This document shows, piece after piece, positions 1 through 56,084 of a DNA stretch of 56,084 nucleotides. How positions within the stretch are numbered: position 1 is the stretch's first letter; each line of letters starts with the position of its first letter. Source of the stretch: a bacterium. Lineage in GTDB: Bacteria; Bacteroidota; Ignavibacteria; UBA10030. Below the pieces are notes generated by a model. That model searched no databases and was not told where the DNA came from. It saw only the letters and a list, made by a program, of their open reading frames with translations. A program made the position numbers and the translations under genes. The DNA is taken from NCBI GenBank assembly GCA_043803945.1, contig JAZDJN010000102.1, forward strand, positions 1-56,084, written 5' to 3'.

Positions 1-143
1 ATTCTATTGCACAAACTAAATCTCAAACCCCCTTCCAGGCTTGAAATGAAACTCAAATTGTAGTGTAAACTTTTGACACCTTTTGCCTCTTATAGCTCAG
101 AATCATCGTTTTTTCTTCACAACTGTCGAACTTGGGCTAACTC

Positions 144-1916
144 GTGCGATCGTATAAAACCAATTATACTCTCTTTATCGTTCTCACCCTTCTCTTCCTC
201 ATTTTCTATCTCGAGACTCTTCATCAGGATGCTGACACCCTCTATGTCAACGGAAAAATTTATACCATTGACCAGCACAACACAGTGGCTGAAGCCTTTG
301 CGGTGCGTGGATCTGTGATTGCCGATGTCGGCACGAATGAGGAGTTGAAGAAGCGGATCCGGCCGAAGAAAATCGTTGATCTCAAAGGAAAAACGGTGCT
401 GCCCGGATTCATCGATTCCCATATTCATATGTTGAGCCTCGGTGTTTCAAAACTGACTCTCGACCTCTCTGAAACAGCAAGTGAGGATGAGGCCATTGCG
501 ATAGTAAGTGAGCGCGTCCGCTCCTCGTCACCGGATCAATGGCTCAGAGGCGGCGGCTGGGATCAGCAGGCCTGGCGATTGAGGCGTTTCCCAACCGCAG
601 CGTCTCTCGATCGAGTCTCGCCGAAGAATCCAGTCTTTCTCGCTCATCGGGATGGGCACGCCATCTGGGTAAATAGTCTGGCTCTTCAGAACGCAGGCAT
701 CACTAGTAAAACACCCGATCCCTCCGGGGGAGTGATTGTCAGGGACGCAAAAGGAAACCCAACCGGAGTTCTTATTGATGCAGGAATCGATCTTGTTGGA
801 CGATATCTTCCACGTATGACCGAGCAGGAGAGGATGGAAGCCTATCAATTCGCTGCTCAGGAGTGTCTTCGTAATGGTATTACAACGGTTCATGATTTGG
901 GTGTCGATCTGGATGATATTCATGCCTATCAAAAGCTTCTTGAGAAAGAGGTACTGCCTCTTCGGGTGTATGCTGCAATCGCAGGTAATGGTGACACCTG
1001 GAACTACTTCACGGGGAAGGATGAATTTGGTAGTGTCCGCGGCCCGATCCTGGGATTCGGTAACAGGAAATTGACGGTCCGTTCGGTGAATCTTTACCTC
1101 GACGGTTCCCTGGAGTCTCGGGGAGCAGCAATGATAGAACCGTACACTGATGATCCCGGCAACAGAGGCATTACTCTCCTTGATGAAAAAACAGTTGGAC
1201 AATTTGTCGCTCAGGCTTTGAAAACGGATTTTCAAGTGATACTCCATGCTGTCGGTGACCGAGCGGTCAATATTGCCTTGAATGTCATGGAAGCGCAATT
1301 AAAGCAGAGACCAACACATGATCATCGATTCAGAATTGAACAGGTTCAAGTTCTCTTCCCCAATGATGGTCTCCGGTTCAAGAACCTGGATGTTATTGCA
1401 GGGATTCAACCATTCTATTGTATCACAGATATGTATTGGTTGGAGGCACGACTCGGAAGCTCTCGTACTCAAATGGCACATGCCTGGCGCACGTTGCTCG
1501 AATCGGGTGTAACAATTGCCGCAGGTTCCGATGCACCGTTTCGAAGCATCAATCCACTATGGAGCATTTATGCTGCCACGACGCGTAAAAGTTTCGAAGG
1601 GATTCCTAACGCTGCAGAAGATGTCGGGCAAGGGTTTCAGCTTTCATCGGAAGGAATTACAAATACTGAGAATTATTCTGAGGGATGGTATCCTCGCCAA
1701 AAAATGACCGGTGATGAAGCTGTTCGTAGTTTTACGTTCTCTGGCGCACGGGCAGCGTTTCAGGACGGATATCTTGGTTCAATTGAAAGGGGGAAATTGG
1801 CAGACTTCATACTCCTTTCTGACGATATTATGACCATCTCTTCAAAAAATATTCTTGATGCTAAGGTGGATAAAACATATCTTGGCGGAGAGATGGTGTA
1901 TGACCGCCATCAATAA
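144..1916 (+). CDS. Amidohydrolase 3 family (YtcJ-like) metal-dependent hydrolase with N-terminal membrane anchor
   Basis: DLKGKTVLPGFIDSHIH, GGGWDQ, DGHAIWVNS, HAVGDRA, GSDAP and GSIERGKLADF motifs; hydrophobic N-terminus. Confidence 0.9.
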   Translation: MRSYKTNYTLFIVLTLLFLIFYLETLHQDADTLYVNGKIYTIDQHNTVAEAFAVRGSVIADVGTNEELKKRIRPKKIVDLKGKTVLPGFIDSHIHMLSLGVSKLTLDLSETASEDEAIAIVSERVRSSSPDQWLRGGGWDQQAWRLRRFPTAASLDRVSPKNPVFLAHRDGHAIWVNSLALQNAGITSKTPDPSGGVIVRDAKGNPTGVLIDAGIDLVGRYLPRMTEQERMEAYQFAAQECLRNGITTVHDLGVDLDDIHAYQKLLEKEVLPLRVYAAIAGNGDTWNYFTGKDEFGSVRGPILGFGNRKLTVRSVNLYLDGSLESRGAAMIEPYTDDPGNRGITLLDEKTVGQFVAQALKTDFQVILHAVGDRAVNIALNVMEAQLKQRPTHDHRFRIEQVQVLFPNDGLRFKNLDVIAGIQPFYCITDMYWLEARLGSSRTQMAHAWRTLLESGVTIAAGSDAPFRSINPLWSIYAATTRKSFEGIPNAAEDVGQGFQLSSEGITNTENYSEGWYPRQKMTGDEAVRSFTFSGARAAFQDGYLGSIERGKLADFILLSDDIMTISSKNILDAKVDKTYLGGEMVYDRHQ

Positions 1917-1931
1917 AAGCGGAGAGAGTTG

Positions 1932-1960
1932 TTGTTTTTCCTTTGAATTATTTGTACGTT
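1932..1960 (+). promoter_or_regulatory. Putative sigma70-type promoter for the receiver-domain gene
   Basis: TTGTTT-17 nt-TACGTT upstream of the ATG at 2005. Confidence 0.35.
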
Positions 1961-2004
1961 CGTCTGGGAGTGGATTCAACTCAAAGCAAGGACTTTAACG
2001 AAGA

Positions 2005-2412
2005 ATGCCGTATAGCGTACTAGTTGCTGATGATGATGAAGGGCAGAGGAAGTCTCATGGTTTTGCGTTAGAGGTTTGTACAGCGATCGTTGAAGATGAA
2101 ATTGAAATCATTGAGGCAGCGACGAGTGTTGAAGCGTGGGAAAAGCTAAAAGTTCGACCTTTTAATCTCATCATCCTGGATAACGATTTTAAAGATACAC
2201 ACTTAAAGGGCCACCTGCCAGGGATAGCATTGCTCCAACTTGCCCGCCGTGAGGGTGTTAACAAAAATTCTCCGATTTTTTTCTGTAGCGCGGATGCGTA
2301 TGATACACTCAAATCGATGGTGGAAAAATTCCACGGGGTGTATATGCCAAAGGTCGGCTATGACATTGAAAAAGCGGCACAGCTCTTTGCGGACAAAATG
2401 AAGAAGAAGTAA
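2005..2412 (+). CDS. Stand-alone response regulator receiver (CheY-like) protein
   Basis: VLVADDD acidic pocket, LIILD phospho-acceptor Asp, FCSA and C-terminal PK; no output domain. Confidence 0.85.
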   Translation: MPYSVLVADDDEGQRKSHGFALEVCTAIVEDEIEIIEAATSVEAWEKLKVRPFNLIILDNDFKDTHLKGHLPGIALLQLARREGVNKNSPIFFCSADAYDTLKSMVEKFHGVYMPKVGYDIEKAAQLFADKMKKK

Positions 2413-2439
2413 CGCGGCATTTTTCAATCGAAGATCATC

Positions 2440-2464
2440 AGGCACCAATGGTGCCTTTTTTTTT
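2440..2464 (+). terminator. Rho-independent terminator
   Basis: AGGCACC-AAT-GGTGCCT hairpin followed by a T run. Confidence 0.8.
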
Positions 2465-2525
2465 ATCCGGAAGGATAGATCCTCCTGATGCCATTGGCGG
2501 GGTCTCTTGTTTGAGATTCTACGGC

Positions 2526-2554
2526 TTGCGCTTTCTTTCAAATAGTTATACATT
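2526..2554 (+). promoter_or_regulatory. Putative sigma70-type promoter of the hypothetical-prmC-dtd run
   Basis: TTGCGC-17 nt-TACATT. Confidence 0.4.
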
Positions 2555-2557
2555 TTA

Positions 2558-3262
2558 TTGAGCAGCAATCATTCATTGTTATGGGAGAACCGACACGTGT
2601 ACGAGCGTTGCCTGAATGAAGCAGAAAGAATCCTCGCCAAAGAAAAAGAAATTGTCGTGCCGATAAAAAAAATTTGGCAGGAGGTCTGTCGACAGGGGAA
2701 AAATCAAAAATATGAACTGCCATCACTGGCGGATTTTACCGCACTGTTGGAAGGTGATAAGCGATTCGAATTCCTTCCGGCGTTTCAGAACCAGGAGGAA
2801 TTGTTTGAGGCCACTCGCAATGAATCAGAGGGTCTTGAAGATGCAGAACTTGAATCTATGGGATTCTATTCGGGCGACCGCGTGAAGCTAAAAAGTGTGG
2901 AATTAACTCCCGAACGCATCGGCAGCATTATCCGGGATAAGGTTGACCGTACCATGAATGCTCTCACGAAAGCCTGGGAGAGCAGGCCGGAGGGAGATCA
3001 GGAAACAGAAGATCAGTTGCTTGAAATTCTTGCCAGGACACAGAAACTCCAACGTGAGGTAAAACAGACTTTTTCCGAAGAGAAAATGCAGAAGCTTGAG
3101 AAAACTCTGAAAGCAAAAAATAAAAAAACAACCTCCGGTTCTTCAAAAACGAAAACTGCCGATAAGAAGAAAAGTAAACCGGTACAAAAACTCTCCGGAA
3201 TTGCAGCTCAACGCACTCTGAAAAAAAAATCTTCAAAAAAAGCCAAAGGCTCCCGGTCCTGA
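2558..3262 (+). CDS. Hypothetical protein, helical, with Lys-rich C-terminal tail
   Basis: 234-aa ORF, stop overlaps prmC start (TGATG); start codon uncertain. Confidence 0.7.
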   Translation: MSSNHSLLWENRHVYERCLNEAERILAKEKEIVVPIKKIWQEVCRQGKNQKYELPSLADFTALLEGDKRFEFLPAFQNQEELFEATRNESEGLEDAELESMGFYSGDRVKLKSVELTPERIGSIIRDKVDRTMNALTKAWESRPEGDQETEDQLLEILARTQKLQREVKQTFSEEKMQKLEKTLKAKNKKTTSGSSKTKTADKKKSKPVQKLSGIAAQRTLKKKSSKKAKGSRS

Positions 3263-4179
3263 TGTCGCTCATCGAATCTCGCGTTTGGACGATCAGAGAA
3301 TTGATGAAATATGCAATCAATCTCCTCCAGCGAAAAGGATTCGACGAAGCACGGCTCACTATTGAACTTCTGCTCTCCACTGTCCTCCGCTGCCAGCGCA
3401 TCCAGATCTATACAAGGTTGGAGAAGCCGCTAACAAGCGATGAGCTTGAACTCTTCTCGTCATTCCTCGAACGCCGCCTTACCCACGAACCGGTTCAGTA
3501 TATTATCGGTTCTACCAGCTTTATGGGATTACACTTCCAGGTCGACCGTAGAGTCCTTATTCCCAGACCTGAAACAGAAACCTTGGTTGAGCAAACGATG
3601 ATCTTCGCTCACTCACTGGAGACTCAAGAGCCGATAAGGATACTTGAGGTCGGTACGGGTTGCGGAAATATCGCTGTTTCACTGGCAAAGTATATTCGCC
3701 AGGCCAGGATTCTCTCTCTCGATGTCGATGAAAAAGCTCTTGAGGTCGCACGACAAAATGTCGAACTCCACGCCGTGAGCGAAAAAGTCGTATTGCAGCA
3801 TCGAAATATCTTCGATCCGATAGATGAACGATCCTTTTCAAAATTCGATATTCTGGTCAGCAACCCTCCCTATATTGCTCCGCAAGATTGGGAGCACTTG
3901 ATGCCTGAATTAAAGCTGTTTGAACCCCGCCTTGCATTGAGCGATGAGAGGGATGGGTACTTGTTTTATGAGAGAATGATTGTCCTCGCACCACGGATTC
4001 TCAATCAGACTGCCGGAGTACTGTTTGAAGTGGGGGATGGCCAATCGGAAAAAGTGTTGAGGATGCTTCAGGCCAATGGATTTGCAAAGGGTCAAATCAT
4101 ACCGGACCTCCAGGGCCTGCCGCGTGTTGTTACGGCGTGGCTGGGAAAGCATGATGAACGCATAATCTCAAAAAATTAA
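3262..4179 (+). CDS. prmC: Release factor glutamine methyltransferase
   Basis: EPVQYIIG, VLIPRPETETLVE, EVGTGCGNIA and VSNPPY motifs. Confidence 0.95.
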   Translation: MSLIESRVWTIRELMKYAINLLQRKGFDEARLTIELLLSTVLRCQRIQIYTRLEKPLTSDELELFSSFLERRLTHEPVQYIIGSTSFMGLHFQVDRRVLIPRPETETLVEQTMIFAHSLETQEPIRILEVGTGCGNIAVSLAKYIRQARILSLDVDEKALEVARQNVELHAVSEKVVLQHRNIFDPIDERSFSKFDILVSNPPYIAPQDWEHLMPELKLFEPRLALSDERDGYLFYERMIVLAPRILNQTAGVLFEVGDGQSEKVLRMLQANGFAKGQIIPDLQGLPRVVTAWLGKHDERIISKN

Positions 4180-4196
4180 GATAATGAGGAACGGCG

Positions 4197-4646
4197 ATGA
4201 GAGCGCTTATTCAGCGTGTGAGCAAATGTTCTGTAAGAATCAATGAGGGGCCGCATAGTGCCATCGGGCGGGGAATTCTTATCTTGCTCGGGGTGAAGAA
4301 CGGTGATACAGAACATGACGCCGAATATCTGGCTGCACGGTGCGCTGCGCTGCGCATCTTTGAAGATGATCAGGGTAAAATGAATCTCTCCATTCAGGAC
4401 ATTCAGGGAGCGGCAATGGTTGTTTCGCAATTCACCCTGTATGGAGATACGCGCAAAGGGAACCGTCCCAATTATACCGACGCTGCACCGCCTGATCTGG
4501 CTGAGCGGCTATATGAAGAATTCATCCGACGGCTCGTTCTCTTCTTGGGCCAGGAACGCGTCTCCAGCGGCGTGTTCCGTGCAATGATGGATATTGAGCT
4601 GGTCAACGCGGGCCCGGTTACGGTGATGATTGAAAGCAAAGGATGA
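4197..4646 (+). CDS. dtd: D-aminoacyl-tRNA deacylase
   Basis: MRALIQRV, SQFTLYGD.KGNRP and N.GPVT motifs. Confidence 0.96.
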   Translation: MRALIQRVSKCSVRINEGPHSAIGRGILILLGVKNGDTEHDAEYLAARCAALRIFEDDQGKMNLSIQDIQGAAMVVSQFTLYGDTRKGNRPNYTDAAPPDLAERLYEEFIRRLVLFLGQERVSSGVFRAMMDIELVNAGPVTVMIESKG

Positions 4647-4674
4647 CGAAACTCCAATTCATCGTTCAATGTGT

Positions 4675-5592
4675 ATGGATGGAAACGTGAGACTAATTCT
4701 TTTATTTCTCGATGGTGTGGGCATCGGCAAAGACGATGCATCGGTTAATCCGTTTTTTAAAGCTCATCTTCCTGTATTGTACTCGACACTTGGTAATCGA
4801 CTGCCCTCGAGAAAAAATAAACGGATCGAAACAACTGAAGCCGGTTGTACGCCCCTCAATGCAACCTTAGGTGTCGCGGGAATGCCTCAGAGTGGAACGG
4901 GCCAGGTTGCTCTCTTCACCGGAAAGAATGGCGCGAAACTTGCGGGCAGACATTTCGGCCCCTATCCGCCAACGACTCTTCGCTCTACACTCGAAGAGTA
5001 CAACCTGTTCACACAGGTTCGCCGCAAGGGGAAATCGATCAGCTTCCTGAATGCCTATCCTCATCAGTTCTTCGATTATGTGAAATCTGGAACGCGCCGC
5101 CTGACCGTGACAACGCTTTCCTGCTTCTACGCTGGAATACCTCTTCATGGTATTACGGAACTGAGAAAGAACGAAGCACTCTCCGCCGATATCACACGGA
5201 AGCGATGGCCGGAGCTTGGCTATCCTGATCTGCTGCTTCTTCCGGAACATGAGGCTGGAATGCACCTTTGGAGGCTGGCACAGCTCCATGATGTTACAGT
5301 GTTCGAGTATTGGCTTCCGGATCATGCAGGCCATAGCCAGAATATGCAATTTGCCGTTGAGGTGCTTGAGACCTTTGATCGGTTCCTCGGAGGAATCTTG
5401 AGCGATTTTGATTTCAGGAATTCACTTCTTATTATTGTCAGTGACCATGGCAATATTGAGGACTTATCCATCAAGTCCCATACCAGGAATCAAGTACCAT
5501 GCATTGTCATTGGTCATGAGCACAAGCGATTTACCGCAACCGTACGGAATCTTACTCATATTACACCAACGATACTCAAGTTTCTGACATGA
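4675..5592 (+). CDS. Metalloenzyme of the alkaline phosphatase / phosphoglycerate mutase / phosphopentomutase superfamily
   Basis: FLDGVGIG, PQSGTGQ, DHAGH, SDHGN and HT.N.VP metal motifs; start may be GTG at 4687. Confidence 0.85.
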   Translation: MDGNVRLILLFLDGVGIGKDDASVNPFFKAHLPVLYSTLGNRLPSRKNKRIETTEAGCTPLNATLGVAGMPQSGTGQVALFTGKNGAKLAGRHFGPYPPTTLRSTLEEYNLFTQVRRKGKSISFLNAYPHQFFDYVKSGTRRLTVTTLSCFYAGIPLHGITELRKNEALSADITRKRWPELGYPDLLLLPEHEAGMHLWRLAQLHDVTVFEYWLPDHAGHSQNMQFAVEVLETFDRFLGGILSDFDFRNSLLIIVSDHGNIEDLSIKSHTRNQVPCIVIGHEHKRFTATVRNLTHITPTILKFLT

Positions 5593-7997
5593 CAACAAGG
5601 TCATCCATCCTTCAGCGTCGCCCGGCATTAAGGATGGTGATGTTGTTCATCGTTGGTATTGTGTTGGCCGAACTAGTTACAATTCCACTCTGGATCCTTC
5701 TCCTCCTGAATACACTTCTCTTTCTGATCCTTGTTATCATGTACTCATTCTCGTCAGTCACCGTGAGCCGCTGGATCATTTCCAGCATGATCATTGTCGG
5801 TGCTGGCTGGTACCTTCGCATTATGCAGCAACAGGAGATTCAAGATCGTCAATTGATCCCAGCGGGCAACCAGGAGAAGATTGCCCTGCTTGGTGCCCTC
5901 GATGAATTGCCGGTAAAAAGTGCACATCAATTCCGACTGGTCATCACCACCCGAACTCTGCGGCGCAATGATTCTCTCTTCGCTCTTGAACGAAGGATTC
6001 TCGTGCTTCAGAAACTCGACAGCAGTAAATCAATATCCCAGAAATTTCATGTAGGTGATGAGATTTTCATTGAAGGAGAACTTCAGCCATTCCCAGTTCC
6101 AAAAAATCCTGGAGATCTTCATTATGGAAGATATCTAACATTGAATGGTGTCGAAGGAGTGGTTCAGGTGCCGGAGAGTGGATTCGTTCGCCTTGTTCGA
6201 TCAAATGCGGGAAACTACGGGTACCGTTGGATATCATCATTGCAGGAATATCTTTTTGCAGTGATCGATTCATTACATCCTCCGGACGAAGCGGGGTTCT
6301 TGAAAGGTATCGTTTTTGGATATCGGGCCAATATTCCTCTCGATGTGAAAGAATCGTTCACCAATACCGGCACCATTCATATCCTTGCTGTTTCAGGCTC
6401 GAATGTTGCTGTTGTTGCACTTGTCTTCTATTCACTCTTTGGTGTGTTGAGGATCCCGAAGAGAATTCTCGCTCTGGCGACGATTGGCGGATTGGTCTGT
6501 TATATGCTGGTCACTGGCTCCAGCCCATCAGTAGTACGGGCAACATTGATGGGAATTGTTCTTCTTCTTGGATCAATGTTCGAACGCAAGGCAGAAATCT
6601 ATAATTCCATAGCGATTGCGGCCCTTATTCTTCTCATCGTCAATCCGGCAGCGCTGTTCGATGTCGGGTTCCAATTATCGTTCTCAGCAGTAATATCCAT
6701 AGTGTATTTCTATCCATTTCTTCTTACACTCGTAAAAAAGATTCCTGAAAAGTACGAAGAGATAAAAGCCATCGACTATATCCTGAAACTGTTCGCCGTA
6801 TCGCTCGCTGCACAGATTGGCACGCTGCCCTTTACTGCCTTTTACTTTGGGAGAATATCGATTATCTCCATTCTGGCAAATCTCATTGTTGTTCCCATCA
6901 GCGGGATTAATGTGATGCTTGGTTTAACGACGATACTTATAGCGCCGCTTTCGGGTTGGATTGCGTCAACCTACGCAGCACTGAATACTCTCCTGGTGAA
7001 ATTTCTTCTTGGATTTGTGAAGGCTGCTGCCAGTGTCCCCTTTGCCTTCATCGACATTCAGACTCTGAGCGTTACGATCGTAACACTTTACTATCTCATC
7101 GTGCTTGTGCTCTTCTCGTTGGGAAATATGAAGAGATTCAAGCTATGGTTGATTATACTACTCCTCTTTCTTAATGGAGCAGTGTATTTCAGTATCTTCA
7201 CGGGAAAAGAGCGATCGCTTGCTGTTACGATGCTCGATGTCGGACAGGGCGATGCTCTGCTGGTTGGATTTCCGAATGGAAAGAAAGTGCTTATTGATAC
7301 CGGACCTGGTGGACCGAACTGGAGTTCGGGAGAGAAAATTATCATCCCGTACCTACGCAAGCAGGGCATAGAGTCTCTCGACGCAATCCTTCTGACGCAC
7401 GCTCACAGCGATCATATTGGAGGATTGGAATATATTCTAAAGACCATTCCTGTCCGTGAAATTTTTGCCCCTGCTGAGGTGATTAGTTCAAATGCTTTTC
7501 GTAGAATCAATGAGAAATTACCTGACTCTTGTCGCAGTGTGGTATCGCTTACTGCCGGGCAGCAAGTTTGGATCGATTCTTCCACACGATGCTATGTCCT
7601 CTACCCGAGGCAACAGCAGAAAAAAGTTAACAATATCAATAATACCTCGCTTGTCTTCAAATTGCAGTATGGCAACACATCGATGATGTTTGTAGGGGAT
7701 GCGGAGAGCGATGTGGAGTCTACGTTGATGGATGGTTATCGAGATTTTCTTGATACCGATGTATTAAAGGTAGGCCATCACGGCAGCACCACAAGTTCCA
7801 GCAATCAGTTCCTCGATGGCGTCACTGCACAGATTGCCCTGATTTCTGTGGGACGTAATAATAAGTTCAATCATCCATCCCAGGAAACATTGCAAAAATT
7901 GAATCAACGTGGAGTCTCCGTGCATCGGACGGATCAGGAAGGAGCAATACTTCTCTCCAGCAATGGCCGCACATTTTCAACCGTTGACTGGCGGTAA
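5589..7997 (+). CDS. comEC: Competence protein ComEC/Rec2 (competence domain plus MBL domain)
   Basis: HILAVSGSNV, SVVRA, GFQLSF, DVGQGDA, THAHSDHIGG and KVGHHGS motifs. Confidence 0.95.
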   Translation: MTTRSSILQRRPALRMVMLFIVGIVLAELVTIPLWILLLLNTLLFLILVIMYSFSSVTVSRWIISSMIIVGAGWYLRIMQQQEIQDRQLIPAGNQEKIALLGALDELPVKSAHQFRLVITTRTLRRNDSLFALERRILVLQKLDSSKSISQKFHVGDEIFIEGELQPFPVPKNPGDLHYGRYLTLNGVEGVVQVPESGFVRLVRSNAGNYGYRWISSLQEYLFAVIDSLHPPDEAGFLKGIVFGYRANIPLDVKESFTNTGTIHILAVSGSNVAVVALVFYSLFGVLRIPKRILALATIGGLVCYMLVTGSSPSVVRATLMGIVLLLGSMFERKAEIYNSIAIAALILLIVNPAALFDVGFQLSFSAVISIVYFYPFLLTLVKKIPEKYEEIKAIDYILKLFAVSLAAQIGTLPFTAFYFGRISIISILANLIVVPISGINVMLGLTTILIAPLSGWIASTYAALNTLLVKFLLGFVKAAASVPFAFIDIQTLSVTIVTLYYLIVLVLFSLGNMKRFKLWLIILLLFLNGAVYFSIFTGKERSLAVTMLDVGQGDALLVGFPNGKKVLIDTGPGGPNWSSGEKIIIPYLRKQGIESLDAILLTHAHSDHIGGLEYILKTIPVREIFAPAEVISSNAFRRINEKLPDSCRSVVSLTAGQQVWIDSSTRCYVLYPRQQQKKVNNINNTSLVFKLQYGNTSMMFVGDAESDVESTLMDGYRDFLDTDVLKVGHHGSTTSSSNQFLDGVTAQIALISVGRNNKFNHPSQETLQKLNQRGVSVHRTDQEGAILLSSNGRTFSTVDWR

Positions 7998-8055
7998 GTG
8001 CTTCGTTATTGAAGGGATTTTCACGAATAAATCGATCCGTACTAAGCAGAGAATT

Positions 8056-8084
8056 TTGAGTCTTGTCCTCTTTTTTTCTATATT
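8056..8084 (+). promoter_or_regulatory. Putative sigma70-type promoter directly ahead of the TrmH-family start codon
   Basis: TTGAGT-17 nt-TATATT, ATG 5 nt after the -10 box. Confidence 0.5.
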
Positions 8085-8089
8085 CTCGC

Positions 8090-8872
8090 ATGCGAATTAC
8101 ACTAGGTGAGATTAAACTCTTCCGATCACTTCAACAGAAAAAATTCCGGCAAGCCGAACGGAAATTCGTTATTGAAGGATGGTATGGCCTCCAGGAAGCC
8201 TTATCTTCTGATGCTGTCATCGAATTGATTGTCCTTGCTGAAGACTCTCCTATGCCAAAGCAGCATCGGTCAATGCTGGACCAGATTCAGAAACAGCGCA
8301 TCCCAGTCAGAGAGGCCACTCCGTTCGACCTCAAGAAAATCACAGAGACCGTCCATACACAAGGGGTTGCAGCGTTGGTCCATCAACATGGCTCAACCTT
8401 GAACTCACTTAATCTTAAACAAGCCACACTCTTTGTTGGACTCGACGCTGTCAGTGATCCCGGAAATCTTGGCTCGATCATTCGCTCAGCAGATTGGTTT
8501 GGCGCCGATGCTCTCCTGTTGGGCAGCGGGTGCGTCGAACTATACAATGAAAAGGTTGTTCGTTCAACGGTTGGCTCGCTCTTCCATTTTCCAATTGTTG
8601 AAAATCTGTCCTTAGTGGAAACAATTGCTCAAATGAAATTGCACGGCTTCATTGCTTCTGCTTTAACAGCGGATGGAGATTTGAACTATCATCGTCTGGA
8701 TCCATCGGAAAAACATTTTCTCATCTTCGGCAGCGAAGCCCATGGCGTATCGCCCGAAGTGAGGCAGATTTGCGATCGCGCTGTTCAGATTCCCCGCTTC
8801 GGAAAAGCTGAGTCGCTCAATGTCGGTGTGGCTTGCGGAATTACACTTGCTCAGATAAAAGCCATTCATTAG
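8090..8872 (+). CDS. TrmH/SpoU family RNA methyltransferase
   Basis: DPGNLGSIIRSA, FGSEAHG and ESLNVGVA SPOUT motifs. Confidence 0.93.
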   Translation: MRITLGEIKLFRSLQQKKFRQAERKFVIEGWYGLQEALSSDAVIELIVLAEDSPMPKQHRSMLDQIQKQRIPVREATPFDLKKITETVHTQGVAALVHQHGSTLNSLNLKQATLFVGLDAVSDPGNLGSIIRSADWFGADALLLGSGCVELYNEKVVRSTVGSLFHFPIVENLSLVETIAQMKLHGFIASALTADGDLNYHRLDPSEKHFLIFGSEAHGVSPEVRQICDRAVQIPRFGKAESLNVGVACGITLAQIKAIH

Positions 8873-8886
8873 GAGTACCAACCACC

Positions 8887-9822
8887 ATGTTGACTGATGT
8901 TCCCGGTTTCAAAGTAGGCCATTACACGGATTACCAGGCAGCAACAGGCTGCACGGTCATTCTCTGTCCACCTGAAACTTGCGGGAGCTGTGAGGTTCGG
9001 GGCAATTCTCCTGGCAGCAGGGAATTGGCATTGCTCGCTCCGGAAAAAACTATGCAGGAGGTTCATGCGGTTCTTCTCACTGGCGGAAGTGCGTTCGGCC
9101 TTTCCGCTGCCGATGGGGTAATGAAATGGCTCGAGGACCATCATATTGGTTACCCGACGCCCTGGGTGCGTGTTCCGATCGTGCCGGCGGCTGCGGTGTT
9201 CGATCTCAATGTGAAGAGCGCGTCGGTTCGGCCCGGGGCTGTTGAGGCATTCGCTGCCTGCGATAATGCAACAGACCAGTTTCTCGATGAGGGATGCATC
9301 GGCGCTGGAACAGGTACCACCGTTGGCAAATGGAATGGACAACAATATTGGATGAAGGGAGGCGTTGGCTCCTCCTCCTTCAAAAATGAATCGCTTGTGA
9401 TTGGCGCACTTGCCGTTGTCAATGCAGTAGGAGATATTATCAACGGGGGTGGATCGATACTTGCGGGTGCGAGGAATCCTGATGGCACATTTCTTGGCGA
9501 CACACTGCTTCATCGACCCCTTGCAAGGGGAAAGGTGTTGAAGCAGACGAACACCACGCTGATGGTGACCGCCACGAATGCTCGACTCTCTAAGTTGGAA
9601 TTATATCGAGTCGCTCAACGGATGCATGATGGGATGGCGAGAGCCGTGGTACCGGCTCACACATCATATGATGGCGATATATCCTTTGCTCTTTCCTCAG
9701 GAACGGTTGAGGTTGACCTTGATTATCTTTGTGAAGTTGCTTCACAGGTGACAGCAGAAGCTATTCGGCGAGGTGTGCGGATGGCAAAAACAATGTTCGG
9801 AATTCCCGGTCTCCACTCATAG
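8887..9822 (+). CDS. P1 (S58, DmpA-like) family peptidase
   Basis: LTDVPGFKVGH, LTGGSAFGL, GAGTG, NAVGD, NTT and DGD motifs; AGGAG RBS upstream. Confidence 0.92.
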   Translation: MLTDVPGFKVGHYTDYQAATGCTVILCPPETCGSCEVRGNSPGSRELALLAPEKTMQEVHAVLLTGGSAFGLSAADGVMKWLEDHHIGYPTPWVRVPIVPAAAVFDLNVKSASVRPGAVEAFAACDNATDQFLDEGCIGAGTGTTVGKWNGQQYWMKGGVGSSSFKNESLVIGALAVVNAVGDIINGGGSILAGARNPDGTFLGDTLLHRPLARGKVLKQTNTTLMVTATNARLSKLELYRVAQRMHDGMARAVVPAHTSYDGDISFALSSGTVEVDLDYLCEVASQVTAEAIRRGVRMAKTMFGIPGLHS

Positions 9823-10002
9823 CTTTCCAGCAGATACCTCATCCGGGAGAAGGGGGCATTCATTGCCTTAGAATTCTCTCTCACGTCAGCACGCAATAAG
9901 TGGTGAAAGTAAGCTTTGAGAAAAACTCCAACAGACGCAATGATGAGGGAGAGTAACTCTGGAAGTAATAATGCTTAGTCGGTCTTAGGATAAGAAGACG
10001 CC

Positions 10003-10476
10003 ATGCCAGCCATTAATTGTCAAATCGTTGAAATCTGTGTGTTCAAAAAGCTTCATGACAGTATCCGCTATCTTCTTCTTAAACGATCTGCCGACGATGT
10101 ACTCTATCCAGGTATCTGGCAGCTCGTCACCGGAATGATGGAACCGTCTGAAACTGCAGTGCTGGCCGCGTTGCGTGAATTGTCGGAAGAAACCGGATTG
10201 GAGTTTAAAAATATTTGGGTTGTGCCTTTCGTAAATTCATTCTATGTTGTGTCCAGTGATACCGTTCATCTAAGCGTCTTTTTCGCTGTTGAGGTAGATT
10301 CCGATAGCGATCCCCGGTTGTCAACGGAGCATCAAGCGTGGGTCTGGTCGGAATATGAAGAAGCACAAAAGACTTTGATTTGGCCTGGTCAGAAACACGC
10401 TCTGGAGTTAACTCATCACTTTATTATTGGGAGTGAAGGGGCCAGTCAATTAGTCAGAGTGGATTTATCAAAGTAG
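10003..10476 (+). CDS. NUDIX hydrolase (NudB-like)
   Basis: WQLVTG..EPSET..AALRELSEETG Nudix box and L.TEH motif. Confidence 0.88.
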   Translation: MPAINCQIVEICVFKKLHDSIRYLLLKRSADDVLYPGIWQLVTGMMEPSETAVLAALRELSEETGLEFKNIWVVPFVNSFYVVSSDTVHLSVFFAVEVDSDSDPRLSTEHQAWVWSEYEEAQKTLIWPGQKHALELTHHFIIGSEGASQLVRVDLSK

Positions 10477-10492
10477 AGAAAGGAGTGTTCCC

Positions 10493-11407
10493 TTGGGTCT
10501 GCTTGTGGTTGGTTCGGTAGCTCTCGATTCTGTCGAAACCCCTTTTGGAAATGTCTCTGATGCCCTGGGAGGTTCGGCTGTCTATATTTCAGTAGCGGCA
10601 AGCTATTTCACAGCACCTGTACGCCTGGTGGCAGTGGTCGGTGGAGATTTTCCTCAAGCGCATCTCAAATTTTTTGAGGAACGAAATATCGATTTGGATG
10701 GATTACAGATCGTCCAGAATGGGAAAACGTTCCGCTGGGGAGGACGCTACCACTATGACCTCAACACCCGTGATACACTCTATACCAAACTGAACGTATT
10801 TCAATCGTTCAATCCGATGATTCCAAATGGATTTAAAAAGAGTGCTTATGTTTGTTTGGGGAATATTGACCCTATTCTTCAACGGCAAGCGCTGGAGAAA
10901 CTCAGTAAACCCCGGCTTGTCGTGGGCGACACGATGAATTATTGGATTGAAAGTATGCCCAAAGAATTGATGCAGACTCTGAAAGTGATGGATGTTCTTG
11001 TTGTCAATGATTCTGAGGCACGGCTTCTGACGAATGAACCAAATCTGATGAAGGCCGCAAAGAGAATTATTCAAATGGGACCTCGGATTGTCATCATAAA
11101 AAAGGGGGAGCATGGAGCATTGCTCGTGACCGAAGATACCATCTTTTCGGCCCCTGCTTATCCGCTTGAAAACATCTACGATCCAACAGGCGCCGGCGAT
11201 GCATTTGCCGGTGGGTTCGTCGGATGGCTGGCCCGAACCGATGACCTCTCTCCGGAAAATCTGAAGCGAGCGGTAATCTATGGAAGCACACTGGCTTCAT
11301 TCTGTGTCGAACGTTTCAGCATTGATGGATTGCGCGACTTGACCTACCTTCAAATTCAGGATCGGTATCGATCCTTTATGCAACTTTCGAGATTTGATGA
11401 GAGGTAA
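10493..11407 (+). CDS. PfkB family sugar/nucleoside kinase
   Basis: GGSA, N.SEA, KKGEHGA and DPTGAGDAFAGG motifs. Confidence 0.92.
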   Translation: MGLLVVGSVALDSVETPFGNVSDALGGSAVYISVAASYFTAPVRLVAVVGGDFPQAHLKFFEERNIDLDGLQIVQNGKTFRWGGRYHYDLNTRDTLYTKLNVFQSFNPMIPNGFKKSAYVCLGNIDPILQRQALEKLSKPRLVVGDTMNYWIESMPKELMQTLKVMDVLVVNDSEARLLTNEPNLMKAAKRIIQMGPRIVIIKKGEHGALLVTEDTIFSAPAYPLENIYDPTGAGDAFAGGFVGWLARTDDLSPENLKRAVIYGSTLASFCVERFSIDGLRDLTYLQIQDRYRSFMQLSRFDER

Positions 11408-11412
11408 AGACT

Positions 11413-12489
11413 ATGCGTACCATCGAGTGGGCGGAAGGAAAGGTACGCTTTCTTGATCAAGCGAAATTGCCTCTCGAAGAACAGTACATTGTTACCGATG
11501 ATGAATTAGTTGTTGCGCAAGCTATTCGAACTCTCGCAATTCGTGGAGCGCCGCTCATTGGAATCGCTGCGGCGTATGGCTTTGCGCTAGCTCTTCAGCG
11601 TGCCACCGAATCTCCAGATCAACAACGCTCTTCCCTCATTGAACGTGCGTATGATACATTCGCCGGAACACGCCCCACTGCAGTAAATCTTTTTTGGGCA
11701 TTAGAGAGAATCCGAGCTGCGGCGTATCATGCCATCACAAAACCCCGGCAGGAATTCCTTGCCTCCGTGTTGCTCGAAGCCCTTTCCCTCCATCGGGAAG
11801 ATGAAGCAATGTGTAAAGCGATCAGTGAACTCGGCTCGACCTTAATTCCCCCGGCAGCGACAATTCTGACTCATTGTAATACCGGCAGTCTGGCAACAGG
11901 CGGCCAGGGGACGGCATTAGGAATTATTGTGTCGGGATGGGAACAACACAAGCTGAAACACGTCTATATAGATGAAACACGGCCCCTCTTTCAGGGCGCT
12001 CGTCTGACGGCATGGGAATTGAAGAAACTCGAAATCCCTTGCACGTTGATCACAGACACAACAGCAGCATTCTTGATGCAGAGACGTGTGATCACTGCAA
12101 TCATCGTCGGGGCAGACCGCATAACACTAAACGGAGACGTGGCAAATAAAGTCGGCACGTATGGTTTGGCAGTTCTCGCACAATACCACAATATCCCATT
12201 GTATGTTGCAGCCCCTACATCGACAATTGATTTTGAAATGATGGATGGGAAACAGATCCCTATTGAACAGCGCAGCGGCAGGGAAGTGACCCATGTGAAA
12301 GATATACAGCTTGCGCCGGATGGAGTTGAGGTATATTCGCCGGCATTTGACATAACACCTGGCGAATTGATCACTGCCATCGTTACCGAGAAGGGTATCC
12401 TTCACGCTCCCTATCGAACTGCAATAGAAAATATTAAGAAGATGCAGGAGAGGGATACGGATGTCAGAACAGCCGGGACTTCGGAATAA
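11413..12489 (+). CDS. mtnA: S-methyl-5-thioribose-1-phosphate isomerase
   Basis: IRGAPLIG, RPTAVNL, THCNTGSLAT, ETRP.FQGARLT, ANKVGT and PAFDITP motifs. Confidence 0.95.
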   Translation: MRTIEWAEGKVRFLDQAKLPLEEQYIVTDDELVVAQAIRTLAIRGAPLIGIAAAYGFALALQRATESPDQQRSSLIERAYDTFAGTRPTAVNLFWALERIRAAAYHAITKPRQEFLASVLLEALSLHREDEAMCKAISELGSTLIPPAATILTHCNTGSLATGGQGTALGIIVSGWEQHKLKHVYIDETRPLFQGARLTAWELKKLEIPCTLITDTTAAFLMQRRVITAIIVGADRITLNGDVANKVGTYGLAVLAQYHNIPLYVAAPTSTIDFEMMDGKQIPIEQRSGREVTHVKDIQLAPDGVEVYSPAFDITPGELITAIVTEKGILHAPYRTAIENIKKMQERDTDVRTAGTSE

Positions 12490-12491
12490 CA

Positions 12492-13310
12492 ATGCTAGCC
12501 AAGACTGAAGCGATTGTTCTGAAATCTTCGAAGTTTCGTGATACGAGCAAGCTGGTCTATTTCTATTCACGGAACTACGGGAAACTCAAGGGGATTGCCA
12601 AAGGAGCCCGAACGTTGAAAAGTAAATTTGGGGCTTCTCTTGAGCCGATTACCAAAGTATCAGTTGTACTTTATAAAAAGGAGCAGAGGGATCTTCATTT
12701 GATCTCCCAGTGCGATACGCTCAAAGTGTATAAGCAGATTCATTCGGACTTCGAAAAAATACAAGTGGCACTTGCAATACTCGATCTAACCCATCAGCTT
12801 TCGCATGAGGAGGAGGAAAATTCCCGATTCTTTTTACTCCTTTCGGAAACACTCGATGAATTAAATTCGGCAGAGAAACAGTATCTCAATTTTTTCTATG
12901 CCTTCGTTCTCCGTCTGGGAGCAATTCTCGGCTTCTCGGCTCAGTTTGATCGCTGTCCAATATGTCATGAAGCAGTGGCGATGCATGATGAAAGGAGGGA
13001 ATTCATCTTTCGTGCTGACAAGGGTGCTGTTATGTGTCAGGCATGCAGCTATGCTCACCATCGAAGCCCCATGGGTGACAAGTTGGGCATTGCCGGCATT
13101 CTTCATCAGCCGCCATCACAGCCAATTTCTTTTCAGACCGTGCGAATCTTGCAGCGGTTGAATGCATCCAAACTGAGTGGTGTTGCCGCTCTTCACCTAG
13201 ATGGAAGGCACGGGAACGAAATGAATATGGTGGTTCGTTCTTATATACACTATCACTTTGAAGGGCTCAAGCCATTGAAAGCGTTGGAAATGGTGGGAGT
13301 TCATTGGTAG
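12492..13310 (+). CDS. recO: DNA repair protein RecO
   Basis: KTEAIVLK, GKL.GIAKGAR..KSKFG and Zn-binding CxxC...CxxC. Confidence 0.93.
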   Translation: MLAKTEAIVLKSSKFRDTSKLVYFYSRNYGKLKGIAKGARTLKSKFGASLEPITKVSVVLYKKEQRDLHLISQCDTLKVYKQIHSDFEKIQVALAILDLTHQLSHEEEENSRFFLLLSETLDELNSAEKQYLNFFYAFVLRLGAILGFSAQFDRCPICHEAVAMHDERREFIFRADKGAVMCQACSYAHHRSPMGDKLGIAGILHQPPSQPISFQTVRILQRLNASKLSGVAALHLDGRHGNEMNMVVRSYIHYHFEGLKPLKALEMVGVHW

Positions 13311-13374
13311 AAGTGTAGAGTAGATCATCAATAGTCCATTATTCACTAACTTAAATATTTTGGAGGTAAACATT

Positions 13375-14925
13375 ATGTCAACAAGGTCAGTAATCGCAGC
13401 AATATTACTCATCGGCCTTGGCATCGTATTTGGTGTAACGCTCATCTCAAGCTTCAAGGGTGTCGACTTGAGTTTCGCTGGTGAGGATGTCAGGCTGGGT
13501 GCACAAACGCAGGAGAAAACTCCACATCCCGCTTTGAAAGAGTTGAATGAAGCGTTCAATGCAATTGGGAAGGAGGTTACACCAACCGTCGTATTCATAA
13601 CCACCGAATCAGAAGTATCTACTGGATCAGCGGATCGGAACAATCCGATGTACAGATTCTTCGACCTTCCTACCCCACCTGAGAAACAAAAGCAGGTCGG
13701 TTCAGGCTCAGGATTTCTGATTACCGGCGATGGATATATTCTCACGAACAACCACGTTGTGGAGAATGCCACGGCAAATGGAATCGAAGTACAGCTTTCC
13801 GACCATCGCATCTTCAAGAAGGCGAAGGTTGTCGGGACCGATAAGACAACGGATATCGCCGTCATTAAAATCGATGCGAAAGATCTCCCCATGCCTCGTT
13901 TGGGAAATTCCGATCAACTGGAGGTTGGTCACATGGTCTTTGCCATGGGAAATCCAGGATTTGGTGGATCGTTGATGCTCCTATCCTCCATGACTCAAGG
14001 AATAGTCAGTGCGCTTGGACGACAATTGAGGATAATTGAAGACAACAGCGGGTTAGCGATAGAAGATTTCATTCAAACAGATGCAGTGGTGAATCGCGGA
14101 AATAGCGGAGGGCCGCTGGTGAATATCAATGGAGAAGTTATTGGTATCAATACCGCCATTGCCACCAGTACCGGATATTACCAGGGATATAGTTTTGCCA
14201 TCCCTATTAATCTTGCGAAGCGGGTTGCCATGGATATTATCAAGTACGGCCGCTTCAAAAGAGGATTCCTGGGAGTTCAAATTCAAACTGTCGATGCCGC
14301 CAAAGCCAAAGCCATTGGGCTCGATCGGCCGAAAGGTGTTCTGATCTATTCTGTAACGTCCGATGGATCGGCAGAGAAAGCCGGTGTAAAAGAGGGTGAT
14401 GTTATCCTGGCGGTTGATGGCGCTGAAGTGAACGCCAACAATCAACTGCAGAGATTGATTGCACTGAAATCTCCGGGAGAGACTGTTACACTCAGAATTT
14501 TCCGTGATGGCAAGACAATCGAGAAAAGAGTGACCTTGAAGGAAAATGTCTCTGTCCAAAACACGGCTTCGAACGATGAAACAGATCGTCAGGCAGATCG
14601 CGAGCGGAAAAGCAATGAAGTTGAAAAAGCTAAATCCGACCTTCTTGGTATCTCGATGAAAAACATCGATTCTAAAATTAAAAAAGAATACCAGATAGAG
14701 CAGGGTGTTCTTATTGAAAGCGTCGACCGGCTTGGAGCTGCAGCTGCCGAAGGAATTCGTCCAAACGATGTTCTTATCAGTCTCGATAGGCAGCCTGCAA
14801 CATCGGTCACTCAGGTTAATGACATTCTCAAGAAGAAGAAGCCGGGGGATTCATTATTGATGAGGATTAAAAGCGCTGATAAATCTATAAAATTTATCGC
14901 CATGGAAATCCCCGAAAAAGAATAA
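13375..14925 (+). CDS. degP: Do/DegQ family serine endopeptidase with two PDZ domains
   Basis: GSGSGF, TNNHV, DIAV and QTDA.VNRGNSGGPL catalytic triad motifs; GGAGG RBS. Confidence 0.93.
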   Translation: MSTRSVIAAILLIGLGIVFGVTLISSFKGVDLSFAGEDVRLGAQTQEKTPHPALKELNEAFNAIGKEVTPTVVFITTESEVSTGSADRNNPMYRFFDLPTPPEKQKQVGSGSGFLITGDGYILTNNHVVENATANGIEVQLSDHRIFKKAKVVGTDKTTDIAVIKIDAKDLPMPRLGNSDQLEVGHMVFAMGNPGFGGSLMLLSSMTQGIVSALGRQLRIIEDNSGLAIEDFIQTDAVVNRGNSGGPLVNINGEVIGINTAIATSTGYYQGYSFAIPINLAKRVAMDIIKYGRFKRGFLGVQIQTVDAAKAKAIGLDRPKGVLIYSVTSDGSAEKAGVKEGDVILAVDGAEVNANNQLQRLIALKSPGETVTLRIFRDGKTIEKRVTLKENVSVQNTASNDETDRQADRERKSNEVEKAKSDLLGISMKNIDSKIKKEYQIEQGVLIESVDRLGAAAAEGIRPNDVLISLDRQPATSVTQVNDILKKKKPGDSLLMRIKSADKSIKFIAMEIPEKE

Positions 14926-14946
14926 TCAGTGTATGATTCATTCAGG

Positions 14947-14986
14947 AGCGCAGAATCATGGAGATGGTCCTGCGCTTTTTGTTTTT
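14947..14986 (+). terminator. Rho-independent terminator
   Basis: AGCGCAG...CTGCGCT hairpin followed by TTTTGTTTTT. Confidence 0.75.
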
Positions 14987-15075
14987 ACTACTCATTGATA
15001 CTCCCCCAAAATCTTACGTTATTAGTAATAGCTTCTCTCTTTTTTCATCACTTACGCTAGGCGAAGGACAACATC

Positions 15076-16254
15076 GTGATACGCTATCTCACTGCTGGTG
15101 AATCTCATGGACAGGCACTCGTGGGTATTGTGGAAGGTGTACCAGCCGGGCTTCCACTTTCCAATGTGTATATCAATCACCAATTAAAACGTCGGCAACT
15201 GGGCTATGGCCGCGGCGGACGAATGAAGATCGAATCCGACCACGTAAAAATTCTTTCCGGTGTGAGATTTGGAAAAACTCTCGGCTCGCCTATCGCATTG
15301 AGCATTAATAATAAGGATTGGAAGAATTGGATGGAGAGGATGGCAGTAGATCAGTCAGACATTGAGATTGAGAAAATCGTCATACCTCGTCCGGGGCACG
15401 TTGATTATGCAGGTATGCTTAAATATCGTTTTGATGATATCCGCAATGTTATAGAAAGGGCAAGTGCGCGCGAAACAGCGATGAGAGTTGCCTGTTGCTC
15501 AATAATGAGAAAATTGCTGGAAGAGTTCGAAATTCTTATTGGCAGCTATGTGATCAGAATAGGAAATGTTAATTCCATCAACAAGGCTAATATGAATGTC
15601 TTCAAAAATTCTAATGATAAGCGTCCACATAATCCCTTCGAACTATCTGAACAGGCAGATCTGTCCCCTTTGCGGATGTTAGACCCGGGGGCCGAAAGAC
15701 GTGCCGTTGAGTTGATAAAAAAGACAAAAAAATCGGGAGATTCTCTGGGTGGAGTATTTGAAGTCTCAGTTTCAGGCCTTCCTGTGGGACTTGGCAGTTA
15801 TGTCCAGCATGATCGTAAACTCGATGGTCTTTTGGCGCAAGCACTTATGTCGATTCATGCCGTTAAAGGGGTCGAAATTGGCATGGGATTTCGTACCGCT
15901 CAGCTTCCTGGATCTAAAGTTCATGATGGATTCGGTATCAAACAGGGGAAAATAATTCGTATTTCAAATAATGCGGGTGGTTTGGAAGGGGGTATTACAA
16001 ATGGGGAGTATCTCATTCTGAGGGTAGCGATGAAGCCAATATCAACGTTAGCAAAAGGCCTTCCATCAGTTGATTTGTCGAAGAAAGAGGTTGTAGTTGC
16101 TCGTTATGAAAGATCGGATGTCTGTGCGGTGCCGGCTTGTTCAGTGATTGGGGAGGCTGTGGTGGCACCTGTTCTGGCTAATGCTTTTCTGGAGAAATTT
16201 GGTGGAGATTCCATAGAAGAAATCAGGCATCGATACGGCTCAGAGAAGCTGTGA
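15076..16254 (+). CDS. aroC: Chorismate synthase
   Basis: TAGESHG, PRPGH, ERASARETA, NNAGGLEGG and RSDVC motifs. Confidence 0.97.
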   Translation: MIRYLTAGESHGQALVGIVEGVPAGLPLSNVYINHQLKRRQLGYGRGGRMKIESDHVKILSGVRFGKTLGSPIALSINNKDWKNWMERMAVDQSDIEIEKIVIPRPGHVDYAGMLKYRFDDIRNVIERASARETAMRVACCSIMRKLLEEFEILIGSYVIRIGNVNSINKANMNVFKNSNDKRPHNPFELSEQADLSPLRMLDPGAERRAVELIKKTKKSGDSLGGVFEVSVSGLPVGLGSYVQHDRKLDGLLAQALMSIHAVKGVEIGMGFRTAQLPGSKVHDGFGIKQGKIIRISNNAGGLEGGITNGEYLILRVAMKPISTLAKGLPSVDLSKKEVVVARYERSDVCAVPACSVIGEAVVAPVLANAFLEKFGGDSIEEIRHRYGSEKL

Positions 16255-16317
16255 GTGAGACATCTGATTCTCAGGGGGGCTATGAGTGGCATTGGATATC
16301 CTTCCACTTTTCCAATC

Positions 16318-16346
16318 TTGACTATGGTTGCAGGATCTGCTATATT
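16318..16346 (+). promoter_or_regulatory. Sigma70-type promoter with extended -10
   Basis: TTGACT-17 nt-TATATT preceded by TGc. Confidence 0.6.
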
Positions 16347-16463
16347 TTATAAGGCCAGAGTTTAGTGCCTTCAAGAAACTGTTCATTAAAACAACCTATG
16401 TCTTTGAAGGAGGTGCCAAAGAATTTCAGCGCTACCATAACTCAGATATCATCAAACGGCAAA

Positions 16464-16967
16464 ATGAACCGAAAGGTGCTCGTTCTGAACCATAATTATG
16501 AGCCTTTGAGTGTTTGCAACGTCAAGAAGGCGATTGTTCTGCTATACTTAGGAAAGGCAGAGATGATTGAGGCTCTCGATGGTAAATTGCTTCGTTCAGT
16601 CTCCAGGACGATGCCATTTCCCAGCATCGTCCGGCTCTCGCTCTATGTACGGATTCCGTATAAGCGAATCGTCCTTTCAAGAAAGAACATTCTGCGGCGG
16701 GATGGGCACAAATGCCAGTATTGTGGAAGAGGAGATTATCCCTTGACGGTCGATCATATTCTCCCGAAAGCTCGCGGTGGTCAAGATACGTGGGAGAATC
16801 TTGTCTGTGCGTGTGTCCGATGCAATAATAAAAAAGGAGATCGGTTGCCTGCAGAATCACAAATGAATCTGCTTAGGAAGCCGATTCGTCCAAACCATGT
16901 TATGTTTATACGGGACTTCGTCGGAAGCGTAGACGATCGTTGGAAACCCTATTTATTCATGAACTAG
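16464..16967 (+). CDS. HNH endonuclease (solitary family)
   Basis: VLVLN..YEPL, RD.HKCQYCG, TVDHILP.ARGG..W.NLV.AC..CN.KK. Confidence 0.92.
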   Translation: MNRKVLVLNHNYEPLSVCNVKKAIVLLYLGKAEMIEALDGKLLRSVSRTMPFPSIVRLSLYVRIPYKRIVLSRKNILRRDGHKCQYCGRGDYPLTVDHILPKARGGQDTWENLVCACVRCNNKKGDRLPAESQMNLLRKPIRPNHVMFIRDFVGSVDDRWKPYLFMN

Positions 16968-17083
16968 CTGGTATGCCTCTAGTGATGGTGGGTGTTACTG
17001 CGTACTGAGAGATACGCTCAAAGGGTTTGTACGCCCTTTTCAGGTACTATTGAAGAAGGAGTTTTATCAATCTGAATCAGAGA

Positions 17084-18067
17084 ATGAAGAAAAAAATCTT
17101 GAGTGGAATGCGCCCCACAGGCAAACTGCATCTGGGTAATTATGTCGGTGCCTTAGAGAATTGGGTTTCTCTCCAACATGAATATCAAAATTATCATCTT
17201 ATCGCTGATTATCATTCACTAACGACTGATACAAACACTTCGGAAATTTATCAAAACTCCATTGACATGTTGATTGACTGGCTGGCATCGGGTCTCGACC
17301 CTCAGGCGAGTCCGATGTTTCGCCAATCACAAGTGAAGCAGCATACGGAGCTCCATCTCATTTTTTCAATGCTCATCACCACATCCAGGCTCGAACGGAA
17401 TCCGACTCTGAAGGAACAAGTTCGCGATCTGGAGATGGAAAATATCGTCTATGGACATCTGGGTTATCCGGTTCTGCAGGCAGCGGATATTTTATTATAC
17501 AAGGGAGATGTTGTACCGGTTGGTGAAGACCAAATGCCGCACATCGAAATGACCCGTGAGATTGCGCGTCGATTTAATCTGCTCTACGCTGCTGAACAAC
17601 CTGTGTTTCCAGAGCCGGAAGGGAAGCTCACGAAGTTTGCACGGCTGCCCGGGCTCGATGGACGGCGGATGAGTAAGTCTATTGGAAATACAATCCTCTT
17701 AAGTGATTCTCCGGAAACCATCAAGGCCAAGATGCGGAGTGCGGTAACGGATCCTCAAAAGATTCGTAAAGGTGACGCTGGCAGGCCGGATGTATGCCTT
17801 GTGTTTACCTATCACAATAAATTCAATCCGACAGAAGTAGAAGAGATTCGTACACACTGTGAGTCCGGAAAGCTTGGTTGTGTCGACTGTAAAATGAAAT
17901 GCACGAATACGATCAGTGAAGTGCTTGCTCCAATCCGCGAAAAGCGCTCATATTATGAGTCCCATCCTGATGAGGTGACGATGATCCTGGATGATGGCGA
18001 GCAGCGCGCCCGGACAATTGCTCAGCAGACCATGGATGAAGTCCATAGCGCTATGAAAATGGGCTGA
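17084..18067 (+). CDS. trpS: Tryptophan--tRNA ligase
   Basis: SGMRPTG.LHLGN, YPVLQAADIL, VPVGEDQ and RMSKS motifs. Confidence 0.97.
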   Translation: MKKKILSGMRPTGKLHLGNYVGALENWVSLQHEYQNYHLIADYHSLTTDTNTSEIYQNSIDMLIDWLASGLDPQASPMFRQSQVKQHTELHLIFSMLITTSRLERNPTLKEQVRDLEMENIVYGHLGYPVLQAADILLYKGDVVPVGEDQMPHIEMTREIARRFNLLYAAEQPVFPEPEGKLTKFARLPGLDGRRMSKSIGNTILLSDSPETIKAKMRSAVTDPQKIRKGDAGRPDVCLVFTYHNKFNPTEVEEIRTHCESGKLGCVDCKMKCTNTISEVLAPIREKRSYYESHPDEVTMILDDGEQRARTIAQQTMDEVHSAMKMG

Positions 18068-18075
18068 GAGAATTT

Positions 18076-18792
18076 ATGTACACTATTAAACTCCATGAAT
18101 TTGAGGGACCGTTAGATCTCCTGTTATTTTTCATCAAGCGCGATGAGCTGGATATCTATAACATTCCAATTTCCAGAATCACCAAGGAGTTCCTGGGATT
18201 TGTCCATTGCATGGAAGCTCTGGATCTTGAAATTGCCGGTGAATTTCTGGTCATGGCCGCTGAGCTGATGCAGATTAAGGTTCGGATGCTCTTACCTCCT
18301 GAACCAGGTGAGGAAGAAGAACTCGATCCGCGTGCAAACCTGGTGAAACGGCTTATCGAGTACAAACGTTTTAAGGAAGTCGCAAAAACAATGTCGACCC
18401 TCGAAGATCAGCAGCGGAAGATTTTTTATCGAGGGTATTACGATGCCGATCCGCACACGATTGTGGAGGAGGAGGATGAAAACATTCTACGCGATGTTTC
18501 ACTCTTCGATCTGATTGCCTCGTTTAAGTTCGCCATCGAGAGGATGCCGAAGAAATTTATCCACGAGATCGAGCGGCTGAATGTCTCGATTGATGAACAG
18601 ATCAATTACATTGTTGACTTTTTCTCACGTCGTTCTGAAGCGACGTTTTATGAATTGGTAAAGGATATGACTGAAAAGATTCGAATTGTTGTAACATTTA
18701 TCGCATTGCTCGAATTGATTCGGTCCAAAACCATCATTGTGCGGCAGGCAGCTCCTTTTGCAGACGTATCGATAATGCGAAGCGTGAATTGA
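18076..18792 (+). CDS. scpA: Segregation/condensation protein A (kleisin)
   Basis: FEGPLDLLL and VVTFIALLEL motifs. Confidence 0.95.
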   Translation: MYTIKLHEFEGPLDLLLFFIKRDELDIYNIPISRITKEFLGFVHCMEALDLEIAGEFLVMAAELMQIKVRMLLPPEPGEEEELDPRANLVKRLIEYKRFKEVAKTMSTLEDQQRKIFYRGYYDADPHTIVEEEDENILRDVSLFDLIASFKFAIERMPKKFIHEIERLNVSIDEQINYIVDFFSRRSEATFYELVKDMTEKIRIVVTFIALLELIRSKTIIVRQAAPFADVSIMRSVN

Positions 18793-18798
18793 GGTGTG

Positions 18799-20097
18799 AT
18801 GGCTGAAACGACAACAATAGCGATTGGAACAGCAGTACTCCAAATCCCGACGACATTGAAAAGTCTGATCGAGGGATTGATCTTTGCTGCTCATGAGCCG
18901 TTGACTGTAAAACAGATTCAGACTCTCTACGAATATGATGGGGTCGATGCGGTGCCTCGGAAACTCGCCGCTGATGAAGTTGAGAGTATCGTCAAAGAGT
19001 TGAATGATGAATATCATGCCTTCGACCGGCCGTACCGGATTATTCATATAGCCGGGGGATATCAGTTTGCGACACTTCAGAAATATGCCGAATGGCTGGG
19101 CAAACTATACAAAGAACAAAGCCGCCGGAAGCTTTCGCAATCTGCAGTTGAATCGCTTGCCATCATTGCCTACAAGCAGCCAATTTCCAAACCCGAAATC
19201 GAATCGATCCGTGGTGTCAATTGCGATTATGTCCTCAGGACACTGCTGGAGAAAGAACTTGTGACGATTGTTGGCAGAGCGCCCACTCCGGGCAGACCAT
19301 TACTCTACGGAACCACCCGCGATTTCCTGAAGCATTTCGGATTGAATGAAATCACAGACCTCCCAAGACCAAGGGAAATTGAAGAAATTCTTGGTGAGAG
19401 TCAGTTTGAAACTGAGCGCAGAATGCTCGAAGCTCAGCAGGGAATCCAGGATCAGGTGAAGGAAGAGGAAAATTTTAAATCACGCCTTCCACATATTCCC
19501 AAGCGAAAACCCGAGCTGGATAACGAAGTGAAAATTGTACCTCACCGGAAAACCCGCCAGATGAAAGTACAGCATTCTGAGGAGACCGCGGCAGATCAGA
19601 CGCAGCTTGAGTTGACTCCTCTCCAGGCAGAGGGTAGTACAGAAATTCAAAAATCCCAACTTCCCAGCTCTGGAGAAATGGAGGATTTTAGCCGTTCAGG
19701 GGAGCCGCCTCTTGTCCAGGAAGGTCAGACAAAACAAGAAGAACCTCAACTGGCTCATCACCCTCCTATTCTGTCGTCTGTAGAAGAAGAAATTACTGTC
19801 GAAGATCGCCCCGTAATGGAACAAGAATCTCTTATCGCGGCAGATCATGCTTCAGGACAAGATTCAAAACCAGGCTTCGAGAAGACACACACTCTCCAAT
19901 CCATTGAGGGCGAGGCTCATTCAGATGTGAAACCGGAGGGAGTTATCGATTCCGCGATCGAAGCGACAGCGACGGAAATTTCTCAATATACTAACCAACC
20001 CGATACGCCAGACCAACAACAAACCCCTAATCCCAAGTCGAGATGGCAAACGTGGAAAGAGAAGATTCAAGGATTCATCAAGAAGTTATTCGATTAA
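18799..20097 (+). CDS. scpB: SMC-Scp complex subunit ScpB with long C-terminal extension
   Basis: IEGLIFAA.EPL, AGGYQF.T, ESLAIIAYKQP, IRGV and GRP.LYGTT.DFL.HFGL; about 200 extra residues. Confidence 0.93.
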   Translation: MAETTTIAIGTAVLQIPTTLKSLIEGLIFAAHEPLTVKQIQTLYEYDGVDAVPRKLAADEVESIVKELNDEYHAFDRPYRIIHIAGGYQFATLQKYAEWLGKLYKEQSRRKLSQSAVESLAIIAYKQPISKPEIESIRGVNCDYVLRTLLEKELVTIVGRAPTPGRPLLYGTTRDFLKHFGLNEITDLPRPREIEEILGESQFETERRMLEAQQGIQDQVKEEENFKSRLPHIPKRKPELDNEVKIVPHRKTRQMKVQHSEETAADQTQLELTPLQAEGSTEIQKSQLPSSGEMEDFSRSGEPPLVQEGQTKQEEPQLAHHPPILSSVEEEITVEDRPVMEQESLIAADHASGQDSKPGFEKTHTLQSIEGEAHSDVKPEGVIDSAIEATATEISQYTNQPDTPDQQQTPNPKSRWQTWKEKIQGFIKKLFD

Positions 20098-20798
20098 ACA
20101 AGTACTTGGCAATTGCGGGCATCGGGTCTCGTCGAAAAAACGATGAACTGATTCTCTCCGGTGCTGTAAAAATCAATGGAAAAATTGTCCAGGAACTCGG
20201 CACGAAGGTCCACGTTCGAAGGGACAAGGTGACCGTGAATGGGCAATGGGTTGAAATCAGGGAAAAGGTGTATTACATCATGCTGAACAAACCGAAGGAT
20301 TGCATCACGACACTCAGCGATGAGAAGGGGCGCACAAGCATCCTCGATTATGTTCATGTGAAGGATCGAATTTTTCCGATTGGCCGCCTGGATCGTAATA
20401 CAACAGGGATACTGCTGTTGACGAACGATGGTGAACTCTCGAATTTACTGATACATCCAAAGCGTGAAATTGAACGATCCTATCGGGTTCGACTGGATCA
20501 GAGTGTGAATGATGCACACATCAGAGCCATCCGGAAGGGAGTACGCCTCGAAGATGGAGTGGCAAAACCTGATCGGATCGTCACCTTCCCCGGAACAAAA
20601 AGTAAGGAGTTTTTGCTAACAATTCGGGAAGGTCGTAACCGTGAGGTTAGACGAATGTTTGAAGCACTCGGTTACGAGGTGAAAGGATTGGAGCGAATTT
20701 CATTCGCAGGCCTTACCACCGAAGGATTGGCAAGAGGTAAATGGAGGATGTTATCACACCAGGAAGTGGAACATTTACGAAAGGAAGCAGGTCTATGA
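20043..20798 (+). CDS. rluB: RsuA/RluB family pseudouridine synthase
   Basis: RLNKYLA S4 domain, LNKP, GRLD.NTTG.LLLTNDG and EGRNREVRRM; follows scpAB. Confidence 0.9.
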   Translation: MANVEREDSRIHQEVIRLNKYLAIAGIGSRRKNDELILSGAVKINGKIVQELGTKVHVRRDKVTVNGQWVEIREKVYYIMLNKPKDCITTLSDEKGRTSILDYVHVKDRIFPIGRLDRNTTGILLLTNDGELSNLLIHPKREIERSYRVRLDQSVNDAHIRAIRKGVRLEDGVAKPDRIVTFPGTKSKEFLLTIREGRNREVRRMFEALGYEVKGLERISFAGLTTEGLARGKWRMLSHQEVEHLRKEAGL

Positions 20799-20810
20799 GG
20801 GTGAACATCT

Positions 20811-22352
20811 ATGCGGTTTGAACGAAGCAGCGGAATTCTTCTCCATCCCACATCGTTGCCCGGTCAGTACGGTTGTGGCGACTTCGGTGAAGTCTCCTAT
20901 CATTTTATTAATTGGTTGTCGGTTGCCGGGCAAAAACTCTGGCAGATTCTCCCTCTCGAACCTACAGGATATGCAAATTCACCGTACATGGCACTCTCGG
21001 CGTTTGCCGGAAATCCACTCCTGATTGGCGTTGAAGCATTGCTTGCCAAAGGATGGATTACCCGCGAGGAGATGGATGACCATCCCGATTTTCCTGTTCA
21101 GAAGGTTGAGTATGAAAGCGTTACCCCCTATCGGATCGGTCTTCTCCGGAAGGCTGCTGAGCGATTCTTCTCCAAGCCCGATGAAACCGACTTGATGAAC
21201 TTTGAAATGTTCAATCAAAAAAATCGTGAATGGCTGGAGGATTATGCTCTCTTTCAGGCTTTGAACGTCCGGTTCAGCGGTGTGGAGTGGACGGCGTGGG
21301 ATGCCCCTTTTGTAACAAGGGAACCCAAAGAGCTGGAACAGGTGTCACGCGAATTGCGGGATGAGATCAGATTCTGGATGTTTACCCAGTGGCAGTTCTA
21401 TGAACAGTGGCTGCGTGTGAAGAACTATGCCAACGATCGCGGAATAAAAATTATTGGCGATATCCCAATATTTGTCTCTCATCATAGTGCTGATGTTTGG
21501 TCGCACCGGGAATTATTCTATCTTGATAAGAAGGGGAATCCTTCGGTTGTGGCAGGTGTACCTCCAGATTATTTCAGTGAAACGGGGCAGCGATGGGGCA
21601 ATCCACTCTATCGATGGGATAAACTAGCAGAGCGAAAATACGATTGGTGGATCGAGCGTTTCCGCAGGACACTGAAACTTGTCGACATCGTACGCGTTGA
21701 TCATTTCCGCGGATTTGCAGGATACTGGGAAATTCCGGCAACAGAGAAAACAGCGGTGAAGGGAAGGTGGGTCGAAGGCCCTAAGGATCACTTTTTTAAA
21801 ACACTCAAAAGGAAATTGGTAAAGCTCCCGATTATCGCAGAGGACCTGGGCGTCATCACAGAGGATGTGGAAGAGTTACGCGAACAGTTCGATCTCCCTG
21901 GGATGAAAGTGCTGCAATTTGCATTTGGCGATGACCCTGATAATCCGTTTCTTCCGCACAATTACATATCGGAGTGCGTTGTCTATACCGGCACACATGA
22001 TAACGACACGACGCTTGGCTGGTATGAAAAAGCCAGTGAGCACGAACAGGATTTCCTCAGACGCTACGCGGCAACATCCGCAGCGGAAATCCATTGGGAT
22101 CTCATAGCGCTTGCTGCGCGCTCAGTCGCTGACGTCGTCGTGTTTCCTATGCAGGATATCCTCGGATTAGGTTCGGAATCACGGATGAATCTTCCAGGTA
22201 CTACTGTGGGTAACTGGGAATGGCGCTTCTCTTGGTCGCAAGTGGGACCCATGCCGGCTGAACGACTGTATCAAATTTCTGCCCTCTGTGGACGAACGGG
22301 CTACGATCGTCTCAATCTGTATCCGATCGATCCCAACAAACGAAAACCTTAA
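20811..22352 (+). CDS. malQ: 4-alpha-glucanotransferase (amylomaltase, GH77)
   Basis: [45 protein letters not shown] and YTGTHDNDT. Confidence 0.96.
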
Positions 22353-22372
22353 AATCTGTCTTATTGAACGCT

Positions 22373-23896
22373 ATGCACGATCATTCACAACAACCAACTG
22401 ACCATGAGGATCTGAATGTCCTCATGCTTCGCCGGCGGGAAGAACTCGAAGAACTGAAGAAGCTGGGGATCAATCCTTATCCTACTGGATTTGCCAGAAA
22501 ACACTACTCTCTTCAGGTCATTCAGGATTTCAAGGATGACGCTCCACAAAGGATTGTCACAGTCGCCGGGCGTATTCTCTCTCTCCGGAGAATGGGAAAG
22601 GCTTCCTTCTGTCATATCCTCGACGCGCAGGGGAAAATCCAGATCTATTTGAAAAAAGATGACCTGGGAACGATGTACGATGCTTTCAAGTTACTTGATA
22701 TCGGTGATATTATCGGAGTGAAGGGATTTGTGTTCCGCACAAAGATGGGCGAGATTTCTCTCCACACTCAGGAACTGACACTTCTTTCCAAATCGCTTCG
22801 ACCATTGCCTATTGTGAAGGAGAAAGTGGATGAGCAGGGCAATAAGGTTACCTACGACCCATTCTCCGATAAGGAATTGCGCTACCGCCAACGCTACGTC
22901 GACCTCGTTGTTAACCCGGAGGTGCGTGAAGTCTTTATCAAGCGGGCGAAAATCATCTCCTCCATTCGAGAATTTCTGGATGAGAAGGGCTACCTGGAAG
23001 TTGAGACTCCCGTACTTCAGCCAATCTATGGGGGTGCATCAGCTCGGCCGTTTATCGCTCATCATAATGCCCTCGACATTGATCTGTATCTGCGAATTGC
23101 CGATGAGTTGTACCTCAAGCGCTTGATAGTGGGGGGGTTCGATGGCGTCTATGAAATTTCGAAAGACTTTCGTAATGAAGGAATGGACCGGACACATAAT
23201 CCGGAATTCACCATGCTCGAACTGTATGTGGCCTATAAGGATTACCAGTGGATGATGGAATTAACAGAACAGATGGTTTATCATGTCGCGATGACCGTTA
23301 ATGGAAAACCGACCGCGATGGTTGATGGAAAAGAGATTGATTTTACTCCTCCCTGGAAGCGCGTGACAATGTTCGATGCCATCAAACAATACACCGGCAA
23401 GGAACTTCGCGGAAAGTCCGAGCAGGAACTCCGTACGATCGCCAAAGAATTGCATCTTGAAGTAGAACCCTCCATGGGCGCAGGAGCGATTATCGATGAG
23501 ATCTTTGGCGAAAAGGTGGAGCACCATCTCATCCAACCGACATTCATCACCGATTATCCATTGGAGATGTCTCCGCTGGCGAAAATCCATCGCTCTGAAC
23601 CAGGAGTTGTCGAGCGGTTCGAAGCCATTGTGAACGGGCATGAGATGTGCAATGCATTCTCCGAATTAAATGACCCTCTCGATCAACGGGCACGGTTTGA
23701 AGATCAGATGAAACTTCGCGATCGAGGGGATGAAGAAGCGCAGGTGCTTGACGAGGATTTCCTACGTGCCCTTGAATATGGAATGCCTCCGACGGCCGGA
23801 TTGGGCATTGGTATCGATCGCCTGGCCATGTTGCTGACAAACAAGAATTCTATTAGAGATGTCATTTTCTTCCCACAAATGAAACCTGAGAACTAG
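22373..23896 (+). CDS. lysS: Lysine--tRNA ligase (class II)
   Basis: [21 protein letters not shown] and [16 protein letters not shown]. Confidence 0.97.
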
Positions 23897-24033
23897 GCTG
23901 TTCGTCTCTAGAATGAGAGTCTACGTAATCGATGAAACAATCGATTTTCAACACTGGTTTGCTTTTGAATTGAAATAATTTACTTTTGCCATAGAATAGG
24001 GCAGTGAAGAGTTGCTAAACAACGAGTGGATCA

Positions 24034-25674
24034 ATGACAAAACGCATGTTTTCGATATGGACTGTGGTTGCTGTCGGAATATTCTGTGTCATCGGTGGGA
24101 TGCAGTTAAATAATCTCATTTCGGGTGATGCCCTCTTTGACCAGTTGACAAAACTCGAACAGGTGTACAGGCTCGTGAAAGAATATTACGTCGAGCCGGT
24201 AGACATGACTCTTCTCACGGAATCTTCCATCAATGGAATGTTGGATAAGCTGGATCCGCATTCAACCTATATCCAGCCGAAAGCGTTTCAAGTGGTCTCG
24301 GAAGAAATGAAAGGAAAATTTGAGGGGATTGGTATTTACTTCAGCATCTTCAACGATACACTCGTTGTCACAGAACCCATCGGCGGCGGACCTTCCGCTC
24401 AGGTTGGGATCCAAACCAATGACCGTATTGTCAGGATCAATGATTCTTCTGTAATCGGATATACAACGGTTCGTATTCAGGCAAGCCTCAAAGGCCCAAA
24501 AGGTTCCAAGGTCAAGGTCTCAGTTGTCCGATCAAATGTGAAAGAACTCCTCGACTTTGTGATCACGCGTGATGTCATCTCCCTCAATAGTGTCGATGCG
24601 GCGATGATGGTCCGTGAAGGGGTCGGATATATCAGCGTTAATAAATTTATCGAGCCGACTCATACCGAGATGGCCACTGCTCTGAAAAAGCTTCAGGGAT
24701 TGGGGATGAAGAGGCTTATTCTTGACTTACGAGCAAATCCTGGAGGGTATCTGGAAGAAGCAGTTCGCATGGCAGATCTGTTTCTCGATGGAGGATCAAG
24801 CGAGGTACCTCATAAAATTGTGTACACGAAGGCACGGATTCCGGAATTTGAGGAATCGTACGTTGCTCGCACTGGAGAAGAATTTGAAAAAGTTCCGCTC
24901 ATTGTTCTCATCAGTAACTTCTCGGCAAGCGCAAGTGAGATCGTTGCCGGAGCTGTTCAGGATTGGGATCGCGGATTAATTGTTGGCGAGACAAGTTTTG
25001 GAAAGGGATTAGTTCAGCGACAGTGGGAATTGAATGACCGATCAGCATTACGCCTCACCATCGCACGCTATTACACACCGAGCGGCAGGTTGATTCAGCG
25101 GGCGTATGAAGGGAAAGGAAAAGATGAATATCGCAAAGAAGCGTTTCAGCGAGAGGAGCAAGAAGGAGAGAATATTCAGCACAAAACAGAAGGCGACTCT
25201 GCCCGGCCCATCTTCAAAACTGCGTCCGGACGGATTGTCTATGGCGGCGGTGGAATCACTCCTGACTATGTCGTCAAGAGCCAAACCCTCACCTCCTATT
25301 CCCAAACAATTTTGCGTCGCGCCTTGACCGATCAATTCATCATTACGTATCTCGATAAAGAGGGTTCGAAGATTCATTCGGCGTATGGAAAGGATTTTGG
25401 ACGGTTCAAAAAGGATTTTGTGGTTGATCAATCACTCATGAAGGATTTTTTTCAGTACGTCGACAGCAAACTTGCAGAAGACAAAGATCTGAAAGTGGAG
25501 CGAAAGGACCTTGACAAAGATCAGGAATACCTTAGAGTTCGCTTGAAGGCAACTATCGCTCGCAGCTATTGGGGATTTGAAGGATGGTATTCGATCATGC
25601 TCGAAGTCGATTCGCAATTCCTGAAGGCAGTTACGCTTTTCCCTGAAGCAATGAAGATTGCAAAACTCAATTAG
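24034..25674 (+). CDS. S41 family C-terminal processing peptidase (CtpA/Prc-like)
   Basis: LDPHS, PDZ GIGI, DLRANPGG, SASASEI, FGKG.VQ and GGGITPD. Confidence 0.94.
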   Translation: MTKRMFSIWTVVAVGIFCVIGGMQLNNLISGDALFDQLTKLEQVYRLVKEYYVEPVDMTLLTESSINGMLDKLDPHSTYIQPKAFQVVSEEMKGKFEGIGIYFSIFNDTLVVTEPIGGGPSAQVGIQTNDRIVRINDSSVIGYTTVRIQASLKGPKGSKVKVSVVRSNVKELLDFVITRDVISLNSVDAAMMVREGVGYISVNKFIEPTHTEMATALKKLQGLGMKRLILDLRANPGGYLEEAVRMADLFLDGGSSEVPHKIVYTKARIPEFEESYVARTGEEFEKVPLIVLISNFSASASEIVAGAVQDWDRGLIVGETSFGKGLVQRQWELNDRSALRLTIARYYTPSGRLIQRAYEGKGKDEYRKEAFQREEQEGENIQHKTEGDSARPIFKTASGRIVYGGGGITPDYVVKSQTLTSYSQTILRRALTDQFIITYLDKEGSKIHSAYGKDFGRFKKDFVVDQSLMKDFFQYVDSKLAEDKDLKVERKDLDKDQEYLRVRLKATIARSYWGFEGWYSIMLEVDSQFLKAVTLFPEAMKIAKLN

Positions 25675-25681
25675 GTTCATC

Positions 25682-26572
25682 ATGGATATACCAACGCTAT
25701 CGTTACTGAATATTTATTTTCGAAAGAACATCGGTCTCATCGCCTTGGTCTTTGTTATCTTCCTCTTCAGTGGAAGTACAGGGATTCCGGAAAAGTCCAA
25801 GATACACAAAAGTGTGCCGGCGGTTCAATCGACAATGTTACAGATCGGAGAGGAACTTGAGTACAAGGTCAGTTATTCTTTCTTTACGATAGGCACGATC
25901 CGGATCCAGGTTGTCGATGCTGTTACTAACAATGGCAGAACAATCTATCGTACGAAGGCGTTCATCAATTCCAATCCTTCATTAACTTGGCTTGTGGATC
26001 TGCACATCCAATTCGAGAGCGAAATGGATCCATCAATCTATTCTCATGGTTGGATTGGTGATGATAGTACAAAGAAGGAAGTCACCTATCGACGGTTCGC
26101 ATTCGATTATAATAAAAATAGGGTGACTATGGATCGTGGACGGAAAATATCCGGCGGAGTCCGGAAAACCGAAGTGCTCGATACCACAGCCATCTCCGGG
26201 CAATGCCAGGACGGCTTGTCGCTCTTCTTCTATGCCCGTGAGAATGTGCGGCAGAAGAAACAGGTTTCAGTCCTAACATTCATCGATAAGCAGGAAGCTT
26301 CCACGCTCATTAATTTCCAGAATGCAATCGCCGATGCAGATATTGATGCTGTAGACTACCCCATTGAAGTGGTCGCCTTGGATGGAAAGGCAGATTATGT
26401 TGGGGTGTTTGGATTAACCGGTGGTTTCCGTGGTTGGTTCAGCAATGATGAGGCGCGAATTCCCATCATTGCGCGGATGAATGTGATCCTGGGAAGCATC
26501 AAAATAGAATTGATGAAGTGGAACAGGCCGGGGTGGCAGCCTCCGAAGTACACGAAAGGGAATCGGCCTTGA
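25682..26572 (+). CDS. DUF3108-type exported beta-rich protein
   Basis: Signal-like N-terminus, GEEL.Y.VSY and W.SND..RIP......GS.K.EL pattern. Confidence 0.7.
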   Translation: MDIPTLSLLNIYFRKNIGLIALVFVIFLFSGSTGIPEKSKIHKSVPAVQSTMLQIGEELEYKVSYSFFTIGTIRIQVVDAVTNNGRTIYRTKAFINSNPSLTWLVDLHIQFESEMDPSIYSHGWIGDDSTKKEVTYRRFAFDYNKNRVTMDRGRKISGGVRKTEVLDTTAISGQCQDGLSLFFYARENVRQKKQVSVLTFIDKQEASTLINFQNAIADADIDAVDYPIEVVALDGKADYVGVFGLTGGFRGWFSNDEARIPIIARMNVILGSIKIELMKWNRPGWQPPKYTKGNRP

Positions 26573-27081
26573 TTCTTCCGTACAAAGGAGTGCATCCGAA
26601 GATTCATGATTCCGTCTTCATTGCCGAAGGGGCACAAATCATCGGAGATGTTGAGATTGGAAGGGAAAGCAGTATCTGGTTCAACACAGTCATTCGCGGA
26701 GATGTAAATACTATCCGCATTGGTGAGCAGACAAATGTTCAAGATCAGTGTGTCCTTCATGTAACGTATCAAAAATATCCATTGGTGGTCGGGTCGCGCG
26801 TTACAGTGGGCCATGGCGCCATTCTCCATGCGGCAACGATAAAAGATTACTGTATGATCGGGATGGGAGCGATAATTCTTGATGATGCTGAGATTGACTC
26901 GTATGTCATTGTTGCCGCAGGCGCACTTGTCCTTGAACATTTTAAAGCTCCCGGAGGCACCTTAATCGCCGGTATTCCGGCAAGAGTCAAGAGAGATCTC
27001 ACGAAGGAAGAGCATTCAATGATTGAGACTTCTGCGCAGCGATACATCCAATACGTCAGTAATTATCGAGAAACAAGGTAA
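26569..27081 (+). CDS. Gamma carbonic anhydrase family protein
   Basis: Hexapeptide repeats, IRGD, NVQD..VLH and VGH.AILH; TTG start overlaps the upstream TGA. Confidence 0.92.
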   Translation: MILPYKGVHPKIHDSVFIAEGAQIIGDVEIGRESSIWFNTVIRGDVNTIRIGEQTNVQDQCVLHVTYQKYPLVVGSRVTVGHGAILHAATIKDYCMIGMGAIILDDAEIDSYVIVAAGALVLEHFKAPGGTLIAGIPARVKRDLTKEEHSMIETSAQRYIQYVSNYRETR

Positions 27082-27094
27082 GTATGAGGGAACT

Positions 27095-27994
27095 ATGAAA
27101 CTGAAATTCTGGGGAGTCCGCGGATCGATCCCGTCGCCTGGTAAACACACAGTGCGGTATGGGGGCAATACGCCATGTCTTGAACTCCGATTCGATGATG
27201 ATAAGTTGATCATCTTCGATGCAGGAACCGGCATCCGGAATCTTGGCGACCACCTCATGAACAGCGGAGAATCGATTAAAGCACACCTCCTGATTACGCA
27301 TCCACATTGGGATCATATTCAGGGATTTCCCTTCTTTAAGCCCGCATTCATTTCGGGGAACGAACTGACGATCATTGGAACGGAGCGGCTGGAGAAATCG
27401 TTGAATGAGATTATCTCAGAGCAGATGAATCGGATTTATTTCCCGGTGCAGTTGAATGAACTCAAGGCAAAAATTAAATTTGTACCGATTCGTGAAGAAG
27501 GCGAATTTTCAATCTATGATGCACACGTAAAATGCATCTACGTCAACCATCCTGGGTTCACGGTTGGCTACAGAATAGAGTACGGTGAAAAATCGCTGGT
27601 CTATATCAGTGACAACGAACCGTTCGATCAAAAAGCGGCTGCATCGCTCTCGAATTTCGAAAATGTTGTCATGGAAAAATATAGTGCCACCCAAGGCGAT
27701 CCGAATCAACGGATCTTCGATTTCTGCAAAGGAGTCGATTTGCTAATTCATGATGCCACCTATACCCCTGAGGAATATATCGATCGCGTTGGGTGGGGAC
27801 ATTCCCATTACCTCTTCACCTTGCGGGTTGCCGCTGAAGCAAACGTCAAACGATTATACCTCTTCCATCATGATCAGAATCATAGCGATGATAAGGTGGA
27901 CGACATCCTTCGCAAATGCAAGAGGGAGGTGAAAACTCGTGGGTATAAATTCGAATGTGAAGCAGCTGCAGAGAATATGGAGATTGCAATCTAA
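27095..27994 (+). CDS. MBL-fold metallo-hydrolase
   Basis: FWGVRGSIP, GGNT.C, DAGTG, THPHWDHIQG, HPG, GWGHS and FHHD. Confidence 0.92.
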   Translation: MKLKFWGVRGSIPSPGKHTVRYGGNTPCLELRFDDDKLIIFDAGTGIRNLGDHLMNSGESIKAHLLITHPHWDHIQGFPFFKPAFISGNELTIIGTERLEKSLNEIISEQMNRIYFPVQLNELKAKIKFVPIREEGEFSIYDAHVKCIYVNHPGFTVGYRIEYGEKSLVYISDNEPFDQKAAASLSNFENVVMEKYSATQGDPNQRIFDFCKGVDLLIHDATYTPEEYIDRVGWGHSHYLFTLRVAAEANVKRLYLFHHDQNHSDDKVDDILRKCKREVKTRGYKFECEAAAENMEIAI

Positions 27995-27996
27995 AC

Positions 27997-28025
27997 TTGA
28001 CAATCAGAGAGGTCGTGGTTATATT
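27997..28025 (+). promoter_or_regulatory. Near-consensus sigma70-type promoter
   Basis: TTGACA-17 nt-TATATT. Confidence 0.75.
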
Positions 28026-28114
28026 TGGTTCGGCTGTTGGATGAACAGGTACACCACAAGCCAAGAGAGGTTGATGCAGAAAAAGGGAAGCATACGAGCG
28101 CTGTTTCAAGATTA

Positions 28115-28167
28115 CCCCGAGTTGCCTAAAGTTTTTACTCGCTTCAAAAGCACATCGGGGATTTTTA
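28115..28167 (+). terminator. Possible terminator/attenuator hairpin in a long 5' leader
   Basis: CCCCGA...TCGGGG stem followed by ATTTTT; large internal region makes it atypical. Confidence 0.4.
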
Positions 28168-28287
28168 TTGTCTGCTGCCACTGATGAATTTCGGTTCAGT
28201 TGCACTCGGGCAGATATTGGATCATCAATCGCTGATGAGTGAAGTGTGTGCCGGGTAGAGTGCTGGCATAAAAAGATAGGATTGTCT

Positions 28288-28782
28288 ATGGCTTTTGAAT
28301 TTACATCTTCGGACATTCGTAAAATATCCAAAGTCCTCAATGTCAAGCCGAAGCTCCGCGGGAATAATTATCGATTTGAGATTGAGGGAAATTCACCCGG
28401 GCGCAAACTGGCTCTGGAAATTTATCCGGATATCCAGATTGGTCACCGGAAAGGGAATCTCATCTCGATGTATACGCCAACGGCGCACCTCCAATTGCAT
28501 TTTTGTACGGGATATGTTGTGAGTGCCATGTTAAGAGAAGTTACATTTGTTGCAGAATCGAATGGCAAACTCTCCGGCTTGACTGTGGAACGGGAGGGAG
28601 GCTGCTCACTCTATGCACACGTTGACAGGGAAATTCTTTCCGGAGATTTCACTGCATTAGGTCCGGAGGTAATGCTCTCAGGAATTGCACTCTCGCTGAC
28701 GGAAAGTATTTTACCGGCTCCTCCCCACACAGAGAAGCGAAAAATAATCCCAAAAACATCCAAAAAAGGCAGAAAGCGCTGA
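28288..28782 (+). CDS. Hypothetical protein with basic C-terminal tail
   Basis: ORF directly abutting ybeY; AGGA upstream of the ATG at 28288. Confidence 0.75.
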   Translation: MAFEFTSSDIRKISKVLNVKPKLRGNNYRFEIEGNSPGRKLALEIYPDIQIGHRKGNLISMYTPTAHLQLHFCTGYVVSAMLREVTFVAESNGKLSGLTVEREGGCSLYAHVDREILSGDFTALGPEVMLSGIALSLTESILPAPPHTEKRKIIPKTSKKGRKR

Positions 28783-29238
28783 TTGAAGGACCGAATGATT
28801 TCGGTTGCGTTTCAATACTCTTCCCGGAGAATAACCAAGAAGGAAACTCAGCGCATCGTTTGCTTGGTTCTATCGGGGGAAGAAGTTAAGAAGAAGTCAA
28901 TCTCTGTGGTTTATGTCGGCAATAAGTACATGCAAAGGATGAATCGCCGATTTCTCAACCACAATTATCCGACTGATGTGATTGCGTTCCCGCTGGATCA
29001 GGATCAAGGAATTCAAGGGGAACTCTATGTGAATATCGAACGGGTTTCCTCGCAAGCAAAGGAATTTGGAGTTACAATCCTCAATGAACTCCGGCGGCTG
29101 CTCATTCATGGCACGCTTCATTTGTCAGGATATTCCGATACCGATGTTCAAAGCAAGGCAAGAATGACCGCGTGCGAAAATAAGTACCTTGCGCAATTGG
29201 AAAAGAAAGCACGAGAACATGCAAGAAAGAATTATTGA
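28783..29238 (+). CDS. ybeY: rRNA maturation endoribonuclease YbeY
   Basis: N..FL.H.YPTDVI.F, GELY and HG.LHL.GY.D. Confidence 0.93.
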   Translation: MKDRMISVAFQYSSRRITKKETQRIVCLVLSGEEVKKKSISVVYVGNKYMQRMNRRFLNHNYPTDVIAFPLDQDQGIQGELYVNIERVSSQAKEFGVTILNELRRLLIHGTLHLSGYSDTDVQSKARMTACENKYLAQLEKKAREHARKNY

Positions 29239-29674
29239 AATAATTATTTTTCTCGTCAATGAACTCCGATCGAACAAGCAACTCGCTGAAGTAGATGTCT
29301 CGCTGTTGACGGAAAATGGTTACACCCAGACGGAGATCTCAACCGCGTTTTCCTGGATTTTTGAGCGGCTTTCGATCGGCCAACAGGTATTGCCGCCTTC
29401 GCTCGAAAAGACGCTCTCACATCGGATTCTCCATGAAGCCGAGCGGATGGTAATCAGCACCGAAGCATTTGGATATCTGCTGCAATGCCTGCAGTTGAGT
29501 ATCATTTCCTATGCCGATATGGAGATGATTATTGAACGAATAATGGCTGCAGGATTCTCAACCGTTGGAATCCCTGAAATGAAAAGCTTCATTGCAGGGA
29601 TGTTGCTCGATACGAGCATGCCGCCCGGTTCTGCCGGTCGGATTTCCCTTTCTAGTGACGATACAATTCATTAA
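29219..29674 (+). CDS. DUF494 / Smg family protein
   Basis: L...GY...EI..AFSW and RILH.AE motifs; upstream of topA as is typical. Confidence 0.85.
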   Translation: MQERIIEIIIFLVNELRSNKQLAEVDVSLLTENGYTQTEISTAFSWIFERLSIGQQVLPPSLEKTLSHRILHEAERMVISTEAFGYLLQCLQLSIISYADMEMIIERIMAAGFSTVGIPEMKSFIAGMLLDTSMPPGSAGRISLSSDDTIH

Positions 29675-29684
29675 TGATTGACCC

Positions 29685-31940
29685 ATGAAGAAATCTTTAG
29701 TCATAGTCGAATCTCCTTCAAAAGCAAAAACCATTAACAAATATCTTGGGAAGGAGTATCATGTTGAAGCGTCAGTGGGACATATTAAAAATCTCCCCAA
29801 GAGTAAGCTTGGAGTCGACGTAGAAAACGATTTTGAAGTCGTGTATGAAAACATTCAAGGCAAAGATGAAGTTATTGAACGCCTGCGTGAAAAAGCTTCG
29901 ACAGCGAAAATGATCTACATTGCGACCGACCCTGATCGTGAGGGTGAGGCAATCGCCGCCCATCTGGCGAGTGAAATCAAAACCGTTAACAAGAATATCA
30001 AACGTGTTCTTTTTCATGAAATAACTGCTGCTGGGGTCGAAGATGGTATGAAGCACCCCAAAAAGGTAGATAATCACCTCGTTATGTCGCAACAGGCACG
30101 CCGCGCGATGGACCGGCTGGTGGGATACAAAGTAAGTCCTTTTATCTGGAAGACCATGTACTATGGCCTCTCGGCCGGCAGAGTGCAATCAGTGGCATTA
30201 CGCCTGATCTGCGAACGTGAGCAGGCAGTCCGAATTTTTGTGCCTGAAGAATATTGGTCGATTACCGGCGAGTTTGCTACAACGCACAACGAAACGTTTC
30301 TCGCAAAGCTTACGAAAGTGGCCGGAGAAGATCCCCGCATCCCCGACGAGACAACGGTCAAGGGGTACCTTGCAAACATTCAGGATCAGCAATTCGAGAT
30401 TACCCGGGTAGAGAAAAAGCCTGTGAAGCGGAATGCTCCACCGCCGTTCATTACGAGCACCTTGCAGCAGGAAGCGGCCCGTCGATTGAGGTTCTCGGCG
30501 AAGCGGACGATGATGCTGGCGCAAAAGCTCTATGAAGGAATTGACTTGGGGACTGAGGGAAGTACGGGTTTGATTACGTATATGCGCACAGATTCGACAC
30601 GATTGAATGCTGATGCCGTCTCCCAGGTCCGTGAATATATTTTTTCTAACTACGGTAAGGAATATCTTCCGAAAGAGGCACGATTATTCAAAAAAGGCAA
30701 AGCTTCACAAGACGCCCATGAGGCAATCCGACCCACAACTCTGGATCACACACCAAAGGCAATTAAGAAATATCTGGATAAGGATCTCTACCTTCTCTAT
30801 GAATTGATCTGGAACCGTTTCGTTGCCTGTCAGATGGCCTCGGCAGAATTTGAACAGATCTCCGTCGATGTTCGGGGCGGTGACTATCTCTTTCGAGCCA
30901 CCGATCAACGATCGACCTTTAGAGGATTCCTGCAGGTGTACGATGACATGCTCGAGGAAAATGGCAGCGATAAAGATGAAGATCCAACCTCGAAGCTTCC
31001 GGAGCAGCTTTCTGCTGGTCAAAGCACTCAGTTGACAAATCTGTTGCCTCGCCAGCACTTTACAAAACCACCAGCCCGCTATACGGAGAGCAGCCTTGTA
31101 AAAGAACTCGAATCGCTTGGCATCGGGCGGCCAAGTACGTATGCCATGATCGTGAGTACGGTGATCGACCGAAAATATGTGGAACAGCAGGACCGCAAAT
31201 TGTATGCAGCGGAACTGGGGATGCAAGTGAATAAACTGCTGGTCGAACATTTTCCGGAAATCGTCAATGTGAAATTCACTGCTCAAATGGAGGAGGAACT
31301 GGATACGATCGCCTCCGGCAAGCAGGAGTATGTTAAGGTGATGAAGGATTTCTACGATCCCTTCATACACGCCCTGGAGCACGTCGACAAGAAAGCCGCC
31401 GCGATAAAAACATCACTGCAGGAAAAAACAGATATCTTATGTGAAATGTGCAGTCGCCCCATGATTATCAAATGGGGACGGAATGGCAGGTTTATGGCGT
31501 GCAGTGGGTATCCCACATGCAAGACTACCAAACCGTTGGCTGAAGATCAGGAGAAGCATCAGCATCTGGCTGGTATGAAATGCGAATTGTGCGGTGGAGA
31601 CATGCAGGTAAAATCGGGGCGATTTGGCACTTTTCTTGGGTGTTCAAATTATCCGGCATGCACAAACACGAAGCCGATCTCTATGGGAATCAAATGTCCG
31701 AAGTGCAGACAGGGCGATTTGCTCGAGCGGAAGACGAAGAAGGGCAAACGTGTTTTTTATGGATGTACGCGGTATCCCGATTGTGATTTTGCTTCGTGGG
31801 ATCGGCCCATCGAACAGGCCTGTTCCAGTTGCGGTAATTCGTATATCGTCGCAAAATACTCACAGACAAAAGGGGAGTATCTTAAATGTCCTGAATGCAA
31901 AGAGGAGTTCGTGAAAGAAGAGGTTGCTGTCAGCGCGTAG
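29685..31940 (+). CDS. topA: DNA topoisomerase I with C-terminal Zn ribbons
   Basis: IVESPSKAKTI, ATDPDREGE, SAGRVQS, LITYMRTDS and GIGRPSTY; repeated C4 Zn ribbons. Confidence 0.97.
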   Translation: MKKSLVIVESPSKAKTINKYLGKEYHVEASVGHIKNLPKSKLGVDVENDFEVVYENIQGKDEVIERLREKASTAKMIYIATDPDREGEAIAAHLASEIKTVNKNIKRVLFHEITAAGVEDGMKHPKKVDNHLVMSQQARRAMDRLVGYKVSPFIWKTMYYGLSAGRVQSVALRLICEREQAVRIFVPEEYWSITGEFATTHNETFLAKLTKVAGEDPRIPDETTVKGYLANIQDQQFEITRVEKKPVKRNAPPPFITSTLQQEAARRLRFSAKRTMMLAQKLYEGIDLGTEGSTGLITYMRTDSTRLNADAVSQVREYIFSNYGKEYLPKEARLFKKGKASQDAHEAIRPTTLDHTPKAIKKYLDKDLYLLYELIWNRFVACQMASAEFEQISVDVRGGDYLFRATDQRSTFRGFLQVYDDMLEENGSDKDEDPTSKLPEQLSAGQSTQLTNLLPRQHFTKPPARYTESSLVKELESLGIGRPSTYAMIVSTVIDRKYVEQQDRKLYAAELGMQVNKLLVEHFPEIVNVKFTAQMEEELDTIASGKQEYVKVMKDFYDPFIHALEHVDKKAAAIKTSLQEKTDILCEMCSRPMIIKWGRNGRFMACSGYPTCKTTKPLAEDQEKHQHLAGMKCELCGGDMQVKSGRFGTFLGCSNYPACTNTKPISMGIKCPKCRQGDLLERKTKKGKRVFYGCTRYPDCDFASWDRPIEQACSSCGNSYIVAKYSQTKGEYLKCPECKEEFVKEEVAVSA

Positions 31941-31972
31941 GTTCCTGATCTCGACACCTTTTTTAGGTGATT

Positions 31973-32872
31973 ATGTCCTTGCACGAAGCTGTTCGGAGTT
32001 TCCTTGAATATCTCGAAGTTGAGCGTAACTACTCTCGGCATACAATTCTGGCGTATCGCACTGATCTTGAACAATGTACCGCGTTTTTGCTCCAGCGAGG
32101 ACGATCATCCCTTTCTTCTATTACCAGACAAGACCTGCGTCAGTATATCAACTACCTCTTTTCTCATGGATTGAGCCGGCAATCGGCGGCACGGAAAATC
32201 ATTGCAATCCGGTCTTTCTTCCGGTTTGCCAAACGGCGTCAGTTGATTGAATCGAATCCTTCCAGTACTGTTTCAATCCCGAAACTCGAGAAGCGCTTAC
32301 CCTCATTTCTCGCAGAAGATTCGATCAATGCACTCTTCAATTCCATTGATACGTCGACACCGGAAGGAAAGCGAGAACAGGCAATCTTTGAATTGTTTTA
32401 TGGAACGGGGATTCGGTTGAGCGAACTTATCGGATTAAATATCGCTGATATCAATTTCTACAATCAAACAATCACAGTCTTGGGGAAAGGAGACAAACAG
32501 CGGACCGTGCCTTTCGGTAAACCGGCTGTTCAGGCGCTGCAACAATATCTTGCGCATCGCGCTGGTCACTCTGGCAAGCGATCCGACCATGATTCAACAG
32601 CAGTGTTTCTGATGGACTCCGGGAAACGTTTTTATCCGGAAGCGATACGACGCTTGGTAAAACGCCGTATCAGTGAGGTCTCCGAAATTGCAAAGACTTC
32701 ACCCCATGTGCTACGTCACACGTTCGCCACACATCTGCTTAATCGTGGGGCGGACCTGCGAGCTGTCAAGGAGTTGCTCGGACATGAAAGTTTATCAACG
32801 ACGCAGATCTATACTCATGTCTCGATAGAACAGTTGAAGAAAATCTACCGCCAAGCTCATCCAAAGGCATAG
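31973..32872 (+). CDS. xerC: Tyrosine recombinase XerC/XerD family
   Basis: YGTGIRLSEL, GKG.KQR, SPH.LRHTFATH and LLGH.SLSTTQIY; after topA. Confidence 0.88.
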   Translation: MSLHEAVRSFLEYLEVERNYSRHTILAYRTDLEQCTAFLLQRGRSSLSSITRQDLRQYINYLFSHGLSRQSAARKIIAIRSFFRFAKRRQLIESNPSSTVSIPKLEKRLPSFLAEDSINALFNSIDTSTPEGKREQAIFELFYGTGIRLSELIGLNIADINFYNQTITVLGKGDKQRTVPFGKPAVQALQQYLAHRAGHSGKRSDHDSTAVFLMDSGKRFYPEAIRRLVKRRISEVSEIAKTSPHVLRHTFATHLLNRGADLRAVKELLGHESLSTTQIYTHVSIEQLKKIYRQAHPKA

Positions 32873-32921
32873 GAGTACAGGATGAGAAGCAACCAACGAG
32901 AGAATTGAAAGGAGCTGATTT

Positions 32922-33254
32922 ATGGTTACAACAGTAACATCTCGTCACTTCAAGGCGCACGAAACACTTGTTGAGTATGCGGAAAATGCGATGGAACGAT
33001 TATCTCATTACTATGACGGCATCCTTCGTTGTGATTTCATTCTGAGCTATGAGAAGGCACGAAATAGTGTCAAATCTGCCGAGATTGTTGTGACTGTCTA
33101 TCGTTCAAAATTACGGGGGATTGAACATTCGGATGACTATCAGAAATCAATCGATGGAGCAGTAGCAAAAGTGAAAGCACAATTGAAAAAATATAAAGAC
33201 AAACTTCGAGCGAAGGACCGTAAGGTAGTACGGGAAGTTCGAGAGAAAGTATAG
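32922..33254 (+). CDS. hpf: Ribosome hibernation factor (HPF/RaiA)
   Basis: T.RHF, SID.A..K...QL.KYK.K pattern; upstream of hprK. Confidence 0.88.
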   Translation: MVTTVTSRHFKAHETLVEYAENAMERLSHYYDGILRCDFILSYEKARNSVKSAEIVVTVYRSKLRGIEHSDDYQKSIDGAVAKVKAQLKKYKDKLRAKDRKVVREVREKV

Positions 33255-33269
33255 CCAGGGAGAAATGAA

Positions 33270-34277
33270 ATGGCATTGGAAAACTTAAAGGAGACGAGAA
33301 AAGAGAGTATTACCGTTGGATTCCTGGTCGAGAGTAATCGTGAACGGTTGAAATTAACGCTGGTCAATGGCGATGTCGGTTTCGACAGGGAAATCCGGGA
33401 CAAGAATATTCATCGCCCCGGATTGGCCCTCGCGGGCTATGTTGAACTGTTCACCTTTAATCGTGTGCAGGTCTTTGGCAACACGGAGATTCGCTATCTT
33501 CAGCATCTCAACATGGCAGAGCGGATCAAGGCATTTGAAAACATCTGCAAGTTTGCCCTTCCGCTAATTATCCTCACGAATGATAATAAGGTCGATCAGG
33601 AATTGGTCGATATCGCAACAGAACAGGGCATTTCGATCCTGATGAGCCCGTTGGCAACCACCAAATTGGTATATTTTATCTCCGATTTTCTGGACGATCA
33701 TTTTTCACCACAGACCGTTGTCCATGGAGCTATGCTCGATGTCTATGGAATTGGTGTTCTGTTGGTGGGTCGCTCCGGCATCGGAAAGAGTGAGATTGCC
33801 TTGGACCTGATTGAGCGCGGCCATCGTCTTGTTGCAGATGATGTGGTGATGCTAACGCAGAAGGGTGAAGGAATCCTAATGGCCTCGGGAACCGATGTGG
33901 TGAAGCATTTTATGGAGATCCGAGGACTGGGTTTACTTGATATCAGGGCGGTTTTTGGGGTTCGCTCGATTCGATTCCAGAAACGCGTCGAAGTGGTGGT
34001 TGAACTTGAAGATTGGCAGCGCGATGAGGAATATACCCGGACCGGATTAGACAGCTTGAACATAACCCTCTTGGGCGTCGAAATTCCTCACATTAAGCTT
34101 CCAATTTTCCCGGGCAAGAATGTCACAGTCATTGTAGAGGTCATTGCCCTTGATTATCTTCTTAGGCATTATGGATATGATGCTGCCAGGGAGTTTGCAA
34201 AACGGCTTGATGTGGCGATAGCGGAGAAGACCAAAGGAAGAAGAGCCATCAATTATTTCGAACATGATTTTGAATAG
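33270..34277 (+). CDS. hprK: HPr(Ser) kinase/phosphorylase
   Basis: RPGLALAG, G.SGIGKSE.AL.L..RGH.LVADD and EIRGLG. Confidence 0.96.
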   Translation: MALENLKETRKESITVGFLVESNRERLKLTLVNGDVGFDREIRDKNIHRPGLALAGYVELFTFNRVQVFGNTEIRYLQHLNMAERIKAFENICKFALPLIILTNDNKVDQELVDIATEQGISILMSPLATTKLVYFISDFLDDHFSPQTVVHGAMLDVYGIGVLLVGRSGIGKSEIALDLIERGHRLVADDVVMLTQKGEGILMASGTDVVKHFMEIRGLGLLDIRAVFGVRSIRFQKRVEVVVELEDWQRDEEYTRTGLDSLNITLLGVEIPHIKLPIFPGKNVTVIVEVIALDYLLRHYGYDAAREFAKRLDVAIAEKTKGRRAINYFEHDFE

Positions 34278-34374
34278 TTAAGGGAGTTGAAGGGTTAAGC
34301 ATAGCGCAATCACCGTGCCTGGCATAGTGTGGGAGTATGACCGATATTCCTATGATGTTTTTGGGACAAAGTGC

Positions 34375-34403
34375 TTGACAAAGCTTCAAACTTTTTCTAT
34401 TTT
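34375..34403 (+). promoter_or_regulatory. Sigma70-type promoter for the M23 peptidase gene
   Basis: TTGACA-17 nt-TATTTT. Confidence 0.65.
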
Positions 34404-34481
34404 CGGGCAGGTTTTTGGAAAGAATTGATATTCTACCCTTTCAATTCTGTGAAATTTAACTTCTAGAGGCACACTCTTTTA

Positions 34482-35438
34482 ATGAAGAGATTCAAGATAT
34501 ATTACTTTTCGCCGAAATCGTTAAACTTTGTTGAGGCTAAATGGTTCCGTACGAAACTGGCAGCGACAACATTGGGCGTTGGTATCATCCTTTTCATTCT
34601 CCTATTTGAAATCGGCTCACTCTTTGATAATGTGCTCGGATTGGGGTTGCGCAGAAATGCGTCGTTGCAAGCTGAAAATTTGATGCTCAAGAGCCAGCTA
34701 TCTACTTTCTCTCAACGGCTCGCCAATTTGGAACAGGATCTCACAAAGTTGAACGATCACGGAAATGAATTCCGTCTGATGGTTGATCTCCCAAAGATTG
34801 ATCCGGAAACAAAAGAAGCCGGATTCGGTGGAACAGATGAGAGAATTGATCTTTCATCCAACGCGGGTGTGAACAGGATATTGAATTCACTCCAACTCTC
34901 GATGGAAAAAGCTGAACGGGAATTACAATTGCAGCAGATGAGTTACAAAGATGTCATACTGAAGTATGAAGAGGATAAAGTGAAATTCAGATATATTCCG
35001 TCCATCCGCCCTATGGAAGGATATTATAATGTCTATGGCTTCGGTATGCGGTATCATCCTGTCCTTAGAGTGATGAGGTTCCATGAAGGTATGGATATCA
35101 CCAATGAAGAGGGAACACCAATTTATGTCTCGGGTGATGGTGTTGTCAAAAAGACTGGGCGTCACGTCGGTGAAATGGGTAATATGGTTATCGTGGATCA
35201 TGGGTATGGGTACATCACGATTTATGGGCATCTCAACCAGATTCTGGTACAGGAAGGGCAAAAAGTAGGGCGAGGTCAACTCATTGCCCGTTGCGGGAGA
35301 ACGGGGACAACGACTGGGCCGCATCTCCATTATGAAGTGTGGGTCAACGGAGTAGCGCAGAATCCTATAGATTATTTCTTTGATGATGTGGGAAAGAATA
35401 AATTTTTTAAACAACTAGCACAGAATAATCAGCAGTAA
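34482..35438 (+). CDS. M23 family metallopeptidase with TM helix and coiled coil
   Basis: H.GMD, YGHL and TGPHLHYEV motifs. Confidence 0.93.
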   Translation: MKRFKIYYFSPKSLNFVEAKWFRTKLAATTLGVGIILFILLFEIGSLFDNVLGLGLRRNASLQAENLMLKSQLSTFSQRLANLEQDLTKLNDHGNEFRLMVDLPKIDPETKEAGFGGTDERIDLSSNAGVNRILNSLQLSMEKAERELQLQQMSYKDVILKYEEDKVKFRYIPSIRPMEGYYNVYGFGMRYHPVLRVMRFHEGMDITNEEGTPIYVSGDGVVKKTGRHVGEMGNMVIVDHGYGYITIYGHLNQILVQEGQKVGRGQLIARCGRTGTTTGPHLHYEVWVNGVAQNPIDYFFDDVGKNKFFKQLAQNNQQ

Positions 35439-35490
35439 GAATAATTGGAGTTTGCACGGAATTATCCGATTGCACAGGAGTTGATACTGA

Positions 35491-35715
35491 ATGATTTGGA
35501 CATTAGAACTGGCATCCTATTTAGACGATGCTCCCTGGCCTGCAACGAAAGAAGAATTAATCGACTATGCTGTTCGGACCGGTGCTCCTACAGAGGTGGT
35601 CCAAAATCTCGAAGAGCTTGAAGACAGCGATGAACCCTACGAGAGCATGGAGGAAATCTGGCCTGATTATCCGACCGATGAGGATTTCTTTTTTGAAGAT
35701 GAGAAAGAATATTAG
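35491..35715 (+). CDS. DUF2795 family small acidic protein
   Basis: WTLELASYL.DAPWPATKEELIDYA.RTGAP, recognised as a Bacteroidota-type conserved peptide. Confidence 0.85.
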   Translation: MIWTLELASYLDDAPWPATKEELIDYAVRTGAPTEVVQNLEELEDSDEPYESMEEIWPDYPTDEDFFFEDEKEY

Positions 35716-35773
35716 ATCAGAGGTACACTCCAACTAGGTGGTGCAATATTTTTCAAAAATAATTGTTCCGAAT

Positions 35774-35801
35774 AACCCAGCAGGCCGTGGCTGGGTTTTT
35801 T
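35774..35801 (+). terminator. Rho-independent terminator
   Basis: AACCCAGC...GCTGGGTT hairpin plus T run. Confidence 0.75.
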
Positions 35802-35802
35802 A

Positions 35803-37878
35803 TTGGCGACTATGACGAGACGTCTATTTCCGATATTGGTTTTTTTGTTCCTCTGGATCCAATGGTGTCATGCACAGGTGAATCTGCAGGAGCTCGAAGT
35901 AAAATCACTCCGATTTGAAGGGAATGATATTCTCAGCGACGACCTTCTTCAAACGGTCCTTCAGACTCGTCAGAGCCCTATGTGGATTTGGAAATTCCTC
36001 TATACCATCAGTGAAAAGTTAGGCGACAAACCGGAATATTTTAGTGCTGTTGTGTTTGGTGCCGACTTTGAACGCCTCAAATCTTTTTATGAAGATCAGG
36101 GATTTTTCAATACACGAATCGATACCGTCATTTCCATCGATTCCCATGAGAAGGCTGTGGAGTTGAAGTTCCGAATTTCCGAGGGGCACCGTTCTCTCAT
36201 CGATAGCATAGAATACCACGGCTTTGTCGATCTGCCACAACCGCTGTGGGAAGTGATCCAGCTTAACCCGTTGATCGAAATAGGCGACCCGTTTGTTATG
36301 GAAAAAGTCGTTCAGGAACGCGTGCGCTTGGTCAATGCATTCTCCAATAATGGCTATATGGATATCCGTGTCGACAGCGTTTCGGCCATCAGGTTCGCAT
36401 CCACCGGGAATATGAAGATTCTCTTTTCATTCATTCCCAATAAGCGATATCAATTTGGTCCTGTCATCGTGAAGAACGACTCTTCAGTGCTCGAGCGGGT
36501 AGAGGATGAAGTCATTATCCGGCATCTCGATTTTGCTCCCGGTGATTTTTTCAGCACAGCAAAAAAAGCCGAGAGCATGAAAAATCTCAACCGGCTGGGG
36601 GTCTTTGAAGCTTCGAGGATTGATCCGATCCTGCGAACTCAGAATGATTCTACAATTGAAATTCCCATGGAAGTTTTCGTCCGGACGCGGCCTTTTCATG
36701 AACTCTATCCGGAAATTGGTATCAACGATGAGAACAATGCGTTTAATATCGTTGTTGGAGGCGGCTATAGTAACCGAAATTTTTTTGGCGGGGCGAGAAA
36801 CTTTACTACGGGCTTTAGACTCCAAATGCAATCACTGCTCGATTGGAAACTCAATCGGGTCTTCAACCAGACCGGACTGCGCGATAGCAGTGTCTTGGGT
36901 ATCGCTGAGGTCTCGGCGCAAATGGTTCAACCGTATTTCATTAATAATAAAACAACATTAACGCCGTCGATTTCCTACTTCATTGATAAACAGAAATACT
37001 ACTATAATCCCATCCTTGAAGCACGGATCAGTTTACGCTCGCAATTAGCACGCTATACGACGGGGGCTGTCGATTGGAACATTACCAGGGTAGACTTTGA
37101 AGCGATCGATCCGGACATTGAACAACGGTTTTTGAATTCTCTCAGTATCGACCGGCGCCCTCAATTTAACTCCATTATTGCCCTGACACTTCAGCGAGAC
37201 AAACGCGATGATCTCTTCAATCCTTCGGCAGGTTTTGTGCATTCGGCAACCATCGAAGAATCCGGATTACTTCCCCATCTCTTTGGAGGGCTCTTCGGTT
37301 CTAAACTTCCTTATTCCAAATATTTCAAACTCTCTGGATTTGGACAATGGTATTGGGATGCAACGGATTCACGTCGTTTGATCTGGGCAGTCCGGATACG
37401 AGGAGGGTTCGCGGAATACTATGGAAGTTCACCTGCTCCGGTTCCAATCAATAGAAGATTTTTTGCCGGAGGGAGCGGAAGCATCCGCGGTTGGAAAGTT
37501 CGAGAGCTGGGTGCAGTACCCTCGACGACGCTGGGAGGCGAGGCGCTCTTCGAAGGAAATCTTGAAGCACGATGGAATCTTCTCCATGATGCCGGACGAT
37601 TTTTGTTTCTTGAGCTGCGGAAAATCTCAATGGTGCTCTTTGTTGATGCCGGAAACGTTTGGAGACAATTAAGCAAAGTGCGGGGAAGCGAGATTGCTGT
37701 TGCGACGGGAATTGGGATTCGCTACGAAACTGTTGTTGGCCCGATACGGATCGATTTTGGTTTCCGGGTCTACGATCCGGCAGCAGCAGATGGTCAACGC
37801 TGGATAACTGAAAAAAGATTTTTTGGCGAAACCCTTAAAAAATTTGTTCCACATTTTGGGATATTACACGCGTTTTAA
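35803..37878 (+). CDS. BamA/TamA (Omp85) family outer membrane protein
   Basis: Signal peptide, POTRA-like FEGN segments, RNFFGG, FFAGG.GSIRGW, FVDAGNVW, GPIRIDFG and terminal Phe. Confidence 0.92.
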   Translation: MATMTRRLFPILVFLFLWIQWCHAQVNLQELEVKSLRFEGNDILSDDLLQTVLQTRQSPMWIWKFLYTISEKLGDKPEYFSAVVFGADFERLKSFYEDQGFFNTRIDTVISIDSHEKAVELKFRISEGHRSLIDSIEYHGFVDLPQPLWEVIQLNPLIEIGDPFVMEKVVQERVRLVNAFSNNGYMDIRVDSVSAIRFASTGNMKILFSFIPNKRYQFGPVIVKNDSSVLERVEDEVIIRHLDFAPGDFFSTAKKAESMKNLNRLGVFEASRIDPILRTQNDSTIEIPMEVFVRTRPFHELYPEIGINDENNAFNIVVGGGYSNRNFFGGARNFTTGFRLQMQSLLDWKLNRVFNQTGLRDSSVLGIAEVSAQMVQPYFINNKTTLTPSISYFIDKQKYYYNPILEARISLRSQLARYTTGAVDWNITRVDFEAIDPDIEQRFLNSLSIDRRPQFNSIIALTLQRDKRDDLFNPSAGFVHSATIEESGLLPHLFGGLFGSKLPYSKYFKLSGFGQWYWDATDSRRLIWAVRIRGGFAEYYGSSPAPVPINRRFFAGGSGSIRGWKVRELGAVPSTTLGGEALFEGNLEARWNLLHDAGRFLFLELRKISMVLFVDAGNVWRQLSKVRGSEIAVATGIGIRYETVVGPIRIDFGFRVYDPAAADGQRWITEKRFFGETLKKFVPHFGILHAF

Positions 37879-37880
37879 AT

Positions 37881-38999
37881 ATGGGGTGGGATCGAGTCAT
37901 AGGGCAGGAACGGGTCAAAGAACTTCTCCAGAAGATCTTTCTCTCCGGGACTTTTGCCCACGCCTATCTCTTCTACGGAGGCGAAGGAGTTGGGAAAGAT
38001 GCTATGGCAATTGAGTGTGCCAGGGCACTCAATTGTCATTCGAAAACCGAAAAACCATGCGGCAGTTGTACGAGTTGTCTGAAGATCGAGCATCTCCAGC
38101 ATCCGAATGTGCAATTGATCGTTCCATTACCGATAGGAAAAAACGAAAAGGCTGGCGATGATCCGATTGAAGTATTGACGCACGATCAAATAGAGATCCT
38201 GCAAAAACAGTTACGGGAGAAAGCAGCGAATCCCTATCATCGGATTTCAATACCGAAAGCAAATTTTATCAAAGTCAACAGTGTCCGGCAATTGCGCCGG
38301 GATGCATCCCTGACAGGCTTCGATCAGGGGAAAAAAGTCTTCATCATTTCAGGCGCTGAGTCGATGAATGAGGAATCTTCAAACTCTCTCCTGAAGCTTC
38401 TGGAAGAACCGCCGGCTGACACCGTGTTCATTCTCACGACACCGCAAAAAGAAAAATTGCTCTCCACCATCATTTCACGATGTCAACTCGTACAATTCGA
38501 TCCATTGCGGGACGACGACATTCAACGCGCTCTTGTTGCACGGCATCTTGTTGAAGAGGAGCAGGCGTTGCTTGTTGCCCGTCTTGCGCACGGCAGTTAT
38601 TCAGCAGCGTGTGAAATGCTTACACTGAACATGATGGAACAGCGTCAGGAGACCGTGGAATTCCTTCGCCTGGTACTCGGCCATCATCATGTGCGCCTCA
38701 TCGACTCGATCCTGGAAAAAGCCGCTTCGAATGATCGCGACACCATTGCGCAATGGCTCTCAATGCTCCACGTCTGGCTGCGCGATGCTCTTATCCTCCG
38801 TGAGTATGATGAACGACAACTCGTGAATATCGATCACCTTAAAGAACTGAAAAGTTTTGTAGAAAAATTTCCTCGTTCAAATCTCCCCGGAGCTATCGAA
38901 TGCGTTGAGCGTTCCGTTGCTCTTCTTGACAAAAATGTCTACCTTCATCTCATCTTAATAACGCTGGCTATCGATCTTCGTAAGCACATCATTCGTTAA
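37881..38999 (+). CDS. holB: DNA polymerase III delta' subunit
   Basis: HAYLF.G..GVGK, C...PCG.C.SC, N.LLK.LEEPP and TIISRC. Confidence 0.92.
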   Translation: MGWDRVIGQERVKELLQKIFLSGTFAHAYLFYGGEGVGKDAMAIECARALNCHSKTEKPCGSCTSCLKIEHLQHPNVQLIVPLPIGKNEKAGDDPIEVLTHDQIEILQKQLREKAANPYHRISIPKANFIKVNSVRQLRRDASLTGFDQGKKVFIISGAESMNEESSNSLLKLLEEPPADTVFILTTPQKEKLLSTIISRCQLVQFDPLRDDDIQRALVARHLVEEEQALLVARLAHGSYSAACEMLTLNMMEQRQETVEFLRLVLGHHHVRLIDSILEKAASNDRDTIAQWLSMLHVWLRDALILREYDERQLVNIDHLKELKSFVEKFPRSNLPGAIECVERSVALLDKNVYLHLILITLAIDLRKHIIR

Positions 39000-39013
39000 T
39001 TGCTGGAATCAAT

Positions 39014-41089
39014 GTGAAATCACCATTCAAGCGCATACTTGTTACGGCCGCATTACCCTATGCGAACGGCTTACTCCATCTTGGGCATCTCGCAGGAGCC
39101 TATCTCCCTGCCGATATCTATGTCCGCTATCAACGGTCAAAGCGGAGGGATGTCCTTTTTATTTGCGGCTCCGATGAACATGGCGTCCCTATCACTGTCA
39201 GTGCAGAAAAAGAAAAAACTACGCCGCAAGCTGTCGTCGACAGATACCATTCCCTGAACAAAGCTGCGTTCGAACAGTTTGGCATGAGTTTCGACAACTA
39301 CTCCCGTACATCGCTTCCTCTTCATCATAAGACGGCTCAGGAATTTTTCAAAGAGTTTCATTCCCGGTCAATTCTGAAAGAAAAGCATGAGAAGCAATTG
39401 TTCTGTGAGAAGGATTCGATGTTTCTCGCCGACCGGTATGTGGAAGGAACCTGCCCAAATTGTAAATATACTCAAGCGCGGGGAGATCAATGTGAGAACT
39501 GTGGAACCTGGCTGAACCAGACGGAACTTATCGATCCTCGATGCAAGATTTGCGGTTCCACACCGATAGTCAAAGAGACAGCACACTGGTATTTTCCACT
39601 AGGTGCTTATCAAGCGCGACTTGAAGCATCGATTGAAGAACGTTCCAAACGCGACGGTTGGAAAGAGAATGTTCTTCGGTACTGCGAAAGCTGGTTCAAA
39701 GCGGGTTTGCAGGACCGGGCTGTGACCAGAGACTTGAGCTGGGGGGTACCGGTGCCTGTGCAGGGGTATGAGCATAAAGTGCTTTACGTCTGGTTCGATG
39801 CCGTTCTGGGCTATATCTCTTCGGCAAAAGAATGGGCGCTGCTGCACAATACGCCCGATGCATGGAAGCAATATTGGCTTGCTGACGATACAAAGTATGT
39901 TGCCTTCATCGGAAAGGATAACGTTGTCTTTCACTGCATTGTGTTCCCGGCAATGCTGATGGCATGGAATGACACACGGGACGATCACTATGTATTGCCA
40001 GAGAATGTTCCGGCGAATGAATTTCTCAATTTCGAAGGGCAGAAGTTTTCGAAAAGCAGAGGTTGGGGAATCGATTTGCAGGACTTCCTCAGGTTCTTCC
40101 CGGCAGACGTGCTGCGTTATACTCTTGCCATCAATCTGCCCGAATCTCGGGATAGCGATTTCTACCTGAAAGATTTTCAGGCAAGAACCAATAACGAGCT
40201 TGCCGATATTCTTGGAAATTTTATCAACCGGACGCTTGCATTCACAGAGAAAAATTTTCAGGGTACAGTACCGGCACTTGGTCCCACAGGGAAGCTCGAT
40301 CACGAGATGCTTGCCCTCATAGAAGAATTTCCGATGAAGGTGGGCAATCTGTTTGAGCATTACCACTTTCGCGAAGGTGTTGTTGAAGCTATGAATCTGG
40401 CACGGGCAGCAAATAAGTATTTTAATGATAGTGAGCCGTGGAAGACATCAAAATCGAATCTTGAACAATGCGCTACCACACTCCATATTTGCCTGCAGGT
40501 GGTCAGGTCGTTGGCGATTCTTATGGAGCCGATCACTCCGGCGATTGCGGCAAAGCTCTGGAAAATCCTTAACCTCGATGGAGTACCCAAAGATGCAGGC
40601 TGGGATTCTGCTGCCAAGGCTGGCCTTCACAAAGGTCATAAACTCAATAAATCAGAAATTCTTGTGACAAAGATCGAAGATAAACAAATCGATGAGGTGA
40701 TTAGCTACCTTACCCGTGAATCCTCTGTTGCCTCTGGAGTACCTCCCATGGTTGAGATAAAGCCGACAATCACTCTGGATGACTTCAAAAAGATTGACCT
40801 CCGCGTTGCCCGTATTGTCGAAGCAGAGAAGGTTGCCAAATCGGATAAGTTGATAAAGATGCAGGTTGAAATTGGAGTGGAGCGCCGGCAGATTATCGCC
40901 GGTATTGCAAAGAATTACTCTCCTGAACAATTAGTCGGAAAAAAAATTATTATCGTTGCCAATCTCCAACCAGCTAAATTGATGGGGCAGGAATCCCGGG
41001 GAATGCTCCTCGCTGCAAACGATGATGCTGGCAAGATCAGCATTCTGACTATTCTCGATGAAATTCCTACCGGCGTTATCGTCCGCTAG
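39014..41089 (+). CDS. metG: Methionine--tRNA ligase with C-terminal tRNA-binding domain
   Basis: ALPYANG.LHLGH, Zn knuckles, YVWFDA, KFSKS and ANL.PAKLMG.ES.GM. Confidence 0.97.
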   Translation: MKSPFKRILVTAALPYANGLLHLGHLAGAYLPADIYVRYQRSKRRDVLFICGSDEHGVPITVSAEKEKTTPQAVVDRYHSLNKAAFEQFGMSFDNYSRTSLPLHHKTAQEFFKEFHSRSILKEKHEKQLFCEKDSMFLADRYVEGTCPNCKYTQARGDQCENCGTWLNQTELIDPRCKICGSTPIVKETAHWYFPLGAYQARLEASIEERSKRDGWKENVLRYCESWFKAGLQDRAVTRDLSWGVPVPVQGYEHKVLYVWFDAVLGYISSAKEWALLHNTPDAWKQYWLADDTKYVAFIGKDNVVFHCIVFPAMLMAWNDTRDDHYVLPENVPANEFLNFEGQKFSKSRGWGIDLQDFLRFFPADVLRYTLAINLPESRDSDFYLKDFQARTNNELADILGNFINRTLAFTEKNFQGTVPALGPTGKLDHEMLALIEEFPMKVGNLFEHYHFREGVVEAMNLARAANKYFNDSEPWKTSKSNLEQCATTLHICLQVVRSLAILMEPITPAIAAKLWKILNLDGVPKDAGWDSAAKAGLHKGHKLNKSEILVTKIEDKQIDEVISYLTRESSVASGVPPMVEIKPTITLDDFKKIDLRVARIVEAEKVAKSDKLIKMQVEIGVERRQIIAGIAKNYSPEQLVGKKIIIVANLQPAKLMGQESRGMLLAANDDAGKISILTILDEIPTGVIVR

Positions 41090-41119
41090 GTGTTACACCA
41101 GTTTTTCCATTGTTCCATC

Positions 41120-41146
41120 GGTGGAGAGTCTATCGGGCTCTCCACC
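41120..41146 (+). terminator. GC-rich hairpin after metG (possible terminator, weak T tail)
   Basis: GGTGGAGAGTC-TATC-GGGCTCTCCACC. Confidence 0.45.
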
Positions 41147-41162
41147 ACTTCAATTCGCTCCC

Positions 41163-41191
41163 TTGATTGCCGCTCCAATTTCTCGTATATT
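41163..41191 (+). promoter_or_regulatory. Sigma70-type promoter of the menaquinone operon
   Basis: TTGATT-17 nt-TATATT, 36 nt before the TTG at 41228. Confidence 0.65.
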
Positions 41192-41227
41192 TTATTAAAA
41201 TAGTCACAATAGAACGGGTATATTGTT

Positions 41228-42073
41228 TTGTCTCAGAGCGCTGGTAAGTTTCTCAGATTCATTAAAATTGAACACACTCTCTTTTCCCTCCCCTTAATTT
41301 ATAGCGGGGCAATCCTGGCAGCAAAAGAATCACCCAGTATCTTTTTATTACTGTTGATCTTGCTGGCAGCAATTGGCGCACGAACCGCCGCGTTGGCGCT
41401 GAATCGTATTATTGATCGTGAAATTGATAAGCGAAATCCGAGGACAATTGAAAGAGAACTTCCCAGCGGGAGAATGAAACTCGGTGAAGCGATAGTTGTC
41501 CTAATCTTGGGTACTGTACTCTATCTTGTTTCTGCGGCCCTCATTTCTCCTTTTTGCCTTGCTCTTTCGCCGCTGCCGTTGGTTGTCTTTACGCTCTATC
41601 CGTATATGAAACGATTTACCATCTTTGCACATTTCGGTGTGGGACTCGGTTTGGCGATGGCACCTCTGGGGGGGTGGTTTGCCATCCAGCAATCGTTTGC
41701 CGATATCGTACCGGGTTCACTACTGACATTGTTTACCTTATTCTGGGTAACTGGCTTCGACATCATTTACTCAACACTGGATGAACTTTTCGATCGTGAG
41801 CAGAATCTTTTTTCCTTCAGCTCACGATTTGGAAAAAAGAGAGCATTGAAATATTCTGCCATCCTCCATGTCCTGGCATTTGCCTGCATTGCTCTTCTCT
41901 TTGTTTTCTACATCAAGGTTGTGGCGGCACTTCCATTCTTAATGCTGACCGGATATTTGTTATATCTGGAACAAAAAAGGGCTGATGATGTTGAATTGGC
42001 GTTTTTTAAAATTAATGCAACACTTGGTTTTGTCGTTCTTGCCATGATCGTCACAGGAGTGTATCTCTCATGA
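41228..42073 (+). CDS. mqnP: UbiA-like prenyltransferase of the futalosine pathway (MqnP)
   Basis: IK.EHTLF.LP, NRIIDREID.RNPRT..R and GFDIIY..LD; mqn context. Confidence 0.88.
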   Translation: MSQSAGKFLRFIKIEHTLFSLPLIYSGAILAAKESPSIFLLLLILLAAIGARTAALALNRIIDREIDKRNPRTIERELPSGRMKLGEAIVVLILGTVLYLVSAALISPFCLALSPLPLVVFTLYPYMKRFTIFAHFGVGLGLAMAPLGGWFAIQQSFADIVPGSLLTLFTLFWVTGFDIIYSTLDELFDREQNLFSFSSRFGKKRALKYSAILHVLAFACIALLFVFYIKVVAALPFLMLTGYLLYLEQKRADDVELAFFKINATLGFVVLAMIVTGVYLS

Positions 42074-42621
42074 GAATAGTTCTGGGGATTACTGGTTCGT
42101 CCGGCGCAATCTTTGCGCGAGAATTTCTTCGCCGATCTCCTGCAGAGAATTACCTGGTGGTGAGCAAGTGGGGTAAGGTTCTCCTGAAAGATGAACTCCA
42201 GATCTCAACCAAAGATCTCGCTACGTATATCAAAAAAGAATTTTCTGATGATGATTTAACAGCCCCAATTGCATCCGGATCGAACCGGATTGATGCATTC
42301 GTGATTCTACCGTGCTCATCTTCAACGTTGGGGAAAATTGCCTCCGGGATTGGTGATACATTGATTACACGAACTGCCCAGGTAGCATTGAAGGAACGGC
42401 ACAAAATGATCCTCTGCCTCCGTGAGACTCCAATGTCCACTGTTTCCCTGGAACAGGCTGCACGGCTTTCCCGTGATGGCGTAATCATCATGCCAATCAC
42501 ACCATCCTTGTACTTCGTTCCCAAATCTGTGGAAGAGTATGTACAGGATTTTGTTGATCGGGTCCTTGCCGCAGCAGGTGTCAAGGAAAGCCGGGGATGG
42601 CGAGCTGAAGAGCTTGAGTAA
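42070..42621 (+). CDS. ubiX: Flavin prenyltransferase UbiX
   Basis: GITGSSG, APIASGS, PCS.STL, V.LKE and RETP. Confidence 0.92.
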   Translation: MRIVLGITGSSGAIFAREFLRRSPAENYLVVSKWGKVLLKDELQISTKDLATYIKKEFSDDDLTAPIASGSNRIDAFVILPCSSSTLGKIASGIGDTLITRTAQVALKERHKMILCLRETPMSTVSLEQAARLSRDGVIIMPITPSLYFVPKSVEEYVQDFVDRVLAAAGVKESRGWRAEELE

Positions 42622-42662
42622 AGGGAGAATTCCTGCTCAACAGAAGAGAAAACAGAGTTCCT

Positions 42663-44447
42663 ATGGCCTTTCAAACACTCAGCGATTTTGCTCGATACCT
42701 GGAATCGATCGGTGAGTTACACCGAGTCAAGGTAGAGGTTGATCCCTATCTTGAGATTACCGAAATCGCGAGTTGCGCACTCCGGGAGCAAAAACCTGCC
42801 TTGTTGTTTGAACGGGTTAAAGGGGCATCCTTTCCTTTGGTGATTCACACGCTGGCAACAGAACGACGCGTTGAGCTTGCTCTTCAGAAACATCCACAAC
42901 AATTTGGCGAAGAGATTGTTGAATTCTTCGAACAAGTGGTTCCGCCCTCTCTGTCAACACTCTGGAAGCATCGCACCATGGCCTGGCGCCTGGCTTCCTC
43001 CCGAACGAAGCTGGTCTCTTCCGGAATTTCGCAGGAGGTTGTCGCATTGCCCAACCTGGATCTTCTTCCCATTCAAACTTGCTGGCCCGAAGATGGCGGC
43101 CGCTTTCTCACCCTTGGGCAGGTCATGACGTACGATCCGATCGATTCAAAGCGTAATATGGGAATCTATCGTCTGCATGTCTATGATCACCAAACCACAG
43201 GAATGCATTGGCAAATCCAAAAGGGCGGAGGTTTCCATTACTATCGTGCATCCCAGCTTGGAAAAGATCTGGAAGTTGCCGTAGCTCTGGGTACCGATCC
43301 TGCACTCCTTATTGCCGCAGTTGCAGCATTGCCGGAAGGAGTAGATGAAGCGTTGCTTGCATCGTTTCTTCGCGGAAAACCGGTTCCGATGGTTCGTGGA
43401 AAAAGCATCTCCATTCAGGTACCCGCAAATGCAGAGTTTATTCTCGAAGGGCGAGTGCCTCTCAACGAACGCAGAGTTGAGGGGCCGTTTGGAGATCATT
43501 TCGGCCATTACTCACAGAGTGCACCGTTTCCGGTATTCCATCTTTCAGCGATGACACATCGGCGGAATGCCCTGTACCCCGCAACGATTGTCGGTATCCC
43601 CCCGATGGAGGACAAATTTCTCGGTGATGCCACGCAACAGATTTTAGGCCCGCTTGTCCGGCTTGTCCATCGCGAAGTGAAGGACCTCTGGGCGTACTAT
43701 GAAACAGGTTTTCATAACTTGCTTGTCGTTTCAGTAGAAGAACGCTATAACAAGGAAGCAATGAAAGCCGCATTCGGATTATTAGGCACGGGTCAGCTTT
43801 CTCTTTCGAAGTGCGTCGTCCTTGTCTCTGAGGGGGTGGATCCGCGCAATTGGACCGCAGTACTGAATGAGATTCTCGTGCATTTCGACCCGCACTATGA
43901 TTTTCTCCTGTTGCCAAAAGTCCCTCTCGATACTCTCGATTTCACGAGTTTTCAAATGGAACTGGGGAGCCGCATGATTCTCGATGCGACACGAAAAAAA
44001 CAACAGGGCGAAGGGGAGCATGATCGGCCTGCAAAGAAAGTTTCTCAAAATCATCGGCTGAAAGATGGCAGAGGGTTGGATAGACGAATTATTGACTCAG
44101 TTCTTCTGGAAGAATGCTTATTGCTCGTAAAAGTGAAAAAGGAGGGTCGGCTGGTCGTCGAGAAACTTGTCCGGAAGAAAGAGCTTCAATCGATTCCGAT
44201 GATCGCAGCAGTTAGTGAGGATGTCGACATTCACGATCGAGAAAATGCATTATGGGGATTGTTTACGCGATTTGATTGTGAACGGGATGTGGTATTCACC
44301 GAGCAGAAACTTTTCGGGATATCCCCGGTTTATAAGGGAGTCATGGGCATTGATGCCACCTGGAAAAAGGGATACCCTCAACCGCTTCGCATGCCTGAAG
44401 AGGTTGTGCGTCTGGTTGAAGCACGATGGGAAGAATATTGGAGGTAG
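42663..44447 (+). CDS. ubiD: UbiD family decarboxylase (MqnL-type, menaquinone pathway)
   Basis: VDP.LEI, WP.DGGRF, EGPFGDH.G.Y, G.PP.ED and D.LD motifs. Confidence 0.92.
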   Translation: MAFQTLSDFARYLESIGELHRVKVEVDPYLEITEIASCALREQKPALLFERVKGASFPLVIHTLATERRVELALQKHPQQFGEEIVEFFEQVVPPSLSTLWKHRTMAWRLASSRTKLVSSGISQEVVALPNLDLLPIQTCWPEDGGRFLTLGQVMTYDPIDSKRNMGIYRLHVYDHQTTGMHWQIQKGGGFHYYRASQLGKDLEVAVALGTDPALLIAAVAALPEGVDEALLASFLRGKPVPMVRGKSISIQVPANAEFILEGRVPLNERRVEGPFGDHFGHYSQSAPFPVFHLSAMTHRRNALYPATIVGIPPMEDKFLGDATQQILGPLVRLVHREVKDLWAYYETGFHNLLVVSVEERYNKEAMKAAFGLLGTGQLSLSKCVVLVSEGVDPRNWTAVLNEILVHFDPHYDFLLLPKVPLDTLDFTSFQMELGSRMILDATRKKQQGEGEHDRPAKKVSQNHRLKDGRGLDRRIIDSVLLEECLLLVKVKKEGRLVVEKLVRKKELQSIPMIAAVSEDVDIHDRENALWGLFTRFDCERDVVFTEQKLFGISPVYKGVMGIDATWKKGYPQPLRMPEEVVRLVEARWEEYWR

Positions 44448-44461
44448 TAGAGGGGGAACCG

Positions 44462-46321
44462 ATGATTAATTTTAGAGATACGTCACTCATACCAATTTGG
44501 CAGAAAATACAGTTAGGAGAACGATTATCAGGCGATGATGCCAGGGTATTGTTCCGTACCCCCGATATTATTTCGCTTGGGAAAATGGCACACACCGTAC
44601 AAAAGCAGAAGAGCGGCGATGCAGTCTATTTTGTGATCAATCAGAAAATCGAGCCGACGAATATCTGCGTGCTGACATGCAAATTCTGTGACTTTGCCAC
44701 CAAGGCCGGTCAGCCTGATGCCTATGAAATGACGATTCAGCATATCCTTGACAAACTAACGCCGGATATTCATGAGGTCCATATCACAGGAGGTTTGCAT
44801 CCGACATGGTCATGGGAATATTATCTCGATATGCTGCGCCAGATCCGAAAGAATTTTCCTTCTGTAAACATTAAAGCATTTACGGCTGTCGAGATCGATT
44901 TCTTTCATAAAAAATTTAAACTCAGCATTCTTGAGGTGCTGCGTCAGTTGAAAGAGGCGGGATTACAGACGATGCCGGGCGGCGGGGCGGAAGTATTCTC
45001 GGAACGGATTCGGAAAAAACTCTTCAGCTCGAAAATTGGAGAAAAGCGTTGGCTGGAAATCCATCAAGCAGCACACCGGATGGGGATTCCCACGAACAGT
45101 ACAATTCTCTACGGCCATATTGAAACCGTCGATGAACGCATCGGCCATCTCATAAAACTTCGTGAGGCGCAGGATCAAACGGGGGGATTCCTCACCTTTA
45201 TTCCCCTGGCTTTCCAACCGGGCGAAACCGGAATCAAACCGACGAACCGTTTCACCTCTGCCATTGATGACTTGCGGATGATCGCTCTCTCCCGATTGAT
45301 GCTCGATAATATTCAGCACATCAAGGCGTATTGGGTGATGCTGACGGAGGAGGTTGCTTCTGTCGCACTGAACTTTGGTGCCGACGATATGGATGGTACG
45401 GTCGGCGGTGAAAAGATCGCCCACGATGCCGGGGCACTTGGTCCCGATCAATTAGCGAAAGACCAGCTTATCCGTATTATCAAGGACGCTGGAAAAATTC
45501 CGGTTGAACGTGATGCGTATTATCATCCGCTCAACATCTATGCATCACATGTTATCGGGAAAATACCGTATTTGAATTCGGTTCCCTACTTCCACAATAT
45601 CGACAAGAAACAATTCAAACTCTTGCCGATCACTCCGCGGCGAATGGGTATTCTGGCACGCAAGGGACAGATCGATGCGGGTTTGTTTTCTCTTGTCGAT
45701 TACCTGAAGCAACGATCAGAGTTCGAAATGCTCAACCTTGGCATTTCGTCGCGTGACCAGGTAAAAAGTGTCCTCTTATTATCGAATTACGGATGGAAGG
45801 ATCTTCACGGCAAGACGATCGGTATCATCGACGATACAGCAACGTCGATCCTCTTATTGAAGGTGCTGCTTGAAAAGAAATTCAACGTTACGGCTCAATT
45901 CAAACGGATGACCGCGGGCGTGAATTCGTATGAGCAGTATGATGCTGTGCTGCTCATTGGCGATGAGGCGTTGAAAGCACGGAAGAAAAAAATTGGGAAC
46001 TTTGAGATCGTGTATGATCTGGCATCCGAATGGTACCAGTGGCAGATGCTGCCATTTGTCTTTGCCGTTTGGGCTGTTAAAAAAGGGCTTCCAGATGAAG
46101 AGAGAAAGGAGATTCATTCTCTCCTTCTGGAATCGCTCGAGAAAGGGGAATCACAGTATCCGGAGATTTGCCGCTTGCCTGCGAACGAAATTCATTATAC
46201 CATTGATGAGGCGGTTGAATTTCTGGAGGGTTTTACCTATCGACTCGGAGAACGCGAACTGCAGGCTCTTAACGTATTCGAGTCGCTTCTGGAAACAGTG
46301 GAAATTGAACGGTTGAATTAA
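44462..46321 (+). CDS. mqnE: Fusion of aminofutalosine synthase MqnE (radical SAM) and chorismate dehydratase MqnA
   Basis: TNIC...C.FC.F, PGGGAE, LYGH.E, HIKAYW and FGADD.DGT; C-terminal IPYLNS.P, V.SVLL, S..LLKVLL, LLIGDEAL, DLA.EW and LPFVFAVW (MqnA). Confidence 0.9.
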   Translation: MINFRDTSLIPIWQKIQLGERLSGDDARVLFRTPDIISLGKMAHTVQKQKSGDAVYFVINQKIEPTNICVLTCKFCDFATKAGQPDAYEMTIQHILDKLTPDIHEVHITGGLHPTWSWEYYLDMLRQIRKNFPSVNIKAFTAVEIDFFHKKFKLSILEVLRQLKEAGLQTMPGGGAEVFSERIRKKLFSSKIGEKRWLEIHQAAHRMGIPTNSTILYGHIETVDERIGHLIKLREAQDQTGGFLTFIPLAFQPGETGIKPTNRFTSAIDDLRMIALSRLMLDNIQHIKAYWVMLTEEVASVALNFGADDMDGTVGGEKIAHDAGALGPDQLAKDQLIRIIKDAGKIPVERDAYYHPLNIYASHVIGKIPYLNSVPYFHNIDKKQFKLLPITPRRMGILARKGQIDAGLFSLVDYLKQRSEFEMLNLGISSRDQVKSVLLLSNYGWKDLHGKTIGIIDDTATSILLLKVLLEKKFNVTAQFKRMTAGVNSYEQYDAVLLIGDEALKARKKKIGNFEIVYDLASEWYQWQMLPFVFAVWAVKKGLPDEERKEIHSLLLESLEKGESQYPEICRLPANEIHYTIDEAVEFLEGFTYRLGERELQALNVFESLLETVEIERLN

Positions 46322-46355
46322 ATCCTTGTTCTCTTATCATTCGTAACAGAATTCT

Positions 46356-47243
46356 ATGTCACAGATCATCAGCAAACTCGAAGAGTTGGTAACCCGGGGT
46401 GCACTCTTAGTGCCACAGGGTGGATTCGATTTTTCAGGCTACAATGTGCGTCTCCAAAATAAATACCTCGAATGGCGGAAAGCGTGTCTTGAAGCACTCG
46501 AACAGGCAGGACCCATCGGTTTTACCTACAAGAATAAAATTCTCGGCGATGCAAATGGAGGTTTCTTTTATCAGACATCGGCACAACTGATTTATGTGAA
46601 TGTGAAGGAACTCTTCGAGAAGGTGAAGGCCTCACCGGAACTGGCTGCAGAAGTGGCAGCCGCGCCGGCTCCTGTGGCTGAACAAGCACCTCCACCGGCC
46701 GCTCAACCTGCGGCTCCTACGGAAGGACGGAGAATTCTCAGACCGCCTCCCAAAGCGGGTGCTCCTGCAGCCGCTGCACCAGCACCAGTACCAGCGCCTG
46801 CGCCGGCACATGCTCCGGCTCCTCCAGCGGCTCCTGCTCCTGCCGCTGTGGAGGTTCCCAAAAAGGTCTTCGTGATCGGAGAGATTAATGATCCATTAAG
46901 GCAGCAATTGGCGCTGTTTTTGGAAGAGATTAAAATTGAGGAGATTCCCATCGATCGTACTCATGGAGAGATGGTCCCTGTCGATCATGTGAAAGAAGAT
47001 TCCTCGGCGAAATTCGCATTCTTTGTGTTGAACGCAGATGATCTTGGGTATGTCATGTTTGAAATCGGCCACTTCGTCGGAAAACTTGGTAGAAATCATG
47101 TTTGTGTTCTTCATTCTTCCGATGTCAGTGCCCCGAAGAACATTCCCGGCGTGATCGTCAGAGCGATCGATGTGAAATTGGAAGAGGCGAGTTTTAGCTT
47201 GATGAGAGATCTCAAAGCAGCCGGCTATGTGATATCATTTTAA
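46356..47243 (+). CDS. Protein with helical N-domain, Pro/Ala linker and degenerate TIR-like (PF10137-type) C-domain
   Basis: KVFV, FAFF.L..DD.G, V.FE.G.F.GKLGR..VC.L and L.R.LKAAG match the TIR-like nucleotide-binding family pattern as recalled. Confidence 0.75.
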   Translation: MSQIISKLEELVTRGALLVPQGGFDFSGYNVRLQNKYLEWRKACLEALEQAGPIGFTYKNKILGDANGGFFYQTSAQLIYVNVKELFEKVKASPELAAEVAAAPAPVAEQAPPPAAQPAAPTEGRRILRPPPKAGAPAAAAPAPVPAPAPAHAPAPPAAPAPAAVEVPKKVFVIGEINDPLRQQLALFLEEIKIEEIPIDRTHGEMVPVDHVKEDSSAKFAFFVLNADDLGYVMFEIGHFVGKLGRNHVCVLHSSDVSAPKNIPGVIVRAIDVKLEEASFSLMRDLKAAGYVISF

Positions 47244-47253
47244 TGAGGGAAGG

Positions 47254-48351
47254 ATGAAGTTCGAGGAGATTGCAGAGAAGGTTACAGCGGGGAAGAGGAT
47301 AACCAGGGACGAGGGATTGTTTCTCCTCAAGAATGCGGAGCTGCTCGATTTGGGAGATCTTGCCCGCGGGATTCGTTTTCGAAAGAATCCGGATCCATGG
47401 GTAACATTTGTCGTCGATTCGAATCCAAATTATACCAACATCTGTACGATTGATTGTATTTTCTGTGCATTCTATCGCCATCCAGGTGAGGAGGGTGAAT
47501 ATACCTGCACAGCAGATCATATGATCCAGCGATTCAAAGAGGCTGCAGCGCAGGGTGTCACAACAGTACTGCTTCAGGGGGGGGTAAATCCAGCTCTTCC
47601 ATTCGAGTACTATACCACGCTGGTTCAGCGTACGGTTGCCGAGGTTCCGGAAATCCATCCGCATTTTTTCTCTCCTTCGGAGATTATCGGTATGTCCGAA
47701 GTTTCGGGACTCACCATTCGCGACGTGCTGAGAAAACTCTGGGATGCGGGATTGCGATCGATTCCGGGAGGCGGCGCTGAGATTCTTTCCGACCGTGTGA
47801 AAAAGAAAATTAGCAACAATAAACGCACATCGGCCGATTGGCTCCAGGTAATGCGCGAAGCTCACACAATCGGTTTTAAAACAACAGCCACAATGATGTA
47901 CGGCCACATTGAGAAGGATGAAGATATCATCGAACATCTGGAGTACATTCGATCGTTGCAGGATGAGACTGGTGGATTTACCGCGTTCATTCCATGGTCG
48001 TTTAAACCGGGAAATACTCCCCTGGAGAAAATAATCTCCCATTATGCGACATCGACTCGCTATCTCCAAATGATAGCTCTCTCGAGAATCTACCTTGATA
48101 ATTTCCAGCATATCCAGGCTTCATGGTTTTCCGAGGGAAAGAAAATCGGGCAGATCGCATTACACTTTGGTGCCGACGATTTTGGCGGTACGCTGCTGGA
48201 AGAAAATGTCCATGCTGCAGCGAATTATGTCAATAAAACGAATCGGACAGAATGTTTACAGATGATTCACGAAGCCGGCTTCGGAGCGGCTCAACGGACA
48301 ACCCTCTATACGATCCTTCAAATCCATCAACCTAGAGAAGCAGCAGCATGA
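47254..48351 (+). CDS. mqnC: Cyclic dehypoxanthinyl futalosine synthase (radical SAM)
   Basis: NYTNIC...C.FCAFYR, LLQGG, IPGGGAEIL, AFIPW.F, QASW and FGADDFG..LEENV. Confidence 0.92.
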   Translation: MKFEEIAEKVTAGKRITRDEGLFLLKNAELLDLGDLARGIRFRKNPDPWVTFVVDSNPNYTNICTIDCIFCAFYRHPGEEGEYTCTADHMIQRFKEAAAQGVTTVLLQGGVNPALPFEYYTTLVQRTVAEVPEIHPHFFSPSEIIGMSEVSGLTIRDVLRKLWDAGLRSIPGGGAEILSDRVKKKISNNKRTSADWLQVMREAHTIGFKTTATMMYGHIEKDEDIIEHLEYIRSLQDETGGFTAFIPWSFKPGNTPLEKIISHYATSTRYLQMIALSRIYLDNFQHIQASWFSEGKKIGQIALHFGADDFGGTLLEENVHAAANYVNKTNRTECLQMIHEAGFGAAQRTTLYTILQIHQPREAAA

Positions 48352-48367
48352 AGTCCAGCTCAAGTGT

Positions 48368-49033
48368 ATGCATCGGATATCATCGATAGAGCGGCGTAAG
48401 CTGGTATTTGCTTTCTGCGCATCACTTCTCTTCCACCTGCTCTTGTTTGCCTGTGTTGCTCTTCCATTCTTTGCGTTGAACCATCCTTATCCCAATAAGG
48501 TTGTTTCACTGCAGTATCAAATCAATCCCAAATCAACACCGGCGCAAGCCGGTCGTCAAAAAGTCTTACCTGAAATCCAGTTGCCGGTAACAGCGCCCAT
48601 TCGTCAGCCGAATGAGGAAGCTCCACCTCTTCCCGTAACTGATTCAGCGATCGTTCTTCAGCCTCGTGACTCACTATCAATCGAAGTTTCATCAATCCCC
48701 CAGAAGCAGATTGAATTTTGGAAATTGACATTTAATGAAATCGATTCATTAGGAAGGCTTCATCCAGAACTCAAAGAGGCAATCTTCAAAGAGGCGCTGA
48801 CACAAAGTATCCTGAGAAAGGATTCCGTGCATTGGATGATGAATAAACCAATCCGCGATGCTCTGGCAGCGATGAGATTTCCGATGGGACATGAAGCGCA
48901 GATGGTGTTCCATGAAAAAGTCTTCGGCACTCCCTATAATCCAATGCGGCCTGCTCCGCCACCCAACAGTATTAATATACTGGGGATCATCCCTGCGCTT
49001 GAAAATATCTGGAGAGCGATTGTGGGTAAATAA
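48368..49033 (+). CDS. Hypothetical single-pass membrane protein (SxxxH TM motif, Pro-rich segment)
   Basis: AFCASLLFHLLLF TM helix; co-oriented 16 nt after mqnC. Confidence 0.65.
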   Translation: MHRISSIERRKLVFAFCASLLFHLLLFACVALPFFALNHPYPNKVVSLQYQINPKSTPAQAGRQKVLPEIQLPVTAPIRQPNEEAPPLPVTDSAIVLQPRDSLSIEVSSIPQKQIEFWKLTFNEIDSLGRLHPELKEAIFKEALTQSILRKDSVHWMMNKPIRDALAAMRFPMGHEAQMVFHEKVFGTPYNPMRPAPPPNSINILGIIPALENIWRAIVGK

Positions 49034-49080
49034 TAAAGAGGTTGAGAGGTGAAAGAAAACGATCTGCTTCTTCGAAGAGA

Positions 49081-50001
49081 TCAGCCGTCGATCAGAGCTG
49101 CAAAGTTCTCATAGAATATTTTCTTTGCATCGCCAATGGGAATGCGCATCTCACCGGCAAGCTTGGTCTGGTTGTCCACGATATCATAACGATACCCACG
49201 GGGGAACATCCCTGAATCTGATCCAAAGAGGATTCTTCCAGCGCCGAAGACCTGCAGTGCTTTTTGCAAGGTTGTTCGAAGGTCGGGGGTAGCCGGCGTG
49301 TTTGCCATCCATGAGTTGGATCCGGCAGTATCGACATACACATTAGGACATTGTTTCCCGACTTCAAGTGTTTCCTCAAATCGCCCCGCACCAAAATGTG
49401 GAATGATAAAGCGAATGGCGGAATATTTTTTTGCCACAGGGATCAAATCTTTGGGATTTGAGTATGCATCATTGACGACTGTTGGGATTCCTGCGTAATC
49501 ACGCGGCTTCATCACCAGTTTTCCGAACTGTGTAAAGACAATGGATCGAGAATCATGGCAGAGTTGAAAAAGGGATTCGAGCCATGGGTCGCTGACGCTG
49601 ATCTGGTAAAACGAGGGATAGAGAAGGATTCCTTTCAGTTTGTCCTGTTTCAAACGCCGCTCGGCGGTCTCCATCAGCAGATTCGAGTTGGGATCGACGG
49701 TGAACATACCCGCAAAGCGTGTGGGATACGCCTGAACAGCCTTGACGACAGAATCTTCATCGCCCGGTATGCTGGAAAACAACATCATCCGTTCGATCTT
49801 CCATTTATCGATTATTTCAATCCACCGCTTAGCGAGTTGATTGGGATCATCTCCTGGAATTTCAATATGCCCTTTTGCCGCGAGATTCCTTAATTCAGTA
49901 TTGATGTCCATTCGATTAAGCTTCTGCTTTACCAGATATCGGAAAAACTGGTTGGAGTAGTAATGGACATGGGCATCGAATATTTTATACAGACCAATCA
50001 T
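49081..50001 (-). CDS. Amidohydrolase 2 family protein
   Basis: DAHVH, PHFG, NVYVDT and RILFGSD motifs. Confidence 0.88.
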   Translation of the reverse strand: MIGLYKIFDAHVHYYSNQFFRYLVKQKLNRMDINTELRNLAAKGHIEIPGDDPNQLAKRWIEIIDKWKIERMMLFSSIPGDEDSVVKAVQAYPTRFAGMFTVDPNSNLLMETAERRLKQDKLKGILLYPSFYQISVSDPWLESLFQLCHDSRSIVFTQFGKLVMKPRDYAGIPTVVNDAYSNPKDLIPVAKKYSAIRFIIPHFGAGRFEETLEVGKQCPNVYVDTAGSNSWMANTPATPDLRTTLQKALQVFGAGRILFGSDSGMFPRGYRYDIVDNQTKLAGEMRIPIGDAKKIFYENFAALIDG

Positions 50002-50043
50002 TCAGATTTTGTTGAATTCTACCTTGCTCATCTGAGGATTCAA

Positions 50044-50883
50044 TTAATAGAGTTCAATCGGCTGCACGTTCGGAATAAGACCTCGATCCATACCGAGTTG
50101 GAATAAGAACTGCAGGGCAGCTTTGCCCTGCTCTCCCATATCAACAGTCAACTCACTGACGTACATCTTAACAAATTTTTCGCCCAAGTTCTCATCAATT
50201 CCACGTCCGTATTGCAGCGCATACGGGATGGCTTCCTTTTGATGTGTGTAACCGAAATGAATACTCTGCTTCAAGGCGTGCGACAGTTTTCGAGCGAGAT
50301 CTTCACCAAGATCTTTGCGGACAACATCAAGCCCTAAGGGCAAGGGCAAATTATTGTACCGCTCTTTCCACAACTCCCCAAAATCAAGAATCTTTTGGAA
50401 GCCCTGATCGCGGTAGGTGATCTGCCCTTCGTGAATCAGTAAACCGGCATCGAATTCACCGCTCTCTACACGCTCCATGATCTGATCAAAGGGAATATCG
50501 ACATTGTTGATCCCGTCTGTGAAGATTTTAAAGAGCAGGGATGCCGTTGTTAATTTTCCCGGGGTGGCAACAGTCTTTCCACGCAATTCGTCAAGGGTGC
50601 TGAAGCGTTTGGACACGATCACAGGCCCGTATCCTTCACCCATGCTTGCCCCTGTGGCCATAATCCAGTACTTATCAGAAACGTAGGCATAGGCATGGGC
50701 AGAGATGGCGGTCACTTCAAGCTCGCCGTTCATCGCTCGCTGGTTGAGGGTTTGGATATCCTCCAACTGATGTTGGATCACAATTCCTTCGAGTTTCACT
50801 TTGCCGCTTGACAGCCCGTAGAACATGAATGCATCATCAGGATCAGGGCTGTGACCAACACGGATTATTCTTTCAATTTCCAC
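50044..50883 (-). CDS. mqnD: 1,4-dihydroxy-6-naphthoate synthase (MqnD family)
   Basis: HSPD.DDAFMFY, DI.TLN, S.GEGYGP, PG..TTA, IHEGQ.TY, PLPLG and YV. Confidence 0.88.
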   Translation of the reverse strand: MEIERIIRVGHSPDPDDAFMFYGLSSGKVKLEGIVIQHQLEDIQTLNQRAMNGELEVTAISAHAYAYVSDKYWIMATGASMGEGYGPVIVSKRFSTLDELRGKTVATPGKLTTASLLFKIFTDGINNVDIPFDQIMERVESGEFDAGLLIHEGQITYRDQGFQKILDFGELWKERYNNLPLPLGLDVVRKDLGEDLARKLSHALKQSIHFGYTHQKEAIPYALQYGRGIDENLGEKFVKMYVSELTVDMGEQGKAALQFLFQLGMDRGLIPNVQPIELY

Positions 50884-51015
50884 AATTCACTCTTTCGTAA
50901 CTGCTCATTTAAATTCCACGAAGTCACACTAATATAAAATTTAAGACTTGGCTGAAATGCGCTGAGAGCTGAAGACTTAATTCCGTTCTTACTTTGTGAC
51001 TCTTAACATAGTTTC

Positions 51016-51759
51016 TTAGTGGCTACATATTTCTTTTGCTTTGGTTGCTTCATAAATTGTAACAATCCCAAATGTTAAGGGGTGTATTGCAATGCGAATA
51101 AATCCGGAGGATCGGACGATCTCCGCAAATCGTTCTCCATCAGGAAATTCGGCAACCGTCTCCGGCAGATACCGATAGGCATCCCGATTTCCCGAAATGA
51201 GGCCTCCAGCGAATGGAAGCCACCACCTGGAGTACAGAGTATAGGCTTTCGAAATAAAACGGTTTCTTGGATGGGAAAATTCTATTATGATGGCCGTCCC
51301 ATCCGGTTTCAGAATACGAGCCATCTCCGACAGCCCCTGTGTGAGGCTGGAAAAATTCCTTACCCCAAATGCCACCAGCGCTGCATCGAAGGATGCATCC
51401 GGAAACGGCAACTGTTCCGCTTGACCGGTTAGAAAGGAGATCAGAGAGACTAAATTCTTTTTCCTGATCTTCACTCTACCGATCTCGATCATCTTGCTCG
51501 ATGGATCAATGCCAATGATCTTTTGAGGGTTCAAGCGAACAGCGGCGAGCGCAAAATCGCCTGTTCCAGTTGCAACATCGAGTATTGTTTTCGGTCGTTT
51601 CTTGAGAAGAAGGCTAATCGCTTTTCTTCGCCAGAGGATGTCTAATCCCGAGCTAAGAAAATGATTCAGAAAATCGTACCGATGAGCAATGGTATCGAAC
51701 AGGGAACGAACATAGGAATGCTCGTATGATTTGCGCGTTCTAAGTTGATGATCCTCCAA
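51016..51759 (-). CDS. menG: Demethylmenaquinone methyltransferase UbiE/MenG
   Basis: F..IA.RYD.LN..LS.G.D..WR, LDVATGTGD, FGVRN and AY.YLP. Confidence 0.95.
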   Translation of the reverse strand: MEDHQLRTRKSYEHSYVRSLFDTIAHRYDFLNHFLSSGLDILWRRKAISLLLKKRPKTILDVATGTGDFALAAVRLNPQKIIGIDPSSKMIEIGRVKIRKKNLVSLISFLTGQAEQLPFPDASFDAALVAFGVRNFSSLTQGLSEMARILKPDGTAIIIEFSHPRNRFISKAYTLYSRWWLPFAGGLISGNRDAYRYLPETVAEFPDGERFAEIVRSSGFIRIAIHPLTFGIVTIYEATKAKEICSH

Positions 51760-51977
51760 TCGAGTTCAAACCGCTTCGTTAGTCATCGAATTTGAAATTT
51801 TCTGCAATAATATAATCAACGGTGGAAAGAATTCCAATCGTAAATACAGGGGTAATACACTTAGCAGATTTGTTGTTGAATTGTTGTTCTTCTGCGGGAT
51901 CATTTCGCTTTTTCGCAAAGGGGAGATATGGGGGATTGCGGGAACAATTTGGGACTGACCAAAAGGAAACTAGTACA

Positions 51978-52102
51978 CTAGCCCGAAGGCATCCCCGCCA
52001 GACTGCATGGCGCCTGTCTGCCGAAGCGGCAGCGCAGGCAGGGGCTGGTCGCCGAGGGAATTAGTGAAAATATTATGCTCGGCGAGGACGCCTTCGCACT
52101 AG
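51978..52102. repeat. REP/REPIN-like inverted repeat pair whose left arm is interrupted by nested palindromic inserts
   Basis: Left arm 51978-51994 joined to 52049-52056 matches the reverse complement of 52078-52102 at 22/25 nt; 54-bp insert at 51995-52048. Confidence 0.7.
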
Positions 52103-52323
52103 AAAATACTTCTTAGTCAACCCCAAGGGGGATTTGTCGATTGACTTCTCAATGAGATTTATCTGCGCATCCTGAAGAATCCCCCCAGGGGATTGTCCAA
52201 AATGCGGGATTGCGATAATTCATTGGATTGCGAACTCTTGAAGCTTGAAATTCGTCTGATATCTACTTTTGGGACAGCTCCAGAAAAATAAGTGAAAGTA
52301 GTAGGACTGCTAAACGAAGAGCA

Positions 52324-53559
52324 TTATTTCTTTTTAGTGTGCAGGGTCATATACCAATTCGGATTTATTGGAATGGTGACAACCGGTTTTGTTCCAATCA
52401 AGGTGCTATAATATTTCCAATTATGGTCTATAAATCTTGTTTGTATGCCGGATGAAACAGAAGAATAGAGTATAAGCAGCAGCGATGATATCATGAAAAT
52501 ATTTTTCCATAGTTCACGTTGGCTCAGCGAGAGTATCAACGACCAAGCAACCATAACATAAGGAACATAATAATATCTGCAGCCGCTGGGCATTGCCATG
52601 ATTTCTGGAGAAAACCTATACTTCATAATGACCGCTCCCAGTATTGCCGCTGATATAGTCAGAATCACAAATACTGTTTTGAAGACTCGCTTATCCTCTG
52701 GAGATTTTTTATAGGACAGGTATAGCAGAGTACTAAAAAAGGCGACGGTACTGATTCCTATAAATAGTGAGTTACTATACATCATTGAGCTCCCAAAGAA
52801 CAGCCCACCGAACAGTTTTCTTCCCATCATAGAAATGTAGAGTTCTAAATTGAATATGTTGCTTTCTCCTACATTTTCTATTATGGGAGCCATAGAGAAA
52901 AGTTGAATCAATACTCCACACGACGTGATGAATAGCAAGGTATATCCGTACGTCGTTTTGATGTTGTAGAATTTCCATGCAAAAAATGGAAACATCAAAA
53001 TCAGGAATGGCCCTGTGAGTCCTGCGAATGTGATTATGGTGATATCAGAGATGACTTGCAGCGTATAGTTTCCGTATTTTTTATTTGGAGCATCCTTGAG
53101 TAAGGATAGTAAAAGCAGTATGCAGAGTATCCATTGAAGATTTGTAATATTAAGAAACACTTCATTCAATGACTGTGGAACAAGCACAATTGAAAGAGCC
53201 AGGAGTGGTTTCAATGGCAATTGCAGTCTTGGTGAAAAACAATGAGCAATAACTATAATCGTGATAAAGAGGCTCGTGTAATTATATACCGCCGGTATAT
53301 TTGCGTATGAAAAGAACGTGTCGGCTAATAGTGCAATGAGTCTTGGAACAATATGAAGGTAGTTGGCATAGTCAATAAAGATTGCTCCGGCGCCCAATTC
53401 ATATTGCTGGGCAAAGAATACCGGCCCATCTTCCGCCCACAATTGTGGATTGGATAAGCAATCCGGTTTTCGGGCTATGAGGATAAGTATCGCAAGTACA
53501 ATGAACGCAATATTTTTATAGTTCTTAAGCATAGTATGTACGATAGATATTTTCTTCAC
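52324..53559 (-). CDS. Multi-pass membrane protein resembling GtrV/GtrX-like (GT-C) glycosyltransferases
   Basis: R.PD...PQLWAEDG..F and Y..YLH.VPRLIA motifs, TNLQW, GP and RY motifs; many hydrophobic segments; AT-rich; start may be ATG at 53532. Confidence 0.7.
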   Translation of the reverse strand: MKKISIVHTMLKNYKNIAFIVLAILILIARKPDCLSNPQLWAEDGPVFFAQQYELGAGAIFIDYANYLHIVPRLIALLADTFFSYANIPAVYNYTSLFITIIVIAHCFSPRLQLPLKPLLALSIVLVPQSLNEVFLNITNLQWILCILLLLSLLKDAPNKKYGNYTLQVISDITIITFAGLTGPFLILMFPFFAWKFYNIKTTYGYTLLFITSCGVLIQLFSMAPIIENVGESNIFNLELYISMMGRKLFGGLFFGSSMMYSNSLFIGISTVAFFSTLLYLSYKKSPEDKRVFKTVFVILTISAAILGAVIMKYRFSPEIMAMPSGCRYYYVPYVMVAWSLILSLSQRELWKNIFMISSLLLILYSSVSSGIQTRFIDHNWKYYSTLIGTKPVVTIPINPNWYMTLHTKKK

Positions 53560-53678
53560 GCAAGGGACTTGTCAGAATGTAAACATCCTTTCTGGTTTCA
53601 TCAAGAGCAACAATGTAAAGTTCTCTTCGGAGTTGAGAGGTTTGTTGTTCATCGAGTGAGTTGTCTTCTTACGGAAGG

Positions 53679-53707
53679 AGTGTAACAGGAGCACATCGAG
53701 GAGTCAA
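53679..53707 (-). promoter_or_regulatory. Sigma70-type promoter with extended -10 upstream of the GT-C-like gene
   Basis: Minus strand TTGACT-17 nt-TACACT preceded by TGt. Confidence 0.55.
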
Positions 53708-53799
53708 GATCGAAATGGATTGAAGCGAGTGATGCAACGATTGAAAGATAGTCTAAGGATCGAAAATAAGCTAACGCGAAGTGTACGGAAATTGATTAC

Positions 53800-54201
53800 T
53801 TATCTCGCAGTGACTTCAACACTATTTATCTTTGAGCAGGTCTCAGTTTTAAAGGAAAACGAAGTATTATTAGCAAGACTGCTTGCGATGGTTTTTGTAA
53901 GCGTATAAGGATTACCATCTGACTGTTCTGCGTATACCTTATAAGTTACATTAGTGACAGTCCTCCCCGTGTTATTGGTGGTTAAACAATTGTAGCCATA
54001 CCAAGTGGCTGAATTTGGTGGATTTTGGTCATAAAATTTCGAAACGATCGTTACAGGTAAGAAAATAGTAGAGGTTGATTTGGGTATCTGGCTTGTTGGT
54101 GAGGATGAATCATCTTTCTTGTCGCACGAACAAAACAAGAATGAAACAATTACCGCTGCGAATATGAGTTCTAACTTGATCATGGTAAAGATTTCCTGCA
54201 T
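53800..54201 (-). CDS. Hypothetical lipoprotein
   Basis: Hydrophobic signal with lipobox-like FCSC followed by DKKDDSSSPT linker. Confidence 0.7.
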   Translation of the reverse strand: MQEIFTMIKLELIFAAVIVSFLFCSCDKKDDSSSPTSQIPKSTSTIFLPVTIVSKFYDQNPPNSATWYGYNCLTTNNTGRTVTNVTYKVYAEQSDGNPYTLTKTIASSLANNTSFSFKTETCSKINSVEVTAR

Positions 54202-54253
54202 AGTAGCCTTGCGACTAAAAGTTGGTGCACCTCAAAGCATAAGTAGTTAGAGA

Positions 54254-54691
54254 CTACGAGAGATCATAACGCTGCAAGTAATCATCGATTTCCGAGTGAA
54301 ACAAATCGGGCAAAATACCGATAGTATCTTGGGACAAATGCACGTTTGTCCAATTGCCCTTCCTGTATTCAAACTTGTGCTCCTCAGGAATTTGACGAAG
54401 TGCGGGGTTATCATCCAAAAACCTTATGACAGGTACTGGCTGCTTCTGAGGATTCATCTCAATTGCACCCGCAAAGATCACTGGCCTGCTTCGAGCAACG
54501 TGTACGACGGAGAAATAGCGGGTACCCCGGTAAGCCAATGGAATGTCTGCATCGTTTCTTGTTCTGACGATGAGGTTTTGACGTGGGGTACCGACAGCGG
54601 CATCCAAGTGAGATACCAATGCTTGGAATAAATGAGGGGCAAGTTGATCGCCGTATACCCCCATAAGGTCTTGCATAGTGGAATTATCCAT
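54254..54691 (-). CDS. Hypothetical protein
   Basis: 145-aa ORF with AAGGAG RBS, co-oriented with neighbours. Confidence 0.7.
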   Translation of the reverse strand: MDNSTMQDLMGVYGDQLAPHLFQALVSHLDAAVGTPRQNLIVRTRNDADIPLAYRGTRYFSVVHVARSRPVIFAGAIEMNPQKQPVPVIRFLDDNPALRQIPEEHKFEYRKGNWTNVHLSQDTIGILPDLFHSEIDDYLQRYDLS

Positions 54692-54731
54692 AGGTCTCCT
54701 TCTGAAGAAATTGTAAATGAAGTCTTGATGG

Positions 54732-55253
54732 TCAATTCGATACGAGTTTGGCAGTGATTCCGTCTAAGACTTTTGCTTCGAGCTTGCCAGTGGATGAGCA
54801 GTTGACTTCTTTCTCGATAGCTCTGTCAGCCATAAAAGGTTGATAATTCCAGATGCCTCGAAAAGTGGTATTTACTTGTGCACTCGTTTGAGTTTCGGAT
54901 AGCTTCTTGACAAACACATTGAATTGAACGGTAAGCTTGAGTGTTTGGTAGTCATTGAGGCCACCAAGTTCACCACAATCAGCGTCGATCATGCTACCTT
55001 TTACCCATGATGGGCTGATCCAATATTCGGTGGCAATGAAGCCAGAACTCTTGTCCATATTCTTTATCGGTATGTTCTGTTCGGCGAAGTACTCGACGAC
55101 AGCAGACCAAACTTTATCCTGATCGCTCAGGAAAGTGCGCTTGTTCTCGAAACTATATTCCTTTGGGGGTTTAAAAGCCGAACACCCGAGCAAGGAAAAG
55201 ATCAAGAGAAAGAGTGCGATAAATGTGAGATTGGGTTGAAGGTGGTATTTCAT
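54732..55253 (-). CDS. Hypothetical outer-membrane lipoprotein
   Basis: LLGC lipobox; DKVW.AVV, DK.SGFIAT and C.STG.LE pattern; GGAG RBS. Confidence 0.75.
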   Translation of the reverse strand: MKYHLQPNLTFIALFLLIFSLLGCSAFKPPKEYSFENKRTFLSDQDKVWSAVVEYFAEQNIPIKNMDKSSGFIATEYWISPSWVKGSMIDADCGELGGLNDYQTLKLTVQFNVFVKKLSETQTSAQVNTTFRGIWNYQPFMADRAIEKEVNCSSTGKLEAKVLDGITAKLVSN

Positions 55254-55530
55254 TGTGCTTCTCCCGTGATATGATTGATGTGTGTTTTACAAAGTGCGTA
55301 CTGGCGTATAATATTGTAATTACTCAATTCTGTATTTCATTCATTCCAATCGGGCATCATGCATGAATTCATATATTATGCGTTTAGCACAAAAACCTCT
55401 TTCCTCGCTTCATAGCGAATCCAGAGGTTCTTCTTCACTTCCCGCCAACACGATCGACTAGATTCGCTTGGCAATATTTGTTGGGTTTAAATTACCATGC
55501 TTCAGGCAGTAAATCAACCTAGAAACAGTC

Positions 55531-55559
55531 TTGTTTTTTCAGCCTTATACATTTATATT
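55531..55559 (+). promoter_or_regulatory. Putative promoter of the tRNA gene
   Basis: TTGTTT-17 nt-TATATT about 50 nt upstream of the tRNA. Confidence 0.55.
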
Positions 55560-55560
55560 C

Positions 55561-55592
55561 AATCAGCAATCGGAAATCGTCAATCGACAATT
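55561..55592 (+). repeat. Short heptamer tandem repeat (AATCNNN)
   Basis: AATCAGC AATCGGA AATCGTC AATCGAC AATT. Confidence 0.6.
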
Positions 55593-55612
55593 ACATCGCT
55601 TAAACATGTTCC

Positions 55613-55686
55613 GGGCCCTTAGCTCAGTTGGTTAGAGCAGCAGACTCATAATCTGCGGGTCGCTGGTTCGAGCCCAGCAGGGCCCA
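55613..55686 (+). tRNA. tRNA-Ile2 (anticodon CAT, lysidine type); elongator Met not fully excluded; CCA not encoded
   Basis: Cloverleaf GGGCCCT/AGGGCCC, D-arm GCTC/GAGC, anticodon arm GCAGA-CTCATAA-TCTGC (CAT at 55647-55649), T-arm GCTGG-TTCGAGC-CCAGC; closely resembles the E. coli ileX sequence as recalled. Confidence 0.92.
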
Positions 55687-55688
55687 CA

Positions 55689-56084
55689 CTTTAATTATGG
55701 CGGGTCGCAGGTTCTGCGCCGACCTGTCCGCCGTCTTTTGGGCGGAAGGCGCATCAGCCTGTGGCTGAGAGCCCAGCAGGGCCCACACTTTAATTATGGC
55801 GGGTCGCTGGTTCTGCGCCGGCCTGTCCGCCGTTTTTTTGGCGGAAGGCGCATCAGCCTTTGGCTGAGAGCCCAGCAGGGCCCACACTTTAATTATGGCG
55901 GGTCACTGGTTCTGCGCCGACTTGTCCGCCGTCTTTTTGGCGGAAGGCGCATCAGCCTGTGGCTGAGAGCCCAGCAGGGCCCACACTTTAATTATGGCGG
56001 GTCGCAGGTTCTGCGCCGACCTGTCCGCCGTCTTTTGGGCGGAAGGCGCATCAGCCTGTGGCTGAGAGCCCAGCAGGGCCCACA
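55689..56084 (+). repeat. Tandem array of four 99-bp units, each containing the tRNA 3' portion interrupted in the T-loop by a 54-bp hairpin insert
   Basis: Units 55689-55787, 55788-55886, 55887-55985 and 55986-56084; units 1 and 4 identical; array reaches the window end. Confidence 0.95.

Follow-up and report, generated by a model that had tools for sequence, protein, structure and literature searches.

A tandem array of tRNA gene fragments, each split in the T-loop by a small double hairpin: a probable footprint of scarcely described selfish DNA that targets tRNA genes

Results

The window analyzed here is the whole 56,084-nucleotide stretch of contig JAZDJN010000102.1 (positions 1 to 56,084, forward strand, assembly GCA_043803945.1), from a bacterium of the Ignavibacteria lineage UBA10030. 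Near its end lies an intact tRNA gene with anticodon CAT (55613-55687, plus strand), the sole tRNA called at the locus by ARAGORN (71.8 bits with the Rfam tRNA model over 55613-55686), followed by a tandem array that Tandem Repeats Finder places at 55670-56084 (period 99, 4.2 copies, 95% matches, score 767). ARAGORN labels the gene tRNA-Met from its anticodon. The genome contains four CAT tRNAs, one initiator-like, one elongator-Met-like and one a degenerate copy of the 55613-55687 gene, and by elimination that gene is probably of the Ile2 type. An earlier note on this DNA had named it tRNA-Ile2; the CAT tRNA exists and the Ile2 label is probable by elimination, against the Met assigned by ARAGORN.

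Each array unit consists of a linker, tRNA positions 42-56, a 54-nt insert and tRNA positions 57-76, in this order, and lacks tRNA positions 1 to approximately 41. The segment copied into each unit from the gene was delimited by repeat search and Rfam alignment as T5 (55655-55669, plus strand), which comprises the end of the anticodon stem, the variable loop, the T-stem 5' strand and the T-loop TTC. Five copies of this 15-mer are present, that of unit 2 being 100% identical and those of units 1, 3 and 4 93%. T3 (55670-55688, plus strand; repeat search) comprises the T-loop GAGC, the T-stem 3' strand, the 3' acceptor strand, the discriminator A and one trailer base. It occurs as five exact 19-nt copies spaced 99 nt, so that a 19-nt direct repeat flanks all units, and it showed no variation in the seven units read. 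Unit 1 (55689-55787) is made up of the linker (55689-55699), a T5 copy (55700-55714), the insert, here called E (55715-55768), and a T3 copy (55769-55787). Repeat searches placed units 2 and 3, also on the plus strand, at 55788-55886 (insert 55814-55867) and 55887-55985 (insert 55913-55966), and unit 4 occupies 55986-56084 (insert 56012-56065) on the same strand. Excision of the insert joins GGTTC to GAGCC, which is the T-loop of the tRNA in the Rfam alignment, and the break is always at TTC^GA. The anatomy described earlier (99-bp unit, 15-nt T5, 54-nt insert, 19-nt T3, break at TTC^GA) was thus reproduced by repeat searches and Rfam. A tRNA intron, of group I or of the archaeal bulge-helix-bulge type, was considered and rejected, since removal of the insert gives no full-length tRNA, positions 1 to about 41 being missing; the 54-nt insert had no Rfam intron match.

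Unit 4 reaches the contig end, and the last 131 nt of the window are exactly the start of the reverse strand of another contig of the same assembly (C60), on which the array terminates and a second cluster comes next. Since the array runs into the contig end, its copy number is bounded only as at least four. The units are 95-100% identical to each other and therefore recent; unit 1 is identical in sequence to unit 4 and to the C60 unit. When stems, loops and flanks were compared among units, 18 variable columns were found in the source genome (G000) and 19 in its relative G033, mostly contributed by one odd unit each, and these changes are too few for a test of selection.

The insert E folds as DNA into a G+C-rich nested double hairpin with two adjacent stem-loops. 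Hairpin H1 (55715-55753; -16.7 kcal/mol, z -3.63) has the outer stem TGCGCC (55715-55720)/GGCGCA (55748-55753) and encloses a module formed by CCTG followed by TCCGCC (55727-55732), an 8-nt loop and GGCGGA (55741-55746). This inner module is also found alone elsewhere in the source genome, and the same nested form of H1 is seen at public locus L118. Hairpin H2 (55754-55768) reads TCAGCC-tgt-GGCTGA in the DNA fold, and its motif occurs at 42 loci in the source genome. The H1 and H2 stems were unchanged in 175 E copies from public loci of several phyla. The E family has a minimal form of 30 nt and further variants, with inserts of 30-54 nt and units of 75-140 bp.

E belongs to a repeat family dispersed through the source genome, with 31 matches to the array unit and with full dispersed copies whose outer stems covary. 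Perfect hairpins of the form T-NN-RCC-n3-4-GGY-NN-A numbered 91 in this genome and 20 in a reversed-genome control. The family consists of short imperfect palindromes with many extragenic copies, mosaic and nested, as in REP/BIME elements. The earlier note had proposed looking for copies split in the T-loop at other tRNAs, and these were found: about ten further tRNA genes, of 47 in the source genome, have a nearby partial copy split by hairpins at the same point. Copies of the form T5-hairpins-T3 were located at distances of 40-200 bp from tRNA-Arg(TCG), Arg(ACG), Asn, Val(CAC), Gly(CCC), Leu(TAA) and Ala(CGC), and across contig joins split copies adjoin tRNA-Gln(TTG) and Glu(TTC). The break is at TTC^RA in every one of them but the Arg(ACG) copy, which has CTC there.

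The same structure was found in other genomes. Public genomes gave 54 loci with 71 E copies, RA following in 67/71 and an intact tRNA lying within 250 nt at 26/54 loci; metagenomes gave 80 loci with 104 copies, RA following in 98/104 and an intact tRNA present at 48/80. The 5' TTC was imposed by the search pattern and the 3' RA (165/175 copies) was not. The labels of these loci are Bacteroidota/Ignavibacteria/Chlorobi, Patescibacteria and others, mostly from metagenome-assembled genomes, in which repeats assemble poorly and some phylum labels may be wrong; two loci (L125 and L077) repeat relatives G033 and G200 and hence are not independent. Since the public matches involve different tRNAs, they do not represent one vertically inherited locus. 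A scan of viral contigs gave no match.

At 40 loci (12/54 and 28/80) E lies downstream of a same-strand intact tRNA and carries its T3 (at least 10/12 bases), and at 16 loci (3/54 and 13/80) it lies upstream of an intact tRNA and carries that tRNA's T5. Full T-stem pairing around E was observed 13 times, against a mean of 2.9 with shuffled partners. In copies of tRNA-Ser(CGA), at three loci, E sits in the anticodon loop at CTC^GAA. No duplicated flanking bases were seen at E insertions. Within T-loops E is in the sense orientation at 52 loci and reversed at 8, these loci not being independent. More than one E copy is present at 24/134 public loci, several of which are tandem arrays, and the related loci L169 and L219 are 95.6% identical across 1765 bp with strongly divergent unit spacers. 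The split copy at locus L078 was mis-called as a tRNA by ARAGORN, which bears on annotation.

When 277 genomes of the order were scanned for the pattern, the split was confined to the source genome, G033, G200 and G085. G033 has an array of seven 140-bp units following tRNA-Val, G200 a split copy at tRNA-His and G085 a split copy without a tRNA. In the congener G041, tRNA-Val is followed directly by its terminator, i.e. the site is empty. The same terminator stands after the decayed T3 of G033, indicating that the G033 block sits within the ancestral tRNA at the T-loop. This pair, the only empty site seen, concerns the whole block and not E alone; no empty/filled pair for E alone in an otherwise unaltered fragment was found. 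The array at tRNA-Ile2 was absent from relatives at all 16 loci read. The objection foreseen earlier, that no relative would carry comparable tRNA-linked units, does not hold: they are missing at tRNA-Ile2 but present at tRNA-Val, tRNA-His and many other tRNAs.

Among mobile-type families near E, GIY-YIG alone recurred (13 of the 125 distinct ORFs; 18/80 loci), and no Y1 transposase or integrase was found among those 125 ORFs. Of the 22 GIY-YIG rows adjacent to E, fifteen belong to a single clade of 17, which takes in the E-adjacent paralogs of G277-G279 and 0/8 of the other paralogs of those genomes. Members of this E-linked clade include the source-genome genes at C98:6286 and C22:45 and the proteins of L155 and L156. 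The proteins of this clade have approximately 80-120 aa and consist of the catalytic domain alone. GIY-YIG genes stand beside pairs of split and intact tRNAs at tRNA-Asn, Asp, Pro and Ser in the source genome and at 18/80 metagenome loci. A general link between GIY-YIG genes and E was dropped: among 28 GIY-YIG loci chosen without regard to E, 26 had no E-type hairpins and two had them, which confines the link to one clade. E thus has a specific link to a single clade of small genes for GIY-YIG nucleases. A second hairpin pair at L109 suggests that every GIY-YIG clade may have a hairpin pair of its own. At the window array itself no GIY-YIG gene or remnant was detected by tblastn (E at least 0.13 throughout; C102 from 54000 and C60 from 17500, each to its end). 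Likewise, no IS200/IS605-type Y1 partner with ends matching E was found in the source genome or among the 125 E-adjacent ORFs. None of the 12 PF01797 (Y1-type) matches of the source genome has E-type hairpins within 0.9-1.5 kb, most being flanked by other repeats of their own, and the E-bearing, incomplete genome G280 has no PF01797 match.

Mismatch-free contigs of an RNA library span 55565-55874, bridging the tRNA and the array, with none in the 960 bp upstream, and RNA-run contigs are identical to units 1-2 across 120 and 97 nt. A search of both strands of 55300-56084 revealed no terminator-like site, in agreement with the earlier statement that none separates the tRNA from the array. The bridging contigs and the empty upstream region give weak to moderate support to co-transcription of the two, as had been proposed. 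One RNA-library contig begins at 55565, just after adapter-like letters plus GGG, and a possible promoter (TTGTTT, 16 nt, TATATT; 55533-55565 including this RNA 5' end, plus strand) was tentatively read by eye; a consensus scan called none on the plus strand. Joints skipping the insert (spliced TTC^GA) were not seen in the RNA contigs, which could miss one, and assembled contigs cannot reveal RNA processing. In DNA runs X2 and X3 only the tRNA or pieces 90-95% alike were present, and in RNA run X18 only tRNA-like pieces, so that these runs give neither copy number nor habitat. Of seven Rfam cmscan matches in 55000-56084 (E up to 10), only the tRNA was above threshold, the others being an antisense plastid trnI-linked model and chance matches.

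Discussion

The array is probably selfish DNA rather than a tRNA-related gene: the footprint of a site-specific mobile DNA that has no ORF, was amplified in tandem and is transcribed passively. Downstream of the working tRNA-Ile2 gene, a partial copy of its 3' part (positions ~42-76) would have arisen, and E, a small mobile double hairpin, would have entered the T-loop DNA of this copy precisely between C56 and G57. Its target would be the center of TC^GA(A) where this sequence is looped out by a hairpin in the DNA, as in the T-arm of any tRNA gene. Since disruption of a working tRNA gene present in one copy would kill the cell, E would survive only in copies beside an intact gene. The T3 direct repeats and the strong hairpin in each unit suggest that slippage or unequal crossover between T3 copies built the 99-bp array, which would then be carried along as a passenger on the tRNA transcript, with no terminator ahead of it. 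E may be moved in trans by the linked clade of small GIY-YIG nucleases. The suggestion made earlier of a mini-element that hits T-loops and was later amplified is thus supported, and extended by the dispersed family and by the same break at other tRNAs and in other phyla.

A functional RNA array is unlikely, although it accounts for part of the data. The units would be co-transcribed with the tRNA and cut into ~99-nt RNAs with some role, such as titration of a processing or modifying enzyme or a decoy for a T-loop nuclease by a T-arm-like three-way junction (the T-stem closing H1 and H2) together with the tRNA 3' end. Some function of the array transcript is conceivable because T3 is invariant in seven units and the array is present in the RNA library, where error-free contigs join it to the tRNA with no terminator between them and nothing in the 960 bp upstream. 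The orientation bias (52 of 60 tRNA-linked loci, against 8) and the invariant H1 and H2 stems of 175 copies across phyla could equally mean a function at the RNA level. However, the 5' acceptor strand and the D and anticodon arms are missing from the units, no Rfam family matches them, distal copies have decayed in G033 and L111, and E also occurs in non-tRNA palindromes, in one coding-looking stretch and in reversed orientation. Moreover, hairpins unrelated to E occupy the identical point at tRNA-Arg(TCG) of the source genome and at a tRNA-Gly (L109), and unit spacers vary freely in sequence and in length, from 11 to 82 nt.

A plain local duplication, in which the tRNA 3' end slipped, a repeat landed by chance and the unit expanded with no site-specific process, would fit the 19-nt direct repeats and hairpin, which favor slippage, as well as the lack of a tRNA-Ile2 array in relatives and the near identity of the units. 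It is already contradicted for the insertion step by the TTC^RA break in 165/175 public copies and at about ten other tRNAs of the source genome, by the CTC^GAA insertions in anticodon loops and by the excess of T-stem pairing over shuffled partners, and is very unlikely as a whole.

Partial tRNA 3' copies are the usual mark of integrated islands, and the units could be read as leftover or spare att sites (attL/attR-type copies) from repeated integration and excision. Fragments that would suit such a history do exist in the source genome: its one unsplit tRNA fragment, of tRNA-Met (C39:9177), has an integrase gene about 460 bp away, and there are two tRNA-Glu fragments separated by 27 kb and two tRNA-Asp fragments separated by 6 kb. 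At the array, however, Pfam revealed no integrase among the seven ORFs within 6.5 kb upstream, and none of the 10 PF00589 matches of the source genome is near the array or on C60, the nearest being 23 kb away. The 99-bp units have nothing in between, the 125 E-adjacent ORFs include no integrase, and the hairpin stands inside the loop, the expected crossover place of such recombinases. The earlier proposal of decoy or spare att sites found no support, integrases being absent near this and the other split copies, and we regard it as highly improbable. Mis-assembly at a contig end, where copy number is not measurable, is the most improbable explanation, as the units differ at defined positions, the other end of the array and its exit flank lie on C60 with an exact 131-nt overlap, RNA-run contigs match units 1-2 and similar arrays occur in many other assemblies.

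The reading of the array as a footprint of selfish DNA may be taken further, at a lower level of confidence. It is conceivable, though we advance it tentatively, that E and the clade of ~80-120-aa GIY-YIG proteins together make up a mobile system, not described so far, whose homing site in tRNA genes of different bacterial phyla is TC^GA in the T-loop. The anticodon-loop sequence CTCGAAA would, in this tentative scheme, be an alternative site, and the host would be kept alive by a second, partial tRNA gene that the system brings or leaves, and not by splicing. Equally tentatively, the system might shed ORF-less mini-units that multiply into arrays and recognize its target by the hairpin loop that the DNA forms; the nesting of hairpins within hairpins would then have an explanation.

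tRNA genes are classic landing sites of integrase-borne islands. A tiny non-coding element at one fixed T-loop step, in many tRNAs and many phyla, did not appear in the literature searched. Within that search, with subscription journals outside its scope, no account of hairpins inserted into the T-loops of bacterial tRNAs came to light. If the proposal is correct, it accounts for unusual tRNA pseudogenes and partial copies, and for contig breaks beside tRNAs, in metagenome-assembled genomes of Bacteroidota/Ignavibacteria and Patescibacteria, provides a natural case of recognition of a hairpin loop in DNA and gives a testable role to many orphan small GIY-YIG genes next to tRNA genes. The E array and its counterparts beside other tRNA genes in several phyla suggest selfish DNA of a scarcely described type that targets such genes.

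Comparison with known systems

In Escherichia coli the tyrT-linked repeats (RtT RNA) are reportedly tandem units after a tRNA, each ending in its last ~19 nt and co-transcribed with it. The array resembles them in its tandem units ending in the tRNA 3' end and, with weak support, in the single transcript. On the other hand, the tyrT units are said to have neither the T-stem 5' strand nor a T-loop insert, and no Rfam RtT match was found in 55000-56084 at E up to 10.

REP/BIME, REPINs with their RAYT (Y1) and derivatives of IS200/IS605 are small multicopy palindromes, mosaic, without target duplication and with a conserved 5' base context. The E family likewise consists of small palindromes in many copies, mosaic or nested, and no duplicated flanking bases were seen; its 5' context, TTC, was set by the search pattern. 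It differs from REP/RAYT in having no GTAG-type head and no cognate Y1 gene flanked by E hairpins (12 Y1-type genes), and its insertion geometry is unlike that reported for IS608. A GTTC target of the IS91 type would be a further possible comparison.

Phage T4 SegB is said to be a free-standing GIY-YIG homing endonuclease gene in a tRNA gene cluster, and a mobile GIY-YIG ORF accompanied by a duplicated gene end has reportedly been described from Allomyces; mobile mitochondrial ORFs carry a replacement gene end. The E loci with a GIY-YIG neighbor are like such homing cassettes in having a small GIY-YIG gene by tRNA genes, with disrupted and intact copies adjoining, and in that host function is preserved through duplication and not splicing. 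In contrast to them, the window array has no GIY-YIG gene and the proteins at sister loci have just ~80-120 aa.

The mitochondrial DHEs of Allomyces are reportedly short, G+C-rich double stem-loops in dispersed subfamilies that insert into intergenic regions and into genes for structured RNAs, and elements of this type are regarded as mobile although they encode no protein. By the usual definition (26-79 nt, G+C-rich, two adjacent stem-loops, dispersed subfamilies), E fits the DHE type.

Tandem islands at tRNA/tmRNA genes with repeated 3' ends are exemplified by the Dehalococcoides ssrA islands (PMC3146451), and the T-loop of tmRNA can be interrupted by group I introns (10.1101/2020.01.27.920355). 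E is similar to these in the direct-order repeated 3' ends after the gene and in the interruption of a bacterial T-loop. Unlike the islands, it has no integrase and its units are 75-140 bp; unlike the introns, its 30-54 nt insert is too small to self-splice and stands in truncated copies. Repetitive hairpin-forming elements (RHEs) of sponge mitochondria (PMC2800124) are a further parallel to E. The likeness to mitochondrial DHEs and RHEs is one of described features. Unlike them, E is hosted by bacteria of several phyla and enters one fixed dinucleotide step in a tRNA loop, with partial tRNA copies and tandem arrays.

Results

The 56 kb window has a single tRNA gene called by ARAGORN (55613-55687, plus strand, anticodon CAT), which scored 71.8 bits with the Rfam tRNA model. 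It was assigned to tRNA-Ile2 by elimination, since the other CAT tRNAs of the source genome (G000) resemble initiator, elongator Met or a degenerate copy of the window tRNA. A second, degenerate tRNA-Ile2-like gene at C4:44506-44581 on the minus strand (contig C4 of G000; 86% identity to the window tRNA) has an altered anticodon loop and has lost the pairing of its 5' acceptor strand, and is called tRNA-Met(CAT) by ARAGORN. The minus strand of 55613-55687 also matched the Rfam 'Plastid-ycf2 5UTR' model at 38.5 bits, under its 65.7-bit threshold; this model may overlap plastid trnI(CAU). A CAATCGG heptamer repeated 4.6 times (80% matches) lies just 5' of the tRNA at 55560-55591 and overlaps the possible transcript start, and a similar run of motifs precedes the orthologous tRNA of a relative, G018 (locus L023). 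A PF00589 tyrosine recombinase domain was found at 32306-32824, 23 kb from the tRNA, in an open frame of 301 aa whose size suggests the Xer type; no link to the array was seen.

Tandem Repeats Finder reported a period of 99 bp (4.2 copies, 95% matches, score 767) between 55670 and the end of the contig, and the units are 95-100% identical to each other. Each unit opens with a linker of 11 nt; then follow T5, which copies 55655-55669 (anticodon stem end, variable loop, 5' T-stem and TTC), a 54-nt insert, and T3, which copies 55670-55688 exactly (T-loop GAGC, 3' T-stem, 3' acceptor strand, discriminator and one extra base). The break is at TTC^GA, tRNA positions 56/57. The earlier note had described tandem tRNA-Ile2 3' fragments, each split in the T-loop, and its units, segments and break point proved right in all details checked. 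No terminator-like site was found in 55300-56084.

When the 99-mer was compared with G000, 31 matching places were obtained, and those beyond the array span the insert only. The modules of this family were defined by short-word BLAST and reading of flanks. They comprise the hairpins H1 (TGCGCC ... GGCGCA) and H2 (TCAGCC nnn GGCTGA), the pair H1+H2 being named E, and the sister stem forms TGAGCC/GGCTCA, TCCGCC/GGCGGA and TAAGCC/GGCTTA; two inner positions of H-family stems are variable yet complementary in all cases. A third module (CCTG TCCGCC ... GGCGGA) lies within the H1 loop in the array and between H1 and H2 elsewhere, and sometimes has a fourth hairpin (CCTGCC...GGCAGG) nested within it. 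G000 contains 91 perfect H-type hairpins compared to 20 in the reversed-sequence control, and the insert as single-stranded DNA is predicted to fold into two hairpins (-16.7 kcal/mol, z -3.63). Mosaic repeats of ~160-330 bp, with H1+H2 in another context (..AACCAC-H1-H2-AAAGTTC..), are abundant and occur at many G000 contig ends (e.g. C26:99075-99568, C80:1-129, C1:10113-10288 and C75:20256-20432).

Of the rival explanations, a functional RNA made from the array is the most probable, although unlikely in itself. Contigs of the RNA metatranscriptome run X1 matched without mismatch at five stretches: 55565-55641, with adapter-like letters plus GGG ahead of its start, 55612-55699, 55670-55708, 55679-55798 and 55778-55874; no X1 contig fell on 54600-55559. 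Read as contigs on a multi-copy array, with DNA carry-over possible, these matches fit a transcript that begins near 55565, includes the tRNA and extends over two or more units. Such a transcript would suit a functional RNA. No joint skipping the insert was present among the listed X1 contigs.

The far end of the array was located in the 5.54-Mb, 118-contig G000 assembly, in which the window is contig C102. The last 131 nt of the window are the first 131 nt of the C60 reverse strand. On C60 the array is followed by ~190 bp of unique DNA, a full-length, degenerate tRNA-Ile2-like copy with the same insert in its T-loop (5' half diverged, identical to the gene from the anticodon loop onward), one more 99-bp unit, and a flank with an opposite-strand ORF. 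The overlap and the C60 layout therefore give the order tRNA, at least four units (a lower bound for the first cluster), spacer, split pseudo-tRNA and one unit.

Around each of the 47 G000 tRNA genes, a second copy of that gene's T5 and T3 was sought, and all T3 ends were searched against the whole genome. Copies of the form T5-hairpins-T3 were found 40-200 bp downstream of tRNA-Arg(TCG), Arg(ACG), Asn(GTT), Val(CAC), Gly(CCC), Leu(TAA) and Ala(CGC), and across contig joins beside Gln(TTG) and Glu(TTC), the latter with two copies 27 kb apart. The break is TTC^RA throughout, bar the Arg(ACG) copy with CTC, and the inserts are differing H-family pairs; that of Arg(TCG) is an unrelated CCTGCC hairpin. 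tRNA-Asn has an array of its own (108-bp period, at least three units across C29 and C51), tRNA-Asp has two partial copies with a hairpin in place of part of the T-arm, and a split fragment after tRNA-Thr(CGT) does not match that neighboring tRNA. The Ala fragment differs from its gene by compensated T-stem changes (ATCGG/CCGAT vs GGGAG/CTCCT), with the acceptor end unchanged. A single partial copy in G000 is unsplit, a tRNA-Met fragment at C39:9177.

The tRNA-Ile2 gene was present in 39 of 40 related genomes; none of the 39 matched past query position 76, and no fragment or hairpin was seen downstream of the gene in the 16 relative loci read. A scan of 277 genomes of the order with the strict pattern GTTC + H1 + H2 gave matches in four, G000, G033, G200 and G085. 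G033, of another family, has a 140 bp x 7.0 array (96%) after tRNA-Val(TAC), each unit comprising the tRNA trailer, CTCGCAGGTTC, a 30-nt minimal E and GAATCCCGCAGCGTCCAC. In its congener G041 a terminator hairpin lies directly 3' of tRNA-Val; in G033 this terminator comes after the last, decayed T3 (GAATCACACAGTAACAAT). Because the same terminator occupies both positions, the whole block sits inside the former tRNA, at the T-loop, and the working tRNA-Val now uses the T3 brought by the block. G200, of a third family, has tRNA-His, a 48-nt spacer and one split copy. In G085 (L058, C4:655857-655890) E is within a coding-looking stretch with no tRNA nearby. A plain duplication of the tRNA 3' end, an unlikely rival, would suit the near-identical units; the recurrence of the TTC^RA break at other tRNAs speaks against it.

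Public sequences were searched with TTC + H1 (loop 3-33) + H2, which gave 54 loci in one-genome-per-species contigs, 89 in metagenome contigs (80 were fetched, and metagenome counts rest on these) and none in viral contigs. L125 and L077 are repeats of G033 and G200. By their titles, the 54 loci belong to Bacteroidota (23), Patescibacteria groups (10), Gammaproteobacteria (4), Ignavibacteria(les) (3), Kryptoniota (2), Chlorobiaceae (2) and Chloroflexi (1), with no phylum given for 9; these labels may err because all are metagenome-assembled genomes. Stems are identical in all loci, as the pattern demands, and triloops vary. Not imposed by the pattern, RA directly follows E in 67/71 genome and 98/104 metagenome copies, and GAA in 30/71 and 59/104. 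An intact tRNA lies within 250 nt in 26/54 genome and 48/80 metagenome loci; an ARAGORN tRNA call in L078 overlaps E and was rejected as an artefact. Of the 71 genome copies, 13 have full T-stem pairing around E, whereas shuffling the partners gave 2.9 on average. Many copies are cut off on one side, and 8 genome and 16 metagenome loci hold more than one.

Two layouts were distinguished. Type A, that of the window, is intact tRNA, spacer, T5-E-T3; E copies that match the neighbor's T3 in at least 10 of 12 bases occurred in 12/54 and 28/80 loci. Type B (tRNA positions 1-56, E, GAATC..., spacer, intact tRNA) occurred in 3/54 and 13/80, and both types in five loci; the intact tRNA is flanked on both sides in L087+L126, L155 and L223. 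A single crossover that joins a resident gene with a partial copy split by E would yield either layout. In tRNA sense, H1 comes first in 52 T-loop loci and H2 in 8, seven of the latter being one tRNA-Arg(CCG) locus family. In three metagenome loci (L184, L229, L239) an E-split tRNA-Ile(GAT) 5' copy lies 39 nt upstream of an intact tRNA-Ile(GAT)-tRNA-Ala(TGC) pair, the usual content of the ribosomal RNA operon spacer.

In L109 a tRNA-Gly copy has a different hairpin pair at this TTC^GA. Further pairs lie in the D-loop of the disrupted copy in L117, L078, L110 and L060 (G200), and in L076 the anticodon arm is replaced by a hairpin; thus several loops of dead tRNA copies were invaded, not the T-loop alone. 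L103, L180 and L230 have E at CTC^GAA in the anticodon loop of a tRNA-Ser(CGA) copy, and in non-tRNA cases E is central in other small palindromes (...TTC-E-GAA...). The common denominator of E sites is TC^GA(A) at a hairpin tip.

Remnants of att sites are another unlikely reading. An integrase gene lies at C39:9638-10135, next to the unsplit tRNA-Met fragment, the only partial copy so placed. The 80 metagenome loci have 125 distinct ORFs up to 450 nt from E, and none of these is an integrase, Y1 transposase or other transposase. An assembly artefact is the least probable alternative, and like arrays in many other assemblies speak against it.

The sole recurrent family near E was GIY-YIG (PF01541; 13/125 ORFs, or 18 metagenome loci when identical proteins are counted). 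Usually the disrupted, E-bearing copy is followed after 10-25 nt by a small GIY-YIG ORF and, 0-55 nt further on, by an intact tRNA of the same kind; the alternative order is GIY-YIG, tRNA, E units. In G000, 5 of 13 small GIY-YIG ORFs have as neighbors a tRNA and a partial copy of it (Asp, Pro, Ser twice, Asn). A general link was rejected, H hairpins being present at only 2 of 28 GIY-YIG loci chosen irrespective of E, several of them tRNA-adjacent. In a tree of modest resolution, built from 47 distinct domains over 73 columns, one clade of 17 (support 96/94) took in 15 of the 22 E-adjacent rows; the tree needs 7 changes of the adjacency label, compared to 16.0 when labels are shuffled (0/500 shuffles as low). 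E-adjacent paralogs of G277, G278 and G279 are inside the clade and 8 other paralogs of theirs outside; its G000 members are C98:6286 and C22:45. The tree thus suggests a link of E to one clade, as a lead and not proof, because related proteins have labels in common and sampling differed between the two sets. No GIY-YIG gene or remnant was found at the Ile2 locus. Each of the very small genomes G277, G278 and G280 (~0.8-1.1 Mb) has 6-8 small GIY-YIG genes, of which many lie no more than 100 nt from a tRNA gene; two of these genomes have 3-6 Y1-transposase-like genes and G280 has none. The twelve such (RAYT-type) genes of G000 (C31:48012, C56:3414, C85:25104, C72:16568, C65:26971 and others) are mostly flanked by hairpin repeats of their own and in no case by those of the H type, so G000 holds many separate REP-like systems.

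Discussion

E is most simply explained as mobile DNA whose target is defined by structure and sequence together. E would target TC^GA at a hairpin tip, which tRNA genes would provide; only copies next to an intact gene would survive, and the T3-flanked, hairpin-bearing unit would then be multiplied through slippage or unequal crossover. The window array is a recent, ORF-less example specific to its lineage. We infer how E enters, what the GIY-YIG clade does and that the RNA has no role.

In the literature searched, with most subscription journals outside its scope, there was no description of hairpin inserts in bacterial tRNA T-loops or of a GIY-YIG link. Among the closest analogues are tandem islands at ssrA, REP/REPIN-RAYT systems, E. 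coli tyrT-linked repeats and free-standing GIY-YIG homing genes such as T4 SegB. Mitochondrial double-hairpin and other hairpin-forming repeats also belong here; the mitochondrial genome of Allomyces reportedly carries double-hairpin repeats. One preprint (10.1101/2020.01.27.920355) describes the tmRNA T-loop as a host of group I introns. E is best placed with known kinds of small mobile repeats, as a variant of them, and there is a fair chance that it is a distinct system.
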